From Aquificaceae bacterium (GTDB lineage Bacteria; Aquificota; Aquificia; Aquificales; Aquificaceae): a stretch of DNA of 64,000 nt. The DNA is taken from the NCBI GenBank assembly GCA_037925075.1, contig JAXSNR010000002.1, positions 96,001-160,000 on the forward strand, read 5' to 3'. The notes below the pieces were generated by a model. That model was not told where the DNA came from, made no database searches, and saw only the letters and a program-made list of their open reading frames with translations. Position 1 is the stretch's first letter. Every line of letters starts with the position of its first letter. Position numbers and translations under genes: made by a program. Positions 1-64,000 of the stretch are shown one piece after another.

Positions 1-511
1 TCTTTAAGGCCTTCATCAGTCCAAAAACAGCACCTACAAGCCCAAAGGTAGGTGCACTTTCTGCGGAGTTTTTCCAGTATTCCACCGCTATCTCAAAATC
101 CTCCTCCTTTTTTGCTATCTCCGCCTCAAGGCTTTCCACAAGCACGTTTTCATCTACTCCAAGAACCATAAGGTCTATGGCTCTCCTGAGAAAGGGGTCC
201 TCTATTTCTTCCGCCCGAGTTTCAAGGGCAAGCATTCCCTCTTTTCTTACTATATTTGCCAATTCCACAAGCTGGGTTTTTGTCTCAAGAGCCTCGTTGC
301 CTCCCCCTTTGAAAGCTATCTTAAGTCCTTCTATTATCAAAGAAAACTTCGATATGGGCATGGTTATAAGGCTTGCAAATAGGGTGGTGGGAACCACTAT
401 AACAAAGGCAGCGGGCTGAATCAGAAAGAGTATACTGGCACCCTTGAGAATAGCACCTATTAAAAGAGCCACAAGCCCTCCCACAATACCTATAACCGTA
501 AGAAGGTCCAT
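1..511 (-). CDS. motA: Flagellar motor stator protein MotA (3' end runs off window)
   Basis: Hand translation from ATG at 511: MDLLTVIGIVGGLVALLIGAILKG...PAAFVIVV...VRKEGMLALE...DPFLRRAIDLMVLG...APTFGLVGAVFGL, typical MotA motifs; absent from ORF track because it is open-ended. Confidence 0.9.
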   Translation of the reverse strand, partial: MDLLTVIGIVGGLVALLIGAILKGASILFLIQPAAFVIVVPTTLFASLITMPISKFSLIIEGLKIAFKGGGNEALETKTQLVELANIVRKEGMLALETRAEEIEDPFLRRAIDLMVLGVDENVLVESLEAEIAKKEEDFEIAVEYWKNSAESAPTFGLVGAVFGLMKALK

Positions 512-553
512 GTTAATTATTATAATCGTTAGCTGTGTTTTAATATTTAAGCC

Positions 554-1738
554 ATGAGAGTTTTAAGTGGAATGAGGCCAACTGGCAAACTACACCTTGG
601 GCATTATTTTGGGGTAATAAGAAATTGGGTAAGATTGCAAGAAGAATATGACACCCTTTACATGGTTGCAGACTGGCATGCCCTTACTACTGGCTACAAG
701 AGGGTGGATGAAATACCCCAGAATATAGAGGATATGCTTATAGACTGGCTTGTCTTGGGTATTGACCCGCACAAAAGCATCATATTCCAGCAGTCAAAGG
801 TAAAGGAGCATGCGGAGCTTTTTCTCATATTTTCCATGATAACGCCAAAAAGCTGGCTTGAGTGGAACCCCACCTACAAGGATACCAAGTATAACCTCCT
901 AAGGATTGCAGACCTCAGCCTCATGTTTAAAGGGGGTTTAAGGGATCATATAAAAACCTTTATCGCTAAGCTACCTTACAGGGTTGAGGACTTTGAGGCT
1001 TTTGAAGAGCTTCTTCTTGATGCCTTGTCTGACACTCTCATAGGTGCAGTTTTTGAAGGTTATTTGGAAAAGGAAATACTTAGGGAGCTTAATGTCTCTA
1101 AAAGGGATTTTTACGACACGGATACCTATGGATTCCTTGGCTATCCAGTGCTTCAGGCGGTGGACATACTCATATACAAGGCTCAGGCGGTTCCGGTAGG
1201 AGAAGACCAGCTACCACACATAGAACTTTCAAGGGAAATAGCAAGAAGGTTTAACAATCTATACGGAGAAACCTTCCCAGAGCCTCAGGCAATGCTTACG
1301 GAAACTCCGAGGCTTCCGGGCACGGATGGAAGGAAGATGAGCAAATCCTACGGCAACGCCATATACTTTGAAGACAGCGAAGAAGAGGTAAAGAAAAAGG
1401 TCATGAGCTTTTATACAGACCCCCAAAAGCTCAGAAAGGGAGACCCCGGAAGACCAGACATATGCCCCGTGTTTTTCTACCACAAGATTTTTACACCATC
1501 GGAAAGAACTGAGGAGATAGAAAGAGACTGCAAAAGTGGTAGGCTTGGATGTGTGGATTGCAAAAAAATTATGTTCGAAGGGCTTGAAGGTTTTCTCAAA
1601 CCACTGAGAGAAAAAAGGGAAGAGGTTGTAAAAAACAAGGAACTCCTCATGGAGATATTAGAAGAGGGTTCTAAAAGGGCAAGACGCATAGCCCAAGAGA
1701 CCATGGAAGAAGTAAGAGAAAGAATAAGGGTGGGATGA
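554..1738 (+). CDS. trpS: Tryptophanyl-tRNA synthetase with ~80-aa insertion
   Basis: SGMRPTGKLHLGH (HIGH-like), YPVLQAVDIL, VPVGEDQ, KMSKS. Confidence 0.97.
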   Translation: MRVLSGMRPTGKLHLGHYFGVIRNWVRLQEEYDTLYMVADWHALTTGYKRVDEIPQNIEDMLIDWLVLGIDPHKSIIFQQSKVKEHAELFLIFSMITPKSWLEWNPTYKDTKYNLLRIADLSLMFKGGLRDHIKTFIAKLPYRVEDFEAFEELLLDALSDTLIGAVFEGYLEKEILRELNVSKRDFYDTDTYGFLGYPVLQAVDILIYKAQAVPVGEDQLPHIELSREIARRFNNLYGETFPEPQAMLTETPRLPGTDGRKMSKSYGNAIYFEDSEEEVKKKVMSFYTDPQKLRKGDPGRPDICPVFFYHKIFTPSERTEEIERDCKSGRLGCVDCKKIMFEGLEGFLKPLREKREEVVKNKELLMEILEEGSKRARRIAQETMEEVRERIRVG

Positions 1739-2787
1739 CTTATATCCTTCTGATCTTTGCCTTTTTTGTACTCTACTTACTTTTAGCTGAGCTTTATCCT
1801 GTAAGGTTTTTAAAGGCGGAAAAGGTTAACAAAACAGGTTTTTCAGACCTACCGCCCTTATACCTGTATTCCTTTGAGCTTCATATCCATACCCAGTTTT
1901 CATACGATTCTCTTGGAAAGCCAGAGGATTTGATCAGAGCTTCAAAAGAGGAAGACATAGACTTTGTTATAACCACAGATCATGAAAACGACCATATAAA
2001 AAACTTTGCAGGTGGAAACATAATAGCGGGCAAGGAGATAAAGATTACGGACGAAAAGGGAAGAATACTTGGAGACCTTCTTGAGGTACAAGATATAAGA
2101 GTGGTTGCCCATCCCTTTAAAGAAAAATACAGATGGCGTCTTCCCCTTCCAGAGGATTATCTTTTTGAGATTATAGACTTGAAGGACGCACTGCTTGAAA
2201 GAAAGTGGATGCTTTTTCTTCTGTTGCCTCATGTGATCCTGAGGGGGCTTATCTCCATAAACTTGGCTCTTGACTTTTTGAAAGGGCTCGTGGATATAAG
2301 AAGATACGCCCTTATGTACCTAAATATGGGTGTAAAAAATCCAGTGGTTGCAGGGCTTGACCATCACGTGAAGGTGTATGTAAGGGAGGTAGGTATAAGG
2401 TTCCTCTTTCCTAACTACCTGCATAGCTTTAGAATCTTGAGAAACTTTCTTATAACCACAAAAAGGGTAAAAGATTCAGAGAGCTTCCTAAGAGAGTTAA
2501 AACAGGGAAGCATACTCATATCTTTTAGCAAAAAGCCAACCGTATTTTGGAAAGAAGCTCATACGATTAAAATCTTACCACCTACGAACTGCCTTCTATG
2601 TCTTTTAAGGGAAAAGGGAGAGGAGTTTTACCGTGGATCCTACTTTGAGATAAATATACCCTCCGGAAGGAGCCTTCTTCTGGGATATACTTATAAGTTC
2701 AGACTTTGGAGGTTTTACTTCGGGCTTGCGCCCCTTTTCTTATTTACGCACAAGGAGGAAAAGGATGGAAGAGATGCCTCTTCCTGA
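1735..2787 (+). CDS. Membrane-anchored PHP-domain metallophosphoesterase
   Basis: N-terminal hydrophobic helix; PHP motifs HIHTQFSYDS, TTDH, AHP, GLDHH. Confidence 0.75.
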   Translation: MTYILLIFAFFVLYLLLAELYPVRFLKAEKVNKTGFSDLPPLYLYSFELHIHTQFSYDSLGKPEDLIRASKEEDIDFVITTDHENDHIKNFAGGNIIAGKEIKITDEKGRILGDLLEVQDIRVVAHPFKEKYRWRLPLPEDYLFEIIDLKDALLERKWMLFLLLPHVILRGLISINLALDFLKGLVDIRRYALMYLNMGVKNPVVAGLDHHVKVYVREVGIRFLFPNYLHSFRILRNFLITTKRVKDSESFLRELKQGSILISFSKKPTVFWKEAHTIKILPPTNCLLCLLREKGEEFYRGSYFEINIPSGRSLLLGYTYKFRLWRFYFGLAPLFLFTHKEEKDGRDASS

Positions 2788-2995
2788 GGAGATAAAGGAG
2801 AAGATCCTTCAAAGGGTATCCAACAAGGCTCTTGCCATAAAAGCCTTTGAGTACATAAGGCTTGTAAAAAGGGAAGATGGAACCCTTTGGGTAAAAGAAA
2901 ACTTTAAAGATACCAATAACCATGCCTTGTGGTTTATGGTGCTTGCCTGTGTAAATTACGCCCAAAGACTTATAAAAGGAGAGGACATAGACTGA
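2765..2995 (+). CDS. Small hypothetical protein
   Basis: MEEMPLPEEIKEKIL...; AAGGAGG upstream; TGATG coupling to queD. Confidence 0.65.
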   Translation: MEEMPLPEEIKEKILQRVSNKALAIKAFEYIRLVKREDGTLWVKENFKDTNNHALWFMVLACVNYAQRLIKGEDID

Positions 2996-3342
2996 TGCCT
3001 TGGAATGTGATAGTAAAGAAAAGGTTTAACTGGGCTCACTTTCTTACGGATTATCACGGTGCTCCAGAACCCATACACGGACACACATGGACTGTGGAAA
3101 TTCACATAAGGGCGGACAGGGTGGATTCGGGAGGTATGGGTTATGACTTCATAGAAGTTGAAGCTTTTCTGAGGGAGCTGTTGCCAGATTACAGGCTTAT
3201 AAACGAGATAGTGGATTTTTCACCCAGCGCGGAGAACATGGCAAGATGGATTTACAAAAGGGTAAAGGAGAGGTACCCCACAGTCTCCAAGGTTGTGGTT
3301 TGGGAAAAAGAGGACTGTGGGGCTGAGTACTGGGAGGATTAA
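2995..3342 (+). CDS. queD: 6-carboxytetrahydropterin synthase (QueD/PTPS family)
   Basis: FNWAHFL...HGHTW, PSAENMA, VWE; start moved to ATG 2995, which overlaps the previous stop. Confidence 0.85.
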   Translation: MPWNVIVKKRFNWAHFLTDYHGAPEPIHGHTWTVEIHIRADRVDSGGMGYDFIEVEAFLRELLPDYRLINEIVDFSPSAENMARWIYKRVKERYPTVSKVVVWEKEDCGAEYWED

Positions 3343-3794
3343 CAGTTAATACAATTTGCCTCTTTTGCCTGTCTTGCCCTCTTTGCCATCTCAAGATCGT
3401 AGGCTTTGCCCTGCCAGAGCATCTGATAGACCACTTCGTAGGTGCTTTCCGCAAGTTCTGCAAGCTCTTTAAAGAGCCTATTGAAGCCCTCGCTTCTGTG
3501 GGATTCTTCGTGGTCCTCTAAGGACCTCCAGAAGGTGATTATGAGAACTTCCCTTTCCTTAAGGGGATGCTCTATGGTTTGACCGGCGGTAGAGCCCTCA
3601 AGGGAGACACCACCCGTATTCAGTGCCACAAAGCCTCCGTAAAAGCCCGTGTCCGAATGATAGGTTTTCACATGCTCGCAGAGGTATGCCACCTTCTCCG
3701 CCAAATCGTCAATGGTAACACCCTCCTTGAGTACCACATAGTTTATGTTAACTATTGCGTCCTCTGGAACATCCACTATATAGTTTCCATACAT
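3339..3794 (-). CDS. Dimeric alpha-beta barrel protein resembling the N-terminal catalytic half of sulfur oxygenase reductase
   Basis: SD GGAGGT; motifs LC(39)EH, GFYG, TFWRSLEDHEESH, YEVVY; C-terminal CxxC. Confidence 0.6.
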   Translation of the reverse strand: MYGNYIVDVPEDAIVNINYVVLKEGVTIDDLAEKVAYLCEHVKTYHSDTGFYGGFVALNTGGVSLEGSTAGQTIEHPLKEREVLIITFWRSLEDHEESHRSEGFNRLFKELAELAESTYEVVYQMLWQGKAYDLEMAKRARQAKEANCINC

Positions 3795-3852
3795 GTTGGC
3801 ACCTCCTTTAAGGTTTTAGGATATTCTAATATAGTTAAAGATTTATTCTGAG

Positions 3853-3870
3853 TTATGTGTTAGGTCATAA
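3853..3870. promoter_or_regulatory. Inverted repeat TTATG-N8-CATAA, candidate operator upstream of the SOR-like gene
   Basis: TTATGTGTTAGGTCATAA in the intergenic region. Confidence 0.3.
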
Positions 3871-3880
3871 ATACTGACGC

Positions 3881-5041
3881 TTAGTGCCCTTCGTATGCCC
3901 TTTTGTAGAGTTTATAAAGGTCCTCAAGAGAGGGTTCTACGGGGTTTATGGAAAAAAGACCTCGCGAAAGCATATAAACATCCTCTGTGAGTCTTTCAAG
4001 CTTTTCCTTTTCCACCCCAAGGTCCTTTAAACTCAACCTAAGACCTACCCTTTGCAAGAAGTCCTCAAGAGCCTTAACAGCCATATGAGGCTTTGGTTCA
4101 TAGCCCATAAGTTCAGAAAAGAGAGAATACTTTTCAGGGTTTCCTCTGTGGTTGAAATCTGTAACCGCGACCGCAAGGGCGGAAAGTCCCTCCGCGTGTG
4201 CCACATGAGGGTAGTGGGCGGAAACTGGATGCTCCATGCCATGTATGAGGGCTACCCTCTTTTTGTCTATGGCTATACCTGCAAGCATACTCGCATAGCT
4301 CATATAGGTCCTTGCCTGTAAGTTTTGAGGTTCTTCAAGGGCTATGGGAAGCCATTTTTTTATAAGGACTATTGCCTTCATGGCAAGTTCTTCAGCCAAG
4401 GCGTTGGAAAGTCTGTTGGTAAGAGATTCAAGGGCATGTATGAGGGCGTCTATACCAGTTATGGCGGTAAGCCTTCTGTCCATAGAAAGGGTAAGCTCTG
4501 GGTCAATGAGGGCTACCTTTGGATAGTTGAGGGAGTGTGATATAACCATCTTCTCCTTTCTTATGGGGTTTGAGATCACCGAGTACCTGTTTACCTCGCT
4601 TCCCGTCCCTGCGGTGGTGGGTATGCATATCACAGGCCTGTTTAAAAAGGGTATAAGCCTTGGACCTTCTGGGTAGTTCACATAATCCCATGCATAGCCC
4701 TCGTTGGAGGAGACTATGGATACTGCCTTTGCGGAGTCAAGGCTACTGCCACCCCCAAGGCCTACTATGTAATCTATTTTTTCCTTAACCACCAATTCGC
4801 TTGCAATATTTACCATCTTGTCCGTAGGGTTTGGTTCTATACCATCAAAAACCAGCACCTCCTCCGCTCCATTTCTTTTTAGAGATTCGACCACCTTTTG
4901 AAGAGAGCCATTTTCCTTAGTGCTTTTTTTGCCAGTGACTACAAGAACTCTGTATCCAAAACGCCTACCCACCTCGCCAACCTTATGTACAGAGCCTGTG
5001 CCGAATATTATCTCAACAGGAAGATAGAATTCAAAGTTCAT
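3881..5041 (-). CDS. Iron-containing alcohol dehydrogenase
   Basis: GLGGGSSLDSAK, PTTAGTGSE, DALIHALE, LIHGMEH, HAEG. Confidence 0.93.
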   Translation of the reverse strand: MNFEFYLPVEIIFGTGSVHKVGEVGRRFGYRVLVVTGKKSTKENGSLQKVVESLKRNGAEEVLVFDGIEPNPTDKMVNIASELVVKEKIDYIVGLGGGSSLDSAKAVSIVSSNEGYAWDYVNYPEGPRLIPFLNRPVICIPTTAGTGSEVNRYSVISNPIRKEKMVISHSLNYPKVALIDPELTLSMDRRLTAITGIDALIHALESLTNRLSNALAEELAMKAIVLIKKWLPIALEEPQNLQARTYMSYASMLAGIAIDKKRVALIHGMEHPVSAHYPHVAHAEGLSALAVAVTDFNHRGNPEKYSLFSELMGYEPKPHMAVKALEDFLQRVGLRLSLKDLGVEKEKLERLTEDVYMLSRGLFSINPVEPSLEDLYKLYKRAYEGH

Positions 5042-5481
5042 GCTTCTGTTATGTCTTCCCTTTGAAGTTCTACCTCCTCGGGTATGGTTGCCTCAAAGGT
5101 GATGGCTGGGTATGTGGGTACTATGCCTTCTTCTTCCGCCTTTTCCGCACAGTGGGCATGGTATCTGGTCCATGGTATGGCCATGAGCCTTTCAAAGGGT
5201 ATTTCTTCGTTGCAGTATTCACATATGCCGTATGTGCCTGCTTGGATCTTACTAAGGGCATGGTCAATCTCCTTTATCAGGAAAAATTCCCTTGAGGAGA
5301 GGGTGTCAAGTAGCTCCTGCGTGTAGGTCATCTGCCCTATGTCCTCTAAGTCTCTTGGCTCCTTTACCTCCTCTTCAATTTGTGCCTGCGTGTCCTCCTT
5401 TTTTCTGTATCTTTCAAGGAGTTTGTCCTTCTCCTCTAAGAGCTTCTCCTTCAAAATTTCAAGCTGTTCTCTGCTCAACAT
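5038..5481 (-). CDS. dksA: DksA/TraR family zinc-finger protein
   Basis: Coiled coil with DLED tip; ALSKIQAGTYGICEYC...IPFERLMAIPWTRYHAHC. Confidence 0.85.
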   Translation of the reverse strand: MLSREQLEILKEKLLEEKDKLLERYRKKEDTQAQIEEEVKEPRDLEDIGQMTYTQELLDTLSSREFFLIKEIDHALSKIQAGTYGICEYCNEEIPFERLMAIPWTRYHAHCAEKAEEEGIVPTYPAITFEATIPEEVELQREDITEA

Positions 5482-5534
5482 GTTAGCCCTCCTACAAAAG
5501 GAATTCAGAATAATATATGCTAAAATTTTTCACC

Positions 5535-6869
5535 ATGTATTCCCTTCTTCACAGATACAAAAATATAACGGTAGCCATCATAGCTTTGGCTACGGGGGGC
5601 TTCTTTCTGTGGCTTTTCTTTACGGGAAGCACAAGAGATATAACAGCCCCCTCAAAAAGGTGCGTGGCGGAGGTTGGCTCTGGATGTATAACCTTGAAGG
5701 ATTACAGAAGAGAACTTCTAAGGTTTTCAAGCCTTCTTCAGAATTCTGAAATGGAGAAGCTTGTTAGAGAACAGGTCCTTTCAAACCTTATAGCTCAGGA
5801 GCTTCTCTTTCAGAAGGCAAAGAGTCTATCCCTTATGGCAAGCGACGAGGAAGTGGTGGAGGTTATAAAGTCGGATCCAACCTTTCAGGAAGGTGGGCTC
5901 TTTAGCTTTTCCAAGTACAGGGAGGTGCTTTCAAGGATAGGACTGACACCCGAAGAGTACGAAGAATACATAAGAAAGACCCTTAGCATTCAAAAGCTTA
6001 TCAATCTTTTGAGCAACGGCATTTACCTTACAGAAAAAGAGTTGGAGATAAACCTCCTTGCGGACAGCGTCCTTTTAAGCGGTAGCCTCTACCTTATAAC
6101 CTCCGCGGACATATCTCAAGCCTACAAGCCCTCGGAACAGGAGATACTGGAATACTACCAGAAAAACAAAGAGCTTTTCAAAAGACCAGAGGGAAAGATA
6201 GTTTGGATATGGAGAGAAAAGGACAAGGACAAGGCTCTTTCCCTGTACAACAACCTAAAAGCAGGCAAGGAAGCACAAGGTTATGAAGAGTACAGACTGC
6301 CAGAAGACATGCAAAAGATGGGAGAACCCTTAAATAAAGAAGCCCAAAGGCTCACGCCTCAGGAGAGACTAAACATCACAAAGCATGGTGAGGATTATGT
6401 GGTTTTGTACCTAAAGCAAGTTCTTCCTGCTGGCTATGAGGACCTTGAGAAGGTAAAAGAAAAGGTAAGGGAGATGCTTGTGGAGGAGAAGTCTCAGTCT
6501 TTGGTAAAAGAAAAGGCACAGGAGATAGCAAGGGAGCTAAAGGCTGGCAAAAGACCAGAAGCAAAAACCCTCAATTTCTCCGATACACCAGTATCACAGC
6601 TCAATGCGGTAGTAGACATAGATCAAAGGGACTTGGTGCAGGTAGCCCTGTCTCAGGATAAGGTTTTCGGTCCTTATCCTCTTAAGCAAGGCTTTGGCGT
6701 TTTGCTTGTGGAAAGGAGAAGCAAAAAGGAGCTAAAACCCGAAGAGAGGGAAGAAGCTGTTAAGGACATACTCAGCCTTAAATCCCAAGCCATGCTTAGC
6801 CAATACGTGGACTATCTGAGAAAGAACACAAAGGTACACATAAACAAAGAACTCCTTGGAGGTGGATAA
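5535..6869 (+). CDS. PpiD/SurA N-terminal-domain periplasmic chaperone
   Basis: N-terminal TM; LIAQELLFQKAKSL, PTFQEGGLFSFSKY; start at ATG 5535 lies 8 nt after TGcTAAAAT. Confidence 0.75.
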   Translation: MYSLLHRYKNITVAIIALATGGFFLWLFFTGSTRDITAPSKRCVAEVGSGCITLKDYRRELLRFSSLLQNSEMEKLVREQVLSNLIAQELLFQKAKSLSLMASDEEVVEVIKSDPTFQEGGLFSFSKYREVLSRIGLTPEEYEEYIRKTLSIQKLINLLSNGIYLTEKELEINLLADSVLLSGSLYLITSADISQAYKPSEQEILEYYQKNKELFKRPEGKIVWIWREKDKDKALSLYNNLKAGKEAQGYEEYRLPEDMQKMGEPLNKEAQRLTPQERLNITKHGEDYVVLYLKQVLPAGYEDLEKVKEKVREMLVEEKSQSLVKEKAQEIARELKAGKRPEAKTLNFSDTPVSQLNAVVDIDQRDLVQVALSQDKVFGPYPLKQGFGVLLVERRSKKELKPEEREEAVKDILSLKSQAMLSQYVDYLRKNTKVHINKELLGGG

Positions 6870-6870
6870 G

Positions 6871-7650
6871 ATGGAGAAAAAGTGGAGAACCGCCATAACC
6901 CAACATGTGGGGCATGAAACCTACATAAGAGGCTATAGGCTTTTGGACCTTGTGGGAAACCTTAGCTTTGCTCAAGCCATATACCTGATACTAAAGGGTG
7001 AGCTTCCCAATGAAAAGGAATCCAAGATGATGGAAGCCATGTTTGTATCTGTAATTGACCATGGTATTGCACCACCTTCTGTTATCGCCGCAAGGTCTGT
7101 GGCTTCTGGTGGTAATTCCCTAAATGTGGGCGTTGCGGCGGGTGTGCTTGCCTTTGGTTCTGCTCATGGCGGTGCCCTTGAGGACGCTATGAGATTCATA
7201 CAAGAGGGTGTCTCCAGTGGAAGAAGTGTAGAAGAGATAGTAAAAGGATACTTAGAAGCCAAAAAGCCCATACCCGGCTATGGGCACAGGTACTATAAGG
7301 ATTTTGACCCAAGGACAAAAAGACTGATGGATATAGCCAGAGAACTTGGCTTTTATGGCAAACACTGTGAGTTTGCGGAGGCTGTTCAAGAAGAGATTGG
7401 CAGGCAAAAGGGTAAAAAGCTGGTGCTAAACGTGGACGGAGGTATCGCTGCGGTTGCCTCAGAGATGGGCTTTGACTGGAGGCTTGGAAAGGGCTTTTTT
7501 ATAATAGGTAGAGTCCCGGGGCTTGTCGCCCATGTTTATGAGGAGCTTACCACAGAAAAGCCCTTCTCCAAAAGGCTTGACGAAGAGACAGAAACCGAGT
7601 ACACAGGAGTACCACCAAGGGAGCTACCTGCGGAGTTTAGGAAGCTGTGA
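6871..7650 (+). CDS. ccl: Citryl-CoA lyase (reductive TCA cycle)
   Basis: WRTAIT, IDHG, HGGA, IPGYGHR, LNVDG; short citrate-synthase-like fold; SD GGAGGT before ATG 6871. Confidence 0.92.
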   Translation: MEKKWRTAITQHVGHETYIRGYRLLDLVGNLSFAQAIYLILKGELPNEKESKMMEAMFVSVIDHGIAPPSVIAARSVASGGNSLNVGVAAGVLAFGSAHGGALEDAMRFIQEGVSSGRSVEEIVKGYLEAKKPIPGYGHRYYKDFDPRTKRLMDIARELGFYGKHCEFAEAVQEEIGRQKGKKLVLNVDGGIAAVASEMGFDWRLGKGFFIIGRVPGLVAHVYEELTTEKPFSKRLDEETETEYTGVPPRELPAEFRKL

Positions 7651-8010
7651 ACCTACAGGCAGGTATAATCAGGGTATACAGATTTTTTACCGGAATAGTC
7701 TTTAACATAGCCATAATCATCCTTTTATTCTCCCTTTTCGTGGGCTTGGTAAGAACCATTACTGAGCTTAGATTGACCTTTACAGAAGAAACAGTTTGAG
7801 CTTGTAAGAGCCTTCGTGGACTATTTTGAGCACGAAAGAGTAAGAATTGAAATACTCATAGAGATAGCTATAGCTTTTCTGATAAGGAAATTTATGATCT
7901 ATGTTTTTGCTGGTCATGCCAAGGGAATGGATATACTCCTATGGGCTTTTGGTATAGCCTTTTTGGTAGGTGCAAGGACTCTCACGGTTGTTTTCAAGCC
8001 CACAAAATGA
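7647..8010 (+). pseudogene. Frameshifted PsiE-like membrane protein
   Basis: GTG 7647 gives MNLQAGII...FTEETV with stop at 7797-7799; the +1 frame continues FELVRAFVDYFEHERVRIEILIEIAIAFLIRKF. Confidence 0.75.
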
Positions 8011-8012
8011 GT

Positions 8013-8255
8013 TCAAACTTCATAGATAAGGTCAAGGAGTTCCTTTGCCCTCTGGGGGTCTATATCCTTTAACTTCTTATAGACCTCCCTCGCCTGTGAA
8101 ACCTTGCCAGCCCTTTTGTAGGCAACTCCCAGCTTGAAGAGGAGCTCCGGGTCTTCTGGTTTTTGCTCCAACTCCCTTTTTAGGTCTTCTATAAACTTCT
8201 CCAATAGACCTTCTCCCATCTTGCTAAATAGGCCTTTGTACCCCTTTTCCATCAT
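8013..8255 (-). CDS. Small TPR protein
   Basis: PEDPELLFKLGVAYKRAGKVSQAREVYKKL. Confidence 0.8.
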   Translation of the reverse strand: MMEKGYKGLFSKMGEGLLEKFIEDLKRELEQKPEDPELLFKLGVAYKRAGKVSQAREVYKKLKDIDPQRAKELLDLIYEV

Positions 8256-8761
8256 AGCTTCGCTCCGTAAAATCTGTAATTAAGACCGCATATCCTATCT
8301 AAGTTTTCTAAAAGTATATCCTCCACAAAGGGGTTATGGGACACCACCACTACACTTAGTCCAAAGCCTCCTTCTTCTAGCAGTCTTCTTGAAGTTAAAA
8401 GAAAGCTCCTTAGCACCTCATCTTTTTCTATCTCAAAGGGTGCTCCAAGAAAGTGATGGCTAATGCTCAAAAAACTACCCGGCTTTACCCTCACGGTAAG
8501 CCTTATTGGATTTAGACTTTCTATAAGACGCTCTTTTTCAAGGGCATACTCAAGCCCAAACATGAGCATGGCGTCGGTTATAAGATGTTTGGAAGACAGA
8601 GATACAAACTGCCTAAAGCCACTTTCTCTAAAGTCCAGCTTCAGGTTGTCTCTTACCGTTTCTACCCAGTGGGGGTGAGGGTTTTCCAATAGCCAGAAGA
8701 TTTTCTCAGGATAAAAACTCTGACCTTCCTGCCTTCCCCATAGCATGGTGATAAGGGGCAT
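8252..8761 (-). CDS. Hypothetical protein
   Basis: 169-aa ORF overlapping the TPR gene start; TATATT 7 nt upstream. Confidence 0.7.
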   Translation of the reverse strand: MPLITMLWGRQEGQSFYPEKIFWLLENPHPHWVETVRDNLKLDFRESGFRQFVSLSSKHLITDAMLMFGLEYALEKERLIESLNPIRLTVRVKPGSFLSISHHFLGAPFEIEKDEVLRSFLLTSRRLLEEGGFGLSVVVVSHNPFVEDILLENLDRICGLNYRFYGAKL

Positions 8762-8821
8762 TGTTATAAATATAGGCTGGGTTTATACACGTTAGCTGAG
8801 AAATTAAAACTCGCATGGACT

Positions 8822-9275
8822 CTTCCAATTACCACACTTGGGATTATGTAGGTCTATAAAGCCCTTGAAAAGGGGCTTGGCAAGGAAGAAGCTAAAAAGA
8901 TGGTTCATGGGCTTGAGAAAGCAATCTCTGAAGCCACAGAGTATAAGTGGGCAACCACAAAGGAAGAGATAATAGCCGAGTTTAGGAAAGAGATTGATTC
9001 ACTCAGGAAAGAGATTGACGCCATAAGGTAAGGAATTTGTCACAAGGGAACTCTTTGAAGAGAGAATGAATGCCCTACGGGCAGAGCTTGAAGGTAAGAT
9101 AGAAAACGTAAGGGTTGACCTTGAGGGCAAGATAGAAAATGTAAGGATTGGTCTTATCGCAGAGATAAAAAGGCTTGACATAAAGCTGACTTTTTTGATC
9201 ATCCTTATGATAGTAGCCCTTACGCTTATGAATCCTGTGGTGGCGGAGATAATAAAGAAACTTTTGAAGCTTTGA
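8822..9275 (+). pseudogene. Disrupted DUF1640/CCDC90-like coiled-coil membrane-anchored protein
   Basis: LPITTLGIM*VYKALEKGLGKEEAKKMV...WATTKEEI with TAG at 8849; extra T at 9029 gives TAA and a +1 shift; continues KEFVTRELFEERMNALRAELEGKIE to a C-terminal TM. Confidence 0.75.
8984..9149 (+). repeat. Intragenic tandem repeats: 2x21 bp (8984-9025) and 2x33 bp (9084-9149)
   Basis: AGGAAAGAGATTGA(TTCACTC/CGCCATA); GAGCTTGAAGGTAAGATAGAAAACGTAAGGGTT / GACCTTGAGGGCAAGATAGAAAATGTAAGGATT. Confidence 0.85.
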
Positions 9276-9341
9276 ATTCCCTAATCTGTGATAAGTCAAA
9301 GGACATTGTTATAAATTTAGCCTGACCTATATTTTTATAGC

Positions 9342-10733
9342 ATGTTTGGTGTGCTAAGGAAAAAACCTCTTGATAAAATTATGGAAGTTCTCGGAAAAGA
9401 AAAGGTAAAGACCTCCTTGGTGGAGAGGAAGTTATACTCCTATGATGCAACTCCCATACCCATTGAAAGGGCTTTGCCTTCTGGGGTGGTTTTCCCCGAA
9501 AGCCATGAGGATGTGGTCAAGCTCGTAAAAGTATGCTACGAAGAGAATATACCCATCTTTCCAAGAGGGGCGGGCTCGGGTTTGACTGGCGGTGCGGTAC
9601 CCACCTCAGATAGGGGCGTGGTGGTGTCCTTTGAAAGGATGAACCGCTTTGAGGTAGATGTGGATAACGCCACCGCAGAGGTCCAGCCGGGGGTGATAAC
9701 CGCCCAATTTCAGGACCATGTGGAAAAGTTGGGCCTTTTCTATCCACCGGACCCTTCCTCCTTTAAGTATTCCACGCTGGGGGGAAATATTGCAGAAAAT
9801 GCAGGTGGACCGAGATGTCTCAAATATGGAGTTACCCGCGAGTACGTGCTTGGACTGACGGCGGTCATAAAGGAGGGAGAAACCATTAAAGCGGGAAACC
9901 CCGTCATAAAGGATGTGGCAGGATACGACATTACAAAGCTTTTTGTGGGTTCTGAAGGGACCTTGGGACTGATAACTTCCGCAACTCTTAAGCTCATACC
10001 AAAGCCCAAGGCAAGGGCAACCGCCTTGGCACTTTTTGACAGGCTTGAGGATGTGGGAAGGGCTGTCACAAAAATATTCACCTCTGGCATATTCCCTTCA
10101 GCCCTTGAGTTTATGGACGAGGACGCCATAAGGGCTGTAGAAGACTACAAACCGGTGGGACTACCAAAGGTATCCGCCCTGCTTTTAATAGAGGTTGATG
10201 GCTCTCCCCTCAGTGTGCAGGAAGATATAAGGGACATAAAGAACCTTCTTCAACCCATGGGAATTGAAGTAAGGACAGCACAAAGCAAGGAAGAGGAAGA
10301 GAAGCTTTGGAGTGCAAGGAAGAACTTAGGTCCAGCTTTGGGAAACCTAAAAACTGGTAAGATAAACGAAGACATAGTCATACCCAGAATACACCTCTCT
10401 GAGGCAATCCCAGAGTTCAGAAGAGTCGCAAAGAAGTATAACCTACTCATGGTCATATTCGGTCATATAGGTGATGGAAACCTCCATGTGAACCTGCTAT
10501 ACGATAAGGCAAACAAGGAGGAAGAAAGCAGGGCGGAAAGGGCTGTGGATGAGGTTTTTGAGATAGCCCTCAAGTACAGGGGGTCCATAACGGGAGAGCA
10601 TGGTGTGGGGCTTACAAAAAGGAAGTTTCTCCAATGGCAGTTTGGACCTGTAGGGTACGAAATGCTAAAAGGTATAAAGAGGCTCTTTGACCCTAAAAAT
10701 CTGTTCAATCCCGGTAAGGTTGTGGAGGTGTAA
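9342..10733 (+). CDS. FAD-linked oxidase, GlcD/D-lactate dehydrogenase family
   Basis: PRGAGSGLTGG, STLGGNIAENAGG, GSEGTLG, GHIGDGNLH, GEHGVG, NPGK. Confidence 0.92.
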   Translation: MFGVLRKKPLDKIMEVLGKEKVKTSLVERKLYSYDATPIPIERALPSGVVFPESHEDVVKLVKVCYEENIPIFPRGAGSGLTGGAVPTSDRGVVVSFERMNRFEVDVDNATAEVQPGVITAQFQDHVEKLGLFYPPDPSSFKYSTLGGNIAENAGGPRCLKYGVTREYVLGLTAVIKEGETIKAGNPVIKDVAGYDITKLFVGSEGTLGLITSATLKLIPKPKARATALALFDRLEDVGRAVTKIFTSGIFPSALEFMDEDAIRAVEDYKPVGLPKVSALLLIEVDGSPLSVQEDIRDIKNLLQPMGIEVRTAQSKEEEEKLWSARKNLGPALGNLKTGKINEDIVIPRIHLSEAIPEFRRVAKKYNLLMVIFGHIGDGNLHVNLLYDKANKEEESRAERAVDEVFEIALKYRGSITGEHGVGLTKRKFLQWQFGPVGYEMLKGIKRLFDPKNLFNPGKVVEV

Positions 10734-10734
10734 T

Positions 10735-11619
10735 ATGAAGAGACTAATTTTTGCCCTTCTAACCTTTGTAAGTTTAAGCACCGCAACCGACGAGTTTGTA
10801 AAGGGTCTGATAGAAAAATTTATGGAGAAGGGTAAATCCGCATGGTGGTGGGACTCCAAGTGGTGGGAAGAGGGTTATATAGAGAACATGCCTAACTACA
10901 AGGTAAGGGTTGAAACCCTCGTAGTTAAGAAAAGAGATGTGGAGATACCAGTCTATGTGTACAGGCCAGATGACAAGGAAAGATACCCTGGCGTTCTTTT
11001 TATACATGGAAGGCGCGGGCTTGATGAACTCTTCCAACTGCATGCAAAAAGGCTTGCCAGCAAAGGGTTTGTTGTAATAGCACCAGACCTTTACACTGGA
11101 AGGCTTATACCCCAGTTTCCCATAGAGCACGACCCTGTGCTGGAGGAAGACCTTGACGCAGTCCTTGTTTATGCCCTTAACCGAAATGATATAAAGAGTA
11201 AGAAACTCTGTGCTTACGGGCTCACCAGAGGTGGCTACTACGGAATCAGATTGCTTGTAACCTTCAAAAGACAAGAGAAGGACATAGCCTGCTTTGTGGC
11301 TTACTATCCCCATATGCAAAACCCAAACGCCCCAGAACCTGAACAAGTTTACCGCTACGCTCCTGAATGGGAAAGTCTTAAGATACCAACCCTTATACTT
11401 GTAGGCGAAAATGAACAATATCAGAGAATAAGACCAGCACTGGTGGCTGTGGAACACCTCAGAGCTAAGGGTGTGCCCATATGGATAGTGGTTTATCCGG
11501 GTGTGGGTAGAGGCTTTGACTTTAGGCTTGATAGGAGAACCTTTGCGGACGACCTTGCCTCAAAGGATGCCCTCATAAGGTCTTCCCTCTTTATGAAGAA
11601 GTATTTAGAAAAGGAATAG
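10735..11619 (+). CDS. Secreted dienelactone-hydrolase-family (alpha/beta hydrolase) protein
   Basis: Signal-like MKRLIFALLTFVSLSTA; PGVLFIHG, LASKGFVVIAPDLY, GLTRGG, YPGVGRGF. Confidence 0.8.
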   Translation: MKRLIFALLTFVSLSTATDEFVKGLIEKFMEKGKSAWWWDSKWWEEGYIENMPNYKVRVETLVVKKRDVEIPVYVYRPDDKERYPGVLFIHGRRGLDELFQLHAKRLASKGFVVIAPDLYTGRLIPQFPIEHDPVLEEDLDAVLVYALNRNDIKSKKLCAYGLTRGGYYGIRLLVTFKRQEKDIACFVAYYPHMQNPNAPEPEQVYRYAPEWESLKIPTLILVGENEQYQRIRPALVAVEHLRAKGVPIWIVVYPGVGRGFDFRLDRRTFADDLASKDALIRSSLFMKKYLEKE

Positions 11620-12001
11620 CCTCCAACGCCCTACGGAATATTTCCTTGTCTCCCTTATACTTGAGCAACCTCTTTGCCTCTTCAATGGTGAAAAACTTTG
11701 CATCCTTTACTTCCCAAGAGGGCTTAGGTTCACCATGAAGGTATTCCATAAGATAGTAAACCACCCTCTTTCTTATCTTTTCTCCTTCTCTCACATACCA
11801 ATAGCTTATTCTGCCAAGCTCCAAAACTATCCTTCCCTTTACTCCTGTCTCCTCGTAAACTTCTCTGATTGCAGTATCCTCTGGCTTTTCTCCCTTTTCT
11901 ACAAGACCCTTTGGAAAGGTCCATACATCAGAAGGATTTTTTATGAGCAATACCCTTCCCTCTTTTATTAGCAAGCCCCCTGCTGAAAATTCTTCCTTCA
12001 T
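11591..12001 (-). CDS. NUDIX hydrolase (Ap4A hydrolase-like)
   Basis: Nudix box GLVEKGEKPEDTAIREVYEETGV; SAGG, WTFPKG. Confidence 0.92.
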   Translation of the reverse strand: MKEEFSAGGLLIKEGRVLLIKNPSDVWTFPKGLVEKGEKPEDTAIREVYEETGVKGRIVLELGRISYWYVREGEKIRKRVVYYLMEYLHGEPKPSWEVKDAKFFTIEEAKRLLKYKGDKEIFRRALEAIPFLNTSS

Positions 12002-12618
12002 GGTAGAACCTCCACCTTTCCCCTTGTGATAACCCTTCCCCTAAGCACCTTTTCTTCCCTTCTTATGCGTACTGTTTTTCCTACTGTGCCAGAATCCACC
12101 GCCACAGCTTGAAAAGTCACCTCAAGGGAACCACTCCTGTATATCACCTCCACCACCTCTCCGGCTTTCACCGCAGGCACCTCTTTGAGAAAGGACCTTC
12201 TTAGCATGGTTCCCTTGGTTATCCGCGTTGAAGCCACGTAGTTTTCAAATTCCTCAGGGTTAAGCCTGAGGTCCGATGGTATGGTTTTCATAAACCTCTC
12301 TTCCACCTTGAATTGCTCAGCTTTTATGGAACTTCCCCGCGGTATGTCTTCAAGGGCTATAAAGACCCTTGCCCTCCAGAGGGCATCTATGATAGCCTGA
12401 TATCTCTCTCCGCCCGAATACAAGTAAGCAACCGCTCTGCTTCTGCCGTATTCCATATCCAACTCAATCTTTTCAAAATCCAGATTTTTTGGTGTGATAA
12501 GCTTGATCTTTTGGAGCTTTACATTATCACCAAAGCGTTTGTAAACCTCAGACTCCACAAACTTTTCAGGGCTGGCAAGGGCAAAGCAAAAAAGTATAAG
12601 GATGCTAAAAAGCCACAT
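11998..12618 (-). CDS. flgA: Flagellar P-ring formation chaperone FlgA
   Basis: Signal peptide; SAF-like ALEDIPRG, VKAGEVVEV, AVDSGTVGKTVRIR. Confidence 0.8.
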   Translation of the reverse strand: MWLFSILILFCFALASPEKFVESEVYKRFGDNVKLQKIKLITPKNLDFEKIELDMEYGRSRAVAYLYSGGERYQAIIDALWRARVFIALEDIPRGSSIKAEQFKVEERFMKTIPSDLRLNPEEFENYVASTRITKGTMLRRSFLKEVPAVKAGEVVEVIYRSGSLEVTFQAVAVDSGTVGKTVRIRREEKVLRGRVITRGKVEVLP

Positions 12619-13288
12619 TCATAGTCTGCATAAGCTCCCTTATAAGGGTGGCTGGCTCTACTTCCTTTGGACACACCAAGTTGCACTTGTTGCAAGAAAG
12701 ACAGTGGTATAGGTTCCCATCCCTTAGGGCTTGTTTTATTCGGAGCTCCTTTTGCTCTTCCCTTGGGTCCTCATAGAACCTAAACAGCTTGGCAAAGAAC
12801 AAAGGTCCCGCATAGTCCTTTTCGAGCACCTGAGGGCAATAAGACTGACAGGCAAGACAAAGGATACAATCTGCGGAGTTCTCTATTTTTTTGCTAAGCT
12901 CTGGGTTTATCCTTGGGTTTTTGCCTTGCTCCCTTATCCAAAGCCTGAGGTTTTTAACCTTTTGCACCACCTCCTCATTGTCCACCGCAAGGTCCCTTAT
13001 TACCTTGAAGTTTCTTATAGGTTCTATTAGCACCTCCTGCCCAAAAAGAACGTAGGGAAGCGCCTGTTCTTTGCAGGCAAGTTTTGGAAAGCCGTTGACC
13101 ATTATGGTGCATGTGCCACATATACCCGCCCTGCAAAAGTGTCTGAAGCTAAGGGTAGGTTCCATGTCTTCCTTTATCTTCTGAAGGGCACTCAGAAGAG
13201 TCATGCCCTCTTGATATGGGATTTCAAAGGTTTGGTAGTAGGGCTCTCCGGAGCCTTCCTGTCTTCTTATTTTCAGCCTTAAGACCAT
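12605..13288 (-). CDS. frdB: Fumarate reductase/succinate dehydrogenase Fe-S subunit
   Basis: CRAGICGTC...LAC [2Fe-2S]; CILCLACQSYCP; CLSCNKCNLVCP; start at ATG 13288. Confidence 0.9.
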   Translation of the reverse strand: MVLRLKIRRQEGSGEPYYQTFEIPYQEGMTLLSALQKIKEDMEPTLSFRHFCRAGICGTCTIMVNGFPKLACKEQALPYVLFGQEVLIEPIRNFKVIRDLAVDNEEVVQKVKNLRLWIREQGKNPRINPELSKKIENSADCILCLACQSYCPQVLEKDYAGPLFFAKLFRFYEDPREEQKELRIKQALRDGNLYHCLSCNKCNLVCPKEVEPATLIRELMQTMNVAF

Positions 13289-13313
13289 GTTTAAATAATG
13301 TATTCTATTGTCT

Positions 13314-14492
13314 ATGCTGGTCAAGCACTTTGAAAGCAGGGAAGCCTTTTACAGGTTTCTTAAAGAAAAGTTGGGCGTGTTTTTTAGAGAAGCCTACGAA
13401 AGGAGTTTTGAGGGTATTTTTCATGTGATATACCTCAGAGATGTAAAGCCCGAAGTTCTTGTCCCTCTGGCGAAAAAAGCCTGCCTGCATGCCTTTTATG
13501 GCGAGGGTTCTGTTGCCCTCTGTGGTTCAGAAGCCCAGTTTAGAGACTTTTGTTCTAAGCTTGTGAAAGAGGACAAAGGCCTCGCCCTTGAAATACTCCA
13601 AAAGCTCCAGAATTACAGAAAAAGGTCCTTTAAGCTCCAGTTTCGCCAAAAAATACTACCTCTGGGCATAAAAACCGCTATTATGGGCGTTTTGAACATA
13701 ACACCGGATTCCTTTTCTGATGGTGGGCTTTATATGCAACCTTCCGTTGCCATAAAAAGGGCTGTGCAGATGGTGGAAGAGGGTGCGGATATAATAGATA
13801 TTGGTGCGGAGTCCACAAGGCCGGGTTCTAAGCGAATAGATGCGGAAGAGGAGCTAAGAAGGATTCTTCCGGTGCTCAGGGAGGTAAGAAGGGAGCTTCC
13901 GGAGGCTTGGATCTCCATAGACACTTATAAGGCACAGGTGGCAAAGGTATGCCTTGAAGAAGGGGCGGACATGATAAACGATATAAGCGGTGGGACCTTT
14001 GACCAAGAGATGTTCCAAGTGGTAGCCCAGTATAACTGTCCCTATGTGCTTATGCATATAAAGGGAAGACCAGAGACATGGAAAGAAAACCCACCCGTCT
14101 ATGAGGATGTGGTGGAAGAGATAGTTCTTTGGCTTGATGAAAGGTTAATCAAGCTAAAAGAGGCTGGGTACCAAGGGCAAGCCATCCTTGACCCGGGCAT
14201 AGGCTTTGGAAAGTTGCCCGAGCATAATGTGGAAATACTCAAAAGGTTTGATGAATTTAAGATATTTGGTCTTCCTCTTCTTGTGGGGGTTTCGAGAAAG
14301 TCCTTTATAGGTGTTGTTTTGGAGGGATTGCTCAGAAAGAAGACCGAACCTATGGAGAGGCTTTACGGTAGCTTGGGAGCACTTGCCCTTGCGGTGGTAA
14401 AGGGAGCAAACATGGTAAGGGTTCACGACGTAAAGGAAACCAGAGAGTTTCTTGCACTTCTTGACACGGTAAGGACTTATGGTGAATTTTAA
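13314..14492 (+). CDS. folP: Dihydropteroate synthase with N-terminal extension
   Basis: MGVLNITPDSFSDGG, STRPG, DPGIGFGK, SRKSF, RVHDV. Confidence 0.95.
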   Translation: MLVKHFESREAFYRFLKEKLGVFFREAYERSFEGIFHVIYLRDVKPEVLVPLAKKACLHAFYGEGSVALCGSEAQFRDFCSKLVKEDKGLALEILQKLQNYRKRSFKLQFRQKILPLGIKTAIMGVLNITPDSFSDGGLYMQPSVAIKRAVQMVEEGADIIDIGAESTRPGSKRIDAEEELRRILPVLREVRRELPEAWISIDTYKAQVAKVCLEEGADMINDISGGTFDQEMFQVVAQYNCPYVLMHIKGRPETWKENPPVYEDVVEEIVLWLDERLIKLKEAGYQGQAILDPGIGFGKLPEHNVEILKRFDEFKIFGLPLLVGVSRKSFIGVVLEGLLRKKTEPMERLYGSLGALALAVVKGANMVRVHDVKETREFLALLDTVRTYGEF

Positions 14493-15249
14493 CTGGGATT
14501 TATTTAGCTTATTCTCATGGAGAGACATCTTTGACATACTGGCGGTTTCTGCCTTCATATACGGCATTTTGTATTTTCTTCGTATAACAAAGGGTCTTCA
14601 GATTTTTAAGGGGATTGTGGTCCTTGCAGGCTTTTGGCTTGTCGCGGAGCTTTTAGGTCTAAAAACCCTCTCATGGGTCTTCGAAAAGCTTTGGACTGTG
14701 GGGCTCTTTTCTCTTGTGGTCATATTTCAGCCGGAGATAAGGAAAACCCTTAGCAAGCTTGGTCAGAGGACGGGCATATCTGTTATAAAGCCCGTGGAGG
14801 AGAGGGTCGTGGACAGGATTGTAAGGGCATGCTCCTTCCTCTCAGACAGACAGATAGGAGCTCTCATAGTTATAGAGAGAGGGCAAAGCGTGGAGGGTGT
14901 GGTGGAAGGGTGTGTGCTTATAGACAGCCTCGTGTCCGTTGAATTGCTTATCACCATATTTAACCCCATATCTCCATTGCACGATGGTGCGGTGGTGGTA
15001 AGAGGAGATAGGGTTATCTACGCCTCTTGTATACTGCCCCTATCAAAGTCCCCAGAACTCCCCAAGAAATACGGCACAAGACACAGGGCCGCCTTAGGTA
15101 TAGCGGAAGAAACAGACGCCTTGGCTGTGGTGGTCTCGGAAGAAACTGGAGAGATTTCCCTATCAGTGGGAGGAAAACTCAAAAGAAACCTTGACCCAGA
15201 ACTACTTAGGGAACTGCTTTTAAAGGAGTTGAAAGTTGAGAAGGCTTGA
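14479..15249 (+). CDS. cdaA: Membrane diadenylate cyclase
   Basis: 3 TM; FQPEIR, PLHDGA, GTRHRAA, SEETG. Confidence 0.93.
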   Translation: MVNFNWDLFSLFSWRDIFDILAVSAFIYGILYFLRITKGLQIFKGIVVLAGFWLVAELLGLKTLSWVFEKLWTVGLFSLVVIFQPEIRKTLSKLGQRTGISVIKPVEERVVDRIVRACSFLSDRQIGALIVIERGQSVEGVVEGCVLIDSLVSVELLITIFNPISPLHDGAVVVRGDRVIYASCILPLSKSPELPKKYGTRHRAALGIAEETDALAVVVSEETGEISLSVGGKLKRNLDPELLRELLLKELKVEKA

Positions 15250-15628
15250 AGTTTTCTTACTTAGAGACTGGCAGTACAAGCTCGTATCTCTCCTAATGGG
15301 CATAGCCCTGTGGTTTTTTGTAAACCTCGGGGAAAGGGTACCTATGAGCATGGAAAGGAGTATTGAAGTGTATGACAAAGAGAAAGGCTACGAATACAAG
15401 CTGGAAAGGAAAAGAGCGAGGATAAGGCTCAAGGTGATGGAGAGATTTGTCTCTGAGGAGATGATAGAAGTAATCGGCGTAGGCGTAAACGTAAAAGGTA
15501 TGAAGGAAGGAGAATATACCCTAAAAGTGGAAGCTAAAAACCTACCAAGATTCCTTGTAATCGTTGAGAAGATTGAGCCCGAATATGTAAGAGTAAGAAT
15601 AACAAAAGCCCCCGAAGGGGGCCCGTAA
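15236..15628 (+). CDS. CdaR/YbbR-like short regulator
   Basis: DWQYKLVSLLMGIALWFFV N-terminus typical of YbbR; directly follows cdaA. Confidence 0.7.
   Translation: MRRLEVFLLRDWQYKLVSLLMGIALWFFVNLGERVPMSMERSIEVYDKEKGYEYKLERKRARIRLKVMERFVSEEMIEVIGVGVNVKGMKEGEYTLKVEAKNLPRFLVIVEKIEPEYVRVRITKAPEGGP
15602..15622 (-). terminator. Intrinsic terminator for iscA, embedded in the 3' end of the CdaR-like gene
   Basis: Minus strand GCCCCC-TTC-GGGGGC followed by TTTTGTT. Confidence 0.65.
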
Positions 15629-15630
15629 TA

Positions 15631-15975
15631 TTATCCACAAGAGAAGGAGCTTCCACAACCGCAGGAGCCGGTTGCATTGGGATTTCTTATAGTAAAACCG
15701 CCACCCATAAAGTCCATCACATAGTCAAGCTCTGCGTTGTTTACATAGGGCATGGAAAACTGGTCTATGGCTATCCTAAGCCCTCCAAAGTCAAAGACAT
15801 TGTCGCCTTCCTCAAGGGTGTCGTCAAAGCCCATGGCATACTGAAAACCGGAGCATCCTCCTGGGACAACCCTTATCCTCAATATGGGCTCGGTTATGTT
15901 GTTCTCTTGTGCGATCCTAAGTACTTCCTGAACCGCTTTTTCTGTCGCAAAGAAGTTAAAAGCTACCTTTTGCAT
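15631..15975 (-). CDS. iscA: A-type Fe-S carrier (IscA/ErpA/HesB)
   Basis: GGCSGFQY and CGCGSSF. Confidence 0.93.
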   Translation of the reverse strand: MQKVAFNFFATEKAVQEVLRIAQENNITEPILRIRVVPGGCSGFQYAMGFDDTLEEGDNVFDFGGLRIAIDQFSMPYVNNAELDYVMDFMGGGFTIRNPNATGSCGCGSSFSCG

Positions 15976-16056
15976 AATACTACCTCCTGTAAGAATTTCT
16001 TAGGAATATGATAAGCTTGGGATAGGTTTTTTCAAGGGGAGGATGTATGACTATCC

Positions 16057-16485
16057 TCATGTAGAGCTTTCCACTTTGTGAATTAGCCAAAAGACTCCGC
16101 CTAAGGCTACCAAAACCAAAGCAAGAGTTATAAGCTCCTGAATCTTCTCGGGAGATAGGGAGATTATAAGGACCTTTCTTATTACCGCCGCAAGAGCAAC
16201 AGCGACAAAAGCCCTTATGCTAACGGCTCCTCCTTTTATGTGTTTTACCTCTTCTGACAAAAGCTCAGATATGGCGTAGAGAATAAGCACAGAACCCAAT
16301 ATGCTAAGCCCTCCCTTTTCAATGGGTAGCTGACCCACAAGCACCATGTAAAGCTCGTAGATTATCCAGACCATAAGAAAGAAGCCAACCAAGGAAAGGG
16401 TCAGGATGATGAAGGCATCAAAGACCCATGTTATGCCCCTTATGCTACCGATTAGTACACTCTGATGTCTTTTGAGCTCTTCCAT
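16057..16485 (-). CDS. PsiE-like membrane protein
   Basis: 4 TM; ELL...[11 protein letters not shown] pattern. Confidence 0.7.
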
Positions 16486-16532
16486 GGTTAAATATCATAA
16501 AGCCTACAACCACAGAAGCTTATAATAATCCC

Positions 16533-17093
16533 ATGCCTATTGACAAAGAAAAGATAAAACAGGCTATAAGGCTTTTCCTTGAAGGTATAGGAGAAGACCC
16601 AGACAGAGAAGGCTTGCGGGAAACCCCAGACAGGGTTGCCCGTATGTGGGAGGAATTCGAAGGACAAAGAAGCTTTGACTTTAAGCTCTTTGAGGAGTTT
16701 GGCTCTTACAATGAAATGGTGCTTGTAAAGGACATAAACATATACTCACTATGCGAGCATCATCTTCTTCCCTTTTTTGGCAAGGCTCACATAGCTTACA
16801 TACCCGATGGGATAGTGTGCGGGCTTTCAAAGTTGGTGAGAACCGTGCGTGCCCTTGCTCTAAGGCCTCAGGTGCAAGAAAGGCTTACAAACCAGATAGC
16901 GGACTTTCTTATGGAACAGCTAAAACCCAAAGGGGTGGCTGTGGTGCTTGAGATGGAACACCTTTGCATGTCCATGAGGGGTGTTATGTCTCCCGGGCAC
17001 CTTACAATCACTTCAGCACTTAGAGGTCTTTTCCTTAGCGACATAAGAACAAGGGAAGAGTTTCTAAAGCTTATAGGCAAGCAGGCCCCATGA
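16533..17093 (+). CDS. folE: GTP cyclohydrolase I
   Basis: [35 protein letters not shown]. Confidence 0.97.
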
Positions 17094-17872
17094 GGTTGTG
17101 TCTTATAGCCGGTTCTGGAGAATTGCCCGGTGTATTTCTAAAAAAGGCAAGGGAAAAGGGCGTTGAGGTCTTTGTGGCGGGGGTTAAAGGCATAACAGAA
17201 TTGCAGGCGGACGAATACTTTCCTTTGGGCAAGGTGGGAAGGCTACTGAAAACCCTTGAGAAAAGGGGAATAAGGCATATGGTGATGTTGGGCAAATTTG
17301 AGCATAGCCTTATATTCTCCCATCTTCTGACCCTTGATGAGTTGGCTCTGAGAATCCTCAAAAAAGCCAAAGACAAAAAACCTCAGACCCTCATAAAAAC
17401 CCTTATGGATGAGCTTGAGGCTCTTGGCTTTGAATTTCCAGACCCAAGGCCTTACCTTGAGGAGCTTCTTGCAACGGCGGGTCAAATTTCTTCAAAGGAG
17501 CCCTCCAAGGAAGCCATGGAGGACGGTCTTTGGGGCTTTCCTATAGCAAGGCATATAGCGGAGCTTGATGTGGGGCAGACCCTTGTGGTGAAGGATAAGG
17601 CGGTGGTGAGCGTTGAGGCAATGGAAGGAACTCAAAGAGCAATAGAAAGGGCTGGCGAGCTTGCGGGTAAAAACTGTAGGGTGATAAAGGTAGCCAGAAA
17701 AAGTCAGGACTTTCGGATAGATGTACCAACGGTGGGTCCAAAGACCATAGAAGCCATCAAAAAGATAAAGGGAGACGCTCTCTTTGTAGAGGCTGGAAAG
17801 GTTTATCTTTTGGAGAGGGAAAAGCTCACAAAGCTTGCGGACAGGTATGGCATAGCGGTCTACGGGCTTTGA
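17090..17872 (+). CDS. lpxI: UDP-2,3-diacylglucosamine pyrophosphatase LpxI
   Basis: [31 protein letters not shown]. Confidence 0.9.
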
Positions 17873-19515
17873 AGGAAAAACTCTATAGCTTCCTTAGGCT
17901 TGCCCTCAAAGACCACCCTGCCATCTCTGAATACAAAAACCCTATCGCATCTGAGGATGTTGGAAAATCTGTGTGCCACAAGCACTATGGTCTTGTCCTT
18001 ATACCTTCCAAAGAGGTTGTTTAACACCTCCTCCTCCTTTCTTGCGTCTAGGGCTGAGGTGACCTCGTCAAGAAGGAGAACCTCCGGAGACCTTAGGAAT
18101 AGCCTTGCAAGGGCAAGCCTTTGCTTTTCTCCACCCGACAGGCTTTTGGGATTTACCTGCTGGTCAAGGTCCTTTACAAAATCGCACCCCGCAAGCCTTA
18201 GAGCTTCCCAAAGGCGGTCTTCCCTTTCTTCTCCTGCCATAAGGAGGTTGTCCTTGACTGTGCCGGGAAATATAAAGCTGTCTTGGGACAGGAAAAGAAA
18301 AAGCTCCCTCAGGTCTTCCCTTTTTATGTATCTTAGCTCAAGCCCATCTACTTTTACGCTCCCTTCGTATGGAACAAGGCCCGCCACAGTGCGTAAGAAG
18401 GTGCTTTTGCCAGAACCCGTATCTCCCATTATGCCTATCTTCTCACCCTTGTAAAGGGAAAGGCTTACATCCTTAAGGAGCTCAGCCTCTCCAAGTCTTA
18501 CCTTGAGCCCTTCCACCTGTATGCCAGTCTTTAGGCTTTTGAGGGAAAGGCTTCCTGCCTCTTCCTCTTTGAGGTTTAGGACTTCTCTTATCCTCTGAAG
18601 CACTGGCAAGGAGGACCTTACCTCCATCAAGCCCTTCTGAGCCTCCATGAGGGGGTTTTGCAAAAAGACCAGAGCGGTAAGGTAGGATATGAAGTCTCCG
18701 GGGGTTAGCCCACCTTCCACTATTCTGTATCCGCCGTAGAGTATGACCAGTGCCACCACAGAGTAGCCAAAGGTGAAGTTAAAAACAGAGTTCATGGCAA
18801 AGTACAATTCGGACTTAAAACTGGACCTAAAGAGGGCCCTGTTGAGCTGATGAAAAAGCCCTTCAAACATGGACTGAGCCCTAAAGCTCCTTATACTGTC
18901 AAAGCCCAGAAAAGAACTAAAGAGCCTGTCTGTGATGTTGGCGTAGCCCTCCTGAGTCCTTCTTATGTGTTTGCCCCTTTTGGTGCCAAAATACCTTACC
19001 GCAAGGGCAAGCACAGGAAGAAGTACCCCAAGGCTCAAGGTGAGAAGCCAGTCCCTGTAGAGAAGAACTCCAAAAAGAAAAATCACCGTTATGGGCTCTC
19101 TTATGAGTTTTATGGCGTAGGCACCTATCAGGTTTCTGTATAGGTTCATGTCAGAGATGACCCTTGAGGCAAACTCTCCCGCGGAAAGCCCCATAAAGGT
19201 AGAGTAATCTGCCCTAAGAAGTCTCTTAAAGGCTTCCTCCCTCAGCCTTTTCATCTCAAGCTCCGTATAGAGGGAAGAAAACAGTCTAACTACGAAATTT
19301 CCAAGCTGTGAGAGAAGAACAAAACCTATCAAGGTTAAGACAATTTTTAATATTTCTCCTTCTTCCCTAAGAAAAAAAACCTTGTCCACAAGGGACTTTA
19401 TGAGAAGGCTTACCCCTGCAGTTCCACCGGCTTCAATAACGGAACCAACAAGGCTCAGAAGTATAAAGTGCCAATATATCCGAAGTCGTCCAACAGCCCA
19501 CTTGATATTGCTCAT
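17860..19515 (-). CDS. MsbA-like ABC exporter (fused permease/ATPase)
   Basis: 6 TM; GDTGSGKST, LSGGEKQR, LLLDEVTSALD. Confidence 0.88.
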   Translation of the reverse strand: MSNIKWAVGRLRIYWHFILLSLVGSVIEAGGTAGVSLLIKSLVDKVFFLREEGEILKIVLTLIGFVLLSQLGNFVVRLFSSLYTELEMKRLREEAFKRLLRADYSTFMGLSAGEFASRVISDMNLYRNLIGAYAIKLIREPITVIFLFGVLLYRDWLLTLSLGVLLPVLALAVRYFGTKRGKHIRRTQEGYANITDRLFSSFLGFDSIRSFRAQSMFEGLFHQLNRALFRSSFKSELYFAMNSVFNFTFGYSVVALVILYGGYRIVEGGLTPGDFISYLTALVFLQNPLMEAQKGLMEVRSSLPVLQRIREVLNLKEEEAGSLSLKSLKTGIQVEGLKVRLGEAELLKDVSLSLYKGEKIGIMGDTGSGKSTFLRTVAGLVPYEGSVKVDGLELRYIKREDLRELFLFLSQDSFIFPGTVKDNLLMAGEEREDRLWEALRLAGCDFVKDLDQQVNPKSLSGGEKQRLALARLFLRSPEVLLLDEVTSALDARKEEEVLNNLFGRYKDKTIVLVAHRFSNILRCDRVFVFRDGRVVFEGKPKEAIEFFLQSP

Positions 19516-19541
19516 ACAAAAGACTATTTTATTAGATAGCC

Positions 19542-19772
19542 ATGTTGAGGTGGATTGTAGGTATCATACTTGCATTCTTGCTAATAGACCACCTATGGGT
19601 TCACTACGGCGGACCAGTTATAGAAGAATTGAGGGGTAAGCACAGGGAGGAACTGAAAAAGGGTACTATTGAAAAGGAAGAGGTCCAGTTACAACAATCT
19701 TACAGGAAAAGCATTCTTGATGAGGCGTGGGATAGGATAAAAAAAGTGTTAAAGAAGGAGGAAGATAGATAA
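19542..19772 (+). CDS. Small membrane-anchored hypothetical protein
   Basis: N-terminal TM, charged helical tail. Confidence 0.6.
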
Positions 19773-19792
19773 ACTTCTCAAGGAGGTTTTGG

Positions 19793-21001
19793 ATGGATTT
19801 CAAGTTCAACACCATAGAAGAAGCCCTTGAGGACATAGCTCAGGGGAAGATGGTTATAGTGGTTGATGATCCAGACAGAGAAAACGAAGGCGACTTGGTT
19901 ATGGCTGCGGAAAAAGTAACACCAGAAGCTATAAATTTCATGGCCAAGTACGGTAGGGGTCTTATATGCCTCACATTAACTCCTCAAAGGTGTGAGGAGC
20001 TTGACCTATATCCTATGGCGGTAAGAAATACGGACCCAAAGGGTACCTACTTCTGCGTATCCATGGATGCACATCCCAAGTTTGGCACAACTACGGGCAT
20101 ATCCGCCTTTGACAGGGCAATGACCATAAGACTTGCCATAAGCCCGGATGCAAAGCCATCGGACTTTATAAGGCCTGGGCATGTGTTTCCCCTTAAGGCA
20201 AAGCCTGGGGGTGTTTTGGAAAGGGCAGGGCATACAGAAGCAAGTGTAGACCTTGCAAGACTTGCGGGGCTTTATCCTGCGGGTGTTATCTGCGAGATAA
20301 TGAAGGACGACGGCACCATGGCAAGACTGCCAGACCTTGTGGAGTTTGCCAAAAGGTTTGACCTCAAGATAATAACCATAGCGGACCTCATAAGATACAG
20401 GCTAAAGAGGGAAAGGCTCGTGGTGAGGGAGGCTACCGCAAACCTTCCTACAAGGTACGGCTTTTTCAAAATACACGCATACAAGCACATACTCACCGGT
20501 GAGGAACAGGTAGCCCTTACCATGGGTGAGTGGAAAGAGGACGAGCCCGTTTTAGTGAGGGTCCACTCTGAATGTCTTACTGGGGATGTTTTTAAATCTC
20601 TCAGGTGCGACTGCAGGGGACAGCTTGAGACAGCTATGGAGATGATTGCTCAAGAGGGCAAGGGCGTTTTGGTCTATATAATGGGTCATGAGGGTAGAGG
20701 CATAGGTATAGTGAACAAGATAAAGGCATACCATCTTCAGGATATGGGTTATGACACGGTGGAAGCCAACGAGAAGGTGGGATATCCCGCAGACCTCAGA
20801 GACTATGGCATCGGAGTCCAGATACTCCTCGACCTTGGAGTCAGGAAGATGAGGCTTCTGACCAACAATCCAAGAAAGATAGTCGCCCTTGAGGGTTATG
20901 GACTTGAGGTGGTAGAAAGAGTACCCCTTAAGCTACCAGCATGCGAGCACAACCAGAGATATTTAGAAACAAAGAAGGAAAAGCTGGGGCATCTACTCTA
21001 A
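19793..21001 (+). CDS. ribBA: Bifunctional DHBP synthase / GTP cyclohydrolase II
   Basis: [39 protein letters not shown]. Confidence 0.97.
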
Positions 21002-21979
21002 GGGAAGGAACACGGTAAAGGTGCTTCCTACACCCTCCTCGCTTTGGACCTCTATCTTTCCGCCATGAGACAGGGTTATGTGCTTTACTATGGAAAGACC
21101 GAGCCCAGTTCCACCCAGATCCCTTGACCTTGAGGGGTCCACCCTGTAGAACCTTTCAAAGATAAAGGGAATATGCTCTTTTGGAATGCCTATGCCCGTG
21201 TCCTCTACCTCTATCTGAAGGTAGGAACTATACCTCTTTGCCCTTACCTCTACCTTACCCCCAATTTTGTTATACTTTATGGCATTATCCACGAGGTTTT
21301 TAAAGAGAAGAAAGAGCTTGTCCCAATCTCCTTTTACCTTAAAGCCCTCTTCCACAGAGTTTATAAGGCTTATTTTTCTCTCTCTTGCTTGGGGTTCAAG
21401 AAGTTCAAAAACTTCCTCTACCAAAAGCCTTAGGTCCACTTCCTCCCTTTTTATTCTTTCTTCACCCGATTCCAATTTGGTGAGTATAAGGAGGTCTTCC
21501 ACAAGCCTTCTCATATCTTCAACGCGTCTCAGAGCCTTTTCTAAAAGAAGCCTTTTCTCTTCCCTGTCTTCTTCTTCGTACATGGTCTCCAAAAGGCTTT
21601 TGAGCACCGCTATGGGAGTTTTTAGCTCATGGGATACATTGGCAACAAACTCCCTCTTTGACCTTTCGTACCTTTTGAGCTCGGTTATATCAGAGAAACG
21701 AACCACTGTAAGCTCGCTTCCTGAAAAGACGTACAAAGTGTACTCCCTATCCTCGTGGTCAAAATTGCAGACTCTACCCTTCCTTTCTGGAAGGGCTTCC
21801 GCAAGACAGCTAACCACTGTCAGATTGTTAATGCATTCATAGTAGGGCTTCCCTTCAAAGTTTTCTCTAAGGATTCTTCTCTTCAAAAGGAAGTCATTGC
21901 CAAAAACCACCCTTCCCTCTTTGTCTATAAGCAGATATCCTTCACCTACTTGACTGAGAAACTCTTTAAGAAGGCTCAT
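20993..21979 (-). CDS. PhoR-like cytoplasmic sensor histidine kinase
   Basis: [42 protein letters not shown]. Confidence 0.88.
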
Positions 21980-23048
21980 GAGAATATAAGGTATTTACTA
22001 TTTTCTCAAGCTTTTCTTCAATTTCTTGCTCCGTGCTTGCAAGTACGTTTATATGTCCCATCTTTCTCCTTGGCTTTTTTTCTTTTCCATACCAATAAAG
22101 TTTCGTTCCTTCCATGGAAAGAAGGCTATAAAGGTCCATATTCTCAAGAGAAAGCCCTAGTATATTCACCATACCCGTAGGTGTTTTTAGTTTTGTGGAG
22201 CCCAAGGGAAGACCGCATATGGCTCTAAGCAGGTTTTCAAACTGGGAGGTGTAGCATCCATCAAGGCTGTAGTGCCCCGTGTTGTGAGGCCTTGGTGCAA
22301 ACTCGTTTATAAAGACCCTTCCATCCCATGTGTAGAAAAACTCCACAGCCATTAGACCCACAAGGTTAAAGTCCTCCATAAGAGACAAGACTATCTCCTC
22401 CGCCTCCCTTATGGAGAAGTTCCTCGTTTGGTTGTAAATCAGAATCCCTCCCTCATGGTGGTTTATGGTCAGAGGATAAAGCTTACTGTTGCCCCTTTTG
22501 TCCCTAACCCCTATAAGGGAAAATTCAAAGCTGAAATCCACAAGCTTTTCCACCAGAAACTTTTCCCCTTCAGAATGATTTTTAAGTATCTTATCCACAT
22601 CCTCCAGATAGTAAACCCTATACTGACCCTTTCCGTCGTAGCCCAAACCTTCGGACTTTACCACGCAAGGAAGCCCAAAATCTTTTACCTTTTTTCGTAA
22701 GTCTATCCAGCTTGCAGTGCTAAAGTCCGCAGTGGGATAGCCCCTAACTCTGTAGAATTCCTTCTCTCTTATTCTGCTCCTTTTGATTTCAAGCACGTTC
22801 AGGGATGGTGTGGTAAGGTCATAAACCTTGTCCAAAACCTCTTGGTTTATATGTTCAAACTCGTAGGTTATAACATCACAAACCCTTATAAACTCTTCAA
22901 CCCTATCTGGTGGGAACCACCAGTCCGCTATCTTGCTTGCGGAAGCCTTTGGGTTTGGGTCAAGGACAAAAAATTCAAAGCCCAGTTTTCTACCTTCGAG
23001 TATGGTCATCCATCCAAGCTGTCCGCCACCAAGAAGGCCAACACGCAT
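21966..23048 (-). CDS. purK: N5-CAIR synthase
   Basis: GGGQLG, TYEFE, GYDGKGQ, NEFAPRPHNTGH, RKMGH. Confidence 0.96.
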   Translation of the reverse strand: MRVGLLGGGQLGWMTILEGRKLGFEFFVLDPNPKASASKIADWWFPPDRVEEFIRVCDVITYEFEHINQEVLDKVYDLTTPSLNVLEIKRSRIREKEFYRVRGYPTADFSTASWIDLRKKVKDFGLPCVVKSEGLGYDGKGQYRVYYLEDVDKILKNHSEGEKFLVEKLVDFSFEFSLIGVRDKRGNSKLYPLTINHHEGGILIYNQTRNFSIREAEEIVLSLMEDFNLVGLMAVEFFYTWDGRVFINEFAPRPHNTGHYSLDGCYTSQFENLLRAICGLPLGSTKLKTPTGMVNILGLSLENMDLYSLLSMEGTKLYWYGKEKKPRRKMGHINVLASTEQEIEEKLEKIVNTLYSHEPS

Positions 23049-23057
23049 AAGAAAATT

Positions 23058-23285
23058 TTACTTCTTCAGAAGGCTAAAAAGGAGAGTAAGCAAGACAGAC
23101 AAAAGCACGCTCAGAACTATAGAGGTGGCAAGGGGAAAGTAAAAGGTAAAGCCATCCCTTTTTATGACAATATCTCCGGGAAGCCTTCCAAGACCTAGAG
23201 GGAGTTTTTCAAAGAAGGTAAGCAAAAGCCCCAGCACCAAAAGGACCAAGCCCATAAGCAGAAGGACCTTACCCAACTCACTCAT
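23058..23285 (-). CDS. DUF2905 membrane protein
   Basis: LGRLPGDI...FYFPLATSI. Confidence 0.85.
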   Translation of the reverse strand: MSELGKVLLLMGLVLLVLGLLLTFFEKLPLGLGRLPGDIVIKRDGFTFYFPLATSIVLSVLLSVLLTLLFSLLKK

Positions 23286-23295
23286 ACTGCCAAAC

Positions 23296-24447
23296 TTAGC
23301 TATATGCACTATTTCCTCTGCTATAGACCCCTTCTTCTTCAAGGGTTGGATCTGGTTTCTTACCCGTTAGGATTTCTATAAGTTCCTTTACGCTTATTAT
23401 TCCTTGTTTTTTTAGTAGATGGCCGTTGGCGCCGCTTATGAATATACCCTCTTCGTAGTTTCCAAGCCATGCGGACCCAAGCCTATCAGCTATGCAAAAG
23501 CCTACCTTTTTGGCTTCTTCTCCCTTGTTGCAAGGTGTTATACAGTGAGAAACACAACTGTTCCAACCGTTGTATCCTGCAATAAGCCTCTCTATAAAGG
23601 GCGTCCTTACAACCCTAAGAGGATAACCAACTGGAGACTTAAAGAGTATTATGTCTTCTTCTTCTGCGTTAAGGACTATCTCCTTGTATATGGGCGGCGC
23701 ATCACATTCGTGAGTAGCTATAAAGCGCGTTGCTATTTGCACACCGCTTGCACCCCTTTCCATGTAATAGAGTATATCCCTGTAGCTCCATACACCCCCC
23801 GCCACAATAACCGGTATGCCACCCCACTTTTGGGCTTCTTCAAGCACAGAAGGAAAGAGGTTTTCCAGTTGGTATTCTGGCATAAAGCACTCCTCGTATT
23901 TAAACCCCTGATGCCCGCCGGATTTAGGACCTTCAAGCACCACTGCATCAGGTAGCCTCTTGTATTTTTTCTCCCATGTTCTACATATAAGATTAAGGGC
24001 TCTTGCGGAAGAGACTATGGGAACCAGTGCCACATCAGCATCACCCACATACTCAGGAAGCCTAAGAGGAAGACCAGCACCGGATATTATCAGGTCTGCA
24101 CCTGCCTCCACCGCATCCACCGCAACCCTTCCGTAGTCAGTTATGGCACAAAGAATATTCACTCCAATGGCACCTCTGCCTTCGGAGAGCCTTTTTGCTT
24201 CTTGAATAATCTTGGTCAAAGCCTCCTTACTGTGTGTATATATGGAGCCTATGGGTCTTCCAAACTTATCTCTTTTCACAAACTCTGGATATCTATAGCC
24301 GGTGCCTACTGCAGACACAACACCCACCGCACCCTCTCTTGCGACAGCACCCGCAAGCTTTTCCCAAGATATACCAACGCCCATTCCCCCTTGAATTATG
24401 GGAATTGGAACCGTTTTATTTCTAAGTTTTAAGGGCTTAAGGGACAT
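23296..24447 (-). CDS. Nitronate monooxygenase/FabK-like flavoprotein, FabX-like with Fe-S motif
   Basis: PIIQGGMGVG, EGPKSGGHQG, C-terminal CVSHCITPC...FCIAD. Confidence 0.85.
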   Translation of the reverse strand: MSLKPLKLRNKTVPIPIIQGGMGVGISWEKLAGAVAREGAVGVVSAVGTGYRYPEFVKRDKFGRPIGSIYTHSKEALTKIIQEAKRLSEGRGAIGVNILCAITDYGRVAVDAVEAGADLIISGAGLPLRLPEYVGDADVALVPIVSSARALNLICRTWEKKYKRLPDAVVLEGPKSGGHQGFKYEECFMPEYQLENLFPSVLEEAQKWGGIPVIVAGGVWSYRDILYYMERGASGVQIATRFIATHECDAPPIYKEIVLNAEEEDIILFKSPVGYPLRVVRTPFIERLIAGYNGWNSCVSHCITPCNKGEEAKKVGFCIADRLGSAWLGNYEEGIFISGANGHLLKKQGIISVKELIEILTGKKPDPTLEEEGVYSRGNSAYS

Positions 24448-24496
24448 AATAAACCTCCTTTTTATAAATATAGCCTTGGCATACTAGAGGACAAGC

Positions 24497-25471
24497 TTAA
24501 GTGATTTCTTCTTCATACTTAGACAACTCTGTCTTGTGTGCAAATATCCTGAGTATGGTTTCTAGAGGAAGCGATCTACACACAAGCCTTAGATCTACCT
24601 TATGGTTTTTCATCAATTTTTTCAATGACTCAATCTGGCTTGCTGTGGCACTTGGACATAGGCTCATAAGGATAGAAGCATCCTTTGTACTTAAGAGCTC
24701 ATTATTAATTGCATAATTTATGAGATCTTCTGAACCAGAAAAACCGACATCTTTTGCCATCTCAAAAGCATATTCAGTGCTGATGTACTTCCTTACCTTT
24801 TCGTATAACATACCCGCAAGCAGAGCGTCCCTTATGTTGTAGTCCGCAATTTTTTTGTATTGTTTATTCAAAAAGGCTCCTTTTACCTTTGAACCATCCA
24901 TATCGTCCTTATCCATGTTAAGCCCAAACCTTCTTGAAATAAATTTTAAAGTATAACTATTACCACCTACTCTCAAAGACCCCATGAGGTCTATATGGTT
25001 TACTATTTTGGAATTTATATGTTTATGAAAGACTTTGGGCATCATGTCATGCATTATGGTTCTTATCTTCAAAAAATCCATATCAAAGCTTTTTCCATTA
25101 TATGTAATAAGAGTATCCACTTCCTCAAGCCTTTCCCAGAGATGTTCAAGAAGCTCTCTCTCCGCATTAAAAAGTCCATCTTTCAAAGAGAAAGAGATGT
25201 ACACCGAATCCACCTCCCTTTCTCCTATCTTTGTTTTGGACTCTTCTTTTCCCTTCTTTTCATCCATATAAAAGACGTAGCACCTATTCTCCTCCAAGAA
25301 AAATAAGGAACAGGAAATTATATAGGAGACGTAAGGGTTTAATGCAAGATCCTTATGGAAATCCTCGTCAAGGTCGTAATCTTTTCTACCCTTAAGGTAT
25401 GAGATATCTTCTTCTGTAAGCTCATCCAAGGGACAAAAGGTTTCTATGTCAAAGCTGGCAATTTTACCCAT
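24497..25471 (-). CDS. Stand-alone DEDDy 3'-5' exonuclease (RNase H-like, PolB exo-related)
   Basis: FDIET, TYNGKSFD, HIDL, YNIRD. Confidence 0.82.
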   Translation of the reverse strand: MGKIASFDIETFCPLDELTEEDISYLKGRKDYDLDEDFHKDLALNPYVSYIISCSLFFLEENRCYVFYMDEKKGKEESKTKIGEREVDSVYISFSLKDGLFNAERELLEHLWERLEEVDTLITYNGKSFDMDFLKIRTIMHDMMPKVFHKHINSKIVNHIDLMGSLRVGGNSYTLKFISRRFGLNMDKDDMDGSKVKGAFLNKQYKKIADYNIRDALLAGMLYEKVRKYISTEYAFEMAKDVGFSGSEDLINYAINNELLSTKDASILMSLCPSATASQIESLKKLMKNHKVDLRLVCRSLPLETILRIFAHKTELSKYEEEIT

Positions 25472-25668
25472 TCTACCCCTCCTAAATCTATTATAAACAA
25501 AATCTTATAAACCAAAATATGAACTTTTAAACCGATTGGCACATTGTTTGAACAGGTGGCGGAACTCAATAAAGTATACATAATATAACATCAGGTGAAA
25601 AATTAGAACTTGATATGCCCTTTTCTCACCTTGTCTCTGGTTTCTCCTTATATTATTCTATATCTGCC

Positions 25669-27318
25669 ATGAGCAATGCAAAAACTCTCTTCGGAGGCTA
25701 CACCTTTCTTGTGGTTTCCCTTGTGCTTTTTAGTGCCACCCTTATCGTGGGGCTTTTCCATATAGAAGAAAGGGGAATTCTTTACTTTGCCCTGCTTGGT
25801 GGCACTTCTGCCCTGTTTATTCTTGCTCTTTTTTCTTACGCCCTAAGCGTTTACAGTTTTCTCAGAGAGGAGTATGCAAGGAAAAAAAGTCTGTGGTCCT
25901 TTCTCTTTGACTTTCTTGCGGACCTAAGGCTTGCCATCTTCATAATGATCCTGCTTGCCATCCTTTCCATGCTTGGTTCTACCTATGTTCAGCAAAACCA
26001 GCCCATAGAGTTCTACCTTGATAGGTTTGGTGCGGATTTAGGTTATTGGCTCTGGAGGCTTTGGATAACCGATGTTTTCCGTTCTTGGTATTACATAGGG
26101 CTTATAGCGCTTCTTGGGATAAACCTCATAGCCTGTTCCTTTAAGAGGCTTCCAAGGGTATGGGTACAAACCTTTACAAGGGAAAGGTTCCAAAGGTTGG
26201 ATGAAAACATGGAAAGACACCTAAAAGCTATATCCGTAGAGGTAAACCCTTCAAAGGAAAAGGTCGCACGATTTCTTGCAAGTATGGGCTTTAGGGTCTT
26301 TGTGGAGGAAGAGGGAGGCAGGACTTACTTTTATGCGGAGAAGGGAAGGTATGCTCGCCTTGGGGTTTACATAGTTCATATAGGGCTTTTGGTAATAATG
26401 GCAGGTGCCCTCATAGATGCCCTATGGGGCATAAGAGGTTCTGTTATAATTCCTGAGGGTTCAAAGAGCGACACCCTTATAATCCCTGCCAAAGAAAGGA
26501 GCGTAAAGCTACCCTTTCAGATAGAGCTGAAGGATTTCAGGATCGTAAGCTATGAGGAGGAGTTCCAAAGAAAGGGAAAAAAGGCAGAAACACCCTTTAA
26601 AGATGCCATAGCAAGCTTTGAGAGCGACATAAGAATAATTCAAGAGGGAAAGCCCGTCGCAGAGGGTATGACCGCGGTAAACTCACCCTTTGACTTTGGG
26701 GTCTACAGGATATTTCAGGCAACATACGGGCTAACGGGTGAGGCTGGTAGGGTAAAGCTGGCCATCTTTGACAAGAAGCTTGCCCCCCAAGACCCAAAAA
26801 AGGCTTTAGTAGGAGAGGTGGAGCTAAGGGCAGGAAGAGTCTCTGAGTTCAAAAACATGCTCCTGTCCATAGATAGGTCAACTCTAAACATTGAAGATGA
26901 ACAAAAGGGCTTTCAGGGAGAGCTTAAACCAGCACTCGTGATAAAGGTTTTGATGGATGGAAAAGCCTACGATGTGCCTGTGGTCTATTCACCTGAGCTT
27001 ACCATCTTTGCCCAATCCCAAATGCCACAGCTTATGGATTTTCCCTATGCCTTTTTCCTTGTGGACTTTGAGCCTCAGTTCTTTAGCGGTCTTCAGGTCT
27101 CGCGCCAACCGGGCACACCCATAATATGGCTTGGATCTCTCATGGTAGTGGGTGGGATGATCCTTGCCTTTTACACAGTTCACAGAAAGGTATGGGCAAG
27201 GCTTGAGAACAATACCCTAAAGATAGCTTTCTGGTCTCATAAGTTCAAAGAGGAGTTTAGAAGGGGCTTTCTTAGGTCTCTGGAAAGGTTAAAGCAAGAA
27301 GGAAAAAAGTTCTCATAA
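25669..27318 (+). CDS. resB: Cytochrome c biogenesis protein ResB/CcsB
   Basis: SMLGSTYVQQ, DVFRSWYY, NLIACS, YIVHIG, VNSPF, SGLQVSRQPG. Confidence 0.9.
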   Translation: MSNAKTLFGGYTFLVVSLVLFSATLIVGLFHIEERGILYFALLGGTSALFILALFSYALSVYSFLREEYARKKSLWSFLFDFLADLRLAIFIMILLAILSMLGSTYVQQNQPIEFYLDRFGADLGYWLWRLWITDVFRSWYYIGLIALLGINLIACSFKRLPRVWVQTFTRERFQRLDENMERHLKAISVEVNPSKEKVARFLASMGFRVFVEEEGGRTYFYAEKGRYARLGVYIVHIGLLVIMAGALIDALWGIRGSVIIPEGSKSDTLIIPAKERSVKLPFQIELKDFRIVSYEEEFQRKGKKAETPFKDAIASFESDIRIIQEGKPVAEGMTAVNSPFDFGVYRIFQATYGLTGEAGRVKLAIFDKKLAPQDPKKALVGEVELRAGRVSEFKNMLLSIDRSTLNIEDEQKGFQGELKPALVIKVLMDGKAYDVPVVYSPELTIFAQSQMPQLMDFPYAFFLVDFEPQFFSGLQVSRQPGTPIIWLGSLMVVGGMILAFYTVHRKVWARLENNTLKIAFWSHKFKEEFRRGFLRSLERLKQEGKKFS

Positions 27319-27387
27319 CTGATGCGACCGGCAGAAATTAAACACAAAAAGCCCTTACAGATTGGGAAGATAGAGCCACATGTCCAA

Positions 27388-27451
27388 TTGACTTTATAAA
27401 TCGTAGTCAAAGATTTAGGTAAGTTGTCAATTACATACAAGGATCTATATT
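27388..27451 (+). promoter_or_regulatory. Inverted repeat TTGACT-N11-AGTCAA followed by a sigma70-like promoter TTGTCA-N16-TATATT for nirDL
   Basis: IR at 27388-27410; -35 at 27424-27429; -10 at 27446-27451. Confidence 0.4.
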
Positions 27452-27462
27452 TATACTCTGTC

Positions 27463-28479
27463 ATGGAAGAACACAATAACCTACTCAAAGAGGTTCAGCA
27501 GGAGATACCCATTGCTCAAAGACCCTTTTTGCTTGTAGGGGAAAAGGTTGGGATTGAAGAGGAAGAAGTGATAGAAACGCTAAAAACCTTAAAGCAAGAG
27601 AAAATCATCAGGCAGATATCACCAATATACGATACAAAAATGCTCGGATATGACTCTTCTCTTGTAGCCTTTAGAGTTGAACCTGAAAAGATGGAGGAGG
27701 TTGCAAGGTTTATAAACTCTCACCCGGGAGTTAGCCACAACTACGAGAGGGAGGATGAGTTTAACCTGTGGTTTACGATTGCGGTTCCTCCCGATGCTCC
27801 CTTGAACCTTGAGGATACTGTAAGCCTTATGGCGGAAAGGATTGGTGTTAGGGACTTTGTAATACTCAGGACCATCAGAATGTTTAAGATTGGGGTAAGG
27901 CTTACCCACGAAAGCATAGAAGAGAGGGAGGAGGTGGAAGAAAGAGAGCTCCTTTACAAACCTCTTGAAGACAGGGAGATAAGGACGGTAAAGATAACCC
28001 AAGAGGATATGCCACTGGTTAAAAGGCCCTTTCTTGAGTGGGCAAGGGAGCTTAACATGGAAGAGGAGGAGCTTATTGACCTGATGCGTTCCCTTAGGGA
28101 AAGGGGTGTTCTCCGAAGGATAGGTGCCATACTTTTCCACAGAAGGGCGGGTTTTAGTGCCAATGGAATGGCTGTGTGGAAGGTAGAAAAGGAAAGGGTT
28201 GAAGAGGTTGGGAGGTTTATAGCAGGCTTTAAGGGGGTTTCCCATTGCTACGAAAGGACCACAAACCGCGTATGGCACTATAACCTCTTTTCCATGATAC
28301 ATGGAAGAGAAAGGGATGAGGTGGAGGCTCTTGTAAGGAAAATAGCTGAGGAGTTATGCATAAAAGATTACAAACTGCTTTTCTCCAACAGGGAGTTCAA
28401 GAAAAGAAGGGTTAGATACTTTACCGAGGATTTCTACCTTTGGTACAGGGATTTTACAGGGGCAGTCTCTTCTTCTTGA
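27463..28479 (+). CDS. nirDL: Fused siroheme decarboxylase (NirDL/AhbAB type)
   Basis: Two AsnC-like halves: RPF...HPGVSHNYER...NLWFT and RPF...HRRAGF...VSHCYER...YNLFSMIH. Confidence 0.9.
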   Translation: MEEHNNLLKEVQQEIPIAQRPFLLVGEKVGIEEEEVIETLKTLKQEKIIRQISPIYDTKMLGYDSSLVAFRVEPEKMEEVARFINSHPGVSHNYEREDEFNLWFTIAVPPDAPLNLEDTVSLMAERIGVRDFVILRTIRMFKIGVRLTHESIEEREEVEERELLYKPLEDREIRTVKITQEDMPLVKRPFLEWARELNMEEEELIDLMRSLRERGVLRRIGAILFHRRAGFSANGMAVWKVEKERVEEVGRFIAGFKGVSHCYERTTNRVWHYNLFSMIHGRERDEVEALVRKIAEELCIKDYKLLFSNREFKKRRVRYFTEDFYLWYRDFTGAVSSS

Positions 28480-28660
28480 CCCAGTATATAAGCGTGGCGG
28501 TAAACAGAAGAAGTGTAAGGGCTATAGAAAAGGGATAAGCAAGGGTCTTATTTACCCTTAGGGTTGTATCAAGAAGGAAGAGAAAAAGAAGATAAAAGCC
28601 ATAGACAACAAGCACAAAGGAGAGGGCTTGAAATAGGTAGTGTTTTAGCTTTGAAAACAT
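28454..28660 (-). CDS. Small 2-TM hypothetical protein
   Basis: Abuts the stop of the HDAC gene; two hydrophobic helices. Confidence 0.6.
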   Translation of the reverse strand: MFSKLKHYLFQALSFVLVVYGFYLLFLFLLDTTLRVNKTLAYPFSIALTLLLFTATLIYWVKKKRLPL

Positions 28661-29590
28661 CTAAGCCTCCAGCATTTTTTGTAGGGTGAGGCTAACGCAC
28701 TCTGATAGAGCTTTTAGATTGTAGCCTCCTTCAAGAGCAAAAAGCACTGGCACTGAAAGCCTTTTGGCACTCTGAAGAAGGTTTTCCACAAGCCTACCAA
28801 AGCCTTCGGTAGATAGGTTAAGGTATGTAAGGGGGTCATCCCTGTGGGCGTCGTAGCCCGCAGAAACAAGAAGAAACTGGGGCGAATACTCGTAAAAGAG
28901 CCTTGGGAAGACCTCTCTGTATATCCTTTCAAACTCAGGATCTCCAGCACCGGCAGGAAGGGGTTCGTTGTGGGTAAAGCCATAGCCTCTGCCCACACCC
29001 CTTTCTTCCGAAGAGCCAGTGCCCGGATAGAAGGGATACTCATGAGAGGAAAAGTAAAAGACCCTGTCCTCTTCGTAAAAACTTCTTTGGGTGCCATTTC
29101 CATGATGGGCGTCAAAATCCACTATGAAGACCCTTTCATAGCCCTTCTGAAGAAGGTAATGGGCACCTATTGCTATGTTGTTAAAAAGGCAAAAGCCCAT
29201 AGCCTTGGCGTACTCCGCATGGTGTCCCGGAGGTCTCACCGCACAAAAGACAGCATCCACTTCTCCCCTCAAAAGCCAATCTATACCCTCAAGCACTCCA
29301 CCTACCGCATACAGAGCCACATGGTAAGACGCAGGAACCGTATAGGTATCTGGGTCAAGATAACCCCCACCCGCGGAACAAAAGTCCGCCACTTCCTGTA
29401 TATAGCTTGGGTCATGGTTGAGTGCTACCTCTTGGGCGGTAGCCCTTCTTGGACTTATATGAACAAGCTCCTTTAAGATTCCTCTTCTTTCAAGCTCCTG
29501 AACTATGGCTATAAGCCTGTCCTTGTTTTCTGGATGCCCCTTTTGATGATGCTCAAGGTATATGGGATCATAAACAAAGCCTGTTTTCAT
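28661..29590 (-). CDS. Histone deacetylase/AcuC family Zn amidohydrolase
   Basis: HPE, RPPGHHA, GFCLFNN, DFDAHHGNG, SAGYD, LEGGY. Confidence 0.94.
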   Translation of the reverse strand: MKTGFVYDPIYLEHHQKGHPENKDRLIAIVQELERRGILKELVHISPRRATAQEVALNHDPSYIQEVADFCSAGGGYLDPDTYTVPASYHVALYAVGGVLEGIDWLLRGEVDAVFCAVRPPGHHAEYAKAMGFCLFNNIAIGAHYLLQKGYERVFIVDFDAHHGNGTQRSFYEEDRVFYFSSHEYPFYPGTGSSEERGVGRGYGFTHNEPLPAGAGDPEFERIYREVFPRLFYEYSPQFLLVSAGYDAHRDDPLTYLNLSTEGFGRLVENLLQSAKRLSVPVLFALEGGYNLKALSECVSLTLQKMLEA

Positions 29591-29630
29591 GAAGATGATT
29601 ATACTCCAAAAGTGCTATAATCCTTTTCCT

Positions 29631-31334
29631 ATGGATAGGTCAAGGCTTGAAAAACTTCAAGTGTTTAGAGAAAGAAGGGAAGCTTACCCCTACAGGTTTG
29701 AGGTTAGCTCACAGATAGGTGAAATAAGAGAAAGGTACGAAAAGCCCGTTGATGGAAAGGAAGTGGCTGTCAAAGGTGTTGTAAAGAGGTCTTCAAGACT
29801 TGAAGAAGGCTATCTTTTGAGGCTTTCCAGTCCCTCTGGCGTTGAGATACTTGCCATAACGAAAGAGGAGCTAAAGGTAGGGCAGGAATACACTCTTGGG
29901 GGAAAGATTGGCAGGTACGAGGGAAAGCTGTGCTTGTACGATGCCTACTCTTGCGATGGAGATGCCATTGATATAGAAGTGGTAAAGGCAGAATATGACC
30001 TTGACCCAAACTTTCAAGAGGTTTCCCTTGCGGGAAGGCTTTTAACCCTCAGAAGCATGGGAAAAGCCATCTTTGGACATCTTCAGGATGCGACAGGCAG
30101 GATACAGATATACCTAAAAAAGGATGTGTTGGGAGAGGAAGCCTTTAAGGATTTTGAGGAGCTTGTGGATACTGGAGACATACTGGGAGTAAAGGGAAAG
30201 CTCTTTAGGACAAAAACCGGTGAGCTAACCCTTGAGGTAGAAGATTTTAAGATACTCTCAAAGAGCCTCCATCCCATGCCAGAAAAGTGGCATGGAATAA
30301 GGGATGTGGAGGTGCGTTACCGTCAAAGATACCTTGATCTTATTGCCAACGAGGACGCAAGGAAGATATTCCTATTGAGAAGTAAAGTCATACAGGAGCT
30401 AAGAAACTTTTTAAACTCCGAAGGCTTTCTTGAGGTGGAAACGCCCATACTTCAACATATAGCTTCCGGTGCCAACGCAAAGCCCTTTATAACCTACCAC
30501 AACTACCTTGAGCAGAACCTATACCTTAGGATCGCCCCTGAGCTTTATCTAAAAAGGCTTGTAGTAGGTGGCTTTAACAAGGTCTATGAACTTGGCAAGA
30601 ACTTCCGCAACGAGGGAGTGGATACCACACATAACCCAGAATTTACCATGGTGGAGTTTTATGTGGCTTACTGGGACTACAAGGACCTTATGGACTTTAC
30701 CGAAAGGCTACTTTCTCATGTGCTTCTTTCCACCGTAGGAAGCCTTAAACTAACCTACAAGGGCAAACAGCTTGACTTTACACCCCCCTACAAAAGATAC
30801 AGCTACTTTAAGCTTTTGGAGGAAAAAACGGGAAAGGAGAAGGAGTTTTTTCTCAGGGACCTTGAAGGTCTTAGAAGGCTTGCAAAGGATATAGGAGTGC
30901 CAAAGGCGGAGGCCTTGACCCATGCAAAGCTTATTGATAAGGTCTTTGACCTTCTTGTGGAGGATGAGCTTTGGGGTCCCTGTTTTGTGGTGGATTTTCC
31001 CAAGATGCTTTCTCCCCTTGCGAAAACGCACAGAGAAGACCCAGATTTAGTGGAGAGGTTTGAGCTCTTTGTCGCAGGAAAGGAGCTTGCCAACGCATAC
31101 ACGGAGCTAAACGACCCCTTTGAGCAAAGGGAGAGGTTTTTAGAACAGCTCAAAGAGAAGGAAATGGGTGATGAAGAAGCCATGCAGATGGACGAAGACT
31201 TTATAACAGCCCTTGAATACGGTATGCCCCCAACCGCTGGAGAAGGTATAGGTGTGGACAGGCTTGTTATGATACTGGCGGATGTGGATTCCATAAGGGA
31301 GGTTATACTCTTCCCAGCTTTGAGGAGGACATAA
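29631..31334 (+). CDS. lysS: Lysyl-tRNA synthetase class II with extra N-terminal domain
   Basis: RYRQRYLDL, LRIAPELYLK, FRNEG, HNPEF, ANAYTELND, GEGIGVDRL. Confidence 0.97.
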   Translation: MDRSRLEKLQVFRERREAYPYRFEVSSQIGEIRERYEKPVDGKEVAVKGVVKRSSRLEEGYLLRLSSPSGVEILAITKEELKVGQEYTLGGKIGRYEGKLCLYDAYSCDGDAIDIEVVKAEYDLDPNFQEVSLAGRLLTLRSMGKAIFGHLQDATGRIQIYLKKDVLGEEAFKDFEELVDTGDILGVKGKLFRTKTGELTLEVEDFKILSKSLHPMPEKWHGIRDVEVRYRQRYLDLIANEDARKIFLLRSKVIQELRNFLNSEGFLEVETPILQHIASGANAKPFITYHNYLEQNLYLRIAPELYLKRLVVGGFNKVYELGKNFRNEGVDTTHNPEFTMVEFYVAYWDYKDLMDFTERLLSHVLLSTVGSLKLTYKGKQLDFTPPYKRYSYFKLLEEKTGKEKEFFLRDLEGLRRLAKDIGVPKAEALTHAKLIDKVFDLLVEDELWGPCFVVDFPKMLSPLAKTHREDPDLVERFELFVAGKELANAYTELNDPFEQRERFLEQLKEKEMGDEEAMQMDEDFITALEYGMPPTAGEGIGVDRLVMILADVDSIREVILFPALRRT

Positions 31335-32065
31335 TGGAGCTTGAGAAAAAGCCTATAAGAGAATTTACCGCAAGGGTGATAAAGGTGGTTCCTGAAACGC
31401 CAAGCACAAAGACCCTTGTGTTTGATATAAGGCATGTGGATTTTGACTTTTATCCCGGTCAGTATGTGATGCTAAACGTGCCCTTAGAAGGGCAAATTCT
31501 TAAAAGAGCCTATTCCATAGCAAGCCCGCCAACGCAGAAGGAAACCCTTGAGCTAACCATAAAAAAGGTGCCCAACGGAAGAGCTTCCGTGTATCTAACA
31601 GAGAGGGTAAAGGAGGGAGAGGAATTCCTTATAAAAGGTCCTTACGGAAAGTTTGTATGGCTTCCGCAGATGGGTACAAGCTTGGTGCTCATAGGTGCAG
31701 GGAGCGGTATTGTCCCGCTCATGTGCATGTTAAGGTACATAGTCTCCGCAAGACTTGAACATGTAAGGGCAACGCTCCTTTACTCAAACACCCACTACGA
31801 AGAGATCATTTACAGAGAAGAGTTGGAAAGCTTGAATAAACACCCCAACATAAAGGTGGTACATACCCTTACAAGGTCCCATCCTCCAGATTGGAAGGGC
31901 TACACAGGCAGGATAAACCCAGATATGATTCTTAAGGAGTTGGAGGACCTTCCCACAAACCTCTACTATCTTTGCGGACCACCCGCCTTTGTGGAGGATG
32001 TAGCGAGCATGCTTATTGAGCTTGGTGTGGAAAAGGAGCATATAAAGAAGGAAAAGTACGACTAA
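31334..32065 (+). CDS. Ferredoxin-NADP reductase-like FAD/NAD(P) oxidoreductase
   Basis: PGQY, RAYSIAS, GRAS, GPYG, GAGSGIVP, YLCGPP. Confidence 0.9.
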   Translation: MELEKKPIREFTARVIKVVPETPSTKTLVFDIRHVDFDFYPGQYVMLNVPLEGQILKRAYSIASPPTQKETLELTIKKVPNGRASVYLTERVKEGEEFLIKGPYGKFVWLPQMGTSLVLIGAGSGIVPLMCMLRYIVSARLEHVRATLLYSNTHYEEIIYREELESLNKHPNIKVVHTLTRSHPPDWKGYTGRINPDMILKELEDLPTNLYYLCGPPAFVEDVASMLIELGVEKEHIKKEKYD

Positions 32066-32829
32066 GAGACGCCTTCAAGAAGCTTAAGGTTTTTGTAAGC
32101 CCTATCTACGCTCTTCCTGTCGTATAAGCCTCTTAAAAAGTCCTCCAGCATAAGCCTGAGCTTGTCCCTTTTTTCTTCCTTTACAAGCTTTCCCTTTTGA
32201 TAGACTTTTTCCCCTCCAAAATCAAGGATAAGTTCATCATCTATGTTCCATACCCTTCTTGGCTGTGCATGTTCCCATGCGACGCTAAGGCTGAAAGGTA
32301 CCTCTTCCACATAGCCTGTAAGCGTCCATACTCCATCCTTTAAATCAAGTCCTTCAACTACTATGTTTTCAGAGATCCTTTGAAGAAGGTAAAGGTCATG
32401 CCAAGCAAGGTCCCAAAGGGGCGATATATAACCCTTTCCTCTACCAAACCTTTCTATTTTTATAAAGCTTTTAGGTTTTTTCAAAAACTCTACGCATACC
32501 GAATAACTTTCCACCTCTGAGATGTAAAGGGTTTGGTAGTTTTTGATTTTTTCAAATTCCTTGGAGCTTGTCGCTGGAGGCTTCTCAAGAAGAACAGGTA
32601 TGTCCCTTTTTAAGAACTCTTTCGCTATTTTTGTATGCTCTTTTGGGTCCACAGCCACTATAACCGCTTTTAGCTCCTCCTGCACATCACCAAAATGGCA
32701 GTAAAAAGGATGAGGCTTTTTTTCCTTAAGAGGGTCTATATCGCAAAGCACAAGCCTTTCACCAAGTTCTTCCAACTTCCAGAAGTATTTGTTTCCCATA
32801 TTGCCAAGACCCACCAATAAAACATGCAT
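32062..32829 (-). CDS. Gfo/Idh/MocA family oxidoreductase
   Basis: VGLGNMG, LLEKP, DLAWHD. Confidence 0.85.
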   Translation of the reverse strand: MHVLLVGLGNMGNKYFWKLEELGERLVLCDIDPLKEKKPHPFYCHFGDVQEELKAVIVAVDPKEHTKIAKEFLKRDIPVLLEKPPATSSKEFEKIKNYQTLYISEVESYSVCVEFLKKPKSFIKIERFGRGKGYISPLWDLAWHDLYLLQRISENIVVEGLDLKDGVWTLTGYVEEVPFSLSVAWEHAQPRRVWNIDDELILDFGGEKVYQKGKLVKEEKRDKLRLMLEDFLRGLYDRKSVDRAYKNLKLLEGVS

Positions 32830-32921
32830 GTATAGAATTTTAAAAGATTAGCCATAAGCTTATAAGGTTGAAATTTTTTAAAGCTTTCTTAAAATTATGC
32901 TTAAACTCGGGAGGTGAAGCT

Positions 32922-33740
32922 ATGAAGAGGTTATATCTTACCTTAGCATTGTTTGTAGGAATCTCCTTTTCCCAGCAGATAACCATGAAAAGACCCCCCA
33001 AGTCTCTTGATAAGTACTACCCGCCCCAGTCTCAGAAGATGGAGTATCTTTCCAGCATGCATGCCATGAGCACAGCCTTTCATGGCATTAACCTGAACAT
33101 AAATGAAGGCAAGTGGGACAAAGCCCTTGAATGGGCTAACCAATTGAAAAAGGCTTACGAAGACGCTTCAAGAATGGTGCCAGAGTGGAAGGATTACTTT
33201 AAGCCCGCTTTGGCGGATGACCTTGTGAAGGCGGTTCAGTCAAAGAATGCGGATGCGGTAATAAGGGCTTCAAGGGAGCTTGGTCAGACCTGTAGTAAAT
33301 GCCATCAGGACAATCAGGCGGTTGTTAAACTATACTACCACTTTCCAAGGTATGACAAAATAACCCTTGAGGACCCTGTGGAGCTTCAGAATTTAAAGAC
33401 AAAGGACTACATGAAGAAGCTATCGGACTCAATGAAGTCTCTGAGGGTGTTTCTCCTTCAGGGTGAAATTGCCAAAGCAAAGGAGCATGGGAATAACTTT
33501 GTGGAAAGAGCAAAACAGTTAAATACCATGTGCACCAAATGCCATACCTCAAAGGCTTCCATAGAGTCCTTGGCAGGAAGGGAATATATCACAGCCCTTG
33601 ATAATCTTCAAAAGGCTCTTAATGCACCTCAGCCAAATAGAGATGTTATATTTAAACACCTTTCGGAGATAGGTCAGTATTGCTACAGGTGCCACAATGT
33701 GCACCTTATACCCGTGATTGTGCAGAATGCCTTAAAGTGA
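32922..33740 (+). CDS. Periplasmic triheme c-type cytochrome (helical-bundle type)
   Basis: SD GGAGGTG; signal peptide; CSKCH, CTKCH, CYRCH. Confidence 0.88.
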   Translation: MKRLYLTLALFVGISFSQQITMKRPPKSLDKYYPPQSQKMEYLSSMHAMSTAFHGINLNINEGKWDKALEWANQLKKAYEDASRMVPEWKDYFKPALADDLVKAVQSKNADAVIRASRELGQTCSKCHQDNQAVVKLYYHFPRYDKITLEDPVELQNLKTKDYMKKLSDSMKSLRVFLLQGEIAKAKEHGNNFVERAKQLNTMCTKCHTSKASIESLAGREYITALDNLQKALNAPQPNRDVIFKHLSEIGQYCYRCHNVHLIPVIVQNALK

Positions 33741-34451
33741 TGTATCAAGGAAGAGCATAAGCAAAAGACCAAAAAGGAAGGCTATTGTGGACTGGGTATG
33801 CTTGCCCTCCGCGTAGGCTTCTGGAAAGACTTCCTTTGCGGTTATGTAAATCATGGCACCACCACCAAAACCAAGACCCATAGCCAAAAGGCTTCCAAAA
33901 ACCTCAAAGAAGGCATACCCCACTATAGCAAAGAGGGCCTCAAGAAGCCCACTGAGAAAACCAACCCACAGGGGCATAAGCACCTTGCCAGTTATCACCA
34001 TAAGGGGCAGGCTAACCACAAAACCCTCAGGTACATCTTGCAAGGCTATGGCTATGGCGGTTTCAAACCCCTTATTCTCAGAGTATGCGGATGCTATACC
34101 TACGCTAAGACCCTCCGGGATGTTGTGAATTATCACCGCAAGGACTATCAGGTACAGCCTACTTATCTTTTGAGGTGAAAGCCCTTCTGTGCCCTTTAGA
34201 GTGTGCTCATGAGGTACAAGCCCTTCCAAAAGACCCATAAGCACAAAGCCCAGCACTATGCCAGCGGACACCTCATAAAAGCTACCAATTTCCAGTCCCG
34301 GAAGTATAAGGCTTGTGAAGCTTGCAACCAGCATAACGCCCCCGGTGAAAGCTAAGGCAATACCCACACTTAAAAGGGGCCTTCTAAAAATAACCGCAAG
34401 CAAGCTTCCAAGGAAGGTACCCAAAAGAAGAAGTAAGGATAAGGCAAGCAT
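33732..34451 (-). CDS. ZIP (GufA-like) metal transporter
   Basis: GVMLVASF, PHEH, HNIPEG, QDVPEG, KEVFPE. Confidence 0.92.
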   Translation of the reverse strand: MLALSLLLLLGTFLGSLLAVIFRRPLLSVGIALAFTGGVMLVASFTSLILPGLEIGSFYEVSAGIVLGFVLMGLLEGLVPHEHTLKGTEGLSPQKISRLYLIVLAVIIHNIPEGLSVGIASAYSENKGFETAIAIALQDVPEGFVVSLPLMVITGKVLMPLWVGFLSGLLEALFAIVGYAFFEVFGSLLAMGLGFGGGAMIYITAKEVFPEAYAEGKHTQSTIAFLFGLLLMLFLDTSL

Positions 34452-34452
34452 T

Positions 34453-34995
34453 TTACAAAAGCTCAGAAACCCTAAAAAGTGAGTAAACTTCTAGACCTTC
34501 CCTTTGAAGGTTTTCTTTTCCTCCCTCTTCCCTGTCCACCACCGCATAGACGCACAGCACCTCATACCCTTCTCTTTTGCATGCCTGAACCGCCCTTAAG
34601 GCTGAGCTTCCCGTGGTTATCACATCCTCCAACACCACAACCTTATCGCCAGACTCTAAAAGCCCTTCCACCTGCCTGCCAGTGCCGTGAACCTTTGGCT
34701 CCTTTCTGACTACAAAGGGCTTTATGGGGTTTCCTTCAAGGTACGAAACCATGCTTATGGCATAGGCTATAGGGTCCGCACCAAGGGTAAGACCTCCCAC
34801 ACCGTCTGGCTTTAGGTCCTTAAGGGCATCATACAAGATTTTTCCAACTATATACACACCTTCTGGGTCAAAGGTGATCTGCTTTAGGTCTATGTAAAAC
34901 CTGCTTAGCCTTCCGGAAGAAAGTTTAAAAATAGGCTCGTCTGCGACCTTTAAGGACCTTTCCCTTATAAGTGCTTTTAGCCTTTCCCTATCCAT
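34453..34995 (-). CDS. pyrE: Orotate phosphoribosyltransferase
   Basis: FKLSSG, VRKEPK, LEDVITTGSS. Confidence 0.95.
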   Translation of the reverse strand: MDRERLKALIRERSLKVADEPIFKLSSGRLSRFYIDLKQITFDPEGVYIVGKILYDALKDLKPDGVGGLTLGADPIAYAISMVSYLEGNPIKPFVVRKEPKVHGTGRQVEGLLESGDKVVVLEDVITTGSSALRAVQACKREGYEVLCVYAVVDREEGGKENLQREGLEVYSLFRVSELL

Positions 34996-35491
34996 TGGCT
35001 TTTAGCCTTTCCTTTGCGTACTCCATAAGACCGCCGGCCTTTAGGATAGCCATAAGGGTTTCTGGAAACTTGGTAGCTTGGTATTCTTTGCCTGTGGTCA
35101 AGTTTCTTACTATGCCCTTTTCCAAGTCCAGCTCCACCTCATCGCCTTCCCTTATTTCATCCACGGCATCAGGGGCCTCCACTATGGGGAGGCCTATGTT
35201 TATGGCATTGCGGAAAAATATCCTCGCAAAGGATTTGGCAATAACCACGGGCACGCCCGCGTACTTTATGGCTATGGGTGCATGCTCCCTTGAAGAGCCA
35301 GAGCCAAAGTTTCTGCCCGCCACTATAATATCACCCTCCTTGTGCTCCTTGGCAAACTCCGGATGCTCCGAGTCTTCCATCACATGTTGGGCAAGCTCGT
35401 AGGGGTCAGAAGTGTTTAAATATCTGGCGGGTATTATCTGGTCTGTATCCACGTTGTCTCCAAACTTCCAAACCCTTCCTCTCACAACCAT
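34988..35491 (-). CDS. leuD: 3-isopropylmalate dehydratase small subunit
   Basis: DNVDTDQIIP, NFGSGSSREHA, SFARIFFRN. Confidence 0.93.
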   Translation of the reverse strand: MVVRGRVWKFGDNVDTDQIIPARYLNTSDPYELAQHVMEDSEHPEFAKEHKEGDIIVAGRNFGSGSSREHAPIAIKYAGVPVVIAKSFARIFFRNAINIGLPIVEAPDAVDEIREGDEVELDLEKGIVRNLTTGKEYQATKFPETLMAILKAGGLMEYAKERLKANG

Positions 35492-35509
35492 AAGAAGATT
35501 ATAGCACTT

Positions 35510-37801
35510 TCAACCCTTTACCACCACCCTTAAAATCCTGTCTTCTTCAAGCTCCCACCTTTTCCTTGCCCTCTGGTCAAGCCTACTCAGAGGCAGGTCC
35601 TTTTCTTCCATCTTGTCATAGAAAACCTTTCCTTCCGCACTTACAAGCATAAGCTCCACAGAACCTTTTATGGGTACTACATCCACAAGCTTTTCCCTTT
35701 TGGAACCCAACACTTCCACACCCTTTGTGTATCTACTCCTTTGTGGTATCTCTTGAAGAGATACCTTCTTTATACCTCCTTCTTCTGTTATCGCCAAAAG
35801 ATGTTCAGCGTCTTTTAATGCCCTAATGCCCACAACTCTGTCTTCCTTTTCAAGCTTTATACCCTGAACACCCTTTGAACCTACGGTGGCAGGTGGCACC
35901 TCAGCTACAGGAAACCTAAGAACCCTGCCTTTGTATGTGAAAAGAAGAATATCTCCTTCCTCTGGTGCTTGCACCACTTTGACCACGCGGTCCTCTTCGG
36001 AAAACCTTATTATCTGCATGCCCTGAGACTTGTATTCAAAATCCACAAGGGGTATCTTTTTCACATAGCCCTTTTCTGTGGCGAGGAGTATTCTTCCATC
36101 CATTCCAGAGCGTACAAAGGCTCCCACTATCTTTTCCTCAGGCTCTTTGAAAGACACAAGGCTTCCCTTCAAAGCCTGAGAACCCGCTATCCAATAAACC
36201 CTTCCTCGGTCGGAAACCATAAAAAGCCCATCGGTAAAGGGCACATCCAATATGTTGACCACTTCCTCACCCTCTTGTATTTCCTCAAGAGGCACAATCC
36301 TACCCTTTGCATAGACCACCACCGTAAGACTGCCTTCTTCTTGTGTTTGAATTCCTTCTATTAAAGTTTTTCTTGGCGTGATAAAGGCTTTTGAGATTTC
36401 TTGCATTTCCTCTATAAAGACCTTTATCCTTTCCTCTTCCCTTTCTACCAGTTTTGTGTAATACTCTATCTTCTGCCTTAGGTCCTTTTCCTCTTCTTCC
36501 AGCTTGCTTCTTTCAAGGGAGGTTAGCCTTTGAAGCCTCATATCCAGCACCGCGTTTGCCTGAGCTTGAGAAAGCTCATAATTTTTGGTGAGCTTTTCCC
36601 TCGCCTCTTGGATGTCCGCAGAGCTCCTTATGTCCCTTATCACACCGTCAAGGTTCCTAAGAGCTACAAGCAAGCCTTCAACTATGTGGAGCCTTTCTTT
36701 TGCCTTCTGAAGGTAAAAGTTAGACCTTCTTAGGATAACCTCTAGCCTGTGCCTCATAAATTCTTGAAGAAGCGTCTTTATACCAAGGAGCTTTGGCTCA
36801 CCCCTTACCAAGACCACAAAGTTCAGCGGGAAGTTCTTTCTAAGAGAGGTGTACCTATACAACTTCTCCAAAACCTTCTCACCCTTTGCCTCACGCTTTA
36901 GCTCCACCACTATCCTTATACCTTCCTTATCGGATTCGTCCCTTATGTCGGATATCTCCTTTATCCTTCCTTCCCTCACAAGCTCTGCCATGCGTTTTAT
37001 GAGCTCCGCCTTGTTAACCTGATAAGGTAGCTCACTTATCACAATCTGCTCCCTTCCTCCCTGAAGCCTTTCTATATGAGCCTTTGCCCTTATACGCACT
37101 TGACCTCTACCCTTTTCATAAAACTCCACTAACTCTGAATAGTTTTCCACTATACCACCCGTGGGGAAGTCTGGACCCTTTATGTGTTTCATCACCTCCT
37201 CAGTGGTAAGGTTTGGGTTCTTTGCCAGCTCAATAAGAGCTTGACATACCTCCCTTAGGTTATGAGGTGGTACAGAGGTGGCAAGCCCTACAGCTATACC
37301 GCTTGTGCCGTTGCAAAGCAGATTGGGAAACTTGGCGGGTAGGACAGATGGCTCAAGGGTTGAACCGTCAAAGTTGGGCATAAAGTCCACCGTGTTTTTA
37401 TCAATGTCCTCAAGGAGTTTGACCGCATACTTGGAAAGCTTTGCCTCCGTATACCTCATTGCGGCGGGCGGGTCTCCGTCCACCGAGCCAAAGTTCCCCT
37501 GACCTATCACCAGTGGGTAGTTCATGTTAAAGTCCTGAGCCATACGCACAAGAGCTTCATACACCGCTTGATCTCCGTGGGGGTGGTAGTATCCAAGCAC
37601 CGCACCTACAATTCTGGCACTTTTGACGAAGGCCTTTTCTGGATAGAGGTTCATATCGTGCATGGCGTAGAGTATTCTTCTTTGGACGGGCTTTAGGCCA
37701 TCTCTCACGTCGGGTATGGCCCTGCCCACGATAACGGACATGGCATAGTCTATGTAGGACTGTTTTACCTCTTCCTCTATGGGAACTGTAAGGATTTCCA
37801 T
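35510..37801 (-). CDS. gyrA: Type IIA topoisomerase subunit A (GyrA-derived, no canonical GyrA-box)
   Basis: [30 protein letters not shown], beta-pinwheel CTD. Confidence 0.93.
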
Positions 37802-37820
37802 GGGGGTTTAAAATTATACC
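37802..37820. promoter_or_regulatory. 19-bp bidirectional -10 region between divergent start codons
   Basis: CAT-GGGGGTTTAAAATTATACC-ATG: TAAAAT on +, TATAAT/TAATTT on -. Confidence 0.6.
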
Positions 37821-38195
37821 ATGCTTGAAGACTGGTTAAAAAGGCTGAGGGAACTATCCCAAAGGGATGCGGTGCTTGTGGAGGGAAAAAGGGACAGGCA
37901 AGCTCTTCAGAGGTTTGGCATAAAAAACATCTTCACCCTTGAAGGCAAGAGGTTTGCGGACCTTCCAGACCTTCTTGAGGGCTTTGAGAGGGTGGTGCTT
38001 CTTTTTGACCTTGATAAGCATGGGGAGAGGATAAATACGAAGGTTAAAGAAATTTTAAAAAAACAGGGCTATATTTTAATAGAAGACTTCCGAGAGGAGC
38101 TAAGAGGTAGAGGAATAATTTATGTGGAGGACATAGATGGAGAAATCCACAGTCCTAACCCTTCTACTGGTGCAGGACAGGCTCATAAGGCTTAA
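37821..38195 (+). CDS. Stand-alone TOPRIM domain protein
   Basis: VLVEGKRD and LFDLDKHG. Confidence 0.88.
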   Translation: MLEDWLKRLRELSQRDAVLVEGKRDRQALQRFGIKNIFTLEGKRFADLPDLLEGFERVVLLFDLDKHGERINTKVKEILKKQGYILIEDFREELRGRGIIYVEDIDGEIHSPNPSTGAGQAHKA

Positions 38196-38640
38196 TATGC
38201 AGATGTTAGAAGGCATTCTCAAAGAAATAAAAGCTGACGTGGAAGAGTTGAGCCTTCTTGCTGAGGCATGCCTTTCTGAAGAGGAATACCAAAGATATAA
38301 GAAGGTGGTCCTCAAGGTGGAAGCCGACCTTCTAAGCAAGATATCGGAGGTGGTGGACCACATATACGACATATACGAGGTTTTCAACTTTGACATAACC
38401 TTTTTATCCACACTGCCGGAAGAACTGGGTAGAGAGATAGAAAGGCTCGATGCGATAAACTCCATAAACTCCAAGCTTGAGTTTATAATTGCTATGTTTG
38501 AAGAAATCCTGCTCTTGGCAGAGGAAAGCCCAAAGATGTTTGCCATACTTACACCTTTTAGAGTTTACAGAGAGGTAATAAAACAGAGCCTTGAGTTTAA
38601 CAGAAGGCTTAATGGAATCAGTCTTCAGAAGATTGGATAA
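38137..38640 (+). CDS. Hypothetical acidic all-helical protein
   Basis: 167-aa ORF with GGAGG upstream. Confidence 0.7.
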   Translation: MEKSTVLTLLLVQDRLIRLNMQMLEGILKEIKADVEELSLLAEACLSEEEYQRYKKVVLKVEADLLSKISEVVDHIYDIYEVFNFDITFLSTLPEELGREIERLDAINSINSKLEFIIAMFEEILLLAEESPKMFAILTPFRVYREVIKQSLEFNRRLNGISLQKIG

Positions 38641-39322
38641 GCTCAAGGACCTTTTTTGCCGCAAGCTGTTGTGCGGACTTTTTGCTTTTCCCCTTTGCGG
38701 TAGCCCTGAACTCCCTAATAGCACATTCCACTTCAAAAACTCTGCTGTGATGTGGACCTTCTACGCTTACAACACGGTAGAGTGGTCTGTCTTTCCATCG
38801 TCTTTGCGTTTCCTCTTGAAGAAGGGTCTTGTAGTCTCTCTGGTATTCTTTGTTTTTAACCGAGGATACTATCCTTTCTCTGTACAGCCTGTTAAAGAGG
38901 TCCTTAACAAAGTCCGCAGAGCTACCACAGTCTAAGTATATGGCAGCCCACAGAGCTTCAAAGGTGTCCGCCATAAGGGAGGAGCTTATATGGTTGCTTT
39001 TCCTCTTCCCTCCGTAAAGTATATACAAATCAAGGCCTAGCTCCTCCGCAAGCTCATGAAGATAGTCCTCGCTCACAAGGTAGGACTTCATTATGGCAAG
39101 CTCCCCCTCAGAGGCGGAGGGAAACTCAGACAGAAGCACATCAACCACAAAGAAGTTTATGAGAGAATCTCCGAGAAACTCAAGGGTCTCGTAGCTTTTT
39201 GTCCCATGCTCTCCCGCATAGGACTTATGGGTAAGGGACTGAAGTAGAAGCTCAGGGTTGTTAAAGGTATAACCCAGCTTTTTTTGAAGCTCTTCAAGGC
39301 TTTTTAAAGAGGAGGCAGGCAT
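38618..39322 (-). CDS. rnc: Ribonuclease III
   Basis: [16 protein letters not shown], ds[11 protein letters not shown]...[12 protein letters not shown]; start codon uncertain. Confidence 0.95.
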
Positions 39323-40532
39323 TGGTTCCACCAAAGCCAAAGGAATTAGAAAGGGCATATTTTACAGGGTATTCGATTGCCTTATTGGGCACATAGTCAA
39401 GATCACACTCGGGGTCTGGGTTTTCAAGGTTTATGGTGGGTGGTATTATGCCAGTTTCTACCGTCTTTACCGTTGCCACCGCTTCCACCGCACCCGCTGC
39501 ACCAAGAAGGTGCCCTATCATGGACTTATTGGAGCTTATCTTTAGCCTGTAGGCATGTTCTCCAAAAAGCCTTTTTATGGCAAGGGTTTCAGACTTGTCG
39601 TTGAGAGGTGTGGAAGTGCCGTGAGCGTTTATGTAATCTATTTCCTCGGGTTTTACCTTTGCGTTCTCCAAAGCAAGCTTCATGCACATATAGGCACCCT
39701 CACCATCCGCACAGGGAGCGGTTATATGATAGGCATCGTCGGTAGCACCGTATCCCACAAGTTCCGCGTATATTTTTGCACCCCTTGCCTTTGCATGCTC
39801 GTACTCTTCCAAAACCAAAATACCAGCTCCCTCTCCCATAACAAAGCCGTCTCTATCTTTGTCAAAGGGCCTTGATGCCTTTTGAGGTTCATGGTTTCTC
39901 GTGGATAAGGCTCTCATTGAAGCAAAGCCTGCCACACCAAGGGGAGTTACGGCACTTTCGCATCCACCTGCTATAGCCACATCAATGTCCCCCTTTTGTA
40001 TTAACCTCATGGCATCGCCTATGGCATGGTTCCCTGTCGCACAGGCGGATACCACGCAGTAGTTGGGGCCCTTAAAGCCAAACCTTATGGCTACCAAACC
40101 GCTTGCCATGTTAGAAATGCCATAGGGTATGAAAAAGGGAGAAACCCTCCTTGGACCCTTTTCCATTAGCACCTTTTGCTGTTCTTCTATATCCCTTAAT
40201 CCACCTATACCCGTGCCTATTATCACACCTACCTTGTAAGGGTCATACTTGGCTTCCAAAAGCCCGCTGTCTTTTATTGCCTCTTCGGAGGCGGCCACCG
40301 CAAACTTGATAAAGTCCGATATCTTTTGAGCGTCCTTTTTGTCAAAGTACCTTTCGGGCTCAAAGTCTCTTACCTCTCCTGCGATATGAACAGAAAGCCC
40401 TACTTCAACAGGGTCAAACCTCTTTATTATGTCTATACCGCTAACGCCTGATATTAAATTTTCCCAAAACTTCTGCACTCCGGTCCCTATGGGGGTTACA
40501 GCCCCAAGACCGGTTATCACCACACGACGCAT
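39294..40532 (-). CDS. fabF: 3-oxoacyl-ACP synthase II
   Basis: [28 protein letters not shown]. Confidence 0.97.
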
Positions 40533-40768
40533 TAGCTCTTCACTCTCTCCTTTAGGTAGTCTATAACATCGCCTACTGTTCTTATCTTTTCCGCGTCTTC
40601 GTCCGGTATTTCAATGCCAAACTCCTCCTCAAAAGCCATCACAAGCTCCACCACATCCAAAGAATCCGCACCAAGGTCTTCCACAAACTTAGCACTTGGA
40701 TTTAGTTTTTCTACCTCAACACCAAGCTGGTCTGCGATTATTTCCCTTATTCTCTGCTCCAGTTCCAT
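40532..40768 (-). CDS. acpP: Acyl carrier protein
   Basis: [12 protein letters not shown]. Confidence 0.98.
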
Positions 40769-40832
40769 TTTTTACCTCCTGCTTTTTGTGGGTAGTTGTA
40801 TTATACCACAAATTAGGGCTATAATATTAGAC

Positions 40833-41582
40833 ATGGCAGGGCATAGCCATTGGGCTCAGATAAAGCACAAGAAGGCAAAGATTGACGCGCAAAGGGGCAA
40901 GGTATTCACAAAAATAATCCGAGAAATCACCGTCGCGGTCAGGGAAGGTGGGCCAAACCCAGAGACAAACCCAAGATTAAGGGCCGCCATAGAAAACGCC
41001 AGAAGGGTTAATATGCCCACTGAGACCATAGAAAGGGCTATAAAAAAGGGTACTGGTGAACTTGCCGGAGAGAGCTACGAAGAGGTGCTTTACGAAGGGT
41101 ATGCTCCCGGTGGCGTAGCCCTTATGATACTTGCTTATACGGATAACAGAAACAGAACAACCTCAGAAGTAAGACATGTGCTTTCCAAACACGGTGGAAA
41201 CCTTGGGTCTTCTGGATGCGTTTCCTTTCTCTTTGACAGGGTAGGCATTATTGAAGTGCCAAAGGAAGGCATAAGCGAGGATGAGATGTACGAAAAGGCC
41301 ATAGAAGCTGGTGCGGAAGATGTGGAGGTGGGAGAGATTGCTTATACCTTATACACAAAGCCGGAAGACCTTTATGCGGTAAAGGAAGCCCTTGAGTCCG
41401 CTGGTTTGCAGGTGGAAAGGGCTGAAATAGCCTACAAGCCCAACACCTTGGTTCAAGTTCAGGATGTGGAGTCCGCAAAAAGGATACTTAAACTACTTGA
41501 TGCCCTTGAAGACCTTGAGGATGTAAAGGAAGTCATAGCCAACTTTGATATACCCAAGGAAATCTTGGAGCAGGTAAGCTAA
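40833..41582 (+). CDS. yebC: YebC/PmpR family protein
   Basis: MAGHSHWAQIKHKK, YEGYAPGG, TDNRNRT. Confidence 0.95.
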   Translation: MAGHSHWAQIKHKKAKIDAQRGKVFTKIIREITVAVREGGPNPETNPRLRAAIENARRVNMPTETIERAIKKGTGELAGESYEEVLYEGYAPGGVALMILAYTDNRNRTTSEVRHVLSKHGGNLGSSGCVSFLFDRVGIIEVPKEGISEDEMYEKAIEAGAEDVEVGEIAYTLYTKPEDLYAVKEALESAGLQVERAEIAYKPNTLVQVQDVESAKRILKLLDALEDLEDVKEVIANFDIPKEILEQVS

Positions 41583-42424
41583 AAGAGCCTGTCCAAGAGG
41601 ACAAATACAAAAAAGACCACACTTATGTACCCATTTACGGTAAAAAAGGCTTTGTTTATCTTGGAAAGGTCATAGGGCTTTATGAGGGAATGCTCATAGT
41701 AGAGAAACATGGCAATGCCTAAAAGTCCTAAGAGATAAACAAAACCAAGAAAATCAACCCTGAAAAGCAATGTAAGAAGGGAAAGGAAAGTAATAGCGTG
41801 GAAAAATCTGGCAATCCAGATAGCCTTTTCTATTCCAAACTTCACAGGAATGGATTTAAGGCCGTGATTTTTATCAAACTCGTAGTCCTGAAGGGCATAC
41901 AGTATATCAAAGCCCGCAACCCAAAAAGCCATAGCAAGCCCAAGGATCAGGGCGTTTGAGGAGATATGTTCGTTAAAGGATACATCTATGGCTAAGGGAA
42001 TGAGAAAATAAACTCCTCCAAGCACCAAATGAGGGTAGTAGGTTATCCTCTTGGCATAAGGATAAAGCCATAGAAGAAAAAGCACCAAAGGAGCAAGCAA
42101 AAAGGCATAAAGGTTTATCATAAGGGTAGAAAGGAGAAAAACTCCACCAGATAGGAAGATAAGTCTTTTTATGCTTTCCTCTGAGACCTCGCCCTTTGCA
42201 TGAACCCACTGGTTTGTCCTTGGGTTTAGCCTGTCTATGGGAAGATCTATAAGCCTGTTGAGTGCCATGCCGGCGGTTCTGGCACTTATGAAGGCAATGA
42301 GCACCCAGAAAAGCCTCCAAGAGGAAGGCACTTGCTCATACAGTAAGACAATGCTGGCAAGGGCAAAGGGAAGGGCAAAAATGGTGTGTTCAAACTTTAC
42401 AAGTTCAAGGTATTTCTTGTTCAT
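41579..42424 (-). CDS. UbiA-family prenyltransferase (MqnP-like)
   Basis: KFEHTIFALPFA, NRLIDLPIDRLNPRT, FDILYALQD. Confidence 0.9.
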   Translation of the reverse strand: MNKKYLELVKFEHTIFALPFALASIVLLYEQVPSSWRLFWVLIAFISARTAGMALNRLIDLPIDRLNPRTNQWVHAKGEVSEESIKRLIFLSGGVFLLSTLMINLYAFLLAPLVLFLLWLYPYAKRITYYPHLVLGGVYFLIPLAIDVSFNEHISSNALILGLAMAFWVAGFDILYALQDYEFDKNHGLKSIPVKFGIEKAIWIARFFHAITFLSLLTLLFRVDFLGFVYLLGLLGIAMFLYYEHSLIKPYDLSKINKAFFTVNGYISVVFFVFVLLDRLF

Positions 42425-42490
42425 GTTTAGAAGTCTCAACCTTACCATAATATCATAAAACTTCAGCCACCTTGGGTTTATATTATATGT

Positions 42491-43366
42491 ATGCTTGACA
42501 TAAAGGAAAGAGACCCACTTAGCAATCTTGTGCTTGAGGTTCTGGATGACCCATCCAAGAAGGAGATGGTTTTTTATCTTCTATGTTATTCACAGCTTGT
42601 GAAGAGAGAGGGAAATCCAAGTGTGGAGCTTGAAAAGTTTCTGTCCTGTGCCTACAGAAACTTCCGGAATGCAAGGAACTACTGGAAAGATGTGCTTGTG
42701 GAGATGAACCTCTTCGTCATATCGGACCTTTATGGGAACATATATGTGGGAAAGGATATATACAGGGTGGAGGAGGGTGGCATATACCTTATAACCATAA
42801 GAAGCGAATATCTTAACCTTCTTGAAATCATAAGTCAGAAAGCTCTAAGAATTTGGAACATACTTAGCAGAACAATCATCTACAGAAAGCACCTAACCGC
42901 ACAAGATGCGGTGGTTATATCAACCATGATGTTCAACGAAGGTCTTTATGAAGAGCTGAAGAGTTATTGTGAAATCTGTGTAGAAAGGTATCCAGCGGAG
43001 AGAAAGTACTTTAACCTGCTATCTAGACTTGCGAGCCTCTATCTTGGTCATGTAAGGCAGACCATTAGGGAATTGAGAGAAATTCATCAAGAAACACAGG
43101 CACTTGGAAATGTATACTATGGGTTTAACCTTCTTAAGCTTAAGAAGGACCTTGAGACCCTAATTAGAAGGGTAGAAACAGGAAGGGCTATAAGCCCACT
43201 AAAGATAGAGTTCATAAGCCAAAAGAGAAAAAGAAAAAGCTGGTTAAGAGCAATTTTCAGTAAGCTTAGAGAAATAGTGAATAAAGTCTTTGGCAGAGAT
43301 GAGGGTAGGTATTTCTTTGAGGGGGGTCTATGTTCAAAGAATTTTCGGACCCAATACACGAGCTGA
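42491..43366 (+). CDS. Hypothetical protein, possible degenerate DUF309-like C-terminal part
   Basis: 291-aa ORF; MFNEGLYEEL segment. Confidence 0.6.
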   Translation: MLDIKERDPLSNLVLEVLDDPSKKEMVFYLLCYSQLVKREGNPSVELEKFLSCAYRNFRNARNYWKDVLVEMNLFVISDLYGNIYVGKDIYRVEEGGIYLITIRSEYLNLLEIISQKALRIWNILSRTIIYRKHLTAQDAVVISTMMFNEGLYEELKSYCEICVERYPAERKYFNLLSRLASLYLGHVRQTIRELREIHQETQALGNVYYGFNLLKLKKDLETLIRRVETGRAISPLKIEFISQKRKRKSWLRAIFSKLREIVNKVFGRDEGRYFFEGGLCSKNFRTQYTS

Positions 43367-44436
43367 TAAAGGCCTACGACTGCGAAATAAAGGTAATAGA
43401 CAGTTTTCCCCTTCAAAGGCTTAGGTTTATAAGTCAGTTGGGTATAGCCTATCTGGTTTTTCCCTCCGCACAGCACAGCAGGTTTGAACACTCTCTTGGT
43501 ACTATGGAGCTTGCTGGGAGAATATACCACAGTCTTGGGCTTAAAGAGGAGAGGCTTTACAAGATTGTAAGGCTTGCGGGTCTTTTGCATGACATTGGAC
43601 ACACGCCCTTTTCTCATACCACTGAGGTTCTTCTTGGAGACAAAAGCCATGAGCAAATTGGGGAAAAAGTGCTTTACGAAGAAGGACTGGCGGACACGCT
43701 TAAAAAATGTGGATACTCTCAAGAAGAAGTTGAGCTCATCGCAGAACTTGCCTTTAGGAAGGGCAATAACCTACCGAATATAATCACCGGGGAGTTCGGA
43801 GCGGACAGGATGGATTACCTCAGAAGAGATGCCTACTTTTGCGGGACTTCTTACGGCTTTTTTGACTACAGCAGGCTTTTGGAAAATATGGTGCTTGTGG
43901 ATGGCAAAAAATGCGTTCATATAAGTGCTCTCAGAGCTTTGGAAAGCTTTGTTCTTGGAAGGTATTTTATGTACTCTCAGGTTTACTTTCATAAGGTGGT
44001 GCGTATACTAAACATACACTTGGAAGAGGCCATTCAAGACTTTTTGGAGAAGGGGCTTTTGAAAGAGGACTTTTACAGAAAAACAGACCACCATATTCTC
44101 CATCTTATGTTGGATAGGTATTTAGAGGAGAAGGTAAGAAGGGTGTTAGGAAGGGAGCATTTTAGAGAGGTCATTTTTACCGCATCAAAGGAGCGGTTTG
44201 AATTTATAAAAGAAAGGCTTTTGGAGAAGTACGAGGAGAGTCTTCTGAGGTTTGACTACGCAAGCAAAAGGGTGTTGGACGAAGACATACCCATATGGGA
44301 TGGACATGAGCTGTTTAGTATAAAAGAGGTGTCTCCTATCGTCGCCTCTTTGGAAAACATAAGGCTTTACAGAATATACGCACATCCAAGCTATAAGGAA
44401 GAGATTAAAGATTATGTTAAGAAGGTATCTAAGTAG
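43330..44436 (+). CDS. HD-superfamily phosphohydrolase (dNTP triphosphohydrolase-like)
   Basis: DPIH, QRLR.I.QLG, HSRFEHSLG, LLHDIGHTPFSH, DRMDYLRRD. Confidence 0.92.
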   Translation: MFKEFSDPIHELIKAYDCEIKVIDSFPLQRLRFISQLGIAYLVFPSAQHSRFEHSLGTMELAGRIYHSLGLKEERLYKIVRLAGLLHDIGHTPFSHTTEVLLGDKSHEQIGEKVLYEEGLADTLKKCGYSQEEVELIAELAFRKGNNLPNIITGEFGADRMDYLRRDAYFCGTSYGFFDYSRLLENMVLVDGKKCVHISALRALESFVLGRYFMYSQVYFHKVVRILNIHLEEAIQDFLEKGLLKEDFYRKTDHHILHLMLDRYLEEKVRRVLGREHFREVIFTASKERFEFIKERLLEKYEESLLRFDYASKRVLDEDIPIWDGHELFSIKEVSPIVASLENIRLYRIYAHPSYKEEIKDYVKKVSK

Positions 44437-46348
44437 TTCTCGCCTGACCGTCATAATGCTCGTACGCCTTACCTCGCTCGTGGGCATAATGTCTTTGTGG
44501 AATGTAGCAGACCCCATATACTTCTTTGGTTTTTCTCTGCTCTACTTTGTTGGCGTGCCCATGGACATAAGGGCTATATACCCTGTGAGAAGGCTATTCC
44601 TAAACCTTTTTAGTATTGTTTTGACCCTGTACTTTCTATCTTTTCTCAGCTTTGAGGACCTTCTTAAGCCCTTCTCCCATGTGGTGCTCTTGCTTCTTTC
44701 CATAAAGAGCCTTGAGGAGAAAAAGCCCAGAGACCTCTATCAGATGCTTCTTCTGAGCCTGTTTGCGGTGTCCATATCCACTGCTTACAACTTGAGCCTT
44801 GGCTTTCTCTTGGTCTTCCTCCTCCACAGCCTTCTTGGTGTTTCTTCCCTTGTCTTTCTAAACCTATACAGAACCACCGGAGAAAGAAAGCTTGAGCTAT
44901 ATGTATACAGGCATTTTGGTCTATCAAGCCTTACGCTTTTTCTTCTTGTTGCCCTTTTTACCCTCCCCTTTTTCTTCTTCCTTCCAAGAACCCAGACCCC
45001 TCTCTTTGACCTACTTTCCAGAGGTAGCGGTCTCAAAACAGGTCTTGCAGACAGTGTAAGCCTTGGAAAGGTGGGAGAGATACAGGAGGACAACACGGTG
45101 GCTTTTAGAATCTATGGGCTTCCTCAAGGTACAAAAGACCCTTACTGGAGGGCTATGGTCTTTGGAAGCTATGTGAAGAACACATGGGTAAAGGTGAATG
45201 AGGAAGCCTACAGTATGCCCTCAGGAGGTGGGGATATAGTCTATACCCTTGTGCTTGAACCTTCTTATAACAACCTAATACCAGCCCTTGACTATCCACA
45301 CAGAGTCCTAAGCGTAGAGGGTCTACAAGCCAACGCCTACATAACCACGGGAAACACCCTACGCCTTACCAAAGAAATAAGCAGAACCATAAGGGTAAGG
45401 CTAAGTTCTTCAAAAACCCTATGGCTTTGGGAAAACCCGCAAGATTACCTGCAAGTGCCACCAGACATAAGCCCCAACCTAAGAAGGCTTGCCAGCGAAC
45501 TATCCAAAGGTACAAAGGATGATACGGAAAAGCTACAAAGGGTTGTAAAACACTTTTCTAAGGGATACGGCTACACTCTTAAGCTGGAAAAGTACGAGGT
45601 AGACCCCCTCGACTACTTTGTGTTTGTGTCAAAAAAAGGTAACTGCGAGTACTATGCCTCCGCCACAGCTTTACTTTTGAGGCTTATGGGTGTGCCAGCC
45701 AGAGTGGTGGGTGGCTTCAAGGGAGCCCTTTGGAACCCATACGGAGGCTATCACATAGTGACCAACTCCATGGCTCACGTATGGGTAGAAGCATACGTGG
45801 GAGGACAGTGGCTAAGGGTAGACACAACCCCTCCCTATGTATCTCCTGCGGTAAAGGAAATCTCCACCCTTGCCCTCGTAAGGGACTACATAGTGAGCTT
45901 TTGGTATTCCAACATCGTGGGCTACTCCTCAGAAAAGCAGATAAGTCTTTTTAAAAGCATAGGAACAGGTCTGAGGGCGGAGTTGAGGGTGGAAAAACTG
46001 AGGACAAGGCTTGCTCAGATATTTCAAATTTTTCTCTTAGCATCCGCCCTTTATCTTACCCTTTTCCTTTTTCAAAGATGGAGGAAAACTCCAGAGAACC
46101 TTTATCGAAACACTAAAGAATTACTGGTAAAGGAAAAACTAGTACCAAGGGATGCACTCCCAGAAGAGATAATATCCACCTTAAAGAACACAGACCTGCA
46201 CAAGCATGTGAAGTTTATAATCTCCATATATCAAAGATACAGATATTCCCCCTACAAGTTATACTCCGACGAGATAGAGGAAGGTTACAGGATGCTAAAG
46301 AAACTGAAAGACCTTATCCGTAGTTCTCGTCGCTCCGAACCCTTATGA
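44414..46348 (+). CDS. TgpA-like DUF3488/transglutaminase membrane protein
   Basis: Multi-TM N-half; [31 protein letters not shown]. Confidence 0.9.
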
Positions 46349-46694
46349 GAGTATGCACATTACCCCTTGGGTTGAAATCTCCAATCACCTCAAGAAACCT
46401 AGGTTTTAAAGTTTCGTACAAAGCGGTGTATATCTCGTTGGTTGCCTGCTCATGAGAAATGTAGCGGTTTCTAAACTTGTTAAGCCAAAGCTTTAAAGAC
46501 CTAAGCTCTATTATGTACTTGTCAGGTATGTATCTTATCTTTATAGTCGCATAGTCAGGATAGCCAGACCGAGGGCAAAGGCAAGAAAACTCGGGAAAGG
46601 TTATTTCAATCATGTAGTTTCTCTCGGGTGTAGGATTTTCCCAAGGCTCAAGCTGAGCCTCTTCTATGGCAATCTCTCCGTACTTTTTCTCCAT
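46314..46694 (-). CDS. queF: PreQ0 reductase
   Basis: [29 protein letters not shown]. Confidence 0.95.
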
Positions 46695-46696
46695 GT

Positions 46697-47986
46697 CTAA
46701 TAACTTAAGCTTGTGGCTTGTTTTCTGTCAAGTTTTTGGCATTTCAAAAGCACATACACGCCATCAAACTCCCTTCCTTTTAGAATAGGTACGCATTGAG
46801 GAAATTCCTTAAGGTATTTCTCCTTTGTTATCAAAAGGCCAGTAGCCTTTTGTGAGTCTTCCAACTTTTCTATGCATCTTTGGGAATAAAAGACCAAAGC
46901 GGAGTCCTCAGCCCTGTAAAAGTATGCGGATCCTTGGTAGGCTTTTACTATGGAGTAAGCTTTTGGCGTAAACCTTTCCTTTTCGTAAAGGTACAAGGCT
47001 AAGGTAAGCACAAAGACTGAAGCGATGGAGATTCCCAGCACCCTTTTAAGATAGCCATCTTTTACCACATGAGCCAGCATTATGGCTACGGGCGGGTATG
47101 AAAGAAGTATGTAATGGTGTAGCCTGTTTTTGGCAAGGCTAAAGAAGATAAGAACAAGGGAAAACCACAGCAAAAGGGGAAGCCATTCCCTCCTAAAGTT
47201 TTTTACAAGTTTTGGATAAAAGGGAATGTACCAAAGGGTAGCCACCACAAGGACAAGAAGGTAGTAGTAAAGGGGTGCAGTATGGGTAGACCTTTGCCCT
47301 GTGTACCTCATTAGGTTTTCGTAGATGAAAAACCTATAAAAGTACTCATAACCATGTTGGAATATCATAAGACCATACCAAGAAAAACCTATCAGGATGA
47401 AGAGAAGAAGGCCGGCGGGCTTTACAAAATCAAGCCTCCTTTTCCACAGAAGGTATATACCAACAGAAAGCATCACGCCTACGGGTCCCTTTGTAAGGAA
47501 GGCAAAAGCAAGGGCAACCCAGCCAAGAATAAACCTCTCTCTCAAAAAGGAATACAGACCAAGCATGGCAAAAAGGGTGTTTAACATCTCTGGAACCACA
47601 GCCCTCGCTTCAATCCACAGGTGAGGGAAAGTCATAAGAAGGAAAGCGGACCTTATGGCAGTATCCTTGGAGATAAAGTCTTTGGCTATCAGATATGTAA
47701 GCAAAACCACACCCAAGGCGGAAAGACCAGAAACAAGCCTTGCGGAAAACTCGTTGGGACCAAAGAGGTAGGAGGAAAGGGCTACCATCCAATAGAGCAT
47801 GGGAGGCTTTTCAAACCTTGGCTGACAGTTGTACAGTGGGGAAACAAAATCTTTGCCTTTTAACATATTTCGCACCGCGTCCATGTTCCTGCCTTCATCA
47901 AGGGAGGTAAAGGAAAGAACCCAATTACCAAAGAGGAAAAGGAAAAGAGAAAGGGTCAAAATATAAGGCATACCAAAAGGAAACAT
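46697..47986 (-). CDS. ArnT/GT83-like polyprenol-phosphate glycosyltransferase
   Basis: DEGR, RFEKPP, FSARL, LTKGPVG. Confidence 0.88.
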
Positions 47987-48459
47987 ACCACACCTATAGA
48001 CCAGCCAGCAATAACATCCAGTGGGAAATGGACACCCATATAAATCCTGCCATAGCCTATAAGGAGAGGGTAAGCTACTATCAAAGGTTTGAGAAGATTG
48101 GGAAATGTTTCAAAAAGACATAGGGCTATTGTCATGGCCATGGCGGAATCTCCAGAGGGGAAGGACTTTAGGCTAAGCCTTTCAAGAAGATAAACATCTT
48201 TAAAAACCGCAGAGGGCCTTTTTACCCTAAGGGTGTACTTAAAAGCCTTGACCACAAGAGTCTGCAAAGACATGGCAATAAGGTACTTTACAAGGCGTGG
48301 GTCGTGCAAGGCAAAAAGGACAAAGCCCACAAAAACACCAAACCAACCCTTTCCAAGAAGGTAAAAGTGCTTGTAAAAGACATCAATAAGGGGATGTCTG
48401 CTGTGATTTATGAGATAAAAAAGTCTGTAATTGAGAGGAAAGTTTTCTATGTTTATCAT
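47956..48459 (-). CDS. PAP2 phosphatase, LpxE-like
   Basis: KYTLRVKRP, SFPSGD, RIYMGVHFPLD. Confidence 0.88.
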   Translation of the reverse strand: MINIENFPLNYRLFYLINHSRHPLIDVFYKHFYLLGKGWFGVFVGFVLFALHDPRLVKYLIAMSLQTLVVKAFKYTLRVKRPSAVFKDVYLLERLSLKSFPSGDSAMAMTIALCLFETFPNLLKPLIVAYPLLIGYGRIYMGVHFPLDVIAGWSIGVVCFLLVCLIF

Positions 48460-48911
48460 GTATACTTGTAAACTATCTTACCCCTTTGGACCTCCTCCGG
48501 CACCAAGACCACTTTTTGATCGCTCATGAAGGATACAAAACCCTCTATAAGTCCCGCAAAGAAGTAAATTACGGGAGAATTTATAAGGTCTTCACCCACT
48601 ATGGCATCGGTAAATATGTCCTCTTCCGCAATAACTTTTCCTTCTTCCTTTCTTATGGATTTGGAAAATCCAAGGTCTTCAAGGATTATACATGCACGCC
48701 TAAGTGCCTCTTCCTTGTTCAACGTCTCGGGGAAATGTCCTATGAGGCTTTCTAACAGTCTGGGTCCCGCTTGCCTACCCGCATCACGCATGACAGCCTT
48801 GGCTCCTTTGTCTCCTATAAGGTTTTTAACACCTTCCGCCATGTTAACTATAGCAAGAAGTAGAATGTCAGAATCCACCATATCTTCACCCTCCTCCCCA
48901 AATTTTAGCAT
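48456..48911 (-). CDS. V4R-like ligand-binding-fold hypothetical protein
   Basis: LIGDKGAKAVMRDAGRQAG...LGF...FFAGLIEGF pattern. Confidence 0.55.
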   Translation of the reverse strand: MLKFGEEGEDMVDSDILLLAIVNMAEGVKNLIGDKGAKAVMRDAGRQAGPRLLESLIGHFPETLNKEEALRRACIILEDLGFSKSIRKEEGKVIAEEDIFTDAIVGEDLINSPVIYFFAGLIEGFVSFMSDQKVVLVPEEVQRGKIVYKYT

Positions 48912-48917
48912 ATCCTT

Positions 48918-48935
48918 TATGATTTAGCTATCATA
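48918..48935. promoter_or_regulatory. Palindrome TATGAT-N6-ATCATA, candidate operator
   Basis: TATGATTTAGCTATCATA immediately upstream of the 48911 start. Confidence 0.35.
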
Positions 48936-48962
48936 GATGCTTATATATTCTATAAGACTGGC

Positions 48963-50327
48963 TTAACCTACCGATTCGTAAATCCTTTTTCTAAACTTGG
49001 CATCCAAAGAGCGCGCGAGCTCTTCTGTTTTTTTCATATCCACACCCTCATAATCCACTGCGGTGGCAACCACTTCAAAGCCTTCCTTTACCGCTTCCTT
49101 TATAAACTCCACCACTTTTTGAAAAGCTTCCGACTGAGCGGGCCTACAAACCCTGTCGTAGGTTTCTTTGTCTGGAGCGTTAAGGCTCACAGACCACACA
49201 TCCACAAGACCCTTTAGCTCTTTAAGTTTTTCCTTTGGTAAAAAGGTAAACATGAGGCCGTTTGTGTCCACGCGGACCTTTCCACCCTTTTCCTTTACCC
49301 ACTTGGCTATCTCTTTTAGGGCGGAAAACCTAAGGGTTGGCTCACCATAGCCACAGAAGACTATCTCCTCGTACCTTTTTGGGTCTCCTATCTCCCTTAT
49401 AACCTCCTCCACAGAAGGGTCTCTTGAAACCCATACCCAGTGGCCCTTTACCATAAAGTTCCTTTCCCTTTCCCTCTGGCAGAAGGCACAGTGAAGGTTG
49501 CACTTGTTTGTGAGGTTTATATAAAGCTTGTTGTTTATCTTGTAGGTTATGGTCTCCTTATGGCCGTTGATGGAGAGGTTAAAAAGGAGTTTGGCGTTCT
49601 CTGAGGTCATCCTGTCTATATCTTCGTAGCTACAGTTGGGCACAAGCTGTGCCATTACCTGTGCGGTGTGGCGTATGTAGGGTGGTTTGTTGGGCTTGCC
49701 ACGCACAGGCTGGGGTGCAAGAAAGGGTGCATCTGTTTCTATAAGTAGTCTGTAGGTGGGTGTTTTCTTTACTACTTCCCTTAGCTCTTGGGCGTTGGGG
49801 TAGGTGATGATGCCCGAGTAGGATATATAAAAGCCCAAGTCCACGCAAGCCTTCATAAACTGGTAAGAACCGGTAAAGCAGTGCATAACTCCACCTACTT
49901 CGTAAGCTTTTTCTTCTTTTAGAATTCTTAGGGTTTCCTCTTCCGCATTCCTTGAATGCACCACTATGGGAAGTCCAAGCTCTCTGGCTATGGCTATCTG
50001 TTTTCTAAAGGTATCTTCTTGCCTTTTCCTGTCGGAATAGTCCTTGTAAAAGTCCAGTCCCATCTCACCAAGGGCTTTTACCTTTGAGTGCTTTTGTGCT
50101 AGCTCCTTCAGCCAAAGGAGGTCTTCATCTCTTACCTTGTACGCCTCATGGGGATGAAAGCCCACCGCACAAAAAACATGAGAGTGTTCCTCTGAGAGTC
50201 TTATGGCGTTTCTTATGGTTTTTCTGTCGTAGCCCACAGTTATAAGGTACTCTAACTCCCTGTCTTGAAGGGTCTCCTCAAGGTCTTCCCTCTTTAAAAG
50301 GTCCAAATGGCAATGGGTGTCTATCAT
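48963..50327 (-). CDS. TatD nuclease fused to a TatD-associated radical SAM domain
   Basis: DTHCH, GFHPH, GEMGLD, HSR, HCF, ETDAP; then LYINLTNKCNLHCAFC, VFCGYGEPT, DTNG. Confidence 0.93.
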   Translation of the reverse strand: MIDTHCHLDLLKREDLEETLQDRELEYLITVGYDRKTIRNAIRLSEEHSHVFCAVGFHPHEAYKVRDEDLLWLKELAQKHSKVKALGEMGLDFYKDYSDRKRQEDTFRKQIAIARELGLPIVVHSRNAEEETLRILKEEKAYEVGGVMHCFTGSYQFMKACVDLGFYISYSGIITYPNAQELREVVKKTPTYRLLIETDAPFLAPQPVRGKPNKPPYIRHTAQVMAQLVPNCSYEDIDRMTSENAKLLFNLSINGHKETITYKINNKLYINLTNKCNLHCAFCQRERERNFMVKGHWVWVSRDPSVEEVIREIGDPKRYEEIVFCGYGEPTLRFSALKEIAKWVKEKGGKVRVDTNGLMFTFLPKEKLKELKGLVDVWSVSLNAPDKETYDRVCRPAQSEAFQKVVEFIKEAVKEGFEVVATAVDYEGVDMKKTEELARSLDAKFRKRIYESVG

Positions 50328-50374
50328 AGTGGTAAAAAAAATAGCAGTCTATAAGGGCTTTTCAATGGCTCTTA

Positions 50375-52357
50375 TCATAGGCTAAAGTGTTCCTTTATCC
50401 TTTTGACTATTTTTTCTGCGGTAAAGCCGAAGTGCTCCATAAGAACTTCTCCCGGTGCGGACTTTCCAAAGGTCTCAAGGCTTATAACAAGGCCCTCAAG
50501 CCCCACATACCTGTACCAACAAAGACCCCTTCCTGCTTCTACCGCCACCCTTTTCCTCACCTCCGCTGGCAATAATGCCCTTTTGTACTCTTCTTCCTGC
50601 CCCTCAAAGACTTCAAAACTGAACATATTCACAACTCTAACCTTTAGGCCCTCTTCCCTTAAGATTTCACCCGCCCTTAGGGCTGGATGTACCTCCGAAC
50701 CGCTGGCAAGTATAAGAAGATCCGGAAGCCCTTCACAATCAAGAAGTGTGTAAGCACCCTTTTTGACGCCTTCCGCGGATGAGTACTTGGACCTGTCTAT
50801 AAGAGGAAGCTTCTGTCTTGTAAGCACGAGGGCTGTTGGTCCCTCCTTTCTCTGGATTGCCATGTCCCAAGCTATTGCGGTCTCATTGGCATCCGCGGGC
50901 CTTAGCACCCAGAGGTTTGGAATAAGCCTCAAAGAGGAGAGCTGCTCCACAGGCTGATGGGTTGGTCCATCTTCACCAAGGCCAATTGAGTCGTGGGTAA
51001 AAACATATATAGCCTGAAGTCTTGACATGCTGGCAAGCCTTATGGATGGCCTCATGTAGTCGGAAAAGACCAAAAAGGTGCCTCCGTAGGGTAGTATGCC
51101 TCCGTGGTATGCCATGCCGTTGAGGATTGTCCCCATGGCATGCTCTCTTACACCAAAATGTAGGTTTCTTCCGGTGGGATTGTCCGCGGAAAAATCACCC
51201 ATGCCATGCAAGTAGGTGTTGTTTGACTCCGAAAGGTCCGCAGAGCCTCCGAAAAGAGTAGGCATGTGTGGTGTTATGGCGTTTAGCACCTTACCGCTTG
51301 CCTGACGGGTTGCCATGGCCTCTGTGAAAACCGGTATGTGCCTTCTGTACTCTTCTCCCCAGCCCCTTTTAAAAGCCCTCAAAAGCTCCTCCGCAAGGTT
51401 AGGGTAGGCTTGACGGTAAGCGTCAAAAAGCCTGTTCCATTCTTCTTCAAGCTCCACACCTCTTTTTATCTTCTCCTCCCTGTAAGCAAAAACCTCCTCA
51501 GGTACATAAAAATCCTCCTCTGGCCAGCCAAAATTCCTCTTTGTCTTAAGGGCATTTTCTCTACCGAGAGGTGCACCATGAACGCTGGCATCATCCTGCT
51601 TTGGAGACCCATAACCAAGATGCGTTCTTACGGATATAAAAGAGGGTCTTTCCTTTTGAGCCATAGCCCTCCTTATGGCTTCTTCTATCTTCTGTAAGTT
51701 GTACCCATCTTCTATATGCTGTACATACCAACCGAAGGCTTCAAACCTTTTGCAGACATCCTCAGACCAAGCAAGGGATGTGGGACCATCTATAGAAACT
51801 TTGTTGTTGTCCCAGAGGACTATGAGCTTGTTTAGCCTCCAGTGTCCCGCAAGCTCTCCCACCTCACAAGAGATGCCCTCCATTAGATCCCCATCGCTCA
51901 CCAAGACAAAGGTGTAATGGTCTATTATGGGAAAGCCTTCTCTGTTGAAGTATGACGCAAGATACTTTTCCGCAAGAGCCATTCCTACCGCATTGCCTAT
52001 GCCCTGTCCAAGGGGTCCCGTGGTGGCTTCTACGCCCGGTGTAAGGAAACTTTCGGGATGTCCTGGGGTTATGCTGTTGAGCTGTCTGAAGTTCTTTAGG
52101 TCTTCCAGTGCAATCTCGTAGCCCATAACAAAGAGAAGTGAATAGAGCATGGCACTGGCATGCCCTGCGGATAGCACAAAGCGGTCCCTGTTTATCCACT
52201 TGGGATTTTTGGGGTTGAACCTCAAAAATCTGTCAAAGATAAGGTAGGCTATGTGGCTTGCACCAAGGGGCATGCCCGGATGCCCAGACTTTGCCCTCTC
52301 CACCTGATCCACACTTAAAAACCTGATAGTGTTTATAAGAAGCTCATCCCTACTCAT
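50375..52357 (-). CDS. tkt: Transketolase
   Basis: [38 protein letters not shown]; start at ATG 52357. Confidence 0.97.
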
Positions 52358-54630
52358 GCCTGAACAAGCTCTTTTCTTAGTTCTTGAGCTACCTCCACCA
52401 TGTTTTTCAGTGAGGGAAGTACCTCTTCCCATCTTCTTGTCTTTAGACCACAGTCAGGGTTTACCCACAGAAGCTCCACAGGCAAAACCTTCATAGCCCT
52501 TTCCAACACAGCCCTGATTTGCTCCTTTGTAGGTATGGCGGGAGAGTGGATATCGTACACACCTATGCCTATCTGCCTGTCCCAACCCTTGAAGCCTTCA
52601 AAGGCTGAAAGGATCTCACCTTTGCTTCTGGACGCTTCTATGGATATCACGTCAAAGTCCATCTGATAGATGTATTCCAGCACATCGTTAAAATCACTGT
52701 AGCACATATGGGTGTGTATTTGGTTTTCTGGCTTAGCCTTGGAGCATAGCCTAAAGGCTTTTACAGCCCAGTCAAAGTACTCTGGCCAATCCCTTCTCTT
52801 GAGAGGTGCCCCTTCCCTAAAGGCTGGCTCGTCAATCTGAACAACCTTTATGCCCGCCCTTTCAAGGTCCTTAACCTCCTCAAGCAAAGCCAAGGCGATC
52901 TGATAGGCTATTTCTCTTTTTGGTATATCTTCTCTGTAGTAGCTCCAGTTTAGTATGGTTACAGGCCCTGTTAGCATGCCCTTTACAGGCTTTTCTGTCA
53001 AAGACTGGGCATAGCTTATCTCCTCTACAGTCATAGGCTTAGGTCTATAAACATCGCCGTATATGATGGGTGGTCTGTAGACCCTTGAGCCATAAGAAAG
53101 TACCCAGCCGTGCCTTGTGGTGGCAATGCCCTCCAACTTTTGGGCAAAGAACTCCACCATGTCCGTCCTTTCAAACTCACCGTGCACCAACACATCAAGC
53201 CCAATCTCCTCCTGAACCCTTATCACATGCTCTATCTGTTTTCTTATAAACTCCTTGTATTCCTCTTCCGTAATCTTGCCAGAGGTGTACGCATTTCTTG
53301 TTTTTCTTACCTCTTCCGTCTGTGGGAAAGAGCCTATGGTGGTGGTAGGAAAAAGGGGAAGCCCTAAAAGGTCTTGCTGAAGCCTTATCCTTTCTGAATA
53401 TGGCACCTCCCTTTCAAAGTCAGAGGTACTAAGAGATGCGACCCTTTTCCTTACCTCTTCCTTTACCCCAAAGGCTTGTTTGGAAAGCCTTTCTGAGTAT
53501 TCTACCTCCTTAAGAGCTTCTTCGTCCCCCTCTAAGGCTCTTTTTAAGGTTTTTAGTTCTCTTAGCTTTTCCTTCGCAAAGGAAAGCCTTTCCTTTAGAC
53601 CTTCTGGCAGGCTGTCCTCTGGCTCCACGCTCACAGGAAGATGGAAAAGGGGGCACGAGTTAGAGATGATAAGGTCTTTGCTAATTTTGGCAAGCTCCTC
53701 CACAAGGCTTAGCTTTTCTCTTAGGTTTGCCCTCCATACGTTCCTACCGTTTATTATGCCCGCTATAAGAGTTTTGCCTTCTGGAAAGCCCTCTTTTCTT
53801 ATGTTTTCAAGGTTTTCTCCGTTGGAAACGAGGTCAAAGCCCAAAGCCTTCACAGGAAGCTCCACAAACCTCCTGTAGTCAGAAACGCTGTCGTAGTAGG
53901 TTATCACAAAAAGGTCCGCATATTTGCTTAGACAGTTATAAGCTTCATGCACCAGATCCCACTCCCATTCCCCCATCTCAAGGCAAAGGGCTGGGTCTTC
54001 CATCATCACCACCTGAGCACCTGCGGACCTAAGGCTTTTGAGGAGCTCTTCATACGCTGGAAAGACTGCGTTCAGGTATTCTTCAAAATCCTCACGTCCT
54101 TCTATCTTTGCAAGCTCATAAAGGGGCAATCCAGCTGTTTCGGACTTCCTTAGCACCTTAGAAAGCTTCAAAAAGGTATATGGTGCTACAACTTTGGGAA
54201 TTGGGTTGTAGCCCTTTTCTTTAAGGTATATGTACTCTTCAAGGGGTATGTTCTTAAAAAGGCTAAAGCTTTTACCTTCCAACTCTGGCACAAGGTAGTG
54301 GTAATTGGTGTTAAAGTACTTGGTCATCTCAAGAGCCTGACCACCCCTTGCCATCTGAAAGTAGGTCTGCACGCCTTGGTACTCTCCAAACCTTTTAGGA
54401 ATTGCACCAAGGGTTATAGCCATATCCAACATAAAGTCATAGTAAGAAAGCTCTCCCGATGGGAAAAGGTCCGCATGTTGGCTACAAAGCCCAGCCATCC
54501 ACGTCTTTAGGGAATCCATCCCATCTATAAAATCCCTCTCCGATATCTTTCCCTTCCAGAAATCCTCAAGGAGACTCTTAAACTCCCTTTTCTCTCCCAA
54601 CTTTGGAAAGCCGTAGGTAAGTGTTTTCAT
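52354..54630 (-). CDS. metE: Cobalamin-independent methionine synthase
   Basis: [44 protein letters not shown]. Confidence 0.97.
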
Positions 54631-54650
54631 GATAGGCACCTCCAGATTTT

Positions 54651-55667
54651 TTAAGGTATTAAATTATAAGCTATCTCCTCTATCTGTTTTATCTTGGGGA
54701 AAGGTTCTGGTTTGGCAAAGATAAAACCTTGAATTAGCTCTACGCCAACCTCAAGGACAAACTCTAACTCCTCCCTTTTTTCTACACCCTCCGCCAGCAC
54801 CTTTATGCCAGCGTCTTTGCAAGCTTGGACGACACCTTTTAAGATGGACTGTTTTAGCTTGTCCTTATGTACATCCCTTATCAACTGCATATCCAACTTT
54901 GCGATATCTGGGTTTATCTCCACAAGCTGATAAAGCCCCGAATAGCCAGCTCCCACATCATCCAAAGCAACACCAATACCCGCCTTTTTAAGAAAAGAAC
55001 TTATGAGCTTTAGAGCCTTTATGTCCATACCTTCATATTCGTCTATCTCCACCACTATCAGCCTTGGGTCTATGCCTTTAGTATGAAGGTTTGCCTCCAG
55101 CTCTCCCACATTTTCCAGCGGGTCCTTTAAGAACTTGGGATGAAAGTTTAAAAAAAGATGGTATTTTCCTCTAAAGAAGCGGGATTTAAACTCTAAAAGA
55201 GCCTTTTCTCTACAGTAGTGGTCAGATATGAAGGCTATTCTGCTACTAACTTCAAACAGCTTCCATATGGGAACCTGTGTTCTGCAAAGAGCCTCAAAAC
55301 CAAAAACCTTTTTGGTTTGAGTAGATATTATGGCATGAAAGAAAGCCCGAGCTTCTCCGAGAACATGGGATAGGCTTTTAAAAACCTTATCCTCTAAAAA
55401 GTCCTTAAGGTTCATACTTTTAAAGCCTAAATTTAACAAAGCTATTGGGTCCTTTCTATCTTCAGGACTACATATAGCTATTCTTAAATCCCTTAAGAAA
55501 TCCTCAGGCATTTCCGATAAGGCTTCCATTACATTTTCTTCAAGACAGTCTATGCCAAACACATCACCGAGCTTTTCATAGCCCAATCCCTTCTCAGACA
55601 TCATCTTTTCAAACTCCTCAGAATGCGTGCCCGCGTATATCAGAAAAGTCTTGCATTCTCTTTCCAT
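54651..55667 (-). CDS. EAL-domain c-di-GMP phosphodiesterase
   Basis: [33 protein letters not shown]. Confidence 0.92.
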
Positions 55668-56373
55668 GTTTCACCTCATACATTCTTTTGTCCGCAAGTT
55701 TAAGAAGCTCTTTAAAGTTCTTGCCCTCATCGGGAAAGCAAGAAAATCCGGCGGAAAAGGAAACTTTATAAGGCAGATCCGCGGTTTTTGACTTTAAGGT
55801 TTCCTCCACTCTGTTTATTATAACAAGGGCATCAGAGCATGCCTTTACAAGGGCTAAAACAACAAACTCATCACCACCAAACCTCACCACCACATCCCCA
55901 GACCTAAGGCTCTCCTTTATAGCCTTGGCAAGCTCTCCTATTGCCTTGTCTCCTGCTTCGTGTCCGAAGGTATCGTTTATCTGCTTTAGGTTGTCCATGT
56001 CAAAGAAAAATACCGCATATTTTAACCCAAGTCTCTCATAGTTATCCACCTTTTCCTGCAAAACCTTTTCAAAGTATGTTCTGTTTTTGATACCCGTAAG
56101 TGGGTCTATATATTTTTCTTCTTCCTGTGCTCTTTCTATAACTACAAAGCGGTAGTTTAGGTAGAATATAAAAACCCACATAATATAACCAGAAAAGTTT
56201 AATAACGTGTCCGCGAACACCACCTGCCCTTCAACAAGCTTGCCAGTGGATAGAAGTAAAAAGGCGACCGAATACATAAGTGAGAGCTTTTTGAATAAGC
56301 TATCCCTAACACCCAACCCCAAAGAGAAAAACAAAATGGCAAGTCCTGTTGTAAAATAAGTCTCATAGGGCAT
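55618..56373 (-). CDS. Membrane GGDEF diguanylate cyclase
   Basis: 3 TM; DPLTG, DMDNLKQINDTFGHEAGD, RSGD...RFGGDEF. Confidence 0.93.
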   Translation of the reverse strand: MPYETYFTTGLAILFFSLGLGVRDSLFKKLSLMYSVAFLLLSTGKLVEGQVVFADTLLNFSGYIMWVFIFYLNYRFVVIERAQEEEKYIDPLTGIKNRTYFEKVLQEKVDNYERLGLKYAVFFFDMDNLKQINDTFGHEAGDKAIGELAKAIKESLRSGDVVVRFGGDEFVVLALVKACSDALVIINRVEETLKSKTADLPYKVSFSAGFSCFPDEGKNFKELLKLADKRMYEVKHGKRMQDFSDIRGHAF

Positions 56374-56497
56374 ACTATAATTTTAAAACGAATATAAATA
56401 GGTTGAAGTCAAACTTTTCAGCTTCTTTGAGCTTTTTGCACGGGTCCTAATAAAGAACCAAAGACAGGCTAACTGTACAAATATACAATTTATTATT

Positions 56498-56938
56498 GTG
56501 AAGGGCTTTGTACAAGTTTGCCTTGAGCTTGCAAAAGAGGGCTTTGAAAAGTCTGAAGTCCCTGTAGGTTGTGTGGTGGTAAAGGATGGGGTCCTTCTAG
56601 GCAAGGCTCACAACAGGATGGAGGAGCTCAAAGACCCAACCGCCCATGCGGAAATGCTTGCCCTCAAGGAAGCCATGCAAAGCTTAGGTCAGAAGTACCT
56701 TTATGGGTGTGAGGTGTATGTTAGCTTGGAGCCTTGTCCCATGTGCGCCTATGCCATGGTGTTGGCAAGGGTCGAGAGGGTTGTGTTTCTTGCCACCGAT
56801 GAGAAATGCGGTGCGGTGATGAGCAGGTTTAATCTCTTTGATGAGCCTTATTTTAACCACAGGGTAAGATGGGAATACCTACCAGTGGAGGACGCTTGGA
56901 GGCTTCTGAGGGAGTTCTTTAAAGGAAGAAGGGTCTAA
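56498..56938 (+). CDS. tadA: tRNA adenosine(34) deaminase
   Basis: EVPVG, DPTAHAE, LEPCPMC, NH, FF. Confidence 0.92.
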   Translation: MKGFVQVCLELAKEGFEKSEVPVGCVVVKDGVLLGKAHNRMEELKDPTAHAEMLALKEAMQSLGQKYLYGCEVYVSLEPCPMCAYAMVLARVERVVFLATDEKCGAVMSRFNLFDEPYFNHRVRWEYLPVEDAWRLLREFFKGRRV

Positions 56939-56939
56939 T

Positions 56940-59306
56940 ATGTCCGAAAACAGATTGGAAAAGGCTATAAAGCTCATAAAGGACCTCTCTCAGGAAGACT
57001 ACAAGCTTCTCAAAAGAAGTTTTGGCACTGGTCTGTACCTTTTTAACCTCCTAAGGGAAAGCCTTGAACCCTCTTACCTTGAAATGCTAAAGGGCTTTGA
57101 CCGTCTTCCCTTTGAGAAAAAGAAGGCCATACTAAAGAGCCTTGAAGAACGACTAAGGCATCCCTTACCTACGCTGGAGGTAGACTTTTCCCATGTGGAG
57201 AAAAGGCCCATAGAGGCTTTTTTCAAACCCATAGACAGTCTTAAGATGCTCAATGAGAGGGAAAAGAAGACCCTCAAGGCTTTTGGCATAAAGGACCTTT
57301 ACTCCGCCTTGTGGTTTGCCCCTTTGAGATACGAAGACAGAAGGCTCATTTACACCGTAAGGACCGCAAAGCCTGGGCAGAAGGTCGCTTTGAAGGTTAA
57401 GGTGGTTTCCACGGGCTACAACCAGCAAGAAAAATACCCTGCATGGGTTTTGTGCGAGGACGGTACGGGCAGTCTTTACCTGAGGTTTCGCTACAAGGAC
57501 CAAAGGCCCCTCTATGCCTTCAGAAGGGGACAGGAGCTAGTGGTTTATGGAAGGCTCAAGGAGTTTGCGGGCGAGAAGTACATGGTTCATCCTGAGTTTC
57601 TCAAGGAGGAGGAATCGGGTAGGATTTTGCCCTTTTATTACATAAGGGTGGATGGTGAGCTAAAAAGCATATCCGCAAAGAGGAGACATCAGAATATCAG
57701 GAGCGTACTCCACAAGCTTTCTGAAATGGCAAAGTTCATGCCCGAATACTTGCCTCATGACCTTCTCAAAGAGAGAAAGCTTACGCCCATTGGAGAAAGT
57801 CTGTACCTTCTGCACAGGCCTGTAGGCTTTACCGAAGAAGAGCTTAATAGCTTTTCCACACCCTTTCAGAAAAGGCTCATATACGAAGACCTCTTTTTCT
57901 TCCAGCTTGCCCTTCAGGTTATAAGGTCACAGGTAAAAAGCCAGCCTGCGGTAGCCCTAAGAGACCCAGAAGGACATGTGGAGGAGTTTTTGGCTTCTTT
58001 GCCTTTTAGTCTTACTCAGGCTCAGAGGAGGGTTTTGCAGGAGATAATGGCGGACATCAAGGACAAAAAGCCCATGAATAGGCTTTTGCAGGGTGATGTG
58101 GGAAGTGGGAAGACGGTGGTTGCCATGGCTATAGCTTATGCCTTTGCAAAGGAAGGCTATCAGAGTGCCATAATGGTGCCTACGGAGATACTGGCGGTCC
58201 AGCATTTTGAGAACTTTAAAAGGTTTCTTGAGCCTCTCAATGTTCATATAGGGCTTTTGACGGGTTCAGTAAGAGGTTCTATAAGAAAAAGCGTGCTTTT
58301 CCATACAAAGAAGGGAAATATCCATGTGCTTATAGGCACCCATGCACTCATACAGGATAAGGTGGAGTTTAATAGTCTTGGCTTTGTTGTGGTTGACGAA
58401 CAGCACCGCTTTGGTGTTATGCAGAGGAAGCTTCTTTTAGAAAAGGGTGGAGGCTTCTACCCTCATAGCCTTGTGATGAGTGCCACTCCCATACCTAGGA
58501 CCCTTGCCCTCTCCTTGTATGGAGACCTTGACCTTTCTGTTATAGACCAGATGCCCGCAGGCAGAAAGCCCGTCATCACCAAGCTCTTCTTTGAGTCGGA
58601 GTTTGACAAGGTTTTGTCCAAGGTGGAGGAGGAGCTTTCAAAGGCGAACAAAGTCTATGTTATCTATCCCCTCATTGAGGAGTCTGAGAGCCTTGCCCTC
58701 AAGTCAGCCATAAAGGAATACGAAAGGTGGAGGAGCCTTTTTCCCGAAAGGGAGGTGCTTTTGCTTCATGGAAGGTTAAAGGAAGAGGAAAAGAGGGAGG
58801 TTATGGAAAGGTTCAAGGGTGGTGGAGATATACTCGTTTCCACCACTGTGGTGGAGGTGGGAGTGGATGTGCCCACCGCAACCCTTATGATCGTGGAGTC
58901 CGCACACCGCTTTGGACTTTCTCAGCTTCATCAACTCAGAGGAAGGGTAGGAAGGTCAGACAAGCAAGCTTACTGCTACCTTGTGGTACCTGATGAGCTA
59001 AGGAAAAACAGGGACGCCATAAAAAGGCTTGGGATATTGGTAAGGTCCAACAACGGCTTTGAGATAGCGGAGGAGGACCTCAAGATACGCGGTCCCGGAG
59101 AGCTCTTGGGTGTTTCTCAGTCGGGATACTTTGGCTTTATGGTGGCAAACCTCGCAAGGGCTCAGGACAGGGCTATGCTTGAGCTTGTTAGGGAGGATGC
59201 AAAAAGGCTCCTTGAGAAGGACCCGCAACTTAAAAAGCATCCAGACCTAAGGAAAATACTGATTCGCAGGTACGGTGAAAAGATGGATTTTTCCTACATG
59301 GCATAA
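56940..59306 (+). CDS. recG: ATP-dependent DNA helicase RecG
   Basis: QGDVGSGKT, DEQHRFG, SATPIPR, QLRGRVGR, RGPGE. Confidence 0.97.
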   Translation: MSENRLEKAIKLIKDLSQEDYKLLKRSFGTGLYLFNLLRESLEPSYLEMLKGFDRLPFEKKKAILKSLEERLRHPLPTLEVDFSHVEKRPIEAFFKPIDSLKMLNEREKKTLKAFGIKDLYSALWFAPLRYEDRRLIYTVRTAKPGQKVALKVKVVSTGYNQQEKYPAWVLCEDGTGSLYLRFRYKDQRPLYAFRRGQELVVYGRLKEFAGEKYMVHPEFLKEEESGRILPFYYIRVDGELKSISAKRRHQNIRSVLHKLSEMAKFMPEYLPHDLLKERKLTPIGESLYLLHRPVGFTEEELNSFSTPFQKRLIYEDLFFFQLALQVIRSQVKSQPAVALRDPEGHVEEFLASLPFSLTQAQRRVLQEIMADIKDKKPMNRLLQGDVGSGKTVVAMAIAYAFAKEGYQSAIMVPTEILAVQHFENFKRFLEPLNVHIGLLTGSVRGSIRKSVLFHTKKGNIHVLIGTHALIQDKVEFNSLGFVVVDEQHRFGVMQRKLLLEKGGGFYPHSLVMSATPIPRTLALSLYGDLDLSVIDQMPAGRKPVITKLFFESEFDKVLSKVEEELSKANKVYVIYPLIEESESLALKSAIKEYERWRSLFPEREVLLLHGRLKEEEKREVMERFKGGGDILVSTTVVEVGVDVPTATLMIVESAHRFGLSQLHQLRGRVGRSDKQAYCYLVVPDELRKNRDAIKRLGILVRSNNGFEIAEEDLKIRGPGELLGVSQSGYFGFMVANLARAQDRAMLELVREDAKRLLEKDPQLKKHPDLRKILIRRYGEKMDFSYMA

Positions 59307-60082
59307 AAGGGTGGTGTGCATGCAAGAAACCTGAGCCCGAAGTAAAACTTCCATATGCGAAAGCGGTAGGTATAAGCCTGCAAGCTATAATTACCGCCTT
59401 CCTTGATAGGTTCTCTTATGGACCTTTGGTCAAAGACCTTATATAGGTTGCCATCCTTTAAAAGGATAATCAGCACTTTACTTTCAAAAAAGCTAACGCT
59501 TAAGACCGCGGGGGTTTTTAATTGGTCGCCCGGGAAGAAAAAGCCTGTGCTTGAGTAAGCATAAATTTGTGGATTTTTGTCTCCTACAAAGGGTATGAAC
59601 CTCTTCTCTTCTTGAGAACCACACTGACTTGAATAGTAGAGATTTTTCCTCTTTCCCAGTATAAAGCTATAGGTGGGTATGTCCCTTGTCCAAAGAGAGA
59701 TCACAATGGGCATGTCTGACGCCAAGGGTTGGCAAGGGCTTTGTCTCATAAGGGAGTAGGGGTCTGAAGGGTCTTCAAGGAGGACCTTCTTGGGTATGTA
59801 CTCAAAGAAAAGGTAAAAAAGCCACTTCCAGAACCCAAGGTCCTTGTAGCCTGTTGCTCCATCTTCCACATGGCAGGCATGCATACCTCTTTTACTTAAC
59901 TCCTCCTCAAGCCTTTTGGGGTTTCCTAAGGGGCTGTTGTAGACGCTAGGAGGGTTTATCGCGCAGGCACACTGTCTTTGGAAGGGTATGGGCACTGGTG
60001 ATGGTATGGAGTAGTGTACGTGGGCAAAATAGGTAGCGGGCATGCAATGATACAGAAAAAAGCCAACTAAATAAAAGCTCAA
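59294..60082 (-). CDS. Hypothetical protein, degenerate relative of the PHP protein at 1735
   Basis: C-terminal YTYRFRIWKFYFGL matches YTYKFRLWRFYFGL; TTG start uncertain. Confidence 0.6.
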   Translation of the reverse strand: MSFYLVGFFLYHCMPATYFAHVHYSIPSPVPIPFQRQCACAINPPSVYNSPLGNPKRLEEELSKRGMHACHVEDGATGYKDLGFWKWLFYLFFEYIPKKVLLEDPSDPYSLMRQSPCQPLASDMPIVISLWTRDIPTYSFILGKRKNLYYSSQCGSQEEKRFIPFVGDKNPQIYAYSSTGFFFPGDQLKTPAVLSVSFFESKVLIILLKDGNLYKVFDQRSIREPIKEGGNYSLQAYTYRFRIWKFYFGLRFLACTPPFYAM

Positions 60083-60089
60083 AAGGAAC

Positions 60090-61508
60090 CTAATAACTCC
60101 CTGGCATCTCTTCCTCCACTTTTTTGAGATTTCTAAGCTTGTATATGTAAAACCTTCTTATCTCTTTGTTTCTCCAGAAGATGGCAAGTTCCTTCTCTTC
60201 TATTATACCATCGCTTGCGGAAAGCACCTTTTGGTTTATGGGCACATAATCTACAAAGAGGGCATCGCCCTCATAATCCTTTTCCCAAAGGTCATACTGG
60301 TTCATCCTCCTTCCAAGGTTTATGCAGTAAGTTCTTGGATTTCCCCTCACATAGAAGGCAAGCTCCGCACTTATCTGATAGTGGGGGCTTATTATGCTCT
60401 CTTGGGCTTTTCTCATTTCCGAGACCACCCTTCCCAGTTCAGACCAGCCTATGCCTATCTTTGCGAGGTCCTTGTGGGGTGGTAGAAGGCTTCCAAGCCC
60501 TACCCTGTCAAGAAGTGGAGTAAAGTGAAGAAGCACAAACGAAAGGAAAGCCAAAAGGTAGGAGGGTAAAAGCAGTCTGCTTTTAGAAAGGTGAAGGCTC
60601 ACCAGTACAAAGGCGGAAAAGTAGGCAAAGCCAGGCCAGTTGGCTTCTACCCTCTTAAAAAGGGAAAGGACCGCAAAAAAGGCAAAAGGTAGGAGGGAAA
60701 AAAGCACAAAAAAGGCGGTCTTTTCTTCTTTTAAGCCCTTGACCCACAGGTAGGGCAAAAGCAAAAAGGGCAAAACCGAAAGCAAAAGAGCCTGACCTCC
60801 AAAAAATTCAAAAAAAGACCCAAGGTTTAAAAGGCTTGCGGACTTGCTGGCAAGGGTAGAAACATGTTTAAAGGAAACAAAGTCATGTTTGTAGTTCCAA
60901 TAAAGGACAGGCAGAGCCATTAAAAGGGCAGGGATAAGACTAAGATAGGGTCTGTAATCTTTGAGAAGGCTTCTTTTAAAGAGAAATCCATACAAAAGGG
61001 CGGAAGGTAGCAAAAAGACCGCGGGATATTTACTCAGGAAGGCAAGCCCACCCAGAAGCCCAGACAAAAGCCAAAGCCTAACGGAATTTTTTTCAAAGGC
61101 AAAGAAAAGCACCATAAGGGTCAGAGACCAGAAGAAGATAAAGGGTGCATCGGTGGTCATCAGCACCGAGTTTATACCTAAGCCCACCGTTATCTGTGGC
61201 AAGGTGGAGGCTATAAGGGCTGGCTTTTCACCAAAAATCTTTTTCACAAAAAGGTAAGTGAGCACCGAAAGAAAAAAGGACAAAACTATGGGCTTTATCC
61301 TCACCGCAAGCTCTGAGACCCCAAAAATCTCCCTTGTAAGAAGGTTCAGGTAGGCGACCATGGGTGGTTTTGAGTAGTAGCTAAGGTCCAACCTTCTTGA
61401 CCAGTCCCAGTATTGGGCTTCTTCGGGTGTTAGGTCCAAAGGATAATAGACCACATACAGCACTCTGAAAACCAGCAAAAGTAGGTTAAAGGCAAGGACT
61501 ACTATCAC
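60090..61508 (-). CDS. ArnT/PMT (GT-C) family glycosyltransferase
   Basis: EEAQYWDWS...YYSKPP, TTDAP, LSKY, ANW. Confidence 0.88.
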   Translation of the reverse strand: MIVVLAFNLLLLVFRVLYVVYYPLDLTPEEAQYWDWSRRLDLSYYSKPPMVAYLNLLTREIFGVSELAVRIKPIVLSFFLSVLTYLFVKKIFGEKPALIASTLPQITVGLGINSVLMTTDAPFIFFWSLTLMVLFFAFEKNSVRLWLLSGLLGGLAFLSKYPAVFLLPSALLYGFLFKRSLLKDYRPYLSLIPALLMALPVLYWNYKHDFVSFKHVSTLASKSASLLNLGSFFEFFGGQALLLSVLPFLLLPYLWVKGLKEEKTAFFVLFSLLPFAFFAVLSLFKRVEANWPGFAYFSAFVLVSLHLSKSRLLLPSYLLAFLSFVLLHFTPLLDRVGLGSLLPPHKDLAKIGIGWSELGRVVSEMRKAQESIISPHYQISAELAFYVRGNPRTYCINLGRRMNQYDLWEKDYEGDALFVDYVPINQKVLSASDGIIEEKELAIFWRNKEIRRFYIYKLRNLKKVEEEMPGSY

Positions 61509-62089
61509 CGCTTAAAGCTGTACTCCTTACCTTCCACGAGCCTTATAAGGTTTTCCCTGTGGCGGTAGAGTATGAGGAGGAACATGAAAAGAGCCATGAG
61601 AAATATCTTAGATGGATAGTCCGAAAGGATCAGAAGAAAAACCGCAAAGGCAGATGCGGACAAGGACGCAAGGGAAACTATACCCTTCCATCTGAAAACA
61701 AGCCCCCATAGGGCTATGGATAAGACCGCAATCAGAGGAGAAACCGCGGTTAGAGCGCCAAAGGCTGTCGCCACACCTTTACCACCCTTGAAGCCATGAA
61801 AGACTGGATACATATGTCCCAAAAGGCTTGCAAGCCCCACAAAAAAGGCGGTCCAGTCTTCTATGCCAAAGTAAAGCCTTGCAAGTACCATAGGCAGTAG
61901 CCCCTTTGAAAAATCAAGGAAAAACACCAAAAGGGCGTACCTTTTACCCAGTGCCCTCCCTACGTTGGTGGCACCCACGTTTCCACTACCCACAGACCTT
62001 ATGTCCACTCCCTTTGCCCTTGCGATATGCTCTCCAAAAAGAACGGAACCGTAAAGGTAGGCAAAAAGCACAAGAAGAACCTTATCCAT
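61505..62089 (-). CDS. plsY: Glycerol-3-phosphate acyltransferase PlsY
   Basis: GSGNVGATNV.R, DFSKG, GHMYP, GGKGVAT, RHRENL. Confidence 0.95.
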   Translation of the reverse strand: MDKVLLVLFAYLYGSVLFGEHIARAKGVDIRSVGSGNVGATNVGRALGKRYALLVFFLDFSKGLLPMVLARLYFGIEDWTAFFVGLASLLGHMYPVFHGFKGGKGVATAFGALTAVSPLIAVLSIALWGLVFRWKGIVSLASLSASAFAVFLLILSDYPSKIFLMALFMFLLILYRHRENLIRLVEGKEYSFKR

Positions 62090-62110
62090 AGAAACTATGA
62101 TAACCCAGAC

Positions 62111-64000
62111 TCACAAAAGGCTTTTTATGTATTCTGGGTCCATGGGAAGCCTGTTTACCTTTATACCATAGCCCCAAAGCAGTGCGTTGGCTACCGCCGG
62201 TGCTGTAGGTGGAAGTCCCGGCTCTCCCACGCCACCCATAGGACGCTTTGAGGTGAGTATATGAACCTCCACCTCCGGAGCTTCCTCCATCCTCAAAAGC
62301 CCATAGGAGTTAAAGTTGGTGTTTGCAACGCCACCACCCTTAAAACTTACCGCCTCCTTTAAAGCCATGCTTAGACCCATGACCACAGCCCCCTCCACTT
62401 GCGAACGTATAAGGTCGGGATGCACCACCACAGGACCCACATCAATGACCGCCACCACCCTATGGACTTTCACTTTTCCACTTTTACTGTCAAGGCTTAC
62501 CTCAGCCACATGGCAGGCATGGCTTCCAAAGGAGTAATGGTATGCTATGCCGAGGTTTTTCTTTTTGCCCCAGTTAGCCCTCTCCATTGCGGTTTGAACC
62601 ACTTTGTATGCGACTGGGTTATTTTTCAAAAGCCTGAGCCTTAGCTCTCCAGGGTCTTGCCTTGTCTGATAAGCTATCCTGTCTATAAAGGTCTCAAGGC
62701 TAAAGGCGTTATGGGTAGAGCCCACAGACCTCCAAAACCAAACGCTTACAGGAAGCTCCACATCCACCCTCTCCACATATAGGTTTGGAATTTCATAAGG
62801 CGTGTTTTCCACGCCTTCCACCGACGCCCTTCCACCCAAAAGGGGCTGGACTGCAATCTTGAAGCTTAGGGAGGTTATATTGCCCTTTTGGTCTGCGGAC
62901 GCCTTCAAGTGGGTTGCACTGTAAGGTCTAAAGTATCCTGACCTTATGTCGTCCTCCCTCGTGTAAAGTAGTTTTACCGGCTTTCCAAGCCTTTTGGAGA
63001 TCTCAAGGGCTTCCGCCACAAACTCCACGTTTGCCTTTCTACCAAAGCCACCCCCAAGGTAGGTGGTAATAACCCTTATCTTACTCTCTGGCAGACCGCT
63101 TATTCTTTTGGCAGTTTCCAAGACCCATGTTTGGGACTGCGTGGGTGCATAAACTACGCATTCGTCCCTTTTCACCCACGCAAGGCACGCCATAGGTTCC
63201 ATGGTCGCATGATAAAGGTATGGCTGTATGTAGGTCTCTTCCACCTTCACCGGTGAGTTTTCAAAGGCTCTCTGGGGGCTTCCCTTCACCTTTTCCACAT
63301 AGCCCTTTTCCTTTAGCTTTTGCAGGTAGAACTTTTCAAAGTCCTTGTCCTCCCAACCTCTTACAAAGCTTTCACTCCACTCAACCCTTAAGGCTTGTCT
63401 TGCCTTCTGACAAGCCCAAAAGGACTTACCGCATACAGCCACACCACCATTGGAAAGAGGGAAAACATCTACCACCTCTGGCATTCCTTTGGCTTTTTCT
63501 CCCTCAATCTTCAAAGGCTTTGCACCAAAGTAGGGTGGCCTTTCCACCACCGCATAAAGCATGCCCTCCTCAAAGGTGTCTATGCCAAAAATTGCCCTTC
63601 CTTCCACCTTTTCTGGTGTGTCAAGCCTTGGCACAGACCTGCCTATGTATATAAACTCCTTGGGCTCTTTTAGTCTTGGTTTTGAGCTTATAGGCTCTTT
63701 TATGGCAAGGTCTGCAAACTGCCCGTAAGGGTAGCTCTTGCCTTCGGCGGTTATATAGCCTCTCTCAGCTCTTATTTTCTCTTTTGGAATGCTAAGGCTT
63801 TTGCTGGCGGAACTTATAAGCATCTCCTTCATACTGGCACCCGCAAGCCTGAGGGTTTCGTACATGTTTCTAACGCTGGTGCTACCGCCCGTAAGCTGTA
63901 TGCCCATCTTTGGGTCCACATAAGCTCTGCCCGCCGGTGCTGGTGCCACCCTTACCCTATCCCACGGAAAGTCAAGCTCCTCTGCTATTAACATGGGAAG
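62111..64000 (-). CDS. Xanthine dehydrogenase-family molybdopterin subunit (isoquinoline 1-oxidoreductase beta-like); 5' end outside window
   Basis: AEELD, TGGSTS, HATMEP, LGGGFGR, WRSV, GGVGEPG. Confidence 0.9.
   Translation of the reverse strand, partial: LPMLIAEELDFPWDRVRVAPAPAGRAYVDPKMGIQLTGGSTSVRNMYETLRLAGASMKEMLISSASKSLSIPKEKIRAERGYITAEGKSYPYGQFADLAIKEPISSKPRLKEPKEFIYIGRSVPRLDTPEKVEGRAIFGIDTFEEGMLYAVVERPPYFGAKPLKIEGEKAKGMPEVVDVFPLSNGGVAVCGKSFWACQKARQALRVEWSESFVRGWEDKDFEKFYLQKLKEKGYVEKVKGSPQRAFENSPVKVEETYIQPYLYHATMEPMACLAWVKRDECVVYAPTQSQTWVLETAKRISGLPESKIRVITTYLGGGFGRKANVEFVAEALEISKRLGKPVKLLYTREDDIRSGYFRPYSATHLKASADQKGNITSLSFKIAVQPLLGGRASVEGVENTPYEIPNLYVERVDVELPVSVWFWRSVGSTHNAFSLETFIDRIAYQTRQDPGELRLRLLKNNPVAYKVVQTAMERANWGKKKNLGIAYHYSFGSHACHVAEVSLDSKSGKVKVHRVVAVIDVGPVVVHPDLIRSQVEGAVVMGLSMALKEAVSFKGGGVANTNFNSYGLLRMEEAPEVEVHILTSKRPMGGVGEPGLPPTAPAVANALLWGYGIKVNRLPMDPEYIKSLL

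Follow-up and report, generated by a model that had tools for sequence, protein, structure and literature searches.

A single-domain relative of the catalytic half of sulfur oxygenase reductase in an Aquificaceae genome and its association with rDsr and sHdr

Introduction

How cells activate zero-valent sulfur in the cytoplasm, whether from stores or from uptake, so that it can enter rDsr or sHdr is, to our knowledge, only partly understood. PDO/ETHE1, a mononuclear 2-His-1-carboxylate iron enzyme whose substrate is glutathione persulfide, has an unrelated metallo-beta-lactamase fold, and its likeness to the family described here is one of analogy only. The closest described system is sulfur oxygenase reductase (SOR; PF07682, NF047630; PDB 6m35, 2cb2, 6qpa, 7x9w, 9rdn), a protein of about 310 aa that forms a fused pseudo-dimer within a 24-mer hollow sphere. 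PMC7398979 gives His86, His90 and Glu114 as its iron ligands, and reports that the C31A variant is inactive and that the C101A and C104A variants lose activity about tenfold, so that about a tenth is left. The ABM/IsdG barrels (PF03992; RslO4 7bio, SnoaB 3kg0, IsdG 1xbw, IsdI 4fnh) are related in fold, and such barrels are described in PMC4835899 as arising either by homodimerisation or by duplication and fusion. The known sulfur relay is treated in PMC11094781.

Here, we report on a gene in a window of 64,000 nucleotides, the whole stretch of DNA that was analysed, from an Aquificaceae bacterium. A sequence-only reading had taken its product for a half-size SOR-like protein with a Cys and a 2-His-1-Glu site in a probable sulfur oxidiser. 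We found that this SOR relative is a member of a widespread uncharacterised family.

Results

The gene and its host

The gene reads from 3794 to 3339 on the minus strand (ATG start, 151 codons), and its features are collected in Table 1. The open reading frame, the strong Shine-Dalgarno sequence and all the motifs quoted in the sequence-only reading are present, and its numbering of C39, H95, H99, E120, C148 and C151 was correct. Compared with six related loci, the differences lie mostly at third codon positions (e.g., 6/5/60 over the three positions, with 57 synonymous and 10 non-synonymous codons in an example comparison), which indicates a real gene under purifying selection. The plus-strand reading of 3339-3794 contains an internal stop and was rejected.

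Table 1 Features of the SOR-relative gene in the window
Feature	Position	Strand	Basis
SOR-relative gene, 151 aa, single domain, ferredoxin-like/ABM fold with C-terminal helix	3339..3794	minus	ORF and model
Shine-Dalgarno-like AGGAGGT, 6 nt 5' of ATG	3801..3807	minus	Sequence
Cys39, at the position of SOR Cys31 (essential, persulfide-forming in SOR)	3678..3680	minus	Alignments; 114/114, 101/101
His95-x3-His99, at the positions of SOR iron ligands His86/His90	3498..3512	minus	114/114 each, 101/101; helix 92-99 in model
Glu120, at the position of SOR iron ligand Glu114	3435..3437	minus	113/114, 101/101
Conserved hairpin, residues 59-68	3591..3620	minus	N59, G61, S64, E66, G67 and S68 invariant; dimer model
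Ala115, Cys in most homologues; segment that holds Cys101/Cys104 in SOR, register ambiguous	3450..3452	minus	Cys in 103/114 close homologues and 97/101 distant/phage copies
C-terminal CxxC (C148, C151), lineage-specific tail, low model confidence	3342..3353	minus	5/114, 9/80 loci; pLDDT 53 in last block

The 3' neighbour is a QueD-like gene, arranged tail-to-tail, and a gene for an iron-containing alcohol dehydrogenase (Fe-ADH) lies 86 nt 5' of the SOR-relative gene. The best model for this dehydrogenase (3881-5041, minus strand) is ErcA, at a score below cut-off, and its gene is found upstream in the same orientation in many Aquificaceae. Pfam/NCBIfam annotation of these window neighbours (Fe-ADH, QueD) revealed no sulfur genes. 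The gene order dksA-like/Fe-ADH/gene/queD recurs in 10-11 of 80 loci, nearly all from Aquificaceae. The local operon was discarded as a functional clue, being uninformative, with promoter and terminator counts at chance level. Farther along, the window encodes a citryl-CoA lyase (6856-7650, plus strand; NF004869 above cut-off), which fits the reverse TCA cycle of Aquificaceae, and a protein of the dienelactone hydrolase family whose N-terminal stretch is rich in Trp and which probably has a signal peptide (10687-11619, plus strand).

A genome search showed that the source genome carries soxB, and also a tusA-dsrE2-hdrC-B-A-x-C-B cluster with GcvH-like and lipS1 genes, which together constitute sHdr; the GcvH-like gene would correspond to LbpA. 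The suspicion that the host oxidises sulfur is in line with this gene content. No full-length SOR was found in the source genome, the sole PF07682 match being the SOR-relative gene itself, nor was a separate SOR second half found elsewhere in it.

A widespread family with a conserved Cys/His/His/Glu set

A total of 129 close homologues were found, and 113 of the best 120 were aligned with the query to give 114 rows, seven short or near-duplicate homologues being left out. C39, H95 and H99 are each present in all 114 rows and E120 in 113. The search of GTDB genomes confirmed at least 587 relatives, the best 80 of which include Aquificaceae, Thioalkalivibrio, Sedimenticola, other Chromatiales, Rhodocyclaceae and Rhodospirillaceae; the closest named relatives among the GTDB matches listed are Aquificaceae. 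All four residues are kept in 79 of these best 80 loci, and the odd one, with gaps at the site positions, is probably a mis-picked ORF. A second clade, at 30-40% identity, gave 21 viral and 80 metagenome loci. Adding a further viral locus, from the first clade, brings the distant or viral loci to 102, of which 101 yielded an ORF. The four residues are kept in all 101 of these copies, including 22 of 22 viral ones, although one residue was part of some search patterns for these loci and its count is slightly inflated. Both histidines are absent from 2 of 20 hand-picked diverse members. Thus, the site that had been judged intact from one protein is conserved across its homologues.

The C-terminal CxxC, by contrast, is found in only 5 of 114 homologues and 9 of the best 80 GTDB loci, all Aquificaceae-like, and at these counts we rejected both a family-wide feature and the earlier suggestion that the SOR CxxC had moved to the C-terminus.

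The proteins are annotated as hypothetical, as had been expected, or under misleading names: NCBI uses "ligand-binding protein SH3", JGI uses "HmoA" or "YgiN", and "heme-degrading monooxygenase" is also in use. No Pfam or NCBIfam model covers the family, and the ESM Atlas returned nothing beyond unnamed clusters of the same family. No copies were found in annotated phage and plasmid records, and no fused forms of 350-2000 aa were seen among 7999 candidates, which is weak evidence. A literature search, mostly outside subscription papers, supplements and proteome tables, found no account of the family, and the one supplement searched gave no match; expression data may exist under locus tags in proteome tables or supplements.

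Two rhodanese-fused relatives, P0218 (from a Thermoplasmatales archaeon) and P0222, keep the same Cys/His/His/Glu set and the same hairpin, but differ in their N-terminal rhodanese domain, in the lack of the C-terminal helix and in an identity of about 30%. They match SOR at E 2e-10, and their best PDB matches are SORs, on either half. Weak matches to Pfam CT0912-like_C were also seen.

Relation to SOR

The spacing from the Cys to the first His is 56 residues here vs 55 in SOR, and that from the second His to the Glu is 21 vs 24, which upholds the order and spacing on which the initial comparison was built. The window protein alone scores below the thresholds of the SOR models, with E 1.3e-4 and 21.4 bits against a cut-off of 25 for PF07682 (profile positions 4-117 of 300) and E 1.4e-4 and 21 bits against a cut-off of 400 for NF047630. 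Nine of its ten best PDB sequence matches are SORs, and at E<=0.1 the Pfam SOR model matches 108 of the 114 family members and the ABM model 34. When 20 diverse members were aligned with 30 SORs by hhalign, the probability was 95.5% (E 1.4e-8), with C39, H95, H99 and E120 in register with SOR C31, H86, H90 and E114; the profile of close homologues alone gave 46% (E 2e-4). Taken half by half, the N-terminal half of SOR gave 95.7% and the C-terminal half 5%. The diverse-member profile, searched against all PDB sequences, had SORs as its nine best matches (E 8e-7 to 1e-4), and the first ABM protein came at E 0.25. The likeness to SOR, as judged by these comparisons, is more than chance, and homology of the family to the N-terminal catalytic half of SOR, which the sequence-only reading had proposed, is supported at the sequence level.

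The two families share the GF-x-G and T-x-W motifs, the ferredoxin-like fold and sulfur-oxidising hosts. They differ in that the window protein is a single domain of 151 aa, for which a homodimer is predicted in place of the two-domain fusion, and that it has neither the chimney segment, the Cys101-x-x-Cys104 pair nor the second half. It has no Cys in the corresponding segment, and most homologues have one there, at position 115. An unrooted tree of 39 rows places the family on a separate branch (support 90/71), apart from both SOR halves. A recent truncation of SOR was rejected on this ground, and an unrooted tree gives no direction of descent. The family is not SOR proper, and probably works like SOR on persulfide or polysulfide sulfur.

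Predicted structure and homodimer

The AlphaFold2 model is a ferredoxin-like domain predicted with confidence (pLDDT 87.9). In it, helix 28-46 carries C39, helix 92-99 carries H95 and H99, and strand 115-124 carries E120. In the fold search, ABM barrels were at the top (Z 14.1, rmsd 2.6, 106 residues aligned), and SOR followed at Z 10.5-10.9 and rmsd 3.0-3.7 with the longest alignments (124-130 residues), its best-fitting part being the C-terminal, iron-free half (SOR residues 145-308). Foldseek had no SOR chain among the matches listed. The predicted model therefore confirms membership of the superfamily without singling out SOR. The sequence-only reading had counted as evidence against itself either top matches to ordinary barrels with the site residues not clustered, or site residues that are not conserved among homologues; the top matches were indeed ordinary ABM barrels and SOR was fitted on its C-terminal half, and the residues are conserved.

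The two-copy homodimer model scored 0.87 against 0.00 for the best control. In the calibration, 20 of 30 solved pairs attained the score of 0.87, as did 1 of 23 single chains, and contact agreement was at least 80% and pLDDT at least 86 across the runs of the model. In the model, strand 120-126 pairs with the partner's strand 55-63, and residues 39, 95, 99 and 120 lie in the interface together with hairpin 59-68, which touches the partner's strand 120-126 and may form a lid over the partner's putative site. The hairpin resembles one in the C-terminal half of SOR (PDB sequence match to the second domain), and this likeness would fit a homodimer whose chains cap each other's sites. The strand-swapped homodimer mode is also common to ABM/IsdG barrels, and the favourable dimer score may reflect likeness to solved ABM dimers.

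Distribution with dsr, sHdr and sox

In the family of G178 (Rhodocyclaceae; 221 genomes), the gene is present in 34 genomes, dsrA in 48 and soxB in 98. dsrA is present in 33 of the 34 carriers, and 15 of the 48 dsrA genomes are without the gene; only 1 of 52 genomes with soxB and without dsrA carries it, and none of the 121 with neither. The gene and dsrA share a contig in 17 carriers, less than 30 kb apart in 11 of them. In seven such regions, with genes named by eye, the gene follows a dsrN-like or dsrR-like gene in three, separated from it by a block of other sequence, and comes directly after soxB in two. The order of G182 (Rhodospirillaceae; 196 genomes) gave a similar picture, with dsrA in 39 of 40 carriers, the gene in 1 of 117 dsrA-negative genomes, and 40 of 79 dsrA genomes without it. 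For the two exceptional carriers, one in each group, a dsrB match was not found either.

All 53 strong matches in the 178 Aquificota genomes fall in the sHdrB1-bearing family f1. sHdrB1 accompanies 46 of them, and of the seven without it, six are genomes that are 54-91% complete; 29 of 75 sHdrB1 genomes are without the gene. The sister family f2 has soxB in 34 of 50 genomes, and sHdrB1 and a strong match in 0 of 50 each. Weak f2 matches were set aside, three of the six inspected being ordinary ABM proteins without the Cys/His pair. In G035, G037 and G039, which belong to one genus, the aligned part of each sHdrB1 match contains a single TAG, which probably reflects no more than a later start. 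sHdrB1 without dsrA is seen in one Thioalkalivibrio carrier.

These counts include kin, which are not independent of one another, and for Aquificota the contrast comes down to one split between lineages. Even so, the three lineages agree that the gene almost implies rDsr or sHdr, and that the reverse is not true. The family tracks cytoplasmic sulfur oxidation and not Sox. Of the sox, hdr and dsr genes whose co-occurrence the sequence-only reading had proposed as a check, those for dsr and sHdr do co-occur with the gene.

Gene neighbourhoods, phage copies and coexistence with SOR

Genes for sat, soeBC, a likely PDO with an ArsR-rhodanese regulator, YeeE, dsrC, tusA/dsrE, rhodanese or CysE/cysteine desulfurase lie within 2 kb of the gene at 18 of 80, 3 of 22 and 27 of 79 loci; these figures are illustrative, and the enrichment in neighbour distance was not counted as a test, because the queries were chosen from the neighbours. 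The likely PDO gene (PF00753) is about 1 kb away in five Thioalkalivibrio loci, and the ArsR-rhodanese regulator adjoins the gene in nine. At six second-clade loci (L156, L158, L166, L171, L180, L185) the gene adjoins a CysE-like gene, mostly with a cysteine desulfurase, and in three of them a gene of 344-366 aa without a Pfam match comes next, by eye a possible family 2A encapsulin shell. Five others (L147, L153, L154, L164, L198) are divergent from a dsrE-tusA-FAD oxidoreductase (SQR-like) cassette.

The site is intact at all 22 viral loci (L109-L130, IMG/VR contigs). In several of these the gene sits amid phage structural genes (T4 baseplate families) and next to IscA/IscU, glutaredoxin, ring-hydroxylating alpha subunit, peroxiredoxin or dsrC genes; some may be cellular fragments.

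The family is far commoner than SOR in Aquificota (53 vs 1 of 178 genomes). The one genome with full SOR, G001, has a protein identical to the NCBI-named Aquifex aeolicus SOR. Its orthologue of the small gene (L101:3536-4002, minus strand, contig C1) is split by a one-base assembly gap, and the extra base is present in 4 of 4 sequencing runs (two RNA, two metagenome), so the gene is intact in G001, alongside full SOR. The split had suggested that the two genes exclude each other, an idea rejected for the same reason. RNA-library contigs (two runs of one study) cover the orthologue, and contigs of this kind cannot show transcription. The sHdrB1 match of G001 has internal stops too, and a 625-aa gene (L101:1658-3535, plus strand) is convergent with the orthologue. 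An assembly error of one base could hide the gene from annotation-based proteomics.

Discussion

We regard the family as an uncharacterised single-domain variant of SOR and a strong candidate for a sulfur enzyme. With a probability of roughly 0.55, we consider it to be a cytoplasmic homodimeric mononuclear non-heme iron enzyme that resembles the catalytic half of SOR, acts on sulfane sulfur and is accessory to rDsr or sHdr. Homology, the conserved Cys with His/His/Glu, the fold class, co-occurrence and the dimer model were computed, and from them we infer the identity of the metal, a persulfide on Cys39, the use of O2, the products and the role. Two chains would form an eight-stranded barrel with two sites, as SOR does from its two fused halves, and His95, His99 and Glu120 would bind Fe. 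Cys39 would take up sulfur from polysulfide or persulfide, either directly or through rhodanese, TusA or DsrE carriers, and the iron would activate O2 or polarise the sulfur chain, with sulfite or thiosulfate and sulfide being released. The role would likely be to mobilise the sulfane sulfur pooled in the cytoplasm, or to control its overflow, rather than to conserve energy in a core step, because many rDsr and sHdr genomes are without the gene. Several observations count against this SOR-like reading: fold searches favour ABM proteins, some diverse members lack both site histidines, there are dsrA and sHdrB1 genomes without the gene, parts of SOR are missing, and the neighbours in the window are not sulfur genes. 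Moreover, many organisms with rDsr grow where O2 is scarce or absent.

One alternative needs no O2, and in it the protein is a sulfane-sulfur carrier or polysulfide-cleaving protein, Cys39 holds the persulfide chain, the metal (Fe, or Zn/Mn) only polarises it, and the sulfur is passed to a relay of Rhd, TusA, DsrE and DsrC. The tight link to rDsr and sHdr and not to Sox agrees with such a carrier, as do the rhodanese fusions, the phage copies L121 and L124 beside dsrC, and the fact that DsrC, rhodanese, TusA/DsrE and CysE with cysteine desulfurase are nearest to some distant copies, a pattern drawn from a biased query set. However, the complete 2-His-1-Glu set is conserved to the same degree as the Cys, and no sulfur relay protein that we know of needs a metal triad; we regard such a protein as unlikely. 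SOR-like chemistry could instead have a protective purpose, in which sulfane sulfur is spent on removing O2 so that the O2-sensitive Dsr/Hdr and Fe-S machinery is spared. IscA/IscU, glutaredoxin or peroxiredoxin genes are often found close to distant and phage copies, and the rhodanese-fused form of the Thermoplasmatales archaeon points the same way, but no stress genes flank the gene in the window, and oxygen defence seems to us distinctly improbable.

A sensor of sulfide or persulfide, or a metal-binding chaperone, would be non-catalytic and keep the site for binding only. The mostly stand-alone gene with variable neighbours and the regulator adjacent to it in the Thioalkalivibrio loci would suit such a function, which we nevertheless hold to be quite improbable, since the protein has no DNA-binding or signalling domain, its conservation is enzyme-like and the rhodanese fusions suggest delivery of a substrate. 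The reading least in keeping with the data is that of an ordinary ABM protein, either a heme-degrading monooxygenase (IsdG/HmoA) or a cofactor-free quinol monooxygenase. It would account for the top structural matches, the JGI names and the ferredoxin-like dimeric alpha+beta barrel of IsdG/HmoA, which the model reproduces, and it agrees with the invariant Asn18, which is like Asn7 of the IsdG triad (Asn7/Trp67/His77, as given in PMC6018153). But Ser98 stands at the position of the ruffling Trp and Phe108 at that of the heme-ligand His in an alignment bridged through an IsdI-like protein, and both are invariant (114/114 each). The family has instead the Cys with His/His/Glu, the long conserved hairpin and the C-terminal helix, the ABM model PF03992 scores 17.2 bits against a gathering cut-off of 23.1, and a link to dsr is not predicted by heme use. 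We thus give an ordinary ABM function very little credence.

Returning to the SOR-like enzyme, what stands out is a small soluble protein with a predicted SOR-type site, whose distribution follows rDsr and sHdr in three lineages and which is also found in phages. The thermostable 151-aa version would be simple to produce and to assay, and could, as a minimal form of the SOR site, help to settle the disputed mechanism of SOR. We tentatively entertain a wider view, possible though short of an even chance, that the family represents the catalytic unit of SOR in a free-standing homodimeric form, similar to the unit whose duplication gave rise to SOR, and an unrecognised enzyme of cytoplasmic sulfur oxidation that converts or mobilises polysulfide or persulfide for rDsr and sHdr users among Aquificota and Alpha-, Beta- and Gammaproteobacteria, carried also by phages as an auxiliary sulfur gene. 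If this is true, SOR-type chemistry would be common, not rare, in neutrophilic sulfur oxidisers.
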